A DNA stretch of 64,000 bases. Source: Euprymna scolopes (taxonomy: Eukaryota). The notes under the pieces are model-generated. The model was not told where the DNA came from. It did not search any database and saw only the letters and a program-made list of their open reading frames with translations. The translations under genes were made by a program, and so were the position numbers. Shown here one piece after another: positions 1 through 64,000 of the stretch (positions are counted from its first letter, which is position 1; each line of letters begins with the position of its first letter). The stretch lies in assembly GCA_053919585.1 (NCBI GenBank), contig CM132798.1. One strand, given 5' to 3'.

Positions 1-1090
1 GTGCCACTAATCAATCATACATGTAGTAAAGTACTAACCTTCGAATGGCTTAATCGGAATTTTAGTTTACAAATTACAGTTATTTAAGAGAAACTACTGT
101 TGCAGATTTTCAACACAATGGAAAATTTCGTGGGTTGATAAAACAATAAATGGTAAAAATACTGTTCGAGCAAAGCAATGGTTTGATATTATTTTAGACT
201 CTATTTCATCTGAAATCGCACTTAAGAGGTTGTATGATGAGTTTAAAGTGATCGTACAGACACAAATTATGCTGAACACTCAGATCTCCCGAATTCGGCA
301 GTTGTCCCAGAACAAATTCGGTTTGGCCAATCGTAAATTGAAGTTGTGTGAGATAGCAGAGAAGTTGAAGATATCAGAAAACTGTGTGCTCAAAGTGGGT
401 GTCGCGTTTGATCACATCACAGTCGATTAAAAACAGTAACGTCGCTTGCAACTGTTTCAACACAACAAAATTGGAATTTTTGCATAAACATGTGATAATG
501 TGTGAACCGCGGAGCAACCACCACTTCACTCCGGAGTCGATTCAGCAACCAGCTAAATGGGCATTGGCAGGTGAAACCGTCCAATCTGACGTATATATAT
601 AATATTCACAAGTAAGGTTTTGGCCTCTTTTTCTTTTTGTTTATCAATTACATTGTGAAATGAAAAACTGTCAATAGCGGATATCATACAGCATTATTGG
701 TGCATTTCAAGGAAGAAATCACTATCAAAATTAGCCACAAATGAAGAGAAAAGGTTGGTCTTTCAATAATACAATGCACCGTGTCACGAGTCAGTCGCAT
801 CTATGCCAAAATTACATGAACGGCGCATCAGATTGCTTCAGCACCCACCATATTCTCCAGATCTGACCACTGCAACTACTGGCTGGTTGTAGATCACAAA
901 AGAATGCCTCAGGTAAAGAGATCATAAACTGAAACGTATTTATGCGACCTAAAACAAATCGTTTTTCAAACAAGGCATTGAATTGTTAGAGAAACGTTGG
1001 AATCAGACTGTTGATGAATAAAGTCGGATTTTGCCTAAAATTTATTGTTTTATGAGTCATATATCAGACACTTATTGAGTGATGTGTTTA
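1..1090 (+). mobile_element. Degenerate mariner transposon (irritans/Himar1-like), frameshifted transposase ~118-1021
   Basis: Frame-hopping translation gives mariner motifs KNTVRAKQW, RKLKLCEIAEKLKIS, CSKWVSRL, HHFTPES, HPPYSPDL and KRWNQ..VDE-stop; a TIR-like end is at ~1070-1088. Confidence 0.9.
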
Positions 1091-1224
1091 TATTATATAT
1101 TATTATATTTATGTTACTGTTACTAACTTTATGTTCATATGTATATATTAAAAAGTGTGAATATGTATGGTAATGCCTTTCTATATAATAGGCTTTCTTA
1201 ACTACCATAGACAAAAGTTGGGAG

Positions 1225-2015
1225 AGACAGTAGATGCCAATTTTTTTAACTTTGACCCCAATTTTGACCCCTTTACATTTATTGTTTTGGGGCTCAAATT
1301 AAATTTAAATGCTTGACCCATGTCCAAGTAACCTACATCTAAAATTTCAAGTGTTTAGACCCACAGTTGGCAGAGGAGTTTGGTATAGTCTACAAAGGTC
1401 AACTCTGTAAATGTTGACCTCTTGCCAGCCAAATTTTCGCCCCAAAACTGATTAAAAAGTTTGCTGCATGTCTGACTACCTTTCATGTAAAATTTAAAAT
1501 GTTTAGACCCAAAATTGGCTTAATAGTTTGCTAGAGATCGCAAAGGTCAAATCTTTTGAACTTTCGCCCCTTGGAAGCCAAATTTTCAGCAAACAAACGA
1601 TTAAAAAGCTTGCCCTATGCCTTAATACACTTTATGTAAAATTTCAAATGTTTAGACCAAAAATTGGCTGAGTAATTTGGTAGAGACCGCAGGGGTCAGT
1701 TTTTTTTAACTTCGACCCTAATTATGACCCTTTAATATTTATTGTTTTGGGTTCAAACCAAATTATAACGTTAGATCTAACCTATATCTAATATTTAAAG
1801 TGTTTAGACCCAAAATTGGCGAATGAGTTTGATAGAGTTCTTAAAGGTCAAATGGTTAAACTTTGACCCCTTAACAGCCAAATTCCTGGCCTAAAACTGA
1901 TTTAAAAGATTTTCCCAAATCTCAATACCCTTTAGGTCAAATCTTGAGTCTGTAGACCGAAAATTGACAGAGTTATTTGGTAGAGAAGTGTGCACAGACA
2001 GACACACTTACACAC

Positions 2016-2048
<33 letters not shown>

Positions 2049-2069
2049 TTTTCAGTTTTATATCATCGA
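1225..2069 (-). mobile_element. Non-autonomous Helitron-like repeat (tttgacccc subrepeat family), 3'-truncated
   Basis: Internal subrepeats (ttagacccaaaattggc...aaggtcaa...tttgacccc) and a CA microsatellite match the copies at 19140-20042, which carry Helitron termini. Confidence 0.7.
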
Positions 2070-2349
2070 TGCTTCCATTCAGTCTCCAAAGACAAAGGAT
2101 ACCCCTGTATGGGCAGCTGCGTGTGAAATTGTGAGGCAAGGGTGGTGCAATCACCAACCACACCTCTGCTGAATCGGCACTGTTTGAATCCAGTGGCAAG
2201 GAGAAGTCCAGGATGACTGGAAACAATGCTGAGATAAGCGGAGAGCACATACAGCACCTAGAAGTCCCAAATAGTAACCCATTTAGTACTGACCAGGTTC
2301 AACGTTGCTTAACTTTGGTGATCCAGCAGAACCGGTGTGTCAACGTGAT
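2068..2349 (-). mobile_element. 5S rRNA-derived SINE (SINE3-like); 5S-like head 2349-2248 plus non-5S body
   Basis: The minus strand reads ATCACGTTGACACACCGGTTCTGCTGGATCACCAAAGTTAAGCAACGTTGAACCTGGTCAGTACTAAATGGGTTACTATTTGGGACTTCTAGGTGCTGTA, a diverged invertebrate 5S rRNA, and continues into ~180 nt of unrelated sequence with no oligo-T terminator. Confidence 0.75.
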
Positions 2350-2547
2350 TAGATAGATAGATAGATAGATAGATAGGTAGATAGATAGATAGATGCGTGT
2401 GATNNNNNNNNNNNNNNNNNNNNNNNNNNNNNNNNNNNNNNNNNNNNNNNNNNNNNNNNNNNNNNNNNNNNNNNNNNNNNNNNNNNNNNNNNNNNNNNNN
2501 NNNNNNNNNNNNNNNNNNNNNNNNNNNNNNNNNNNNNNNNNNNNNNN

Positions 2548-3755
2548 AGGATAATCGCCCTTGACATATCGAAGGCCTTTGATAGGGTATGGCATAGCGG
2601 TCTAGTCCACAAAATTTCCAGCTATGGTATAGCTGGAAATTTTTTTTTTTTCAATTATTAAATCATTTCTCTCTGATAGGTTCATAAGAGTAGTGATCGA
2701 TGGGCAGAAATCAGAAGCTCACGGTATTAATGCTGAAGTTCCTCAGGAGTCTATCCTAGGCCGAACTCTCTTCTTGATCTACATCAATGATCTCCAAAAT
2801 CACATCCTAAAATCATTCGTAGACATTTATGCTGACAACACTTCAAAGGCCGTAAACGATCAAGTTCTCTGTGATTCTCTCTCCTCTGATTTTGATCACG
2901 TGGTACAATAGGAAAAGAGGTGGCTGGTTAATATTAATGCATCTAAAACCAACCTTCTATCTTTCCATCATCAACGCCCTGATCTGGCATCAATTGAAAT
3001 GACTCTCGTCTTGGAAAGGCTCCATGTTTTGACAAGCTTCTAGGTCTGATCTGAGATGGACCTCGTACATCAAATCTGTTGCCAAGGCTGCTGGAAAAAA
3101 TGGTGGGATCGTTATACCGTTTCAGTAGATATTTCACTGCTGATGCATTTCTCTACCTGTATAAGCGCCAAGTATGTCCAAGAATGGAGTACTGTTGCCA
3201 CATCTGGGTACGAGCTCCTAGAAGCAACTTATCCTGCCTTGACAGAGTTCAAAATAGACTTCGTAGTCTAGTGGAGGATGCCCTTTTTCTCTTCCCTGCA
3301 ACCTCTTTCTCACAGAAGAAACGTTGCGAGCCTGTCTTTGCTTTACCTTTATTTTCATGGCAATTGCTCGTCTGAGCCCCAATCTATGGTCTTTTCAGGC
3401 CTGACTTTCACGAAAAACACTCGTCTAATTGAAACCACTATCAATAATTTCCGCTACTCTTTATGTGAGCCTAAACTTAAATGTAAATTCCATAAACAAA
3501 GCTTCTTCCTTAGAACTGCACGCCTGTGGAACTTTATTCCGTTTTCTTGCTTTCCAACTGACTACAATAGGGTTGTCTTCAAGTCCAACGTGAACAAGTT
3601 CTTGATGGACCGTCCCCTTAAGTAATCCAATTTACCCAATTCCTATTACTAATCATTACTACGATATTTTTCCATTGACTACTGTACATTATTTAACCTT
3701 TATTCTCTAGTGGCCTCCGGGCCTTGATAAGTGGTGATTCCTTTGTAAAAAAAAC
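2548..3755 (+). mobile_element. CR1-Zenon-like LINE, RT and 3' end (pseudogenised)
   Basis: IALDISKAFDRVWH, VPQESILG, YADN, LYKRQVCPRMEYCCHIW, LQPLSHRRNVASLSL; conserved 3' tail gtggcctccgggccttgataagtgg followed by poly(A). Confidence 0.9.
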
Positions 3756-3762
3756 TTGTATA

Positions 3763-4564
3763 TCTACTATTATATAACAGGAATTTTGTGTGTGTGTCTG
3801 TATATGTGTGTGAGTTCGTATGAGTTCGAAAACGGCTCGGCTGATTTTTAAGAAATTTCACACAACGGTACTTTATGTGTCTGACAGTGTTCTTAGATAG
3901 GTTTTGTGTTGCAATGGTTCCGATACGTATCGATAATCGAAGTAATCCGATGAAAGAAGGAACGGGCGATTTTGACCAAAGTAAATACCTTATACAGCCT
4001 AACATCACAAGTGCATTTGAAAAATTTTATTATCACACAAGCCGAAAGGCCCGACATATAAAGTAGATTCTTTGGCTCGTTTGAAATGAACGTTTCTGTT
4101 TAAAGTTCAATTTAACCATGATACTTTACTTTTTCATTCTAAACTTAAATTCAAACTATAATCATCACACGAGCAGTAAGGCCAGGCATATAAAATCAGC
4201 ACTATGTTTTCTATAAGACAGGGGCGAATTCGAAATGCATATTTTAAAGCACAATTGAAGCATGATACTTAATTTTACGTTTCAAGCTGTAATTCAAGTC
4301 ATTATATATAAAAAATAATTTTATAAAATCAACAGTAGATTCTCTCTACAGTGCAATGTAAACTACAATGTATTGTGGACTAAGTCACTGCGACGAGGCA
4401 TGTGAAGCTTCCTCCCGGGGCACCACGACGTGTCCCCAACTAAAGCATTCAATAAATCGATTTGATTGAAAGTTGGCGATTTCACCGATTTCAATGACAA
4501 TTAAAATATTGGAGTGTGAAATATTCATTGATCATCATTCAATCTCGGGCAACGTTGGGTCTTC
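3763..4564 (+). mobile_element. Non-autonomous Helitron-like element
   Basis: A|TCTACTATTATATAA 5' end, GT microsatellite, and a degenerate 3' hairpin cgggcaacgttgggt resembling the cccgggcaacgccggg hairpin of other copies; the terminal CTAG is missing. Confidence 0.55.
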
Positions 4565-4565
4565 C

Positions 4566-4663
4566 TTTTTTATATTTCAAGCGGGGCCTCCGCTCTTGGT
4601 CACAAAAAAGTATCGATACTTTTTTGTGACCAAAAGCGGAGGTCCGCTTTAAATATAAAAAAA
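4566..4663. repeat. ~98-bp near-perfect palindrome (foldback/MITE-like)
   Basis: ttttatattt..agcggggcctccgctcttggtcacaaaaaagtatc|gatacttttttgtgaccaaaagcggaggtccgct..aaatataaaa. Confidence 0.9.
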
Positions 4664-5179
4664 TAACAATAAAAATATTAAATAAAAAAAGTAACATCGT
4701 TTTTCATGCTTCAAAAAATCCTNNNNNNNNNNNNNNNNNNNNNNNNNNNNNNNNNNNNNNNNNNNNNNNNNNNNNNNNNNNNNNNNNNNNNNNNNNNNNN
4801 NNNNNNNNNNNNNNNNNNNNNNNNNNNNNNNNNNNNNNNNNNNNNNNNNNNNNNNNNNNNNNNNNNNNNNNNNNNNNNNNNNNNNNNNNNNNNNNAAAAT
4901 GTTTGATATAGAAAGTACGAAACAACATAAATTTAATTAACATAATTTCTTTTAATTAGTTGAAAAGATTTATCATCTTTAAATAATGTTCCTCATTGTG
5001 TGTGAGTTCAAGACGTGTGGATGTACATTCAGCTATGTCGTTTCTAGTATTGTGACATAGATGTGTTTTGAGATGCCATTTGAAAGCTAACTATTGTTTT
5101 ATTCAGTATTCCGTTAAGTTGACGCCTTGGTTTCAACTGAGAAACTATCAGTTCAACAGCTTGTTGCTTTTTATCTCAA

Positions 5180-5305
5180 AATAAACTAACATTTACATTG
5201 GATGAATAAACTAGCATTTACATTGGATGAATAAACTAGCATTTACATTGGATGAATAAACTAACATTTACATTAGATGAATAAACTAACATTTACATTG
5301 TATGA
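5180..5305. repeat. 25-bp tandem repeat x5
   Basis: Unit aataaacta(a/g)catttacattggatg. Confidence 0.9.
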
Positions 5306-5540
5306 ACTCAAAATCAAATTAGTTTCATTTGATGCGGATTAAAGTTGTAAAGCATGATTTCATTCAAGTAATTAGTTCGTGATGAGTAATTATTCGTGCG
5401 ATGAAATCGTCTAATTTCCAATGAAAACAATGGCAGTTAATTAGCCTTTAAAGACGACATTTTATGCCGCCAATTGTGTTTAAGGTAGCTGGAAGAATTC
5501 GCTTCGTTAAAAATGGTTGCGATAAAAGAGTATATATATA

Positions 5541-6559
5541 CGAGGGGCGTGCAATAAGTAATGCCCCTGACTCACTTCCCATAGCAGTAGAGCAACGAAA
5601 CTTGGCACAGTTATTAGTCTTTCTCTACATAGGAACCACCCAGAGTTATGCATTTCTCCCATCGTTTGATGCAGCTCTGTAGACTGTTTTTGTAAAACAC
5701 CCCAGGTTGGTCCTCCAAACACGAAATCAATCATCTGGGAAACGCTTTCCTTTCAAAAACAACTTCATGGCTGGGAAAAGGTGAAAGTCAGAGTGTGCAA
5801 GGTCATGAGAGTAGTAAGGATGGGTGAGGATTTCATAATCACACGCCCATGCTTCTGATCTGGCGACATGTGAACCGGAGCGTTGTCCTGCAGGAGGAGA
5901 GTACTTTTGCTGATTTTGCCCCACCTTTTGATTTTGATAGTTTCTCTTAATTTCCTCAAAAATGAAGCATAATAGGCTCCTGTAATTGTGATATCCTTTG
6001 CCAGAAAATCTGTCATCACTACTCCGTCCTAGTCCCAGAAGACTGTGAGCATGACCTTGCCAGCAGAGAGCTGCACCCTTGCCTTCTTTGGAGGTGGTGA
6101 GTCCAAGTGCTTCGACTGCATTGACTGGGCTTCGGTCTCTGGATCATAGTGATGGACCCAGGTTTCATCCTTTGTAATCAGTCTTTTGAAAAACTTTGAC
6201 TCATCTTCTTGGCACATCTCCAAATTCATTCTCGAGCACTACCGCGTTCTCGCTTCTGGAATGGTGTGAGCAACCTGGGAATCCATCTGGCCGACACCTT
6301 ATGCATGTGCAAATAGCCATGAATGATAGTTTCCACAGACCCTGTACTAATCTTGACATTGGGCTATTTGGCGCATAATAATGCGCCGATCTTCCAAAAT
6401 GGCAGCCTCAACTTGAGGGACAGATGCCTCATCAATGGCAGAAGGGGGAGGGCGACCATGTCTGGAAGCTGTTTCTACAGACTTCCGGCCATGTTTGAAT
6501 TCACGATGCCAGTGTTTTACAAGGTCATATGATGGGGCATTATCACCATAAGTTTCTTC
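5541..6559 (-). mobile_element. Mariner (D,D34D) transposon relic, 5'-truncated
   Basis: ORF pieces give ARWIPRLL, LITKDETWVHHYDPE, SAGKVMLTVFWD, LLLQDNAPVH and HPYYSHDLAHSDFHLF; TA + TIR cgaggggcgtgcaataagt at 5539-5560. Confidence 0.92.
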
Positions 6560-6616
6560 TACCATAATTCTTCGAAATTCCGAATGCCAACATTCGGAAT
6601 TTCGAAGAATTATGGT

Positions 6617-7063
6617 AAAAATACAAGAGTATTGTAGAGTGAGAGAAATGTAAATAGGCTAAGAATACTCGAAGCATTGTACATTAAAACAAAGAAGCCT
6701 CAAATAAATAATATTGATTATGAGTGCAGCCGGAACGTCTTCAGATGTTTGGGATGAATGTTTGGAAATGTATATATGTGTTTGTATATATAAATGTGTT
6801 TAATATATGTAAAAAAAAAAGTCCGCCCACCTTACTTGTAACAAATTACCACGTGACTAGGAAAAATGTATATATAAATAAATTAAAAAACAATCTCTAT
6901 ATTTATTTCTACAATATGCCTGAGGATGATAGAAGTACTTCTGTCAAAAGTGCTCGCGATTATGGATCCAACATATACAATTTCGAGAAGAACACAAAAA
7001 GGACTATTCGGAGATTGGAGAAGATAAAAAGGAAAATTGTAAAACAGAATAATTCCGTGCTAT
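6617..7063 (+). mobile_element. Penelope-like element fragment: GIY-YIG C-terminus, pLTR with HHR motif, start of next ORF
   Basis: RLRILEALYIKTKKPQINNID-like C-terminus; CTGAGGA...AAAAGTGCTC motif at 6920-6955; IRRLEKIKRKIVKQNNSVL resembles a PLE ORF N-terminus. Confidence 0.7.
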
Positions 7064-7845
7064 NNNNNNNNNNNNNNNNNNNNNNNNNNNNNNNNNNNNN
7101 NNNNNNNNNNNNNNNNNNNNNNNNNNNNNNNNNNNNNNNNNNNNNNNNNNNNNNNNNNNNNNNNNNNNNNNNNNNNNNNNNNNNNNNNNNNNNNNNNNNN
7201 NNNNNNNNNNNNNNNNNNNNNNNNNNNNNNNNNNNNNNNNNNNNNNNNNNNNNNNNNNNNNNNNNNNNNNNNNNNNNNNNNNNNNNNNNNNNNNNNNNNN
7301 NNNNNNNNNNNNNNNNNNNNNNNNNNNNNNNNNNNNNNNNNNNNNNNNNNNNNNNNNNNGGTTATGCGTCCGATGATCAATGTTTCAACATTTTATAGAA
7401 ATTTTATATAGACTAGATATAATTTTCTGGTTAATACAAATTAAAAGCTTCAAAGTTCGAAAGATTATATAAAAAATATATTCAAACGCAAAAAAAAAAA
7501 AAGATATTCAAATTAATGTATTTATATGTAGAAAATATCAAAATCCAATAAAGCTGGTTGATAATTGGTAATCCGTAAATCCATTGCTGGTATATAGATC
7601 TTAGGGTATGAATATCCAGATCGTATAGATCTATAGATTTTTTTGTGGAGGGGGGAAAAATTAGGTTGAAAGTCCTGCTAGGAAAAACTTGGAGCATAGA
7701 TATTATAGCTTGCAGAGAATTACTTGATTTTTAGAAGACTCAAGTAGATGTTTTAATTTAAAGTTTAGAGGTGAAAAGTTTGGTTTAGCGTTTATATCGC
7801 GAGGTGTATAAATGTTGTAAATCATAATTTCAAAAGCTTTAACTT

Positions 7846-7904
<59 letters not shown>

Positions 7905-8044
7905 CTCCAATCTATGGTTACTCCTCGCCAAACTGTCACGAAAAACACTCATCTAGCTGAAACTACTATCAATCACTGTACGCTCATTAAACCTTATCCT
8001 CCAGTGGCCTCCGGTCCTTGATAATTTGTGACTATTTTGTAACG

Positions 8045-8109
<65 letters not shown>

Positions 8110-8319
8110 GTGAAATTTTCACGTTATTCCGGTGGCAGGATGAATCGGGAGTCAAACAGGACATATTAATATGCATTCTTGCATAAGATTCGTACATCTC
8201 TTTCATATTTTCTTTTCGCTCACATTCTATGTTCATTAGTTGTTTTTTTTTGTTTTTTTTTCAAACTATTTTTCTCACCAACGTGTCATCCAACCTTCTT
8301 CAAAGGTTTTGTTAGTTAA

Positions 8320-9619
8320 CACGCTGACTGCCATATGTCAACAATATATGTTGACATGGCAGTTTGCAATGACACCTGGTCAACAATATCGGTTCACAGC
8401 TTCTTTTCGTTACCAAGGTTGCCAATAATCATAACATTATAGACACAAATTTTCTTAGCTAATCCTACCCCTCTTTCACCTGATTCTAACTTTTACTGTA
8501 CAGCGGGACAGACTGTATGCAAACTTTTTCAGTGAACAGAGTTTGAAGAGTTTTATTCTATACTAGCGGGGGTACCCGGCGTTGGCCGGGTGTGTTGCTG
8601 TGGTGTAGTAAGAGTGGGAATTAAAAGCAGTCCAGTGGGATTAGGGGGAACAACAGGATGGAGAGAGGCGTTAAAAAAAGTGGTAGTAGGCTGGAATTCG
8701 TAACGCGATGGAGGAAATAAAAAAAAACGAAACATGTTAACCGATGTCTCCATCCCGCAAGCAGAAGTTGCGTGCGTCGAATTTAAGCAGAGTCAAATCG
8801 AATGTACGATGATTTAAATGTTTTGCCGCTTTTTCAAATAATTTCGCTTTATACAAAAATGCCAAACAAATATCCAAGACGACGCCATGGTAGGAATTTT
8901 GTTTAACTCAATCAAACAAAAAAAAAAGATAGAGACAGTGTCCGTTTGCGAATCTGAGATATTACGATCTGGGAAGTATGCGAAAACTTCTCGCAGAATC
9001 TAACGGACACGAGAATCCCGATGCAAAAAGCCTTTCGCGGACATGCACAAACGCTCACGCCCATTTTGTCTTTTATATATTAGAAGATTGTTCGGAATAA
9101 ATTGCCAGAATTTTAATCTTCCTCTCCAGAAAATTAACGTTTCATCGATAACAACATCACTTTCTAGGAATATATATACGGACTTGAAGTTTCTAATGAG
9201 AAGATCCAATAAGGATTCTATCTTTCCTAGTCTATTTCCTTCTACGATTTCTTCGTTGTTGGAGATATGAAAACAGTTTAGAATTCAAACCTATTTCGAC
9301 TCATTTTAGAAGAAACGGGATTCCTGTAGAGTGGACTATTTCTCGAATATGATAAAATGAAACTTTTTCGATCCAGTCGCATCCACAGTAGAATTTCTAA
9401 GAATGTTTCAATCCCTTTTTTTCTTTTCTTTTTTTTTTTTTTTTGTTGGAATCCATTTTGTTATATATACATGTAAGAGTCAGTAGTGATGCTAAAACCT
9501 TAAAATCAAGAGTAAAATATGTTTTAATATATACAGTTTCAGTATTATTAACATTTATGAAAACATTTTTAGTGGTCCTACCGTCAAATTTCTAGAAAAC
9601 AGACGTGGCAGTCAACGTG
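8320..9619 (-). mobile_element. piggyBac relic with TTAA target duplication
   Basis: TTAA(8316-19)+CACGCTGACTGCCA ... TGGCAGTCAACGTG+TTAA(9620-23); transposase motifs VVIDETLIFWRGRLKFWQFIPN and YRIKLFKLC. Confidence 0.88.
8563..9087 (-). mobile_element. Non-autonomous Helitron inserted in the piggyBac
   Basis: Minus strand A|TCTTCTAATATATAAAAG ... hairpin ACCCGGCCAACGCCGGGT ... CTAG|T. Confidence 0.82.
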
Positions 9620-10274
9620 TTAATCTATAGCGATGTTCTTTCCAAAACTGGAACACACTGACGAGTGGAAGTTTTTAAAGTCTAGACACCAGAAGACGCT
9701 AGTGTTGTTTATTCACTTATTTCATTGTATCACATGAGTTCAAACGAGCCTCTTGGCAGTGTAGAAACACTCCAGATGGAGATATCAAAATGTTTCCTGC
9801 AATATGGCGTACAACACGCGACTTGATATCCATACCACCCAACGATTACAGACTCCACCTCACCCGTAAAGACACCCTGACCTGCATAGGCTGAACCGCT
9901 ATTTGAACATACAAAGCTACTTCTCCCTTCCTCTCTCAATCGGCGAAACAAATTGGTGTCATTCATTGAAATGAGAGATCAAGTGTCTTCATGTCTTATC
10001 TGCAATGAAAGTCAAATAATTCGACCAATATTTACTCAAGATGGATAAATAGAGGAAAGTGCAAACAAAGCAGTCTCCTTATGTACCAAGCATATCAGTT
10101 GAGGATACGTCCTTGAAAATAAGCTCGACAGAGACTGGGTCATTGTGACAACGATGACCTTTTTTCTGTCGAACTGTGTTTTTTTTTCTGTGTAGCTTTA
10201 GGAGGTCCACTCTCCTAGGCGTTACCGTCTCACTTTGAGAAAGAGTTTATAACTAACTACCTGATGCGCCCTCA

Positions 10275-10650
10275 CCAGGTAATGTACATACATGCAAACA
10301 CTCGCCTATCACACACAGACACACGTGCACGCATATACACGACTCACTCAGAAAACACGCACACATACAACATTCACTCAAAGCACCCATCACAAGCACA
10401 CACATACAAACACACACATACAAACACACACAATTACAAACACACATACAGCATTCACTCAACTCACCCATCACATGCACACACATACAAACACACACAC
10501 TTACAAACACACACACTTACAAATATACACGTACAAACAGACACACACACACACCTACAAACACGCACACAGGTACGAACACATACACACACACACACCA
10601 CATACAACACTCGCCCACGCACCACATACAGCACTCATCTGACAGACACT
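10275..10650. repeat. Degenerate (CA)n/(TACA)n microsatellite
   Basis: CA-rich low-complexity tract; explains the His/Thr and Cys/Val ORFs. Confidence 0.95.
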
Positions 10651-10775
10651 TAATTTGAATACAAAAGAAAAAGTCTTCATGCATACGAAATCAGAATAAC
10701 TGGTCACAAGTCGCAACGTCATAAAAAAGAACAGAATAAAAACACATCATAAACTTACATCTGCTTCGAGGATAT

Positions 10776-10858
10776 TTTGTTTGATTGTTTGTTTGTTTGT
10801 TTGTTTGTTTGTTTGATTGATTGTTTGTTTGTTTGTTTGTTTGTTTGTCTGTTTGTTT
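10776..10858. repeat. (TTTG)n microsatellite
   Basis: Seen directly. Confidence 0.95.
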
Positions 10859-11545
10859 CTTTACTTTTTTCTGAAAACTTAAAAACAAATTCTATTTACA
10901 CAAGCATTTCTCGCGCCTCACTCGTATCTGGTGCGTGGTGCGATCGTGAATATCGATACTGTTGCTTTAATCCAAGAAAGACATAAAACTCTCGTTCTTG
11001 TGAACACATGTTTGTAGATGACCAATTAACAGGTACAAACATGAAATATTAGTGTCGCTTGTGATACGATCAAAAATTGAATGCGGTGTTTGCTGGTTTT
11101 ACCAGTATAAATGTGTTCGAACGGAGAGAGAGGGATCAGAGTAAGGTTGAATTTAGTCAGTATTTAGATGATTGGCCGTTTTGGAATACCAGGTATCGTC
11201 AGTTTAAAAGTGACTGTAAAAATCCTCGCTTCAATATGTATATGTGGACGAGAGGGGGAATATTATTATATTTTTTGGAAAAAGAGATTTCAGCAGAATA
11301 CTCTATTATTATGACAAATAAGAGCGTATTATTTATATTTTTTATTTACAGAAAGTTTATATGAGATTAATCCGACGGTATCGATAACTTATCTNNNNNN
11401 NNNNNNNNNNNNNNNNNNNNNNNNNNNNNNNNNNNNNNNNNNNNNNNNNNNNNNNNNNNNNNNNNNNNNNNNNNNNNNNNNNNNNNNNNNNNNNNNNNNN
11501 NNNNNNNNNNNNNNNNNNNNNNNNNNNNNNNNNNNNNNNNNNNNG

Positions 11546-11877
11546 CATGTTTTAATACTCATGTTTTAATTTAAAAAAAAAAATGGGAGGCCAGCTGATC
11601 TGTTTCGTCCTCACTTTTCTAGAGCTGGATGGAAGGATTTATTTTATTTATAAAAGCGAGATGAGTCCAAGAGAGAAAAAATAGTTCAAAATATGCTTGA
11701 AATAAAGTGTGCTAACCTAGAGAAAAAAATTAGGGAGACACTATTTAAAATAAACCTACGTATTGTTTATGTATAATGATAGATAGAATCTCATAAAGGC
11801 TAATTACGTTCAAACGTAAGAGACCGGTCAGCTGACCTCCCATTTTTTTTTTTTTTAATCATGAATATCAAAACATG
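11546..11877. mobile_element. MITE-like element with ~60-bp terminal inverted repeats
   Basis: catgttttaatactcatg..aaaaaatgggaggccagctga vs tcagctgacctcccattttt..catgaatatcaaaacatg. Confidence 0.7.
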
Positions 11878-11934
11878 TCTTTCCTCCCTCATAATTGCAA
11901 TATATAAATTTTGGACCCCAAACAATGTTATGAA

Positions 11935-12022
<88 letters not shown>

Positions 12023-12182
12023 CATAACATTTTTGTGGGTTTGTGGGGTACAAAATTTATATATTGCAATTTTGTGTAAACAAATTGAGATTAGGTACTT
12101 TGGACAATGTCAAAACATTGTTAATGCACTGGACAATGTCAAAACATTGTTAATTCCTGGCTTGAGTTAGTTGCTTGTCTAG

Positions 12183-12226
12183 CCGCACTGGTAAGCTGTG
12201 AAACAGCGAAACAGTACTGTATGTGG
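12183..12226 (+). ncRNA. Type I hammerhead ribozyme motif (core mutated CUGGUAA)
   Basis: CCGCA-CTGGTAA-GCTGT.GAA.ACAGC-GAAA-CAGTACTG-TA-TGTGG: stems I, II and III all pair; GUA triplet. Confidence 0.75.
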
Positions 12227-12466
12227 ATAACTATAACGCTCCCTATCTTAGTGTGAGCATTTGGGAAGGTGATATACAAATTACCATTAGCGTATGAAAC
12301 GATGCTCTTTGTGTAAACAAATTGAGATTAGGTACTTTGGACAATGTCAAAACATTTTTAATTCACCGTCCGCATTGCAGCCACCATATAGCGCAACAAT
12401 TAGAAGCTCCGACTGTCGTTTGGGCGATCGGGTTTCGATCCTGACTTGAGGTAGTTGTTTGCCTAG

Positions 12467-12510
12467 CCATACTAATGAGCTGTGAAACAGCGAAACAATA
12501 CTGTATGTGG
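12467..12510 (+). ncRNA. Type I hammerhead ribozyme motif (core mutated CUAAUGA)
   Basis: CCATA-CTAATGA-GCTGT.GAA.ACAGC-GAAA-CAATACTG-TA-TGTGG. Confidence 0.75.
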
Positions 12511-12512
12511 AT

Positions 12513-12562
<50 letters not shown>

Positions 12563-12730
12563 AAATGCGCGTGTGTATGTATATATATATAGACTTGTAT
12601 GTAATATACTGAGTTCGTGTAATTCATTAAATTTTCATATACCAATGAGTTTTAAGCCAAAGATGGTTGACTTAAAGAGTAAGCTACAAAATTATCATAT
12701 TTCATAATTGAGCATTAATATACTGTGAAA

Positions 12731-12780
<50 letters not shown>

Positions 12781-12944
12781 GACTTATTTTTTTAACATGA
12801 CGAATTAAAAAAGGATTAGTTAACCAGCTTCAAACCTTGGTTAATAGAGCCAAATTAAGGTTAGGATTACGATTAAGAGAAAAAAAATATGGAAATTATA
12901 ATGAGGGCAAATGAAAAAAAAATCGGATGGCAAATGGAAAGTAC

Positions 12945-13590
12945 ATTTTTTCTTTTTTTTTTTTTTTTTACACAGTGATCACCACTTATCAAGGCCCGGA
13001 AGCCACTCAGGGATAAGGGTTATTGCAAGTACATTACGTTAGTGAGGAGATTTGCTGAAGTGTTTACTTAAGGGGGCGGTTCATTAGGAATTTGTTAACA
13101 TTGAACTTGAAGACATCCAAGTTGTAGTCCGGAGGGAAGCAGGCAGACGGAACAGAATTCCACAGGCGTGCAGTTCTAAGAAAGAAGCTTTGTTCATGGA
13201 ATCCGCGTTTTGATTTAGGCACAGATATAGAGTGGGGGAAATTTTTCACAGTGGATTCAGCTAGACGGGTGTTTTTCGTGAAAGATTGGCGAAGGGGGGC
13301 CAGAGATTGGAGTTCAGACGAGCATCTGCCATGGAAATAACGATAAAACAAGGACAGGCTCGCAACGTCTCTTCTGTGGGAGAGAGGTTGCAGGGTAGAG
13401 AAAAGGACATCCCCCACTAAGCCACAAAGTCTATTTTGTACTCTGTCAAGGCAGGATAGGCTGTTTTTAGCAGCTCCTGCCCAGATATGGCAACAGTATT
13501 CCATCCTTGGACGTACTTGGCTTTTATATAGATAGAGAATTGCATCAGTAGTGAGATATCTTCTGGAGCGGTAGAAGGATCCCACCATCA
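12945..13590 (-). mobile_element. CR1-Zenon-like LINE 3' end with intact ORF C-terminus
   Basis: MVGSFYRSRRYLTTDAILYLYKSQVRPRMEYCCHIWAGA...FLMNRPLK; poly(T) on the plus strand at 12945-12969. Confidence 0.92.
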
Positions 13591-13739
13591 TTAAGTCTGA
13601 GAAGATTTTCTCTTTGCTTAAAAAGAGAAGTTCGCAAAGATGTAATGTAAATATTAACATACATATATATGTGTGTGTGTGTGCGCGCGTGTGTATATGT
13701 GTGTACCACAAGAATATCCTCAAACAGAACAGCTTTGCA

Positions 13740-14190
13740 TTAATTTTATTGTGCCTTCTTACAAAGATTTAAATCAAGATATAAAACCTTATGTCTAGAA
13801 TCCTTATTTCAATGTTTTCAAAGTCCATACTCTGCATTTCCTAGTAATTGCACCCCAGGCGATTAGCAATAAAAAACATTTCTCAAATAGAGTAGGAGGG
13901 TAGAAAGTAGATCATCGGTTTACTTTCTGTAGCTTCATAATTCTCGCCTCATTTATTTGTCCTTTAGTTCTCACATTCCATGGACGATGTTTTTGACAAA
14001 GAAGGAATAATTGCTGTTTTCTGGGTTGGAATCTATCCGTCTAACACTTATCATTGTCTGGATTTTACCTTAAAGTATTGTTTTTTACCTCCTTAAATAA
14101 AATGGTTTCATGCCTTCTCTGTGGCATTTTTCATAGAAAAAAGGATGTAAAGCCTGGGAGTCCAACAAAAGAATGATGCCAAGGACATAT
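13740..14190 (-). mobile_element. Very degenerate RTE-like LINE endonuclease fragment
   Basis: WNVRT motif on the minus strand at ~13965-13980; the rest is disrupted. Confidence 0.3.
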
Positions 14191-14500
14191 TCTCAATTGA
14201 TATGAATAGTAGATGGTGAACCAAGCATTTTGAAAAAATGTTTATAAACTGGTAGAGTATGTGACTGGTTCAGGTAAAGAATGCGAGTTTCAAGCCTACT
14301 GGAATTTGACTCGATTTTAGAAAAAATAAACCTGGCCATCATGAAATATATCTTGAGAATGAATCCCCGGCTGCCAATCGTCAATTCAGTTGTTATTTAA
14401 TAAAATTGACACAACTGACGGATACACTTTTTATGTTATTGTTGTTCATTGATTATCAGGTATTTGTGCATTTGTTTATAAATAATTGGAAATCAATATG

Positions 14501-14514
14501 GTTGCCATAGCAAT
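14501..14514. promoter_or_regulatory. RFX X-box-like site in the CAPSL intron
   Basis: GTTGCCATAGCAAT, 13/14 match to GTTGCCATAGCAAC. Confidence 0.4.
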
Positions 14515-16219
14515 AATCTGTTGTGCTTTGCAGATCAGAAAAGTATGCATCACTAATACCAGCCTCTTTTAGTTGAATATATGGTTAGGAGACGAAAATA
14601 AAAATGAAATATTAAGTTACAAAGTTCATATAAAGTTCTGTTATTGTATGCTGCAGAGGGCCGAAAAGTGTAAAAGTATCAACAAATGATACCTCGGATG
14701 TGATATTTAGATACAGGCAAAATGGTTGACGGAGAAGATGACTGGAAAGGCAGACATCGCCTTTGGACGCAGGCCACAGCTGAAGAAGACATTCTACCCC
14801 TCCTCCACATGACCAACCATGGCTATCAAACATCTCAACAATCTCAGCCCAGAACCAACACCAAGCCTTTGACTTCATACTGAATGGAAAAGGTCAAGCT
14901 AAGCAAGCCTCAACAACACTCTTCAAGGCCTACCGTTTCTCTCCAACAGCATAAACAGCAACCAAACTCTTACAGGCATTCATCAAGCACTATAAAACTC
15001 CACAAACATCACCAACAATGGAAGAAGTCGCACCAGTTAAAGACGAGTTAAGCTGCAACACACACACACTGAAAAAACTCAACAACTGGACGTTCAATTA
15101 TTCACTCAGTGGACCCAATGACTTCAAACGACGTGCTCCGGCACCAGTACAGACTAATTGTAACTGGTTCTGCAGACTCAGTTGCAAACCTTGTGCAACT
15201 GAATTCGACCAGAGAGTACCAACAATCTCGAGAATTCACCTCGCAATATCTACCCTATTTTGAGTGTAAATGGACTCTTCCAGAGAGTATGAATAGATTA
15301 AGTGTTGTTGCAGTCATTGGTTATTGAGTTATTTTTTATCTGTTTTTGTTCTGACCTTAAAGGGTCGATAATAATTAAGGCAACATAGTGAATGTTTTTA
15401 AAAGAGTGTATTTACAGAAATACATATATAGTATGTTACAGATGATCTGCGTCTGATACTGTAGCTATGACTGCCACTGATGACTCTCATGACATGTAGT
15501 CATAAGTTTATACATAGTCTCTGGAAGATTCCATTTATATCTGAAATAAAGTAACAAGTCCTAATTGCTTTTAGAACCAGCTTTAAGATAATGCAACCAA
15601 AGCAGTTGAATCAGGAAATGTGCAGCACTTTGATATAGAGTACATTAAAAAAATACTAGCAGTTTAAAAAATTGTTTATCTATAAACTATACTATAAGTA
15701 TCTATGTTGGCTTTTGGGCTGGGATTGAAGTGTAGTAGCTGTTCTGATAGTGTATTATGGTGTGCATGGTGTGCAGATGTAAATTCATGCAAAATGACAT
15801 AACCGATAAAAGAAAAAGGACTATAAAAAAGATAAAGAGAACGATCACATGAGAAACGTGGAGCAAGATAATGTTCAAGATCTCGTGAGAGGCTTGGAGA
15901 ACGTTCTAGATCACATGTGTGACATAATGGCTGTGACAATGAGGAAAGAAATGTTATTGTTACAAAGAAAAAGCGAATTGGAGTTATTTCCTATTCTTTG
16001 TCTTGGTCTCCTTTGCGACTGAAACTGCACACAACATGTGTTGGCCCACCGACAACGTTACAATACTACACTTCATCTTTTCTGTCTTCAGTCAATGAAG
16101 GAGAACTTCTTCAAAAATAAATAAATTTTTATTTTTGTTCCAATCCAAAGTGCCCCTTTTAGTGAGAGCTGGATTTTCCTTTCATTATAAATCTATCATG
16201 TGTCTAATTCTTCCCTCGT

Positions 16220-16335
16220 GGGGAGAGTACTGGAAATCTGGGGAGATTGCTGTCACTCAGACTCCAGAGAATATCACAAGTTGTTCTCAAAGAGAGATCT
16301 TTGATGATGGCCTGTGTGACTACTTTTAGTAAGTT
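16220..16335 (+). mobile_element. R4/Dong-like (RLE) LINE 3' tail
   Basis: gagagtactggaaatctggggagattgctgtcactcagactccag...; second copy at 17010-17145. Confidence 0.55.
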
Positions 16336-17009
16336 NNNNNNNNNNNNNNNNNNNNNNNNNNNNNNNNNNNNNNNNNNNNNNNNNNNNNNNNNNNNNNNNN
16401 NNNNNNNNNNNNNNNNNNNNNNNNNNNNNNNNNNNNNNNNNNNNNNNNNNNNNNNNNNNNNNNNNNNNNNNNNNNNNNNNNNNNNNNNNNNNNNNNNNNN
16501 NNNNNNNNNNNNNNNNNNNNNNNNNNNNNNNNNNNNNNNNNNAGAGAATCGAATCAGAGGAATGGCTGAGAAGATAACAATAATGAAAACGGCTGAAAAA
16601 TTATGGAAAACCCTTGAATGCAGAAACTAACACATATGGCTACAAACGATAACTGGCCATATAGAAATTGCAACAAAGCTGAAACAAAAAGATAGAAGAA
16701 TATTACATGGATTCAAGAAAATCGAAACCTGATAAATTGTAAGCTACTCACTCCCACCACCACCACCACAAAAAATATATAATGTTGGCATCAACTGGCA
16801 TGACACCAAATAGTATTGAAAGGTCAAGGAGGATGGAAAGACCGAGGAGAGAAAGCACTAACTAGACTTCTACTGAATGAGTGCAAAGAGGACTGGAACC
16901 TTGGGGATGCTTATTGACACCCAAATTCCAGTGCTAGCCAATGGTCGGTGCCAGCGATTAATCAATGGTAAACGGCTGTTGCGATAATGCAAATTCATCT
17001 GCAAATGTT

Positions 17010-17145
17010 ATTGGAAGAGCTGGAGAGTACTGGATATCTGGGGAGACCTGTTGTCACTCAGACTGCAAGGAACACTACAGATTGTTGTCAGTGATAAATT
17101 TCTGATGATGACCTGTGTAAGAACTCTTAGTAAGTAACAATAATG
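17010..17145 (+). mobile_element. R4/Dong-like LINE 3' tail
   Basis: Matches 16220-16335 and ends in a taa-rich tail. Confidence 0.55.
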
Positions 17146-17199
17146 AATATATTATTTGGCTTATCTGAAAACTGTACTGCAGTTGTAAGTTACACTCTT

Positions 17200-17500
17200 C
17201 AGGAGGTTATAGTTCAATTCTCAGGGGATACTCAAAATACAATCACGAATTACTTGGGATTTCTACCCAGTCATGACTGATTGAACAAGAACGTGCTACC
17301 CCCGTAGATTAAATAAAGGTTCTGTTCAAAATTCCATGCAGACTCCCGAGTTCGACAGAAACATTTCTGAGTTCAACAAGATACACCGGAAGAAGGTCGG
17401 AGTTGACATCAAATTAAACATTGTGAGAATAACATTCCAGATGAGAACACTAGTTTGAATAATATGAATAATCAATCCTCATCTCAAAAAATTCAGAAAC
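17200..17500 (+). mobile_element. SINE-like element with B-box remnant and Penelope-type HHR tail
   Basis: Aligns by eye with 62315-62636; degenerate CCGGAAGAAGGTCG...AAAC at ~17386-17420; ends tcatctcaaaaaattcagaaac. Confidence 0.7.
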
Positions 17501-17902
17501 AGGAGTCAAAGATGTTCTACATTTTTATTTCGATGGACAACATCTGTTAAGGAACCCCATATAACCTGTACTCTGTGAAGGCAAGAAAGCGTGCTCTATC
17601 GTATGGCATAACTGACTCTTATACAGGTAGAGAATTGCGTCAGGCATCTGGCACTCTCTGAAATGGTAGATTGATCTAACCATTTTTTTCTGTGACCTAA
17701 GCAACAGATTTAATTTGAAAGAATTTTTAAACCTATGTATATAGTTCAGTTAAATAGGAAAGGATCAAATATAAGTTAACCGAAAATGAAAAGAAAATGA
17801 AAGAAACATTCGATTGAACACAAGTAATTATTTTACCCATAGTTATTGAGGACGTTGCAGGTTCATACCGTTCCCAGTAATAATAGAGCATAAGTAATTC
17901 AT

Positions 17903-18070
17903 TCGACTATTGTCGAGGGTGACCTAAAGGCCCCCTTTTCAATGGCTACTTAACTGAGATATAAGGGAAGGTGCTACTTTTATCACTCGATTTCTCCACT
18001 TACCCTTGATCTACACTTTATAATGCTGAGAAAAGAGACCATTTCTTTTTTAGTCTTTTTGTAGGACTGA
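17903..18070 (-). mobile_element. MetaSINE-like SINE fragment
   Basis: Reverse complement resembles the Meta-domain SINE body (aaagactaaaaaagaaatgg...ctcagcattataaag..gatcaagggtaagtggag); related to 32459-32648. Confidence 0.6.
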
Positions 18071-18720
18071 ATAAACTTAGATTTTTTTTTTTACTATATT
18101 ATTAATTTCTGCAACACTTATTACTAGCGGGATGTTCTGAATATTCCATACTGCTTTCTATATTAGTCTGTATAATTTATTTTTAATAATAATATTCCTT
18201 TCAGAATCAAGGTCAATACTTATTAAGAAAAAAAAGCTGATTTTATTTTTTCCGTAAATACATAAATGTATCTTCTTTATTTATTTTTATTTATTTTTTG
18301 TGTATTTGAAATTGTAGCAATCGACAGGATGATAGAATTTGATTTCAGAACAATTCATTTCCATATGAGTATAATCGGATGTATTATCCTCTAGCGATAT
18401 CAGATTAATCACCATTTTTTAGTCCTTTATATGGTTGCATTAAATTAATTCATTACAATATATTATTACTCACTGTATCATAAATATAATAATGTTTACA
18501 TACATTTTAAAGTCTAAAATATTCCACCCCACCCCCCCGTTTTTCTTTTTAATTTTAACAAGGTATTTTTTTTTAATTTTAACCAGGTATTTTCCAGAAA
18601 ATTGTAATTGCATTAAAATAGAATTTAATTATGCTAGTCAGACGATCTCTTTTGCCCGTGTGTGTATGTGATAGGTGATAAAATACATATGAACATTGAC
18701 ATGCCTTATTATATAGATTA

Positions 18721-19557
18721 CTAGCATTTCAACCCGGCGTTGCCCGGGTGTTTGGAGGTGTATGTTGAGAAAAAAAAAAGTGACGTAGGAAGGTAGGCTC
18801 GAACCTGTACCGCGAAGAAGGAAAAGAACGGGAAAAAAACGTGACGTCTTTGCTGTTACGACCACTGCCAAACCGGAAGTGACGTAGGTTTAAATTAAGG
18901 CTAGACAATCGAAAAGAGGGGATGACTTTCGAAAATATCGGTGAAAAAAAGCGACCCCCCCCTGTAGAAAAGTGCCCAGTTGAGGGTGAAGAAATTGATG
19001 TTTTTAGCCAATTTTTCGGTATTTGTCGTCTGAAGGGTCGAGCTTCAGAACAATACTGATCTTGTGAAAATCCGTCGCCTCTGTCGACAGTTTTAGGTAC
19101 ATATGCAAACATACATACATACATTTATATATTGGTAGCTCACATTTTCGACCCAAACCAATTAAAAAGCTTGCCCTATCTCTGAATGCCCTTTATGTAA
19201 AATTTCAAATGTTTAGACCAGAAATTGTTTGAGTAATTTGGTAGAGACCGCAGAGGTTAATTTTTTTTTAATTTGACCCCTATTATGACCCCTTAACATT
19301 TGTTTTGGGCTCAAATCAAGTTATTAAGTTAGATCCATGTCCAAGTAACCTATATCTAAAATTTTAAGTGTTTAGACCCAAAACTGGCGGAGGAGTTTGG
19401 TAGAGTTCTCGAAGGTCAAATCGTTGAACTTTGACCCCTTAACAGCCAAATTTCTGACCGAAAACGGATTACAAAGATTTTCCCAAATCTCCATACCATG
19501 TATATCAAATTTCGAGTCTGTAGACTGAAAATTGACAGAGTTATTGTATAGGGAAAT

Positions 19558-19595
<38 letters not shown>

Positions 19596-19610
19596 TTATA
19601 TATATATATA
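18721..19610 (-). mobile_element. Non-autonomous Helitron (possibly composite)
   Basis: 3' hairpin CCCGGGCAACGCCGGG then CTAG|T at 18721; body shared with 1225-2069 and 19613-20042. Confidence 0.8.
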
Positions 19611-19612
19611 TA

Positions 19613-20042
19613 CTAGCATTTCCGCCCGGCGTTGCCTGGGTGTTTGGAGGTGTATGTTGAGCAAAAAAAAAAAAAATGGTCAATTTATTTTTAATTTTAC
19701 CCCTATTATAACCCCTTAACATTTATTGTTTTGGGTTCAAATCAAGTTATTAAGTTAGATCCATGTCCAAGGAACCTATATCTAAAATTTCAAGTGTTTA
19801 GACCCCAAATTGTCGGAGGAGATTGGTAGAGTTCTCAAAGGTCAAATCGTTGAACTTTGACCCCTTAACAGCCAAATTTCTGGCCGAAAACCGATCATAT
19901 CGATTTTCCCAAATCTCAGTACCCTGTATATCAAATTTCGAGTCTGTAGACTAAAAATTGACAGAGTTATTGCGTAGGGAAATGTAAACAGACACACAGC
20001 CAGACAGACAGACACGTTAACTTTTATAGATATATAGATAGA
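19613..20042 (-). mobile_element. Complete non-autonomous Helitron (~430 bp)
   Basis: 5' A|TCTATCTATATATC at ~20042; 3' hairpin CCCAGGCAACGCCGGG then CTAG|T at 19613. Confidence 0.85.
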
Positions 20043-20068
20043 TTTGTTTATTATATTTAATCGTCTTA

Positions 20069-20392
<324 letters not shown>

Positions 20393-20432
20393 TCAGAAAA
20401 AAAGCACCTGTCTCTCCCGTATTTGTTTTGCA

Positions 20433-20447
20433 GTTGTCCATAGCAAC
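20433..20447. promoter_or_regulatory. RFX X-box-like motif ~230 bp upstream of the CAPSL ATG
   Basis: GTTGTCCATAGCAAC. Confidence 0.5.
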
Positions 20448-21647
20448 AGCCAAGAAAGATAATTACCAACATAAGGAAGAGTTATTGCCCTTGGTAGTAA
20501 TTTTAGCGTAATTTTGTTTTGTCTAAATATTTGGGATAATATTTCATCGGACTATTGTTTTCATGAACTTTAATATTATTATTGTTGTTACAGCTATTTT
20601 CAGTAAATAACTTGGATGAGTGATCTCGGAGTGAAGAGCGAGGGCTGTCTTTGGTTGTTGTAGTATTTATGAGGTTATATTGAAACTGGTGGCTTCCAAA
20701 TAGCTGTTAAATTCTAACAACTAATTCTGTGTAATTTTCTCAACGATAAATGGGCAAACTAATCCAATTCCACCGTATTAATTTGATTTTTTTTTCTTTA
20801 CAAATATTTATTTGTGTGCTAATTTCTGCGGATTAAATTTTATTTTTATGCGTTGTTTTGCAAATGATAGTTTTTTTTTTCTGATAGTGCAACTTTCTTT
20901 CTTTTCTTTTTTTTTACAACTATTTTTCATTTTTATTTTATAAATATTCCAAATTATGATTTCAGCAACTTCAATAAAAAGCTTTATTAAAAAAAAAATT
21001 CCCTAACCTCAACACTGAGGCTAAATCGGGCGTCAATTACTCTTTTTCTTTGCTGGTTGGTGTGGAGAGTTTTATTTTTGGAAGGTGTTGTTACCACCCG
21101 GACTTAGGGTTAGTGATAAAGTTAAGAAGAATATGATTTATTTTGCAAGAAATAAATAATAAATTTGAACAGTATCTTATGAAAAGTGAAATTGCAATAT
21201 ATCACACATTAAGCGTCATGATAATGACGTATCCAATTTCAAATATTATCAAAGAAATTGTCTTTTTTATGCGACTGAAAATTTAGCGCTCTTTTTTACG
21301 ATTTCTTTTTCTTTAAAAATGTTTGAAATTTAGTGAAAATCGCTCCAGACAAGATATGAAGCCACTTAATGTAAGGAACTATTACTTCAAAGCCAGGCAC
21401 TAGCCAACGATAAGTATTAGATGGATAGATTTCAACCAACTAAGAAAACAGCAATTTTTCGCCCTTTATCACAAACACTGCTTATGGAATGTGGTGACTA
21501 AAGGACAAAATAAAAGAAGCGTGAATTTAATGTCTCTCATCACGTTTAGAGCACGAATATCAGGGGATTTTTTTTTTCATACACTAAGGAAAGAAGGATA
21601 ATGGACATTTATTTATAGACAATCTAAATTAAATAGTTATTCGTCCT

Positions 21648-21693
21648 ATCCAGTTTCTTATCGCACAGTTCACTGTGCGATAAGAAACTGGAT
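21648..21693. repeat. Perfect 22-bp-stem hairpin
   Basis: atccagtttcttatcgcacagt-tc-actgtgcgataagaaactggat. Confidence 0.95.
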
Positions 21694-22249
21694 GACGATT
21701 TTTTTATTTGTAATATTTTCTTTTATTTATAATAAAAAAATTTTTAAGTCTTTAATTACAGAACGCCATAAGAATTTATATTCTTGCTTTTTTCAGACCA
21801 CTAGCATAATCTAATACTAAATCTACAGTTACAATGGGAAGTATCGTTCTGTACTCTCAATGGCCTATCCCATCATGTTTTTACTGGGTTCTTCTTAACA
21901 CTCACTTTTGTTTTTTAATTGTTTTATTTTGTTTATTTGTTGTTTTTATTGTATTTTTTTTTTTTTTAATTTAAGTGACTGTTATTTCAAAATTCTCTTC
22001 CATCTGAACTCTGACAAGATTTTGGTATCGTAACCAAAATTCGTCTCCAGGTAATAATAAATAAAAATAAAAAAGTGAAACAACAGAATCAAATAAAGTA
22101 AACCTGGAAAGTAATTAAGTCCTATTTTATTTCAAACAAATAAAACTCGTTGCTTTTGCTTCCAAACGTACAGTTTACAAGGTTAACCAAAGTAATAATT
22201 TAAAAAAATTAATTAATTAATTAAATTAAAAACGAATACATAAATAAGG

Positions 22250-22845
22250 AATTCTCGGGTTTGTATTACTGTACACACAGATTCAAAACAGTTGTCAAAA
22301 AACAAATATATAACAAATAAATGTTATCAAAGGCAAGATAAGTTACTTTTCAACCTAACTGGATAGTGTTTTAGTGTTTTTATTCAATGTAACATGTTTA
22401 TTCAGCTCGAAAAACAGTGTTTACCGATGTATTGGAAAATTAAAAATGGCGCCCAACTCTCTCTTTGACACGGTAAGTTTGAGAAAAGGAGTTAAAAATA
22501 AAAAATGTACAAAATACTGTTAAAAACCCATCGAATATGTCAGCCTATGTCACGGTAACATATAGTGAGCGAGTTTCTAACAGTATTTTGTATAGGTTTT
22601 TTATTTATAACTCCTATTCTATAACTTACCGTGTCAACAAGAGAGTCGGGCGCCATTTTTAATTTTCCAATACATTGGCAAACACTGTGTTTTTCGAGCT
22701 GAATAAACATTAAATAAAAACACTAGAAAATTATCCAGTTAGGTAGAAAAGTAACTGATCTTGCCTTTGATAACATTTATTTGTTATGTATTTGTTTTTT
22801 GACAACTTTTTCGAATCTATGTTTACAGTAATACAAACTCGAATT
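22250..22845. mobile_element. ~600-bp foldback/MITE (long inverted arms)
   Basis: The left half is the reverse complement of the right half throughout; its centre recurs at 48235-48310. Confidence 0.88.
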
Positions 22846-22986
22846 CGCTATATGAGAGACAATTCTTTAAATGAATTATCGCCCTGAGCGATACAAACGA
22901 AATGCAGAAAATCGGAACTAATCTCATTTTTCTACCCCCAAAACAAGGGGAAAACAATATTGGTCTCATTTGAACAAAGAAATGAC

Positions 22987-24130
22987 TGTTGTAAGTAAAA
23001 CAAATACTGTACACCCTTTGAATAAGGTTTTTATTAGCACAAAAGAACGATACATCGGGTCCGACGTCAACACTATGAAGTAACATGGCGGACACTACTG
23101 GAGTAGTATACAGAGCTAGCGTTTCATCAGGGAGAGTGCTATTGGGAAGTTTCATATCCATACAAAACACAATACAACATTCTCCCCTACATTAAATTAG
23201 AAAGTTCCTGTCGTGGGTGGAAAGTTCATTCAAGTATTAGTGTATGAAGGTGGGTTGATCACAACCAATGCACCGAATGTAGTTTAATAGTTCAGGTTCA
23301 CAATGTTAAAACTCACTAATTCGGCCAGCACAAGGAGTGCAATTTAATAGTTCTGATGCACAAAATAAATTTAATCAAGATTCACTAAACTCTAGAATCA
23401 CAAATTCAACTTATCTGGTGGTCTTCTACTACATTCTGACCGTCGCAAAACAGGTGGTTCTACTGGTGGGGGTGAATTTTCCTCTTGCTGATCTGCTTGT
23501 GTATCATTCCAGTTTTCCGAGTCAAGTGGGTGATCGGTGAATTGGAAGTCTTTTAACAGGACCAAGTCACATGTAGATAAAGTCATCTGCCTACCCTCGT
23601 TAGATCGAACAAAGGCATAATGGGGGTTAGCATCTAGAAGTTCAACCTTATCAACCAGAGGTTCATATATTTAGTTAACCGGTTGTGTCTCCACATTAAA
23701 ACAAAACCAGATTCGGTCATCCAAGATATCCGCTGTCCCGAACACTGATCTTCTTGGGTTTTTAAACAGGCGCTCATGAGGTGTCTCATTTGTGGCTGTG
23801 GATATTAAAGACCGAATGGAATGGAGAGAGTCTGCTAAAACCTTTTCCCAGTGCTCAGTTGGCAAATCTTTGTCTTTCAATGATAATGAAATAATTTTCC
23901 ACACTGTTCCATTCATTTGCTCCACTTGACCATTCCCCTGCGGGTGATATGGAGTGCTGTAGCTGGTGGAGATCCCTTTGCCGTGCATATAATTCTTGTA
24001 CTCAGCACTCTTGAAACAAATCCCGTTATCTGAATGAACTTGGCTGGGCATGCCAAATATAGAAAACAGGTGGGAGCAAGATTGCAGTACACTCTGGGTA
24101 CTTGTGCCTTTGCAAGGGTATACAAATGAG
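22987..24130 (-). mobile_element. Gypsy LTR retrotransposon 3' part: integrase, PPT, 3' LTR (22987-23179)
   Basis: VHSDNG...STPYHPQGNGQVEQMN integrase core; LRRSECSRRPPDKL tail; PPT AGGGGAGAA immediately followed by a TGTTGTA...TACAACA LTR containing AATAAA. Confidence 0.9.
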
Positions 24131-24574
24131 AAGTGGTTGTATTCATTAACTAATTAATCGATTCGAGTTTGACTTTCTCGTCTTTACGATAAACTACTTT
24201 TTTTTTTTTTTTTTTTCTTGAAAAGGAACTTCTTTTCTTTCCTTCAACAGGAAAGTTTCAGTCGGAGATTTTTTCGTAAGGACAGTCGAAATTTTTGAAC
24301 ATCTGTATTCTTACAGATGGAGAACAGAGAAAACATACCTTTTGGGGTCGGAGGTAGTTTTGTTTTTGATTCAAAAATAGGCGCCAGAAAAGATTGCAAA
24401 GGAATTCCATTCTCACATACCCAATCAGCGCTCATCTTGCCAAACTTTCACAAAAAAACACTCTACTAGCTACAACCACAATCAACAACCCACTCTCTAT
24501 CTGTACCTAAATCTAAACGCAGACTCCATGAACAAAGTTTCTTTCCTAGAACTGCCTGTCTGTGGAACACTGTC

Positions 24575-25768
24575 CTATAAAGGTTTACTTCACAAGATCT
24601 CTAGCTATGGTATAGCTGGAAATGTCTTCTCAATTATTAAATCATTTCTTTCTGATAGGTTCATAAGAGTAGTAGTTGAGGGGCGAAAATCAGAAGCTCA
24701 CAGTATTAATGCTGGTGTCCCTTAGGGCTCCATCCTGGGCCCAACTCTTTTCCTGATCTACATTAATGATCTTCCAAATCACATCCTTACATCATTTGTA
24801 GACATTTATGCTGATTACACTACCATTTATGATAGCACATCTAAGACAGTAAACGACCAAGTTCTCTCTGATTCTCTCTCCTCTGATCTTGAGCACGTGG
24901 TACAATGGGGAAAGGAGTGGATGGTTACTTTTAATGCATCTAAAACCAAGCTTCTCTCTTTACATCATCAACATTCTGATCCACATCTGGCATCAATTGA
25001 AATGAATGGCTCTCGTCTTCAGGAGGCCTCAAGTTTTGACAAGCTTCTTGGCTTGACAATTACTCCTGATTTTAAATGGAACACGTACATCAAATTTGTT
25101 GCCAGGGCCGCTGGAAAAATGGTGGGATCTTTCTATCGATTCAGTAGATATCTCACTGCTGGTGCAATTCTCTATCTATATAAGAGCCACGCACGTCCAA
25201 GGATGGAATATTGTTGCCACATCTGGGTAGCAGCTGCTAGAAAGAACTCGTCCTGCCTTGATAGAGTTCAAAATAGACTTTGTAGCCTCGTAGGAGATGT
25301 CCTTTTCTCTTCGCTGCAACATCTATCTCACAGAAGAGACGTTGCGACCTTGTCTCTGATGTATCGTTATTTTCATGGAAAGTGTTCCACTGAGCTTCAG
25401 TCTATGGTCCCCCCTCGCCAAACTTTCACAAGAAACACTCGTCTAGCTGTACACACTATCAATAATTCCCCACACTCTTTATCTGTGCCTAAACCTAAAC
25501 GTAGATTCCATGAACAAAGTTTCTTTCTTAGAACTGCACGCCTGTGGAATTGTCTTCCATTTTCCTGCTGAGTACAATATGGTTGTCTTCAAGTCTAACA
25601 TAAATAAGTTCTTGATGAGCCGTTCCATATAAGTTAACAAATTTACCGAATTTTCATTACTAATGATTACTATATTTTCCAATTTCTACTGTACACTCTT
25701 TAACCCTTATCCTTGAGTGGCCTCTTGGCCTTGATAATGTGGCGATGCCTGTGTAAAAAAAAAAAAAA
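24575..25768 (+). mobile_element. CR1-Zenon-like LINE, RT and 3' end
   Basis: GVP*GSILGP, YADY, LYKSHARPRMEYCCHIW; same 3' tail and poly(A) as the other copies. Confidence 0.92.
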
Positions 25769-53000: not shown

Positions 53001-53306
53001 GGGCCCGTGGCACAGTGGATAGAAACATTGAGTTTCTACGGTTCCAGGTTAGCATACTTAGAAGATAGCGGTTTCAATTTTAGCCAATGCGGGTCAGAGG
53101 TGAGACAACAACTATGGAAGGCAGTAATTACTGCGAATAAGGTTACAGGACTCAGCATTCCTATCTCGTCACAGTTAACCACCTGAAGAAGACAAGAGAA
53201 TAATTTGGTCGAGACGTGACGAAACAACAACTATGGAGATGAGGATTGCAGTCCACAAAAAAAATGAATGCACAAATTATGAAGCTTCATCTCAAAGGAT
53301 TCCAAA
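53001..53306 (+). mobile_element. SINE-like element: intron-containing pre-tRNA-Arg(TCT)-derived head (53002-53095) plus HHR-like tail
   Basis: Acceptor stem GGCCCGT/GCGGGTC; anticodon arm TTGAG-TT TCT A-[~17 nt]-A-CTTAG; CTGAAGA..GTC GAGAC at 53183-53215; tail gatgagga...tcatctcaaa like the family. Confidence 0.65.
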
Positions 53307-53442
53307 AATAAATAAATAAACAAATAAAAATAATATGTACCAGCAATAGTACACGGAAACTACTATCCATTGCACTTTACTGCACTTAAATACTTCAAAC
53401 TGTTCTGAAATGAAAATAAGACAAAAACATTATTGAATTATA

Positions 53443-53860
53443 TTTAGAATTTGTAATTTAAGAAGACATTACAACGTAGAATTTTTAAATAAATAAAAGT
53501 TTATTTAAAAAAAACACACATTTCCGTTGTATTGTCTTTTTAACCTACAAATTCTAAATCAAATTTACACAGTGCTTACATTAAGAGAAAAAATATATAT
53601 AATTCATTTTCCGCCAAAAGCCATGTGCAATCCTCCTGATTGGAACATTTGAAAAAAAAATCAATGTTTAAGAACATACGAATTTTGATTTTCTAACGAC
53701 AGCATGCCACGAGAAAAGAAGAGGAAATAACACAAACTGATTCCATGCCCGATGAAGGCACATATCGTCGAAACGGAGTTGTTATTAATTTTTAATAAAT
53801 GAATGTTTATTTTTTAAATTCTGTGTTGGATTGACTTCTTACAAATTCATATTAAAATTT
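53443..53860. mobile_element. Penelope-like pLTR fragments (inverted pair plus degenerate HHR)
   Basis: Inverted repeat 53443-53558; CCGATGA-AGGC..GTC-GAAAC at 53749-53774 followed by AATAAA. Confidence 0.5.
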
Positions 53861-54999
53861 TACACAATATTTACATTGTTCTTTTACTCACTTCTCTCTG
53901 TCGTTTCACTTGTTTATATCGACCTGTTCTCTTGCAGGTGTATAACTTCGGCAGCTATAAGGTCAACTACTTGACCTATTCACCTCCAACGACGTCAATT
54001 TTGACAGATCTACACTCATTGGCTGGTTACTTTACCCTGCCGACCGCCTCTGTGTGTGTGTGCGCGTTTGTGTGTGTGTGTGTGTGTGTTTGTGCGTGTG
54101 TGTGTGTGTGTGTGCGTGTGTGTGTGTGTATGCCGTCTAAACACGCAACACAATCTGAAAATGAATTGTGATAATATATTTTCTTTTAATGAAATGTTAA
54201 ACAATTTTTAACAAAATAAAGCAATTCCGATTGTATCCCTCTAAATATTAAGATTATGTTACAATAATATCTATTACATAATTATATATAATAAAAGTTC
54301 AAAATCAATTCTCTCAAGCTATTTTCTCCTGTGTTGGTAGGAATGCTTTCTATTAGCAAACATTTGATTATATTAATCTAGCATTATATGATTGATTCGA
54401 ACATGCAAAGTATAACAAGTCTCCAAGTGAAAGTAATTCACAAGAAAATGTTGCTTTAAATTCATATATAAAACGTATGAAATCATATTCATATTAAATT
54501 CATATATAAAAAGTACAGAATGAAATCATTAAAACACATTTAAAACACACGAACATTTTTAGGCCATGACTGATGTTATCGCCATCATGAGACCCCACCA
54601 CCCACCCCACCCCTTCAACGCAACGGCATCACATCTGGTGCTGTCTCCATTTCCTACTACCCACTACTACTAATACCACTGCTAACTATTTGGCTCCCCC
54701 CTCTCTCTCTATCCGTCTCTCTGTCTCTATATAAATCTTTTAAAAACTTTCCAAGGATGAGATATAGGTAAAATATTTTGGCTTGTTTTCTTTTCCTTAT
54801 AAGGGAAATGGTTTTCATAATGTTTTATTGTTAAAGTGTTTTTATTCAATAAGTCTGACGAAAGGCTGTTTTTGTGAAATTTTTCAAACGACATAATGTT
54901 TGAATTTGTCCGACTAGTCTTAAAACATTTGTAACTAACGATGAAATACACTATTTGGTGCTATCAATCCATTCCTTGATGCCTTGATTTTTGTTAAAG

Positions 55000-55080
<81 letters not shown>

Positions 55081-55770
55081 GTCTTTGAATTTTCTTTAAA
55101 ACCTTTAAAACTATTCTTTTTTAAATATCCTTCGTTTGGAAAATTAATTTTCTGCATCGCTGAATCGTTTTACTTACATGAACAAACAATAGTACCAATG
55201 TTTTTAAAGGGATCATCAGTTGTTTACCATGAAACACTGTTTCGAGGATTTAAAAACAAAACAAATCATAGCTCTCCAACAATGTTAATCAAACACCACC
55301 TCCCTTAAAACACATGAACAAAAAATAGTTTTAATATCTGATCCAAAAGTTAATATGCCTGTTATTTACAAACTACTGTTTTTATATCGTGTTTGGTTGA
55401 ATGCATTCTACTGCTTATCACCCCTTTCTTTGTTATTTGTATTATTTTTATATATTTACATCCTTATTTGCTCGTACAATCTCCATAAGTATTAGTTATT
55501 AAAAATATGTAAGAAATATATATTATTGGCAAGCTAAGGATTCTCAACCAAATGCTGGCTAATAGCAGAGTCTTTGTTATGCCAATAAGTATTAAATAAA
55601 GGGGCTTGAGGTTCTTCATAGAGCGGATTCCAAAAAATGATTTAAAGATTTTAGAATCTGTTTCTATTGTGATGCAAAAAACTTATTTGTGCCAGCAGAA
55701 GGAATCGATAAAAACGTTAAATCTCTTTATGGAACTTTGACCACCTTCCTTCTATTTTTTTATTCTTTCC

Positions 55771-58262
55771 TCACGGTGCCATTTTAATCTCCTTATATTC
55801 GTTTATTCCTTGCTCTTCTTTATCTCTTTCGATTTTATTAGCATCTACCTCAGTTACTATTCTCGGTTTTGATATAACCTTTTCATCGGCTAAATCATTC
55901 CCTAATAATAGTGAAATGCCTTTCTTTGGTAAATTTTCCACAACTCCTACTTCGACCGGACCGCTTACTGTGGTCGAATCGAGGGGGATTCGGTGGAGTG
56001 GGACATCAAGCAAATTTCAACTAATTCCCTGAATGGTGACGGATTCACCGGTTGCTGTTTTCGGTCCGTCCGGCATCTCACTTTTTAAAATCAGAGATTG
56101 GGTTGCCCCCGTATCTCTCAGGATTTTTACTGGTCGTCGATTTTGGTGATTATCTACTGTATGTACCAGACCCTCTGATATAAATGGTTGGTATCCTTTT
56201 CTAATACTATCCTCATTGTCTTTTGTAGAGATCTTGCACGAAGTAATGAAGCCTTGAGGTTTATAATCTATCCCCTTTTTACGTTCGGTATCTTTCTTTA
56301 CCGGGCAGTCCATCATGATGTGTCCTACATTCTTACAGTAGTGGCACGTTATGGGTTTCCACCTGTCGATCAGTTGATAGGTTGGTGGTCGATTTACTTT
56401 CGGGGATGTATTTCTTGGGCTGGGAGGTCGATATACAGTACTTTCTGGACCTGTATTCCAACTAGAGTTCGTAACAGACATTCTCCGAAGGTTTGTGTGA
56501 ATTTCACCCTCGAATGGGTCAATTTTATTTCTACCCGTCTTGTGTGTAAGAGCATACTCGTCGGCTAGAATCGTCATTTCATAGGCTGTAGCGATCTGGC
56601 GTTCGTTCAAAAACACTTTTAGGTCGTCAGGGATACAACATTTAAATTCTTCCGTCAGGATCATCTGCTGGAGTCTATTATAATCGGACTGTGCATGTTT
56701 AGCAGAAATCCACCTATTAAACTGGGTTTCTTTCTGCCGAAAGAATTCCACGTAGGTTTGCCCGTTCTCTTTTCGGTATGACCTAAACTTCTGTCGATAT
56801 GCCTCGGATACCAATTCATACGATTTGAGGATGGCGGATTTTATAACATTATAATTCGAACAATCCTCGGTCGAGAGAGAGGCATACACCTCTTGCGCTC
56901 CCTCTTAATGCGGTCTGTAACAGTATCGGCCAAACTTCTAGAGGCCATTTTGCACTCAGGGCAATCTTTTCAAAATGTTGGAAGTACCCGTCCACATTCG
57001 ATTTGTGGAACGTCGGTACAAGGCGGGCATGTTTGGGGACATCAAACTCCTCCCGTCTTTCTTGGTGGGGTTCGGGCATACCTTCTCACAGAGTTCTTAA
57101 AACTGCTTCGTCGACTAAGAAATTGTCGACGAGACATTGTGTTACTATCCTAACAATGCTCTTCTCATACCTGGCCTAACGTCTAGTTCATAATGTCTAC
57201 CTATTGCTAAGATGCTGTCTTTTCTAAATTTGCATCATTCTTCAAAAGTAGGAGAATCTAGGAATTCTTGTATTCCCGACATGTTGAACTAACTAGTCCT
57301 CGCTACCTCAAATGTGTTCGACTATCCAGGGTGTCTTTAGGGAGGGTATATTCCGGCACAACCCCCCAATTTGTTACGACGTATCCCAGTCCTACTGGGG
57401 ACGGTAGAGATGGGTGACGTAACAAAATATATTGAAAAAATAAAGTTTCCCAGGTTCCTTGATAATGCGTTGTTATGGGAATGGAACAACCGTCTCGAAG
57501 ACAACAATAAAATGAAATGTACTGGACAACGAAATCACATAAGAAATAACGAGGACAAATATCGTCGAAAAATTAACAAACTTTTATTCATATAAAAAAA
57601 TAAATAAAATTCAATTCAAGAAAAGAAAATTAAATATGCCTAACTAAATGAAATGATTTAATGATTCAAATTCTACCTAGAGAAAAATATATCAACAGTT
57701 AATGTTCACATAAAACAAGAAATCGTCTGCTCAATTAGATACAGGTTCTAGGGTAAGAGAGAGATGTTGGAGAAATGAAAGTTTTGGTTGAAAAACTCAC
57801 TGAATGTCCTTTGAAATGTGACCTTTCTTTTGTCTCTTTTTTTTTAATATATATTTCTTTCCTGTAAATTGTTTATATTTGATTACGCGCGCAGGTTAAT
57901 TTCCATATTTTTGTCCTTCGGATTATTTATGTTTCATTATGCGCGTGCGTGTTAATTGCTCCAAGTATTTGTTTCCGAAGCTCATTGAAGCCCTTGATTT
58001 ATAGTAAAAATTTCACTGCTCCATTGATCCTTCCTTCACTGGGTTCATTCTTTTCTTCAGTCAATATTCTAATTTTGACCGCTGATCAAAACAGATCTTT
58101 ACCGTCGCCGCCAACATCGGCTTGTGTCGTTGATATTTACCTCTGCGACACTGCTACCACGCTGCCGTCGCCTTTCGCCGGTTTCACCACCCCGACCTTC
58201 GCTGACTTACGTTTTGTCGCTTTGAAGCGCGAAGCTCCACTGCCTATTGACAACTTTTTCAG

Positions 58263-58322
<60 letters not shown>

Positions 58323-58637
58323 AGTTTATCTCTCTATATATATACAGTTTACTTCTCTCTATCTTTTCTCTCTCCTCTCTTTCTCGTCCATGAGCTTTCT
58401 TTTCTCTTTCCTCTTCCACCCTTCGTTCGCAGTATCTCTGTCTCTTCCTTCTCCTCTTGCTCGCAGGCCTCCTCCTCACCTTTTATTTTTGTTTTGTTTA
58501 CAAAATGTGAACGAGCAGACGAGAATGGATCTTTTTGGCGCCAAAAAATGATACAGTAAATAAAATATACTGAAAATATATCTCCTCTCGGCTAAAGATC
58601 AATAAAATAATAAAGTATACATTTTAATAAATGTATC

Positions 58638-58640
<3 letters not shown>
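55771..58640 (-). mobile_element. Gmr1-like Gypsy retrotransposon 5' part: LTR (58640-57372), tRNA-Pro-like PBS, SCAN-like gag, zinc knuckle, protease
   Basis: LTR TGTGATA...CGTAACA; PBS TGGGGGGTTGTGCCGGAAT; YELVSEAYRQKFR..ILTEEFK..LADEY; CHYCKNVGHIMMDC; ILRDTGATQSLI; LLLGNDL; frameshifts present. Confidence 0.88.
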
Positions 58641-58711
<71 letters not shown>

Positions 58712-58899
58712 GAAAAGAGAAAGTTCAATTCCACAAAGAAGACTTATCCGGATAATGTCAAGTTCAACAATAATTATTGGAGCTTATACAGTAGGACAAT
58801 AAGAGTATGAAATGAGGACGCAAAACTATATATTGATAGATATAGAATGGATCATTTATTGAATAATGGAATACAGGCAAAATTTGGGGGATAGAAGGG

Positions 58900-58949
58900 A
58901 CTCTTTATGCCAGGGCATTTCGAAGCCTAATGCTTCTCATCAGAAGAGT
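58900..58949 (-). ncRNA. Canonical type I hammerhead ribozyme
   Basis: ACUCUU-CUGAUGA-GAAGC.AUUAG.GCUUC-GAAA-UGCC.CU.GGCA-UA|AAGAGU: intact core, three paired stems, AUA triplet. Confidence 0.88.
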
Positions 58950-59132
58950 AGAGAAGGTGCTAGGTAGCATGGGGAAGATGCACCATCTAGCGTAAAGTTC
59001 ATTAGGGATGAAAGAGATTAAGAGGAATTTCTATAATTCCTCTTAATCTCTTTCGTAAGGTTCATTAGGGACGAAATATCCTAAATTGCTCTTTATTTTC
59101 GCCATTAATATTATTTTTCATTGTTATCGTGT

Positions 59133-59173
59133 TTTCTCCCGATTAGATGATAGCCGAAAGAGCTCTAGAGAAA
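59133..59173 (+). ncRNA. Degenerate type I hammerhead motif
   Basis: TTTCTC-CCGATTA-GATGATAGCC-GAAA-GAGCTC-TA-GAGAAA: stem I and palindromic stem III intact, core and stem II decayed. Confidence 0.55.
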
Positions 59174-59799
59174 TTTCCGCTAATGGTCAAATGTGTTTAT
59201 AAATTACGCACCGGCTTATTTTTTTTTTTTTTTTTTAGATTTAAATAAAAAAAAAACATTGATATCGTTACACAATCATGACAATAGTTATGGATAACTA
59301 AAGACCTCATGAGGCGATACCAGTTCTTTCTTTTAAAAGATCAAATCCTTAAAGAAATGCAAGTCAACAGAAAAACGAATGTTATGAAAAATGTTTACAT
59401 GTACGACGATTTTGGCAAAAAAAAAACTTGGAATTCGACAAAAAAGAAATCTGGAAATGGATTTTCTATGCCATTTTGCATATAAAAATGGCCACAGATA
59501 TTTTGTACTTTTTTTAGTGTTGCACATTGTTATCGGTGCTTCATGGCCACAACAGTACGACACACTAATAATGATAATATATGTAAACAAACTAGAAACA
59601 GCGATCAAACTTATAGAACTGTTTATGTAAATATTGACAAGAAGTATAATAGAAACGGGGAAAACATTATAATAGACGTAGGAAAGCAATATGTTTTAAT
59701 TCTTCATTTAGAAAATACAAATAAATCCAATGAATTTTACAAAATAGAGAAACACTATATAGCACGGATTAGACAAAACTTTTTAACAACAAAACTGAT

Positions 59800-59940
59800 A
59801 TTTTCTGATTTTTTTTTTTTTAGATGAGGATGGATAATTTGTATTATTTTTATTGTTTGGATTACTGTTTCTAATCTTGGTTGTTATTCCCACGACGTTT
59901 CGGTCGATGTAACCTCCGACCTTCTTCAGTTGTATCTTCA
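59800..59940 (-). mobile_element. HHR-tailed SINE 3' fragment with intact minimal HHR core
   Basis: CTGAAGA-A-GGTCG.GAGGTTACAT.CGACC-GAAA-CGTC at 59929-59894. Confidence 0.72.
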
Positions 59941-61289
59941 CAATGGATGTTATTTGTGAATAAATTAATAATCCATAACATCCGTTGTGAAGATACACCT
60001 CGGATCAGAGGTTAGATTAATGGAAACGTTATTCGAACTCATACTTGATTTTGTATTTGCAGGTGGTATGTTACAAACTCTTGTATACATAATGTCTATA
60101 AGAGTCCATATAGTCACGAAATATGGTAGACTACTTTTTTTAGCTTTGCTCCATATGGAGTTCATAATTTCTCCTTGTAGGGTTTATTACAATCAAGTCC
60201 AAAATCTTATGCTTTCTTTTTTTATCTCCGATCTCAGAACTTGCTTGCAGAATTGATATCTCATTTGTCGAACACGAAATCCATTAGTTCGTCCTGTGAG
60301 GTATTATTCTCGGCAGCATTTAAATATCGTTTTCCCATCTGGTTCATGTGTCTTTTCTGGATAAACTTGATTTCTTATAAATCATGTTTCACCGCAGTTT
60401 ATCCACTATTCCTGCTTACGCATTGATTTTGAAGTTTCGAAAGAAAACTTCTTTATCAACTTTGAAACGTCCCTTCATTACATGTTTCCATGTCTTAGTT
60501 TCATATGAGTTAGCAACAATCTATCAAACATTGTTTTAATCTTCCTCGCAAACATTGCTTCCGTTGGCGTGAGGAAAGATTCAGCATTCTTATTTAGAGC
60601 TATTCTGTACACCTGCAAAAATTATTGAATGGCCTTTTTCATACGTTTACCCCTTACTTTATTAAGCACTATTTTGTATTTATTCATAAACTGTTCTGCC
60701 TGGTCATTGCATTATGCATAGTACGGTGCGATCATGATGTGCTCCACTAGAGAAAATTTGACAGAATGGTTTGAATTCACGAGACATAAATTACATTTCG
60801 TTGTTTGATGCAATAAGCCGAGGACCTCAAACTGGGCCAATAAATCCTATAAAAATCTTATGATTACTTTTGTAGTTGATTTCTTACATTTCAATATTTC
60901 TGGCTATTTCGAGTAACTGTCCATCACTATTATAGTAATTGATATTAATAGAAACCACCCAGTGTGTCAGCAAAATGTATGTGGGTCCTAGACTATGTTT
61001 ACTCAGTTTTCTGAACTTATTGGAAGTGTCTTCGCTGCCAAAGCACAACCATTGCATAGTTTCACCTCATTTCAATGTATTTGTTCACACTTGTCCAATA
61101 CACATGGCTTCCATTGAGACATTTTATTCACAAAATTATTAGGTGATCAACATGAAATTCTTTTAATATTCTTTTCTGTAATGTCACAGAAATAACTACT
61201 CGGTCGCCATTCATTACTAATTCATTACAGATTGAATACAGTTTTGAGATTTGTGGTTATTTTTATTTTTATTTCATTTTAATGCTTTC

Positions 61290-61975
61290 CCTTTTGTTTC
61301 TTTGAGTATTACGGGAAGTTACCCAATGGCGTTACATAATGTATTTTTACTTCTACCTCAGTTTTTAAGTAGTCACTCACTATGTCTTCAAGAAGTTTAG
61401 TGTATTTTGGAATAAGTCTCGATAATCCGTCAGCATAACTGAATTTTGGCCGATGAGATATAAATGTAATTGAGGGGAATGCTTCCCATCTTTGTAGTCT
61501 GTTTGCAGTATGCTTTGGCAATCCCCCTTTTTTTATTTACCAGTAAATTGTTAGCAGTGGCTTATGGTCAGTTTAAAAAATAAAATGTTTCCCTTGAACA
61601 AAACAATAAAATTTATTGACTGCAAAAATAATATCCAATGCATCTTTTTTGATTTCTGAATAACTTTTTTCTGCAGTTAATATTAATATGCAGGTGATAG
61701 ATTTTTCAGAACCAATATATTTTTTATCGTACGAGCTCGCTCCGGATCTGGTCTTCTACCATCTTTGTCTATAATTTGTTAAGAGATTTTTTCCCCCATT
61801 GAAAAATCGCATTTTCCCTTTGTCAATTTAACTCCATATTCCTGAATTCTCTTACTTTTCGTGTACATGCAATTTTTGTTGCTCACTGATTTATGTTGTT
61901 CCTAATAATCACTAGAATGGCATCTAGGTAGGCTATAACAAATACCAGTCTGCTAAACAATGTGTTCATTACTGA
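61290..61975 (-). mobile_element. Degenerate Gypsy RT/RNase H fragment
   Basis: IAYLDAIL, DIIFAVNKF, TDHKPLL, HTANRLQRW, YADGLSRLI. Confidence 0.75.
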
Positions 61976-62190
61976 TTAATATTATTTGGAATTTTCGAAC
62001 TACTGTTCTCACCTTGAGTGTTACTTGCACAACATTTCAGTCGATGTAATCGTCAACCTTTTTCAGTTGTATCTTGCCAAAATCATGAATCTGCATGAAA
62101 TTTCGACCAGAATCCTTTGTTTAATCCACAAGAATAGCAATAGTAATTTGGGTCGTCCGCATTGAGAATTGATCTTTCAACCTCCAGGAG
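61975..62190 (-). mobile_element. HHR-tailed SINE copy
   Basis: Reverse complement aligns with 62315-62636; CTGAAAA..GACT-GAAAT motif at ~62030-62068. Confidence 0.65.
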
Positions 62191-62314
62191 TGTAACTTTT
62201 ACAACTGAATTTTACCCCGTACTCTATTCACTGCATCATGGGTCCTTGCAAATAATACTAGTACAAATTTAAGAAGTATTAAATCTATTTTGTTTCTAGA
62301 TGTAAATATTACTA

Positions 62315-62636
62315 TTGTCCTGGGGATTGAAGGTTTAATCCTAAGTGCAGATTACCCAAAAATACTATTGCGAATTACTTAGGACTTCTACTCAGTCATG
62401 GCTGATGGAAGAAAAGCATGCTACTCCTGTGGATTAAATAAAGGTTTTCGGTCAAAATTCCATGCGGATTTCCGAGTTCGACATGAAGATTCCCGAGTTT
62501 GAGATGATACATTTGAAGAAGGTCAGAGATTATATCGACCGAAACATTGTGCAAAGAACACACAAGATGAGAACAGTAGTTCGAATAATCCAAATAATAT
62601 AAATAATTAATATTTATCTAAAAAAATTCAGAAACG
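62315..62636 (+). mobile_element. HHR-tailed SINE copy
   Basis: B-box-like GGTTTAATCC; TTGAAGA-AGGTC..GACC-GAAAC at ~62513-62545; ends aaaaattcagaaac. Confidence 0.72.
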
Positions 62637-64000
62637 TAATATCCATTGCTTGGTGAAAAATAGCTGGTGCAATCTATGGTAATCATTCATATTTATACAA
62701 ACATTTATATTGATATTTATACAAAGTAGCTTTGATCACTTCTCATTCCCAGGTATTTGTAGATTACGCAACACTTAACATTTTAAAATATTTTCCTCCA
62801 TTGAGTTTAGTGAAAATATCTTTTGGACTAGATAGCTAATCCTTTAGTACATGGTTCAATCCTGTGATAAAATCTGCACAAATACGGACCTCTTTACTTT
62901 TTTCATAGACTGTAGCTATATTCAACTTTCAATAATATTTAAATTTTCTAAGAGGTCGTTTAATAATGTTCGTAATTAAAAACTCAATGTCAAAGTCTTT
63001 CCATTTAGTGTAACGTTAAACATTAGATCGCCTTTAAATTGTATTTGTTCACTAGTAACTTTTAGCTATTTTACTCGTTCTCGTCAAATTTTCCAATTTT
63101 TTTTTATATTTGAAGATTTATTATTGGCTAATGTGAGATTGAATCACGTTTTAGCTTCATATTTTTATTTAATATTTTTACTTGCATAAAATGTCCTGGT
63201 ATTTTCAGCTTAGATATAAATGTGCATCTCAGCGTGTAGAGGGCAGTTTCACACACACCGAGAGTTCAATCGACATATATGTCAAGCATCAGTGTCTGTG
63301 TTTTGTATAATTTTTCTGCTTGTGGACCCGTGTGTCCCCATCGACGGTCGCCAGTGAGAAAATGACAATATAGTCACAAAATGGTGAAAGATGGAAATTA
63401 AAACCATGGCACACAATGTTTAGGGTCAGCGGCCTGTTGGTGGGGCCACGTGGTGTCACAGTGTTTTTCTGTGTCCGAATAGCAACTGTCTCTATTCTTA
63501 ATCTAGCAAAAGTAGTCTAGTTTTTTGTATTCCTTCCTTGTAAAATTCATGCATTTCTACTTTTGTGGAAAAGAAATTTTTTAAGACAATTTAGTTAATA
63601 ATTTTACCGCTCCAACAAGTTTTTTTTTTTCTTTGGACGGTGAGAGTTGGCAATATATAATTGAAGAATTTGGTATGTTGAACTGTACACAACTTTCTCA
63701 TTGGCAAACGAACATTTTAAAACTAGTTCAATTCGCAATCTGTATTATAGAGATCTTTATACCGTCTAAAATACAAAATATGAAGCAAATATAAGTAAAA
63801 TTATTGATAGCACTCCAAATAGTATCTCTTCTTTTCCTTGCAACGTCTCTTCTTGACGAAGCTTTTCTATTTATATTTTCTTCTTATACTTCATTTGTTT
63901 TATTTCTTTTCTAGTTGGAATTGTTCCTTTTGTTGGTGTTTACTGATGTCCAACATGACACGTTTAAATTCCTCCACTTTCGACCCTTTTTTTTCTTCTA

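What the first reader, a model, noticed from the sequence alone, without database searches (positions are those of the whole stretch)
12070..12515. Retrozyme-like unit: tRNA-Asp-like Pol III promoter plus type I hammerhead, 284-nt monomer, in the CAPSL intron
Seen: a partly duplicated unit carries two hammerhead folds. Both have the same stem II (GCUGU-GAA-ACAGC), GAAA, a short stem III (palindromic ACAGUACUGU in the first copy), a GUA cleavage triplet and a 5-bp stem I. Predicted cleavage sites (after 12221 and 12505) are 284 nt apart. Between them lies a tRNA-like segment with a GTC anticodon arm (TCCGA-CT GTC GT-TTGGG) and a B box (GGTTTCGATCC). Known: animal non-LTR retrozymes, such as schistosome SM-alpha, are short tandem HHR repeats that are Pol III-transcribed and processed into monomeric/circular RNAs; short palindromic stem III favours dimeric cleavage. 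Inference: this is a mollusc retrozyme family. Each copy here has different core mutations (CUGGUAA, CUAAUGA, CUGAAAA), so these particular copies are probably inactive.
Basis: partly seen in the sequence, partly recalled or inferred. Interest (0 to 1): 0.8.

Follow-up and report, generated by a model that had tools for sequence, protein, structure and literature searches.

The report
Decayed copy of hammerhead retrozyme family
This is a worn-out, 1.6-unit insertion of a very abundant 283-284-base non-coding jumping element of a mollusc (probably cephalopod) genome whose intact copies carry a textbook self-cutting hammerhead RNA motif; the kind is already known from mussels, blood flukes and other animals, so it is a new family of a known kind.

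Summary
Window 12071-12519 is a partly duplicated unit with two hammerhead-like folds whose predicted cut sites, after 12221 and 12505, lie 284 nt apart. Both cores are mutated. The canonical 39-mer (CUGAUGA, stem II, GAAAC, palindromic stem III, GUA, stem I) occurs 7,357 times in the 5.9-Gb genome. Head-to-tail unit junctions occur 3,655 times. At least 9,442 insertions end at one fixed 3' point, 14 nt past the cut site, followed by (TA)n.

Insertions run from 0.2 to at least 4-5 units, with variable 5' ends and frequent (TA)n flanks. This is the Penelope-style pattern of animal non-LTR retrozymes. Only 71 insertions end at the cut site, so the copied RNA was uncleaved or religated there.

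The "tRNA-Asp" label is weak. No tRNA is called at default thresholds, and the anticodon differs between subfamilies. A box A/box B pair at tRNA spacing is non-random, however. RNA circles, Pol III transcription and the Penelope partner remain unproven.

The scan has already noted sister families elsewhere in this genome. Verdict: a real, inactive copy of a new member of a known kind.

The parts
11938..12022 (.). (TA)n microsatellite on the 5' side of the insertion (target-type sequence)
   Evidence: about half of sampled copies have (TA)n on the 5' side too
12071..12131 (+). 5'-truncated upstream unit, body part (subfamily A consensus positions 86-146)
   Evidence: alignment to the consensus, 2 mismatches in 61
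12129..12154 (+). 26-nt local duplication that stands in place of consensus positions about 147-216, so the tRNA-like piece is missing from the first unit
   Evidence: (family D2)
12155..12221 (+). 3' module of the upstream unit with hammerhead 1; core CUGGUAA at 12188-12194 (A6>G, G8>A); predicted cut after 12221
   Evidence: descriptor negative
12222..12505 (+). one full 284-nt unit, from cut site to cut site (consensus 1-283)
   Evidence: 92.5% identical to the subfamily A consensus
12389..12399 (+). box-A-like motif, TAGCGCAACAA here; consensus reads TAGCGCAACGG (A) or TAGCGTAATGG (B)
12408..12424 (+). anticodon-arm-like hairpin UCCGA-CUGUCGU-UUGGG; the stem is kept in subfamily B by paired changes while the 'anticodon' is not
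12432..12442 (+). box-B-like motif GTTTCGATCCT (9 of 11 to GGTTCGANNCC), 32 nt after the box-A-like motif
12467..12510 (+). hammerhead 2: core CUAAUGA at 12472-12478 (G5>A), stem III palindrome broken at 12498, predicted cut after 12505
12506..12519 (+). fixed 3' terminus of the family, TGTGGATGACTATA: stem I 3' strand plus its GAC extension
   Evidence: 45 of 47 sampled copies end here; 9,442 exact terminal 27-mers in the genome
12516..12557 (.). (TA)n tail / 3' flank
33440..33482 (+). a further, 5'-truncated copy of the same family (core CUGAAAA) that runs into a masked N stretch; left unfilled

Best explanation
Window 12071-12519 is one old, inactive insertion (1.6 units with an internal deletion) of a high-copy, non-coding retroelement with a 283-284-nt unit. 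The element is a metazoan non-LTR retrozyme, or equally a hammerhead-tailed SINE of the schistosome SM-alpha type.

**Shown**
- Intact copies carry a canonical type I hammerhead whose stem III is a 10-nt palindrome.
- Just upstream of the hammerhead lies a tRNA-gene-like box A/box B pair.
- Every insertion ends at the same point, 14 nt past the ribozyme cut site, followed by (TA)n.
- 5' ends are variable, and lengths run continuously from 0.2 to more than 2.5 units, occasionally at least 4-5.
- Flanks are often (TA)n.
- The hammerhead plus about 45 nt upstream and the tail are nearly identical between two subfamilies whose bodies differ by about 20%.

**Inferred mechanism**
1. Copies that keep the promoter boxes and two hammerheads (at least about 1.45 units) are transcribed.
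2. The two hammerheads pair through the stem III palindrome into a double hammerhead and release a unit-length RNA.
3. A cellular RNA ligase closes this RNA into a circle.
4. A reverse transcriptase with a (TA)n-nicking endonuclease primes on the UAUA just after stem I. It copies the circle, or an uncut multimer, for a variable distance. The enzyme is most likely that of the abundant Penelope-like elements of this genome.
5. The 5' end is often joined by TA microhomology.

The copy in the window has lost essential core bases in both hammerheads and half of its box A, so it is a fossil.
For: **Family and core**
- BLAST first look found 5,470 candidates.
- The exact canonical 39-mer gives 7,357 hits against 0 for the control.
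- Consensus of 30 copies and of 12 copies. Copies of the main subfamily are 97-100% identical to their consensus.
- The hammerhead descriptor hits the consensus and 0 of 50,000 shuffles.

**Dimer**
- Cofolding predicts the double hammerhead, about 9 kcal/mol better than two monomers.
- This matches the published architecture of metazoan type I hammerheads (PMC4209133).

**Insertion anatomy**
-.
- 3,655 internal junctions with runs of up to 4; 9,442 terminal ends.
- Only 71 ends lie at the cut site.
- Tail-to-tail pairs share one (TA)n tract.

**Module conservation:** 3 of 93 against 43 of 190 differences, p = 1e-5.

**Promoter boxes:** 10/11 + 9/11 at 31 nt spacing, reached by 7 of 5,000 shuffles.

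**Non-coding:** no stop-free stretch above 80 aa in a trimer.

**Penelope-like elements are abundant:** 15,397 GIY-YIG candidates, many with open frames of about 806 aa, many in inverted pairs.

**Published traits of Penelope-like elements:** (TA)n bias, and partial tandem or inverted insertions (PMC8557442).

**RNA:** family sequence is present in libraries on record as RNA-seq.
Against: - No Rfam hammerhead model reaches its threshold even on canonical copies: 20.1 against 48.5 bits, and 16.6 against 52.
- Only assembled contigs of RNA runs were available. Neither circles, nor cut ends, nor the strand, nor even transcription as opposed to DNA carry-over can be shown.
- There is no pile-up of 5' ends at the ribozyme cut site: 23 against 15 at a control 5 nt upstream.
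- There is no clear pile-up at the predicted Pol III start: 49 against 23 and 75 in the control windows.
- The whole-unit fold is not unusually stable (z = -1.45).
- The Penelope partner was not identified, because no more DNA of this genome could be fetched.
- Target-site duplications are mostly not discernible.
Confidence: 0.8

Rival explanations
1. An ordinary tRNA-derived SINE mobilised by a LINE with a microsatellite tail. On this reading the hammerhead is only a passenger or a 3'-end processing signal, and no circular RNA is involved. The multi-unit copies come from read-through transcripts of earlier multi-unit copies.
For: - A box A/B pair at tRNA spacing.
- A fixed 3' end with a simple-repeat tail and strong 5' truncation, both typical of LINE-type target-primed reverse transcription.
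- A relaxed ARAGORN cloverleaf in subfamily A.
Against: - Young copies of 2.3-2.5 units, and runs of at least 4 junctions, keep being produced. This needs templates longer than nearly all source copies.
- The hammerhead and tail are the most conserved part between subfamilies.
- Palindromic stem III, (TA)n targeting and tail-to-tail pairs fit Penelope-like elements rather than LINEs (PMC4209133, PMC8557442).
- No defined SINE-like 5' end is seen.
Confidence: 0.1
2. A protein-less deletion derivative of a Penelope-like element (a pseudo-LTR-only mini-element) that is transcribed by Pol II or by host read-through. On this reading the tRNA-like piece is a structural RNA element or a relic, not a promoter.
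For: - Neither the Rfam tRNA model nor ARAGORN at default settings recognises a tRNA.
- The 'anticodon' is not conserved, while its stem is kept by paired changes, which points to a structural constraint.
- There is no 5'-end pile-up at the predicted Pol III start.
- The family is found in poly(A) RNA-seq libraries, with some poly(A)-like extensions right after the 3' terminus.
Against: - The box A/B match improves in the younger, more successful subfamily and is rare in shuffles.
- There is no T4 run in the sense strand, although this is weak: 20-48% of shuffles also lack one.
- Several other families in this genome pair different B-box heads with the same hammerhead tail (loose ends; earlier notes).
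Confidence: 0.2
3. A satellite-like tandem repeat spread by DNA-level processes such as unequal crossing-over or reinsertion of extrachromosomal circular DNA, with hammerhead-like sequence kept by descent only.
For: Head-to-tail units at 284-nt spacing.
Against: - At least 9,442 dispersed sites on all large contigs share one fixed 3' end.
- 27 of 47 sampled copies are shorter than one unit and truncated only at the 5' side.
- Arrays are short.
Confidence: 0.03

Closest known systems
Metazoan non-LTR retrozymes (Cervera & de la Pena 2020, PMC7229834), e.g. the 350-390-nt repeats of the mussel Mytilus galloprovincialis
   Same: - A short non-coding unit in the 170-400-nt range.
- A type I hammerhead in every unit, with head-to-tail copies.
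- Thousands of copies.
- A mollusc host that also holds Penelope-like elements.
   Different: - The sequence is unrelated and the unit is 283-284 nt.
- Most genomic copies are single insertions of 0.2-2.5 units with a fixed 3' end in (TA)n, rather than arrays.
- A box A/B pair sits just upstream of the ribozyme.
- Circular RNA is shown for the mussel and not shown here.
Schistosome SM-alpha / Sj-alpha elements (SINE-like retroposons with Pol III boxes and a hammerhead; Ferbeyre et al. 1998 as cited in PMC4209133; details from my own knowledge)
   Same: - About 300-nt non-coding units, both dispersed and tandem.
- Internal box A/B-type promoter motifs combined with a type I hammerhead that has a weak stem III.
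   Different: - A different phylum and no sequence similarity.
- Here the promoter-like piece lies in the middle of the cut-to-cut unit, directly 5' of the ribozyme.
- Neither self-cleavage nor Pol III transcription has been tested here.
Hammerheads in the pseudo-LTRs of Penelope-like elements, and retrozymes as their non-autonomous derivatives (PMC4209133; PMC8557442; bioRxiv 10.64898/2026.07.22.740005)
   Same: - A dimer-dependent type I hammerhead.
- Partial tandem copies with a 5'-truncated upstream unit.
- Inverted pairs.
- Insertion into (TA)n, with target duplications that are hard to see.
   Different: - There is no RT/GIY-YIG ORF.
- Similarity to a particular Penelope-like element of this genome could not be tested.
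- This hammerhead has full-length helices I and II, not the 'minimal' form.
Newt and other amphibian satellite-2 type hammerhead repeats (amphibian retrozymes)
   Same: A type I hammerhead that needs a double-hammerhead conformation; unit of about 330 nt.
   Different: These are vertebrate families arranged in long tandem arrays. The family here is dispersed and 5'-truncated.
Plant LTR retrozymes (PMC4918200)
   Same: Non-autonomous, with hammerhead-flanked RNA that circularises.
   Different: They have type III hammerheads in true LTRs, a PBS and PPT, 4-bp target duplications and Gypsy-dependent mobilisation. None of these features is present here.

Membership tests
Hammerhead ribozyme, type I | Conserved core: C3 U4 G5 A6 N7 G8 A9, G12 A13 A14, A15.1-U16.1, H17 not G | tested here: met
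   Met in both subfamily consensuses and in 7,357 exact genomic copies. NOT met in the two window copies, which read CUGGUAA and CUAAUGA.
Hammerhead ribozyme, type I | Three helices around the core, with helix I open (type I topology) | tested here: met
   - Helix I is 5 bp, then an internal loop, then 3 bp.
- Helix II is 5 bp with a GAA loop.
- Helix III is a 10-nt palindrome that can form only between two copies.
- The descriptor hits the consensus and 0 of 50,000 shuffles; cofolding gives the double hammerhead.
Hammerhead ribozyme, type I | Score at or above the gathering threshold of an Rfam hammerhead model | tested here: not met
   On a canonical copy, Hammerhead_3 scores 20.1 bits (threshold 48.5) and HH9 scores 16.6 (threshold 52). 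Nothing is found at gathering thresholds in 10 loci or in the window. Short helices and a helix III that forms only between two copies are penalised by these models.
Hammerhead ribozyme, type I | Self-cleavage after H17 | not testable with these tools
   Needs in vitro transcription of a monomer and a dimer. The genomic 5'-end record shows no pile-up at the cut site.
Metazoan non-LTR retrozyme | Short (about 170-400 nt) non-coding unit in head-to-tail copies, each with a type I hammerhead | tested here: met
   The unit is 283-284 nt. There are 3,655 internal junctions, with up to 4 in a row, and sampled copies of 2.3-2.5 units. No ORF is present.
Metazoan non-LTR retrozyme | Expressed as unit-length linear and circular RNA | tested here: inconclusive
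   Family words are held by 18 runs of 6 studies, 4 of them on record as RNA-seq. Exact contigs bridge the cut site. Contigs cannot separate a circle from a tandem copy, from read-through, or from DNA carry-over.
Metazoan non-LTR retrozyme | Co-occurrence with Penelope-like elements in the same genome | tested here: met
   GIY-YIG gives 15,397 first-look candidates, with frames of about 806 aa and inverted pairs.
tRNA-derived SINE (SM-alpha-like) | tRNA-like cloverleaf recognised by tRNA finders | tested here: not met
   - ARAGORN at default settings finds none in the window or in either consensus.
- The Rfam tRNA model gives no hit at E up to 10 on a canonical copy.
- Only a relaxed ARAGORN run calls Asp(GTC), and only in subfamily A.
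- Subfamily B has GCC at the anticodon position.
tRNA-derived SINE (SM-alpha-like) | Box A and box B at tRNA-gene spacing | tested here: met
   Subfamily B scores 10/11 and 9/11 at 31 nt apart, reached by 7 of 5,000 shuffles. Subfamily A scores 9/11 and 9/11, reached by 99 of 5,000.
tRNA-derived SINE (SM-alpha-like) | Defined 5' end at the Pol III start site in full-length copies | tested here: inconclusive
   5' ends within TA flanks number 49 in the window around the predicted start, against 23 and 75 in the two control windows. Hot spots follow TA microhomology.
Penelope-dependent non-autonomous element | Penelope-type insertion scars: microsatellite target, 5'-truncated partial tandem, inverted pairs | tested here: met
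   compared with the description in PMC8557442.
Penelope-dependent non-autonomous element | 3' end or pseudo-LTR shared with an autonomous Penelope-like element of the same genome | not tested
Places of intact-looking ORFs are listed there.

The most novel reading that the evidence does not exclude
Each insertion that keeps the box A/B pair and two hammerheads would be a self-contained Pol III gene for a 284-nt RNA circle, and the circles themselves would be the templates of rolling-circle reverse transcription by a Penelope-type enzyme.

The genome would then hold a quantitative fossil record of reverse transcription of covalently closed RNA:
- more than 99% of about 9,500 insertions start 14 nt past the ribozyme cut site;
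- lengths decay smoothly across the unit boundary, up to at least 4-5 laps;
- there is no pile-up at any RNA 5' end.
Probability: 0.35. Interest if true: 0.65.

Novelty: new member of a known kind. Interest (0 to 1): 0.38.

Why it matters
Animal retrozymes are known, but how they are copied back into DNA is still a hypothesis. This family is young: copies are 97-100% identical to their consensus. It is also very numerous, and its insertion scars are unusually clean.

- The fixed 3' end lies just beyond the ribozyme's cut site.
- There is no preferred 5' end.
- Unit boundaries are crossed smoothly.
- TA microhomology is seen at the 5' junctions, and the fixed 3' end runs straight into (TA)n.

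That makes the family a good natural data set, and a good source of test constructs, for three questions:
- Are RNA circles the templates?
- Do Penelope-like enzymes do the copying?
- Does a tRNA-type promoter make such elements self-transcribing?

For genome annotation, the family adds a large SINE-like group to a lineage whose SINEs are reported as scarce or under-annotated (PMC8967140). This applies if the host is indeed a decapodiform cephalopod, which I did not verify.

The particular copy in the window is dead and probably has no function.

Tried and rejected
- **Rfam.** Gathering-threshold scans of the window and of 10 loci found no hammerhead. An E-value scan found only sub-threshold hammerhead hits.
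- **tRNA finders.** ARAGORN at default settings found no tRNA.
- **Third hammerhead in the window.** Its upstream sequence is not a second family. It is a 5'-truncated copy next to a masked N stretch, which I left unfilled.
- **Metagenome scan.** A scan for the 25-nt core gave one unrelated, microbial-looking contig with the same stem II by coincidence.
- **RNA evidence.** Only assembled contigs were available. They show presence in RNA-seq libraries but cannot show circles, ends, strand or level.
- **Fossil record of in vivo cleavage.** 5' ends at the cut site number 23, against 15 at a matched control. There is no enrichment.
- **Fossil record of a Pol III start.** The result is inconclusive, because 5' junctions follow TA microhomology.
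- **Whole-unit fold.** z = -1.45, so the fold is not exceptional.
- **Absence of T4 runs.** Not significant.
- **Target-site duplications.** Only 2 of 21 copies in non-TA flanks show a 5-nt repeat at both junctions.
- **Penelope partner.** The window's own ORFs gave only an RVT_1 fragment and a SCAN/zinc-knuckle ORF, neither linked to this family.
- **CAPSL intron claim.** Not tested.

Full report
**1. What is in the window**

- 12071-12129 recurs at 12308-12366 (97%).
- 12155-12235 recurs at 12439-12519 (86%, spacing 284).
- Both of the second pair contain stem II GCUGU-GAA-ACAGC, then GAAA, then a near-palindromic stem III, a GUA triplet and UGUGG. The UGUGG pairs with the five bases before the core.
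- The cut sites predicted from this geometry fall after 12221 and 12505, which is 284 nt apart.
- The cores read CUGGUAA and CUAAUGA. G5, A6 and G8 are changed. From established hammerhead biochemistry these bases are essential, so these copies should be dead.
- The stem II + GAAAC 18-mer occurs three times in the window against 0.04 expected. The third copy (33465-33482, core CUGAAAA) abuts a masked N run, which I left alone.
- Standard detectors see nothing here. There is no hammerhead and no tRNA in Rfam at gathering or E-value thresholds, and no ARAGORN tRNA.

**2. The family**

The 284-nt unit finds thousands of relatives in the window's own genome (5.9 Gb, 925 contigs). The first look gave 5,470 candidates, and the best copies are 87-91% identical to the window copy.

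The 3' parts of 30 copies show the canonical core directly: CUGAUGA, the same stem II, GAAAC, ACAGUACUGU, then GUA|UGUGG. A majority-rule consensus was used only as a coordinate system and kept in scratch. It has a period of 283 nt, and copies are 93-97% identical to it.

The exact canonical 39-mer occurs 7,357 times, against 0 for the reversed control, sometimes two or three times in a row at 284-nt spacing.

Sampling the first 47 such sites on one contig revealed a second, younger subfamily B. Its unit is 284 nt and its copies are 97-100% identical to their consensus.

A strict type I hammerhead descriptor gives the following:
- It requires 5 bp in helix I, CUGANGA, a 4-6 bp helix II, GAAA, UH, and the helix I return strand.
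- It hits the consensus.
- It hits none of 50,000 dinucleotide shuffles.
- It hits neither window copy.

The consensus has CUGANGA, and tandem copies exist.

**3. The ribozyme**

- Helix III is A15.1-U16.1 plus three pairs around a 2-nt loop. It cannot close as a hairpin, but it is a perfect 10-nt palindrome.
- Cofolding two hammerhead segments gives the classical double hammerhead: intermolecular helix III, with helix I formed across the two strands. The energy is -34.2 kcal/mol against -12.5 for each monomer. The monomer's best fold is a different, inactive pairing.
- This is the architecture described for most metazoan type I hammerheads and for those of Penelope-like elements (PMC4209133).
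- Rfam's hammerhead models score canonical copies far below threshold (20.1 against 48.5 bits; 16.6 against 52). I attribute this to the short helices, but it means membership rests on the descriptor and not on a curated model.
- Activity itself is untested.

**4. The tRNA-like piece**

- In subfamily A, a relaxed ARAGORN run calls tRNA-Asp(GTC) at consensus 157-238, with a fair acceptor stem and anticodon arm but poor D and T arms. The default run calls nothing.
- In subfamily B nothing is called even when relaxed, and the "anticodon" is GCC.
- The Rfam tRNA model gives no hit at E up to 10 on a canonical copy.
- The anticodon-like stem is maintained between subfamilies by paired changes (CC/GG to UU/AA), which speaks for a structural constraint.
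- A box A-like and a box B-like motif lie 31-32 nt apart. In subfamily B they score 10/11 and 9/11, reached by only 7 of 5,000 shuffles. In subfamily A the figure is 99 of 5,000.
- The lack of a T4 run is not significant.

"tRNA-Asp-like" is therefore too specific. "tRNA-gene-type promoter boxes" is defensible as a description of the sequence, but promoter function is not shown.

**5. Anatomy of insertions**

In the unbiased sample of 47 sites:
- 45 copies end at the same base, ...GUA|TGTGGATGACTATA, followed by (TA)n.
- The 5' ends are scattered. Lengths run continuously from 0.19 to 2.54 units: 27 copies are shorter than one unit and 18 are longer than 1.08.

Genome-wide counts agree:

| Feature | Exact matches |
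|---|---|
| Terminal 27-mer (fixed 3' end plus TA repeat) | 9,442 |
| Internal unit-to-unit junction (runs of up to four) | 3,655 |
| (TA)n directly at the cut site | 71 |

More than 99% of insertions therefore include the 14 nt beyond the ribozyme's cut site. The RNA that was copied was either never cut at its last hammerhead or had been religated, that is, it was a circle.

Other features:
- The fixed end coincides with the outer end of the extended helix I (GUC/GAC).
- About half of the 5' flanks are (TA)n.
- Tail-to-tail pairs sharing one (TA)n occur.
- Target-site duplications are mostly not discernible.
- In subfamily A, 8 of 30 full-length copies are exactly one unit long, from TATA to TATA, and one is exactly two units.
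- 5'-junction hot spots genome-wide sit where the element has TA or ATAT. 5' joining therefore uses microhomology with the TA target.

**6. Two tests of the genomic fossil record**

- If cut linear RNAs were the usual templates, 5' ends should pile up at the cut site. They do not: 23 sites, against 15 at a control with the same TA microhomology 5 nt upstream.
- If primary Pol III transcripts were the usual templates, 5' ends should pile up near consensus 153-157. The count there is 49 reverse-strand sites, against 23 in a control window nearer the 3' end and 75 in one further 5'. The last of these contains an ATAT hot spot. This test is inconclusive.

The combination of no preferred 5' end, smooth passage across unit boundaries and a 3' start beyond the cut site fits an endless (circular) or long multimeric template. 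It does not prove one.

**7. Conservation**

Between subfamilies, the last roughly 80 nt of the unit (box B, hammerhead) plus the 14-nt tail differ at 3 of 93 positions. The rest differs at 43 of 190 (Fisher p = 1e-5). This is the pattern expected if the 3' module is what the ribozyme function and the reverse transcriptase need.

Loose ends of RNA contigs show other B-box heads joined to the same hammerhead tail. Earlier notes of this scan report several such families in this genome.

**8. RNA**

Words of the family are held by 18 public runs from 6 studies, four of them on record as poly(A) RNA-seq. Only assembled contigs were available. Laid on one unit, exact contigs bridge the cut site, and others run into (TA)n. 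This shows that the family is present in RNA-seq libraries. It does not show circles, ends or strand, and it does not rule out DNA carry-over.

**9. Who moves it**

The genome is full of young GIY-YIG-bearing ORFs of about 806 aa, often in inverted pairs: 15,397 first-look candidates. This is the signature of Penelope-like elements.

Four traits are published for Penelope-like elements and for the animal retrozymes thought to depend on them (PMC8557442, PMC4209133, PMC7229834, bioRxiv 10.64898/2026.07.22.740005):
- a bias for (TA)n targets;
- partial tandem copies with a 5'-truncated upstream unit;
- inverted pairs;
- dimer-type hammerheads.

**10. Comparison and verdict**

In design, the element works like the mussel non-LTR retrozymes and the schistosome SM-alpha elements. 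It meets the sequence-level criteria of a non-LTR retrozyme:
- a short non-coding unit;
- a type I hammerhead in every unit;
- head-to-tail copies;
- co-occurrence with Penelope-like elements.

It is not recognisably a tRNA. RNA circles, Pol III transcription and cleavage are untested.

The scan has already flagged sister families in the same genome (s1-244840, s1-295506, s1-295499 and others). This is therefore a new family of a known kind, and the copy in the window is a fossil.

What this follow-up adds is the genome-wide junction census. It constrains the template RNA and makes the circle-template idea testable.

Noticed in passing
window 2245-2361 (-): 5S rRNA-like sequence just above Rfam's threshold (39 against 38 bits), with several unpaired stem positions. 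It may be a pseudogene or a 5S-derived repeat.
   Followed up: no
window 58899-58943 (-): Another hammerhead with an intact CUGAUGA...CGAAA...GUC core. It is unrelated in sequence to the present family. It was also noted earlier by the scan (s1-254982).
   Followed up: partly
window 53001-53306 (+): A further short element with a tRNA-like head (GGCCCGTGGCACAGTGGATAG...) and a CTGAAGA...CGAAAC hammerhead-like tail. It was noted earlier as s1-254990. The head-plus-hammerhead design recurs in unrelated families.
   Followed up: partly
window 33440-33688: A 5'-truncated copy of the present family (core CUGAAAA) that runs straight into a masked or gap N stretch at 33484-33688. Its upstream flank is low-copy DNA (14 first-look candidates in the genome, only 2 spanning more than 120 nt, at 69-77% identity).
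   Followed up: partly
window 31875-32396 (-) and 56017-56889 (-): An ORF with a weak RVT_1 fragment (24.5 bits, below the cut-off), and an ORF with a SCAN domain plus a zinc knuckle (gag-like). Neither is linked to the finding.
   Followed up: no
L003, L014 (3' flanks) and L021 (5' flank): The same short motif, CTAGCAGGCC or its reverse complement, lies directly next to three independent copies. It is probably the end of another repeat that is a frequent neighbour or target.
   Followed up: no
L043:1474-1475 (loose ends of RNA contigs): Contigs in RNA runs join other B-box-containing heads (GGTTCGATCCACGCC..., GGTTCAATCCATGGC...) to this family's hammerhead from about consensus 240 onward. 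The hammerhead tail is therefore shared by several families.
   Followed up: no
L043:1531: In two poly(A) RNA-seq runs, four contigs each continue with a run of A right after GACTA, the family's 3' terminus. These could be polyadenylated transcripts or A-rich genomic flanks; this is not resolved.
   Followed up: no
L047:1538-1575: A mini-copy of only 12-15 nt (GAC TGTGGATGACTA) sits between two (TA)n runs just after a normal copy. It is an extreme 5' truncation, and it shows repeated hits into the same TA tract.
   Followed up: no
L095:833-857 (metagenome contig Ga0209068_10084977): The same 25-nt hammerhead core plus stem II appears in an unrelated, microbial-looking context. I take this as coincidental identity of a short ribozyme segment.
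   Followed up: partly
L004:236-307: A genuine tRNA gene (Rfam 43.7 bits) lies about 1.2 kb from one copy of the family.
   Followed up: no

What the first reader, a model, noticed from the sequence alone, without database searches (positions are those of the whole stretch)
58900..58949. Fully intact canonical type I hammerhead ribozyme on the minus strand
Seen: every catalytic-core position is present (CUGAUGA, GAAA, AUA triplet). Stem I is a perfect 6 bp (ACUCUU/AAGAGU), stem II is 5 bp and stem III is UGC(C)/(G)GCA. Predicted cleavage is between 58906 and 58905. An AATAAA follows ~45 nt downstream (58860-58855) and the Gmr1-like LTR starts ~260 nt further on. Unlike minimal Penelope HHRs it has a real stem III and could cleave as a monomer. 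Inference: it is a Penelope pLTR or retrozyme remnant that may still be active.
Basis: seen in the sequence. Interest (0 to 1): 0.75.

Follow-up and report, generated by a model that had tools for sequence, protein, structure and literature searches.

The report
Hammerhead motif in Penelope-type retroposon copy
The hammerhead ribozyme motif is real and sequence-intact, but it is one of about 500 identical copies carried by an abundant, protein-less jumping element that inserts the way Penelope-like retrotransposons do, so it is an ordinary member of a known kind and not a stand-alone active ribozyme gene.

Summary
Observation confirmed. Window 58949-58900 (-) is a complete type I hammerhead: CUGAUGA, GAAA, A15.1-U16.1 and A17; helix I 6 bp, helix II 5 bp, helix III 4 bp with a CCUG loop. 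Cleavage would fall between 58906 and 58905. On its own, the 50-mer's lowest-energy fold is the three-way junction.

It is not a solitary motif. The 38-nt core occurs 492 times exactly in this 5.9-Gb genome. It belongs to a dispersed non-coding retroposon of about 1.15-1.3 kb with one hammerhead, variable 5' truncation, (TA)n at the 3' end, and inverted partner pieces abutting many 5' ends. These are the insertion scars described for Penelope-like elements (PLEs). The window copy is a 5'-truncated copy (59029-58712) with a short zig-zag inverted tail (59076-59030).

It is neither a pLTR flanking an RT gene nor a tandem retrozyme. A sister family about 28% diverged keeps the same hammerhead except for one loop-3 base, so source elements conserve the block. 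Individual copies decay neutrally, with no covariation.

Activity is untested:
- Rfam models miss it.
- Longer transcripts are predicted to prefer other folds.
- There is no excess of copies starting at the cleavage site.

This scan has already met hammerhead-bearing, Penelope-dependent elements many times in this genome, though not this family.

The parts
58900..58949 (-). Type I hammerhead motif: helix I 6 bp, CUGAUGA, helix II 5 bp with AUUAG loop, GAAA, helix III 4 bp with CCUG loop, A17
   Evidence: scores 85.1 bits with the model built from family copies (by construction)
58905..58906 (-). Predicted self-cleavage site, between A17 (58906) and A1.1 (58905)
   Evidence: Follows from standard hammerhead numbering applied; not tested experimentally
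58712..59029 (-). Body of a 5'-truncated copy (long 3' form) of a ~1.15-1.3 kb non-coding retroposon family; it matches positions 933-1326 of a full-length reference copy at 94% identity
58641..58707 (.). (TA)33 microsatellite at the element's 3' end (a tail, a target, or both). Nearly all copies end in (TA)n and several also have (TA)n upstream
59030..59056 (-). Inverted duplicate of the copy's own 5' end (reference positions 954 to 927). With 59029-59009 it forms a near-perfect 46-nt palindrome
59054..59076 (-). Short direct piece of the element (reference positions 949-971, 100% identical) upstream of the inverted piece. This is a zig-zag junction, reminiscent of the 30-40-bp 'tail' of PLE insertions
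   Evidence: comparison with PMC8557442 is inference
58855..58860 (-). AATAAA, conserved in the family but internal to the element; not its 3' end signal

Best explanation
The motif is the single internal hammerhead of a high-copy, protein-less retroposon family that is most probably copied by a Penelope-like element's reverse transcriptase/endonuclease. The window holds one dead-on-arrival, 5'-truncated insertion of it.

Shown:
- The motif is intact.
- It is a family feature: 492 exact copies of the core, and probably thousands of copies of the element.
- Full-length copies are about 1.15 kb (short 3' end) or about 1.3 kb (long 3' end), have no ORF or tRNA head, and carry one hammerhead 160-300 nt from the 3' end.
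- Copies show variable 5' truncation, (TA)n ends and abutting inverted 3'-terminal partner pieces.
- A sister family about 28% diverged keeps the hammerhead, differing only at one loop-3 base.

Inferred:
- Mobilisation is by PLE-type target-primed reverse transcription at (TA)n.
- The hammerhead block (the hammerhead plus about 40 nt upstream and about 20 nt downstream) is kept by selection on source elements, either as a self-cleaving motif or as a fold the enzyme needs.
- With a 4-bp non-palindromic helix III it is built to fold as a monomer. It has no recognisable helix I/loop II tertiary contact, so cleavage, if any, is expected to be slow at cellular Mg2+.
- Templates that were successfully copied were uncleaved at this site.
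- In this truncated copy the motif has no role of its own.
For: - Motif and fold.
- Copy number: at least 40 copies of the 131-nt region at 95-98% identity; at least 150 identical 50-mers, with the list ending at contig 18; 492 exact 38-mer cores against 0 for the reversed control; 432 exact copies of the adjacent 38-mer, with only a few of the ~100 places listed per search shared, which implies several thousand copies.
- Element anatomy: shared homology ends about 985 nt upstream in three copies. One of them, examined in detail, has no ORF of 60 aa or more in the element, no tRNA and no Rfam hit. The family model finds only one hammerhead in each of the three.
- 5' truncations, two 3' ends and inverted partners. 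At least 10 of 59 sampled loci have an inverted 3'-terminal piece directly abutting the 5' end.
- Window junction.
- PLE hallmarks (inverted 5'-truncated partner, 30-40-bp tail, microsatellite bias including (TA)n, hammerhead near the 3' end, non-autonomous derivatives): PMC8557442.
- PLEs are very abundant in this genome: 15,395 GIY-YIG candidates and intact 806-aa frames.
- Conservation: the L063 relative is 90% identical over the hammerhead against 70% elsewhere (Fisher p = 0.003). The modal sister-family hammerhead differs only by CCUG to CUUG in loop 3.
- In copies selected on the downstream anchor, the hammerhead is 5.6% diverged against 7.5-10% in the flanks.
Against: - No autonomous partner with a matching 3' end was found. 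The dominant PLE family (C-terminal GIY-YIG) has no hammerhead within 1.4 kb downstream of its stop and no similarity to this element. The one related copy beside a GIY-YIG fragment (L063) lies tail-to-tail with it and is not part of it.
- Covariation gives no support among 66 copies: 93.0% of cells are paired against 93.2% in shuffles.
- The conserved block is wider than the ribozyme, so the constraint need not be catalysis.
- Copies starting exactly at the cleavage site are not enriched: 6 hits, 4-5 of them one-base deletions, against 9 and 4 at offsets -3 and +3.
- Rfam hammerhead models do not report the site.
- In 110-318-nt contexts helices I and II have a predicted probability near 0. 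Shuffled flanks do almost as badly (mean ddG 3.0 +/- 2.3 against 5.5; 15% of shuffles are at least as bad), so this is weak evidence either way.
Confidence: 0.7

Rival explanations
1. It is a remnant of the terminal repeat (pLTR or 3' UTR) of an autonomous Penelope-like element, and the 1.2-kb 'family' is that element's deletion derivative or solo terminus.
For: Hammerheads of PLEs sit in pLTRs near the 3' end, and non-autonomous PLE derivatives share 3' ends with their autonomous partners (PMC8557442; bioRxiv 10.64898/2026.07.22.740005). The PLE-style scars are present. One pair of copies lies in the same orientation 1,096 bp apart.
Against: Three full-length copies share nothing beyond about 985 nt upstream and have no ORF. 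Thirty loci around GIY-YIG domains show no similarity apart from one adjacent tail-to-tail insertion. The 1,096-bp pair is two composite truncated units, not a head-to-tail tandem. Only one PLE family was sampled, so a rarer partner is not excluded.
Confidence: 0.13
2. It is an active retrozyme-type unit: transcripts are cut at hammerheads, circularised, and the circles serve as retrotransposition templates.
For: The type I hammerhead is intact. Retrozyme-like ~410-bp tandem arrays with Rfam-grade hammerheads do exist elsewhere in this genome. Animal retrozymes are thought to be PLE-dependent.
Against: There is only one hammerhead per element, and no second motif in the window. No short tandem repeats appear in 59 sampled loci or around the site. 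Copies have fixed 3' ends and graded 5' truncations, which indicates a linear template. There is no excess of junctions at the cleavage site.
Confidence: 0.04
3. The element is a LINE-dependent SINE-like or truncated non-LTR repeat, and the hammerhead match is a chance or relic motif with no ribozyme function.
For: 5' truncation and microsatellite tails also occur with some LINE clades. No covariation was seen. Rfam reports nothing. Loose hammerhead descriptors hit random sequence about once per Mb. Retrotransposed copies were uncleaved.
Against: A compact all-Watson-Crick hammerhead is expected about 0.002 times per genome by chance (my estimate). The motif is preserved at 49 of 50 positions between families that differ by about 28%. 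The inverted partners are independent 3'-terminal pieces lying head-to-head, which is the PLE pattern, and not the contiguous 5' inversions of L1 twin priming. The genome is rich in PLEs and in hammerhead-bearing repeats.
Confidence: 0.1

Closest known systems
Hammerheads of Penelope-like elements (min-HHRs in pLTRs; Cervera & de la Pena 2014, PMC4209133)
   Same: It is a type I motif in a retroelement with PLE-style insertions. It lies near the 3' end, occurs in massive copy number, and its role in the element's life cycle is unclear.
   Different: Metazoan PLE hammerheads have a 1-2-bp helix III with a small palindromic loop and are thought to act as dimers. This one has a 4-bp helix III with a non-palindromic tetraloop. 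In that respect it resembles the monomer-active variants with a large helix III and no recognisable tertiary contacts described for fungal and protist PLEs. It is also not in a repeat flanking an ORF.
Animal non-LTR retrozymes (Cervera & de la Pena 2020, PMC7229834; Li et al. 2026 preprint)
   Same: It is a non-autonomous, non-coding element carrying a type I hammerhead and is presumed to depend on PLEs.
   Different: Retrozymes are 170-400-bp tandem units, each with a hammerhead, that yield circRNAs. This family is dispersed, about 1.2 kb long, has a single hammerhead, and has defined 3' ends with 5' truncations.
Hammerhead-tailed SINE-like elements
   Same: It is a short to medium non-coding retroposon with a hammerhead in its 3' part and PLE-type scars.
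   Different: No tRNA or Pol III head was found. The element is much longer, and its hammerhead has a stable helix III.
Rfam RF00163 Hammerhead_1
   Same: Same core and same open-helix-I topology.
   Different: It does not reach the gathering score, or even E<=10. The RF00163 hits in this genome are 44-45-nt motifs with a 4-bp helix II and a 2-bp helix III with a UCGA loop.

Membership tests
Hammerhead ribozyme, type I (motif definition) | Conserved core: C3 U4 G5 A6 N7 G8 A9, G12 A13 A14, A15.1-U16.1 pair, H17 not G | tested here: met
   CUGAUGA, GAAA, A-U pair, A17
Hammerhead ribozyme, type I (motif definition) | Three helices around the core, with helix I open and helices II and III closed by loops | tested here: met
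   the MFE and centroid of the 50-mer are exactly this junction (helices of 6, 5 and 4 bp)
Hammerhead ribozyme, type I (motif definition) | Tertiary contact between helix I (loop or bulge) and loop II, needed for fast cleavage at physiological Mg2+ | tested here: not met
   helix I is a plain 6-bp duplex, and both continuing strands are pyrimidine-rich and cannot pair. No loop 1 or bulge is recognisable. A 7-nt complement to loop II about 55 nt upstream is noted but untested.
Hammerhead ribozyme, type I (motif definition) | Curated covariance-model score (Rfam RF00163 or other hammerhead families) | tested here: not met
   no hammerhead family listed, even at E<=10 on 81 nt
Hammerhead ribozyme, type I (motif definition) | Helices supported by compensatory changes | tested here: inconclusive
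   93.0% of cells paired against 93.2% in shuffles, with one double change. The copies are young and decay neutrally. The sister family changes only a loop base.
Hammerhead ribozyme, type I (motif definition) | Site-specific Mg2+-dependent self-cleavage | not testable with these tools
The genomic proxy, copies that begin at the cleavage site, shows no enrichment.
Penelope-like element pLTR | Terminal direct repeat flanking an RT plus GIY-YIG ORF | tested here: not met
   no ORF and no flanking direct repeat. Thirty GIY-YIG loci are unrelated.
PLE-mobilised (non-autonomous) element | PLE-type insertion scars: variable 5' truncation, an abutting inverted 5'-truncated partner, a short tail, and microsatellite target bias | tested here: met
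   compared with the description in PMC8557442
PLE-mobilised (non-autonomous) element | 3' end shared with an autonomous PLE of the same genome | tested here: inconclusive
   not shared with the dominant family.
Animal non-LTR retrozyme | Short (about 170-400 bp) head-to-tail tandem units, each with a hammerhead | tested here: not met
Animal non-LTR retrozyme | Circular RNA of unit length | not testable with these tools

The most novel reading that the evidence does not exclude
The ~115-nt block centred on this monomer-type, tertiary-contact-free hammerhead is a cis-acting module that a Penelope-like reverse transcriptase needs, either for recognition or for controlled RNA processing. This would explain why it stays at 49 of 50 positions between two families that are otherwise about 28% diverged, while templates are copied uncleaved. 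If so, this very abundant and simple family would be a handy system for asking what hammerheads do for PLEs, which the literature calls unclear.
Probability: 0.2. Interest if true: 0.6.

Novelty: new member of a known kind. Interest (0 to 1): 0.3.

Why it matters
Hammerheads in Penelope-like elements and their non-autonomous derivatives are well documented, and this scan has already met many in this genome, so the finding adds a family and not a principle. Two details are mildly useful.

First, it is an animal example with a stable, non-palindromic helix III. That monomer architecture has been described for fungal and protist PLEs but is not typical of metazoan ones, and the Rfam models miss it. 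Hammerhead censuses based on Rfam will therefore undercount such motifs.

Second, the ribozyme block is strongly conserved between diverged families even though the copied templates were uncleaved. This bears on the open question of what hammerheads do for PLEs.

Tried and rejected
- Rfam at the gathering score and at E<=10 on 701 nt and 81 nt gave no hammerhead family, only chance snoRNA/miRNA-like hits.
- I searched for a 'fossil' of in vivo cleavage, meaning copies whose 5' end is exactly at A17/A1.1. There was no enrichment over offsets -3 and +3, and most hits were one-base deletions.
- Covariation across 66 copies is indistinguishable from shuffles.
- In the search for an autonomous partner, 30 GIY-YIG loci show no similarity and no hammerhead. 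The single related hit (L063) is a neighbouring tail-to-tail insertion of a sister family.
- The upstream-flank 38-mer count (30 against 492 for the core) first looked like differential conservation. It was rejected because that 38-mer carries a subfamily-specific CpG-to-TpG variant.
- The 'alternative fold dominates' result is true in prediction. However, shuffled upstream flanks behave similarly, so it is not evidence of a designed switch or of inactivity.
- The (TA)n pair at 55001-55077 and 58641-58707 scored as inverted repeats, but this is microsatellite self-complementarity and not a terminal inverted repeat.
The sister family was therefore read only from the matched strings of a pattern search.

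Full report
1. THE OBSERVATION

On the minus strand, 58949-58900 reads helix I 5' strand ACUCUU, core CUGAUGA, helix II GAAGC/GCUUC with loop AUUAG, GAA, helix III A-UGC/GCA-U with loop CCUG, A17, and helix I 3' strand AAGAGU. Every invariant hammerhead position is present. G10.1-C11.1 and A15.1-U16.1 are canonical, and the cleavage triplet is AUA. The AATAAA at 58860-58855 is also there.

RNAfold gives the three-way junction as MFE and centroid of the isolated 50-mer (-11.2 kcal/mol). The energy itself is unremarkable (z = -0.5).

My descriptor scan finds only this site in the 64-kb window. In 40 Mb of composition-matched random sequence, a loose descriptor hit 37 times and a >=6/5/4-bp version hit once. 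That corresponds to about 0.1 and about 0.003 expected per window. A compact, all-Watson-Crick version is expected about 0.002 times in the whole 5.9-Gb genome. That last figure is my own product of base frequencies, not a tool result.

The one dissonant result is that Rfam reports no hammerhead family here at any threshold tried. The RF00163 hits elsewhere in this genome are 44-45-nt motifs with a 4-bp helix II and a 2-bp helix III closed by a palindromic UCGA loop. The extra 6 nt in helix III probably explain the miss, but I could not run the model by hand to confirm this.

2. IT IS A FAMILY FEATURE, NOT A LOCAL ODDITY

- The 131 nt around the motif has at least 40 copies at 95-98% identity.
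- A covariance model built from the copies returned 150 hits, all at the maximal score. That list reached only contig 18.
- The exact 38-nt core from CUGAUGA to A17 occurs 492 times, against 0 for the reversed control.
- The adjacent downstream 38-mer occurs 432 times. Of the ~100 places listed for each search, only about six are shared. If the two 38-mers decay independently, this implies several thousand copies in all. This is a rough estimate.

3. ANATOMY OF THE FAMILY

Alignment of 20 copies shows that the window copy is 5'-truncated and that most copies extend further upstream. All end in (TA)n, and there are two alternative 3' ends about 140 nt apart.

Three long copies share homology for about 985 nt upstream of the hammerhead and then diverge. 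In one of them, examined in detail, the shared region has no ORF of 60 aa or more, no tRNA and no Rfam match. The family model finds just one hammerhead in each of the three.

I mapped 59 further loci onto a full-length reference copy, which showed:
- recurrent 5' ends at reference positions 33-48, marking full length as about 1.15 kb (short form) or about 1.3 kb (long form);
- graded 5' truncations everywhere else;
- in at least 10 loci, an inverted piece of the element's 3' terminus directly abutting the 5' end of the direct copy (head-to-head), with several more within about 120 nt.

Several copies also have (TA)n on the upstream side, so insertion is into (TA)n microsatellites.

The window copy matches reference positions 933-1326 (59029-58641, including the tail). 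It is preceded by an inverted copy of positions 954-927 (59056-59029) and then by a direct copy of positions 949-971 (59076-54). This zig-zag creates the 46-nt palindrome at 59054-59009.

4. WHAT KIND OF ELEMENT THIS IS

Craig et al. 2021 (PMC8557442) list the features of Penelope-like element insertions:
- an inverted 5'-truncated copy adjacent to the insertion;
- 30-40-bp tails at an end;
- a strong microsatellite target bias, including (TA)n;
- hammerheads near the 3' end;
- non-autonomous derivatives that share 3' ends with autonomous families.

Here the inverted partners are independent 3'-terminal pieces. They are not the contiguous 5' inversions produced by L1 twin priming, which favours a PLE-type mechanism (inference). 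The genome is full of PLEs: there are 15,395 first-look GIY-YIG candidates, many with intact ~806-aa frames ending about 84 nt after the EN domain.

I did not find the partner. The sampled dominant PLE family has no hammerhead within 1.4 kb downstream and no similarity to this element. The one related hit, in L063, is a sister-family copy lying tail-to-tail with a truncated PLE at a (TA)n tract. PLE dependence is therefore well supported by the scars but not proven by a shared tail.

5. NEITHER A pLTR NOR A RETROZYME

No ORF is flanked by this sequence, and there is no direct repeat of it in the window. There are no short tandem units and no second hammerhead in the window. The one same-orientation pair, 1,096 bp apart, is two composite inverted-plus-direct truncated units and not a head-to-tail tandem. 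Fixed 3' ends with graded 5' truncation indicate a linear template that contained the hammerhead uncleaved.

6. IS THE RIBOZYME UNDER SELECTION, AND DOES IT CUT?

Individual copies decay neutrally. Core positions are hit, notably the CpG in UUCGAAA, and pairing is no better than in shuffles.

At the level of source elements, however, the block is conserved:
- A sister family (5,316 first-look candidates, copies 88-92% identical to L063) is only about 70% identical to this family outside the motif but 90% identical within it in a single-copy comparison (Fisher p = 0.003).
- Its modal hammerhead differs from ours only at one loop-3 base, CCUG to CUUG. The G17 seen in L063 is a minority variant.
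- Among copies chosen only for an exact downstream anchor, the hammerhead is 5.6% diverged against 7.5-10% in the flanks.

The conserved stretch also includes about 40 nt upstream and about 20 nt downstream, so the constraint may not be catalysis alone.

On activity:
- The 4-bp non-palindromic helix III suits a monomer. Cervera & de la Pena 2014 (PMC4209133) contrast such variants in fungal and protist PLEs, one of which was monomer-active in vitro, with the metazoan norm of 1-2 bp and a palindromic loop, which works as a dimer.
- There is no recognisable helix I/loop II tertiary contact. By established hammerhead enzymology this predicts slow cleavage at cellular Mg2+.
- With 12 nt or fewer upstream, the hammerhead fold is the MFE. 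With 60-80 nt upstream, or in 111-318-nt contexts, it lies 2.7-6.6 kcal/mol above the MFE and helices I and II have a probability near 0. The competitors are upstream CUUCUC pairing with GAGAAG and CCUAAUG pairing with CAUUAGG.
- Shuffled upstream flanks give 3.0 +/- 2.3 kcal/mol, and 15% are at least as bad. This is therefore the generic fate of a weak 50-nt fold and not evidence of a switch.
There were 6 hits, 4-5 of them single-A deletions, against 9 and 4 at offsets -3 and +3. This shows no enrichment.
- RNA evidence could not be obtained.

7. VERDICT

The motif is real and intact, and its architecture is a little unusual for an animal. It is the standard cargo of an abundant, non-coding, PLE-style retroposon, and the window copy is a truncated insertion with no evident promoter of its own. 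This is a new member of a known kind.

The scan has already recorded many hammerhead-bearing, Penelope-dependent elements in this genome (141 notes hold those words). Those notes call the genome a cephalopod or mollusc, which I did not verify.

The Gag-like ORF downstream (SCAN plus zinc knuckle) belongs to a separate LTR-type element and has no demonstrated connection with the hammerhead.

Noticed in passing
window 59009-59054: Near-perfect 46-nt palindrome. It is created by an inverted duplicate of the truncated copy's own 5' end, with a further 23-nt direct piece upstream (59054-59076). This is a zig-zag template-switch junction. Rfam gives chance miRNA-like hits on it.
   Followed up: partly
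window 58990-59003 versus 58926-58932 (minus strand): CCUAAUG about 55 nt upstream is a perfect 7-nt complement of CAUUAGG (loop II plus its closing pair). It could be a pseudoknot partner or the core of the competing inactive fold. In the one sister-family copy in hand, the two sides show different single changes with no compensation.
   Followed up: partly
window 56017-56889 (-): A 290-aa ORF with a SCAN domain (E = 4.9e-10) and a zinc knuckle.
   Followed up: partly
window 2245-2361 (-): 5S rRNA match at 39.0 bits, just above Rfam's gathering score of 38, with several non-canonical pairs. It may be a 5S pseudogene or a 5S-derived repeat.
   Followed up: no
window 51218-51631: Tandem array with a 46-bp period and at least 9 units, the central ones 98-100% identical.
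   Followed up: no
L033:8096-8144 (+) and L051:2444-2492 (-): A second, unrelated hammerhead-like family with the same architecture: 6-bp helix I, 4-bp helix III with a palindromic CAUG loop, and a U-U at the base of helix II. One copy has CUGAUGA and the other has a mutated CUGGUGA core. Both score 27 bits with the model built here.
   Followed up: no
G000:C8:10432194-10435515 and G000:C3:89840417-89842627: Tandem arrays of ~410-bp units, each with an Rfam-grade (48-53 bits) minimal type I hammerhead. These are retrozyme-like arrays elsewhere in the genome.
   Followed up: no
window 53001-53306: An earlier first-reader note describes a tRNA-headed SINE with a Penelope-type hammerhead tail here. 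Neither my descriptor nor the family model reports a hammerhead at that place.
   Followed up: partly
window (whole): 2,502 N positions are present (masked or gaps). They were left untouched.
   Followed up: no
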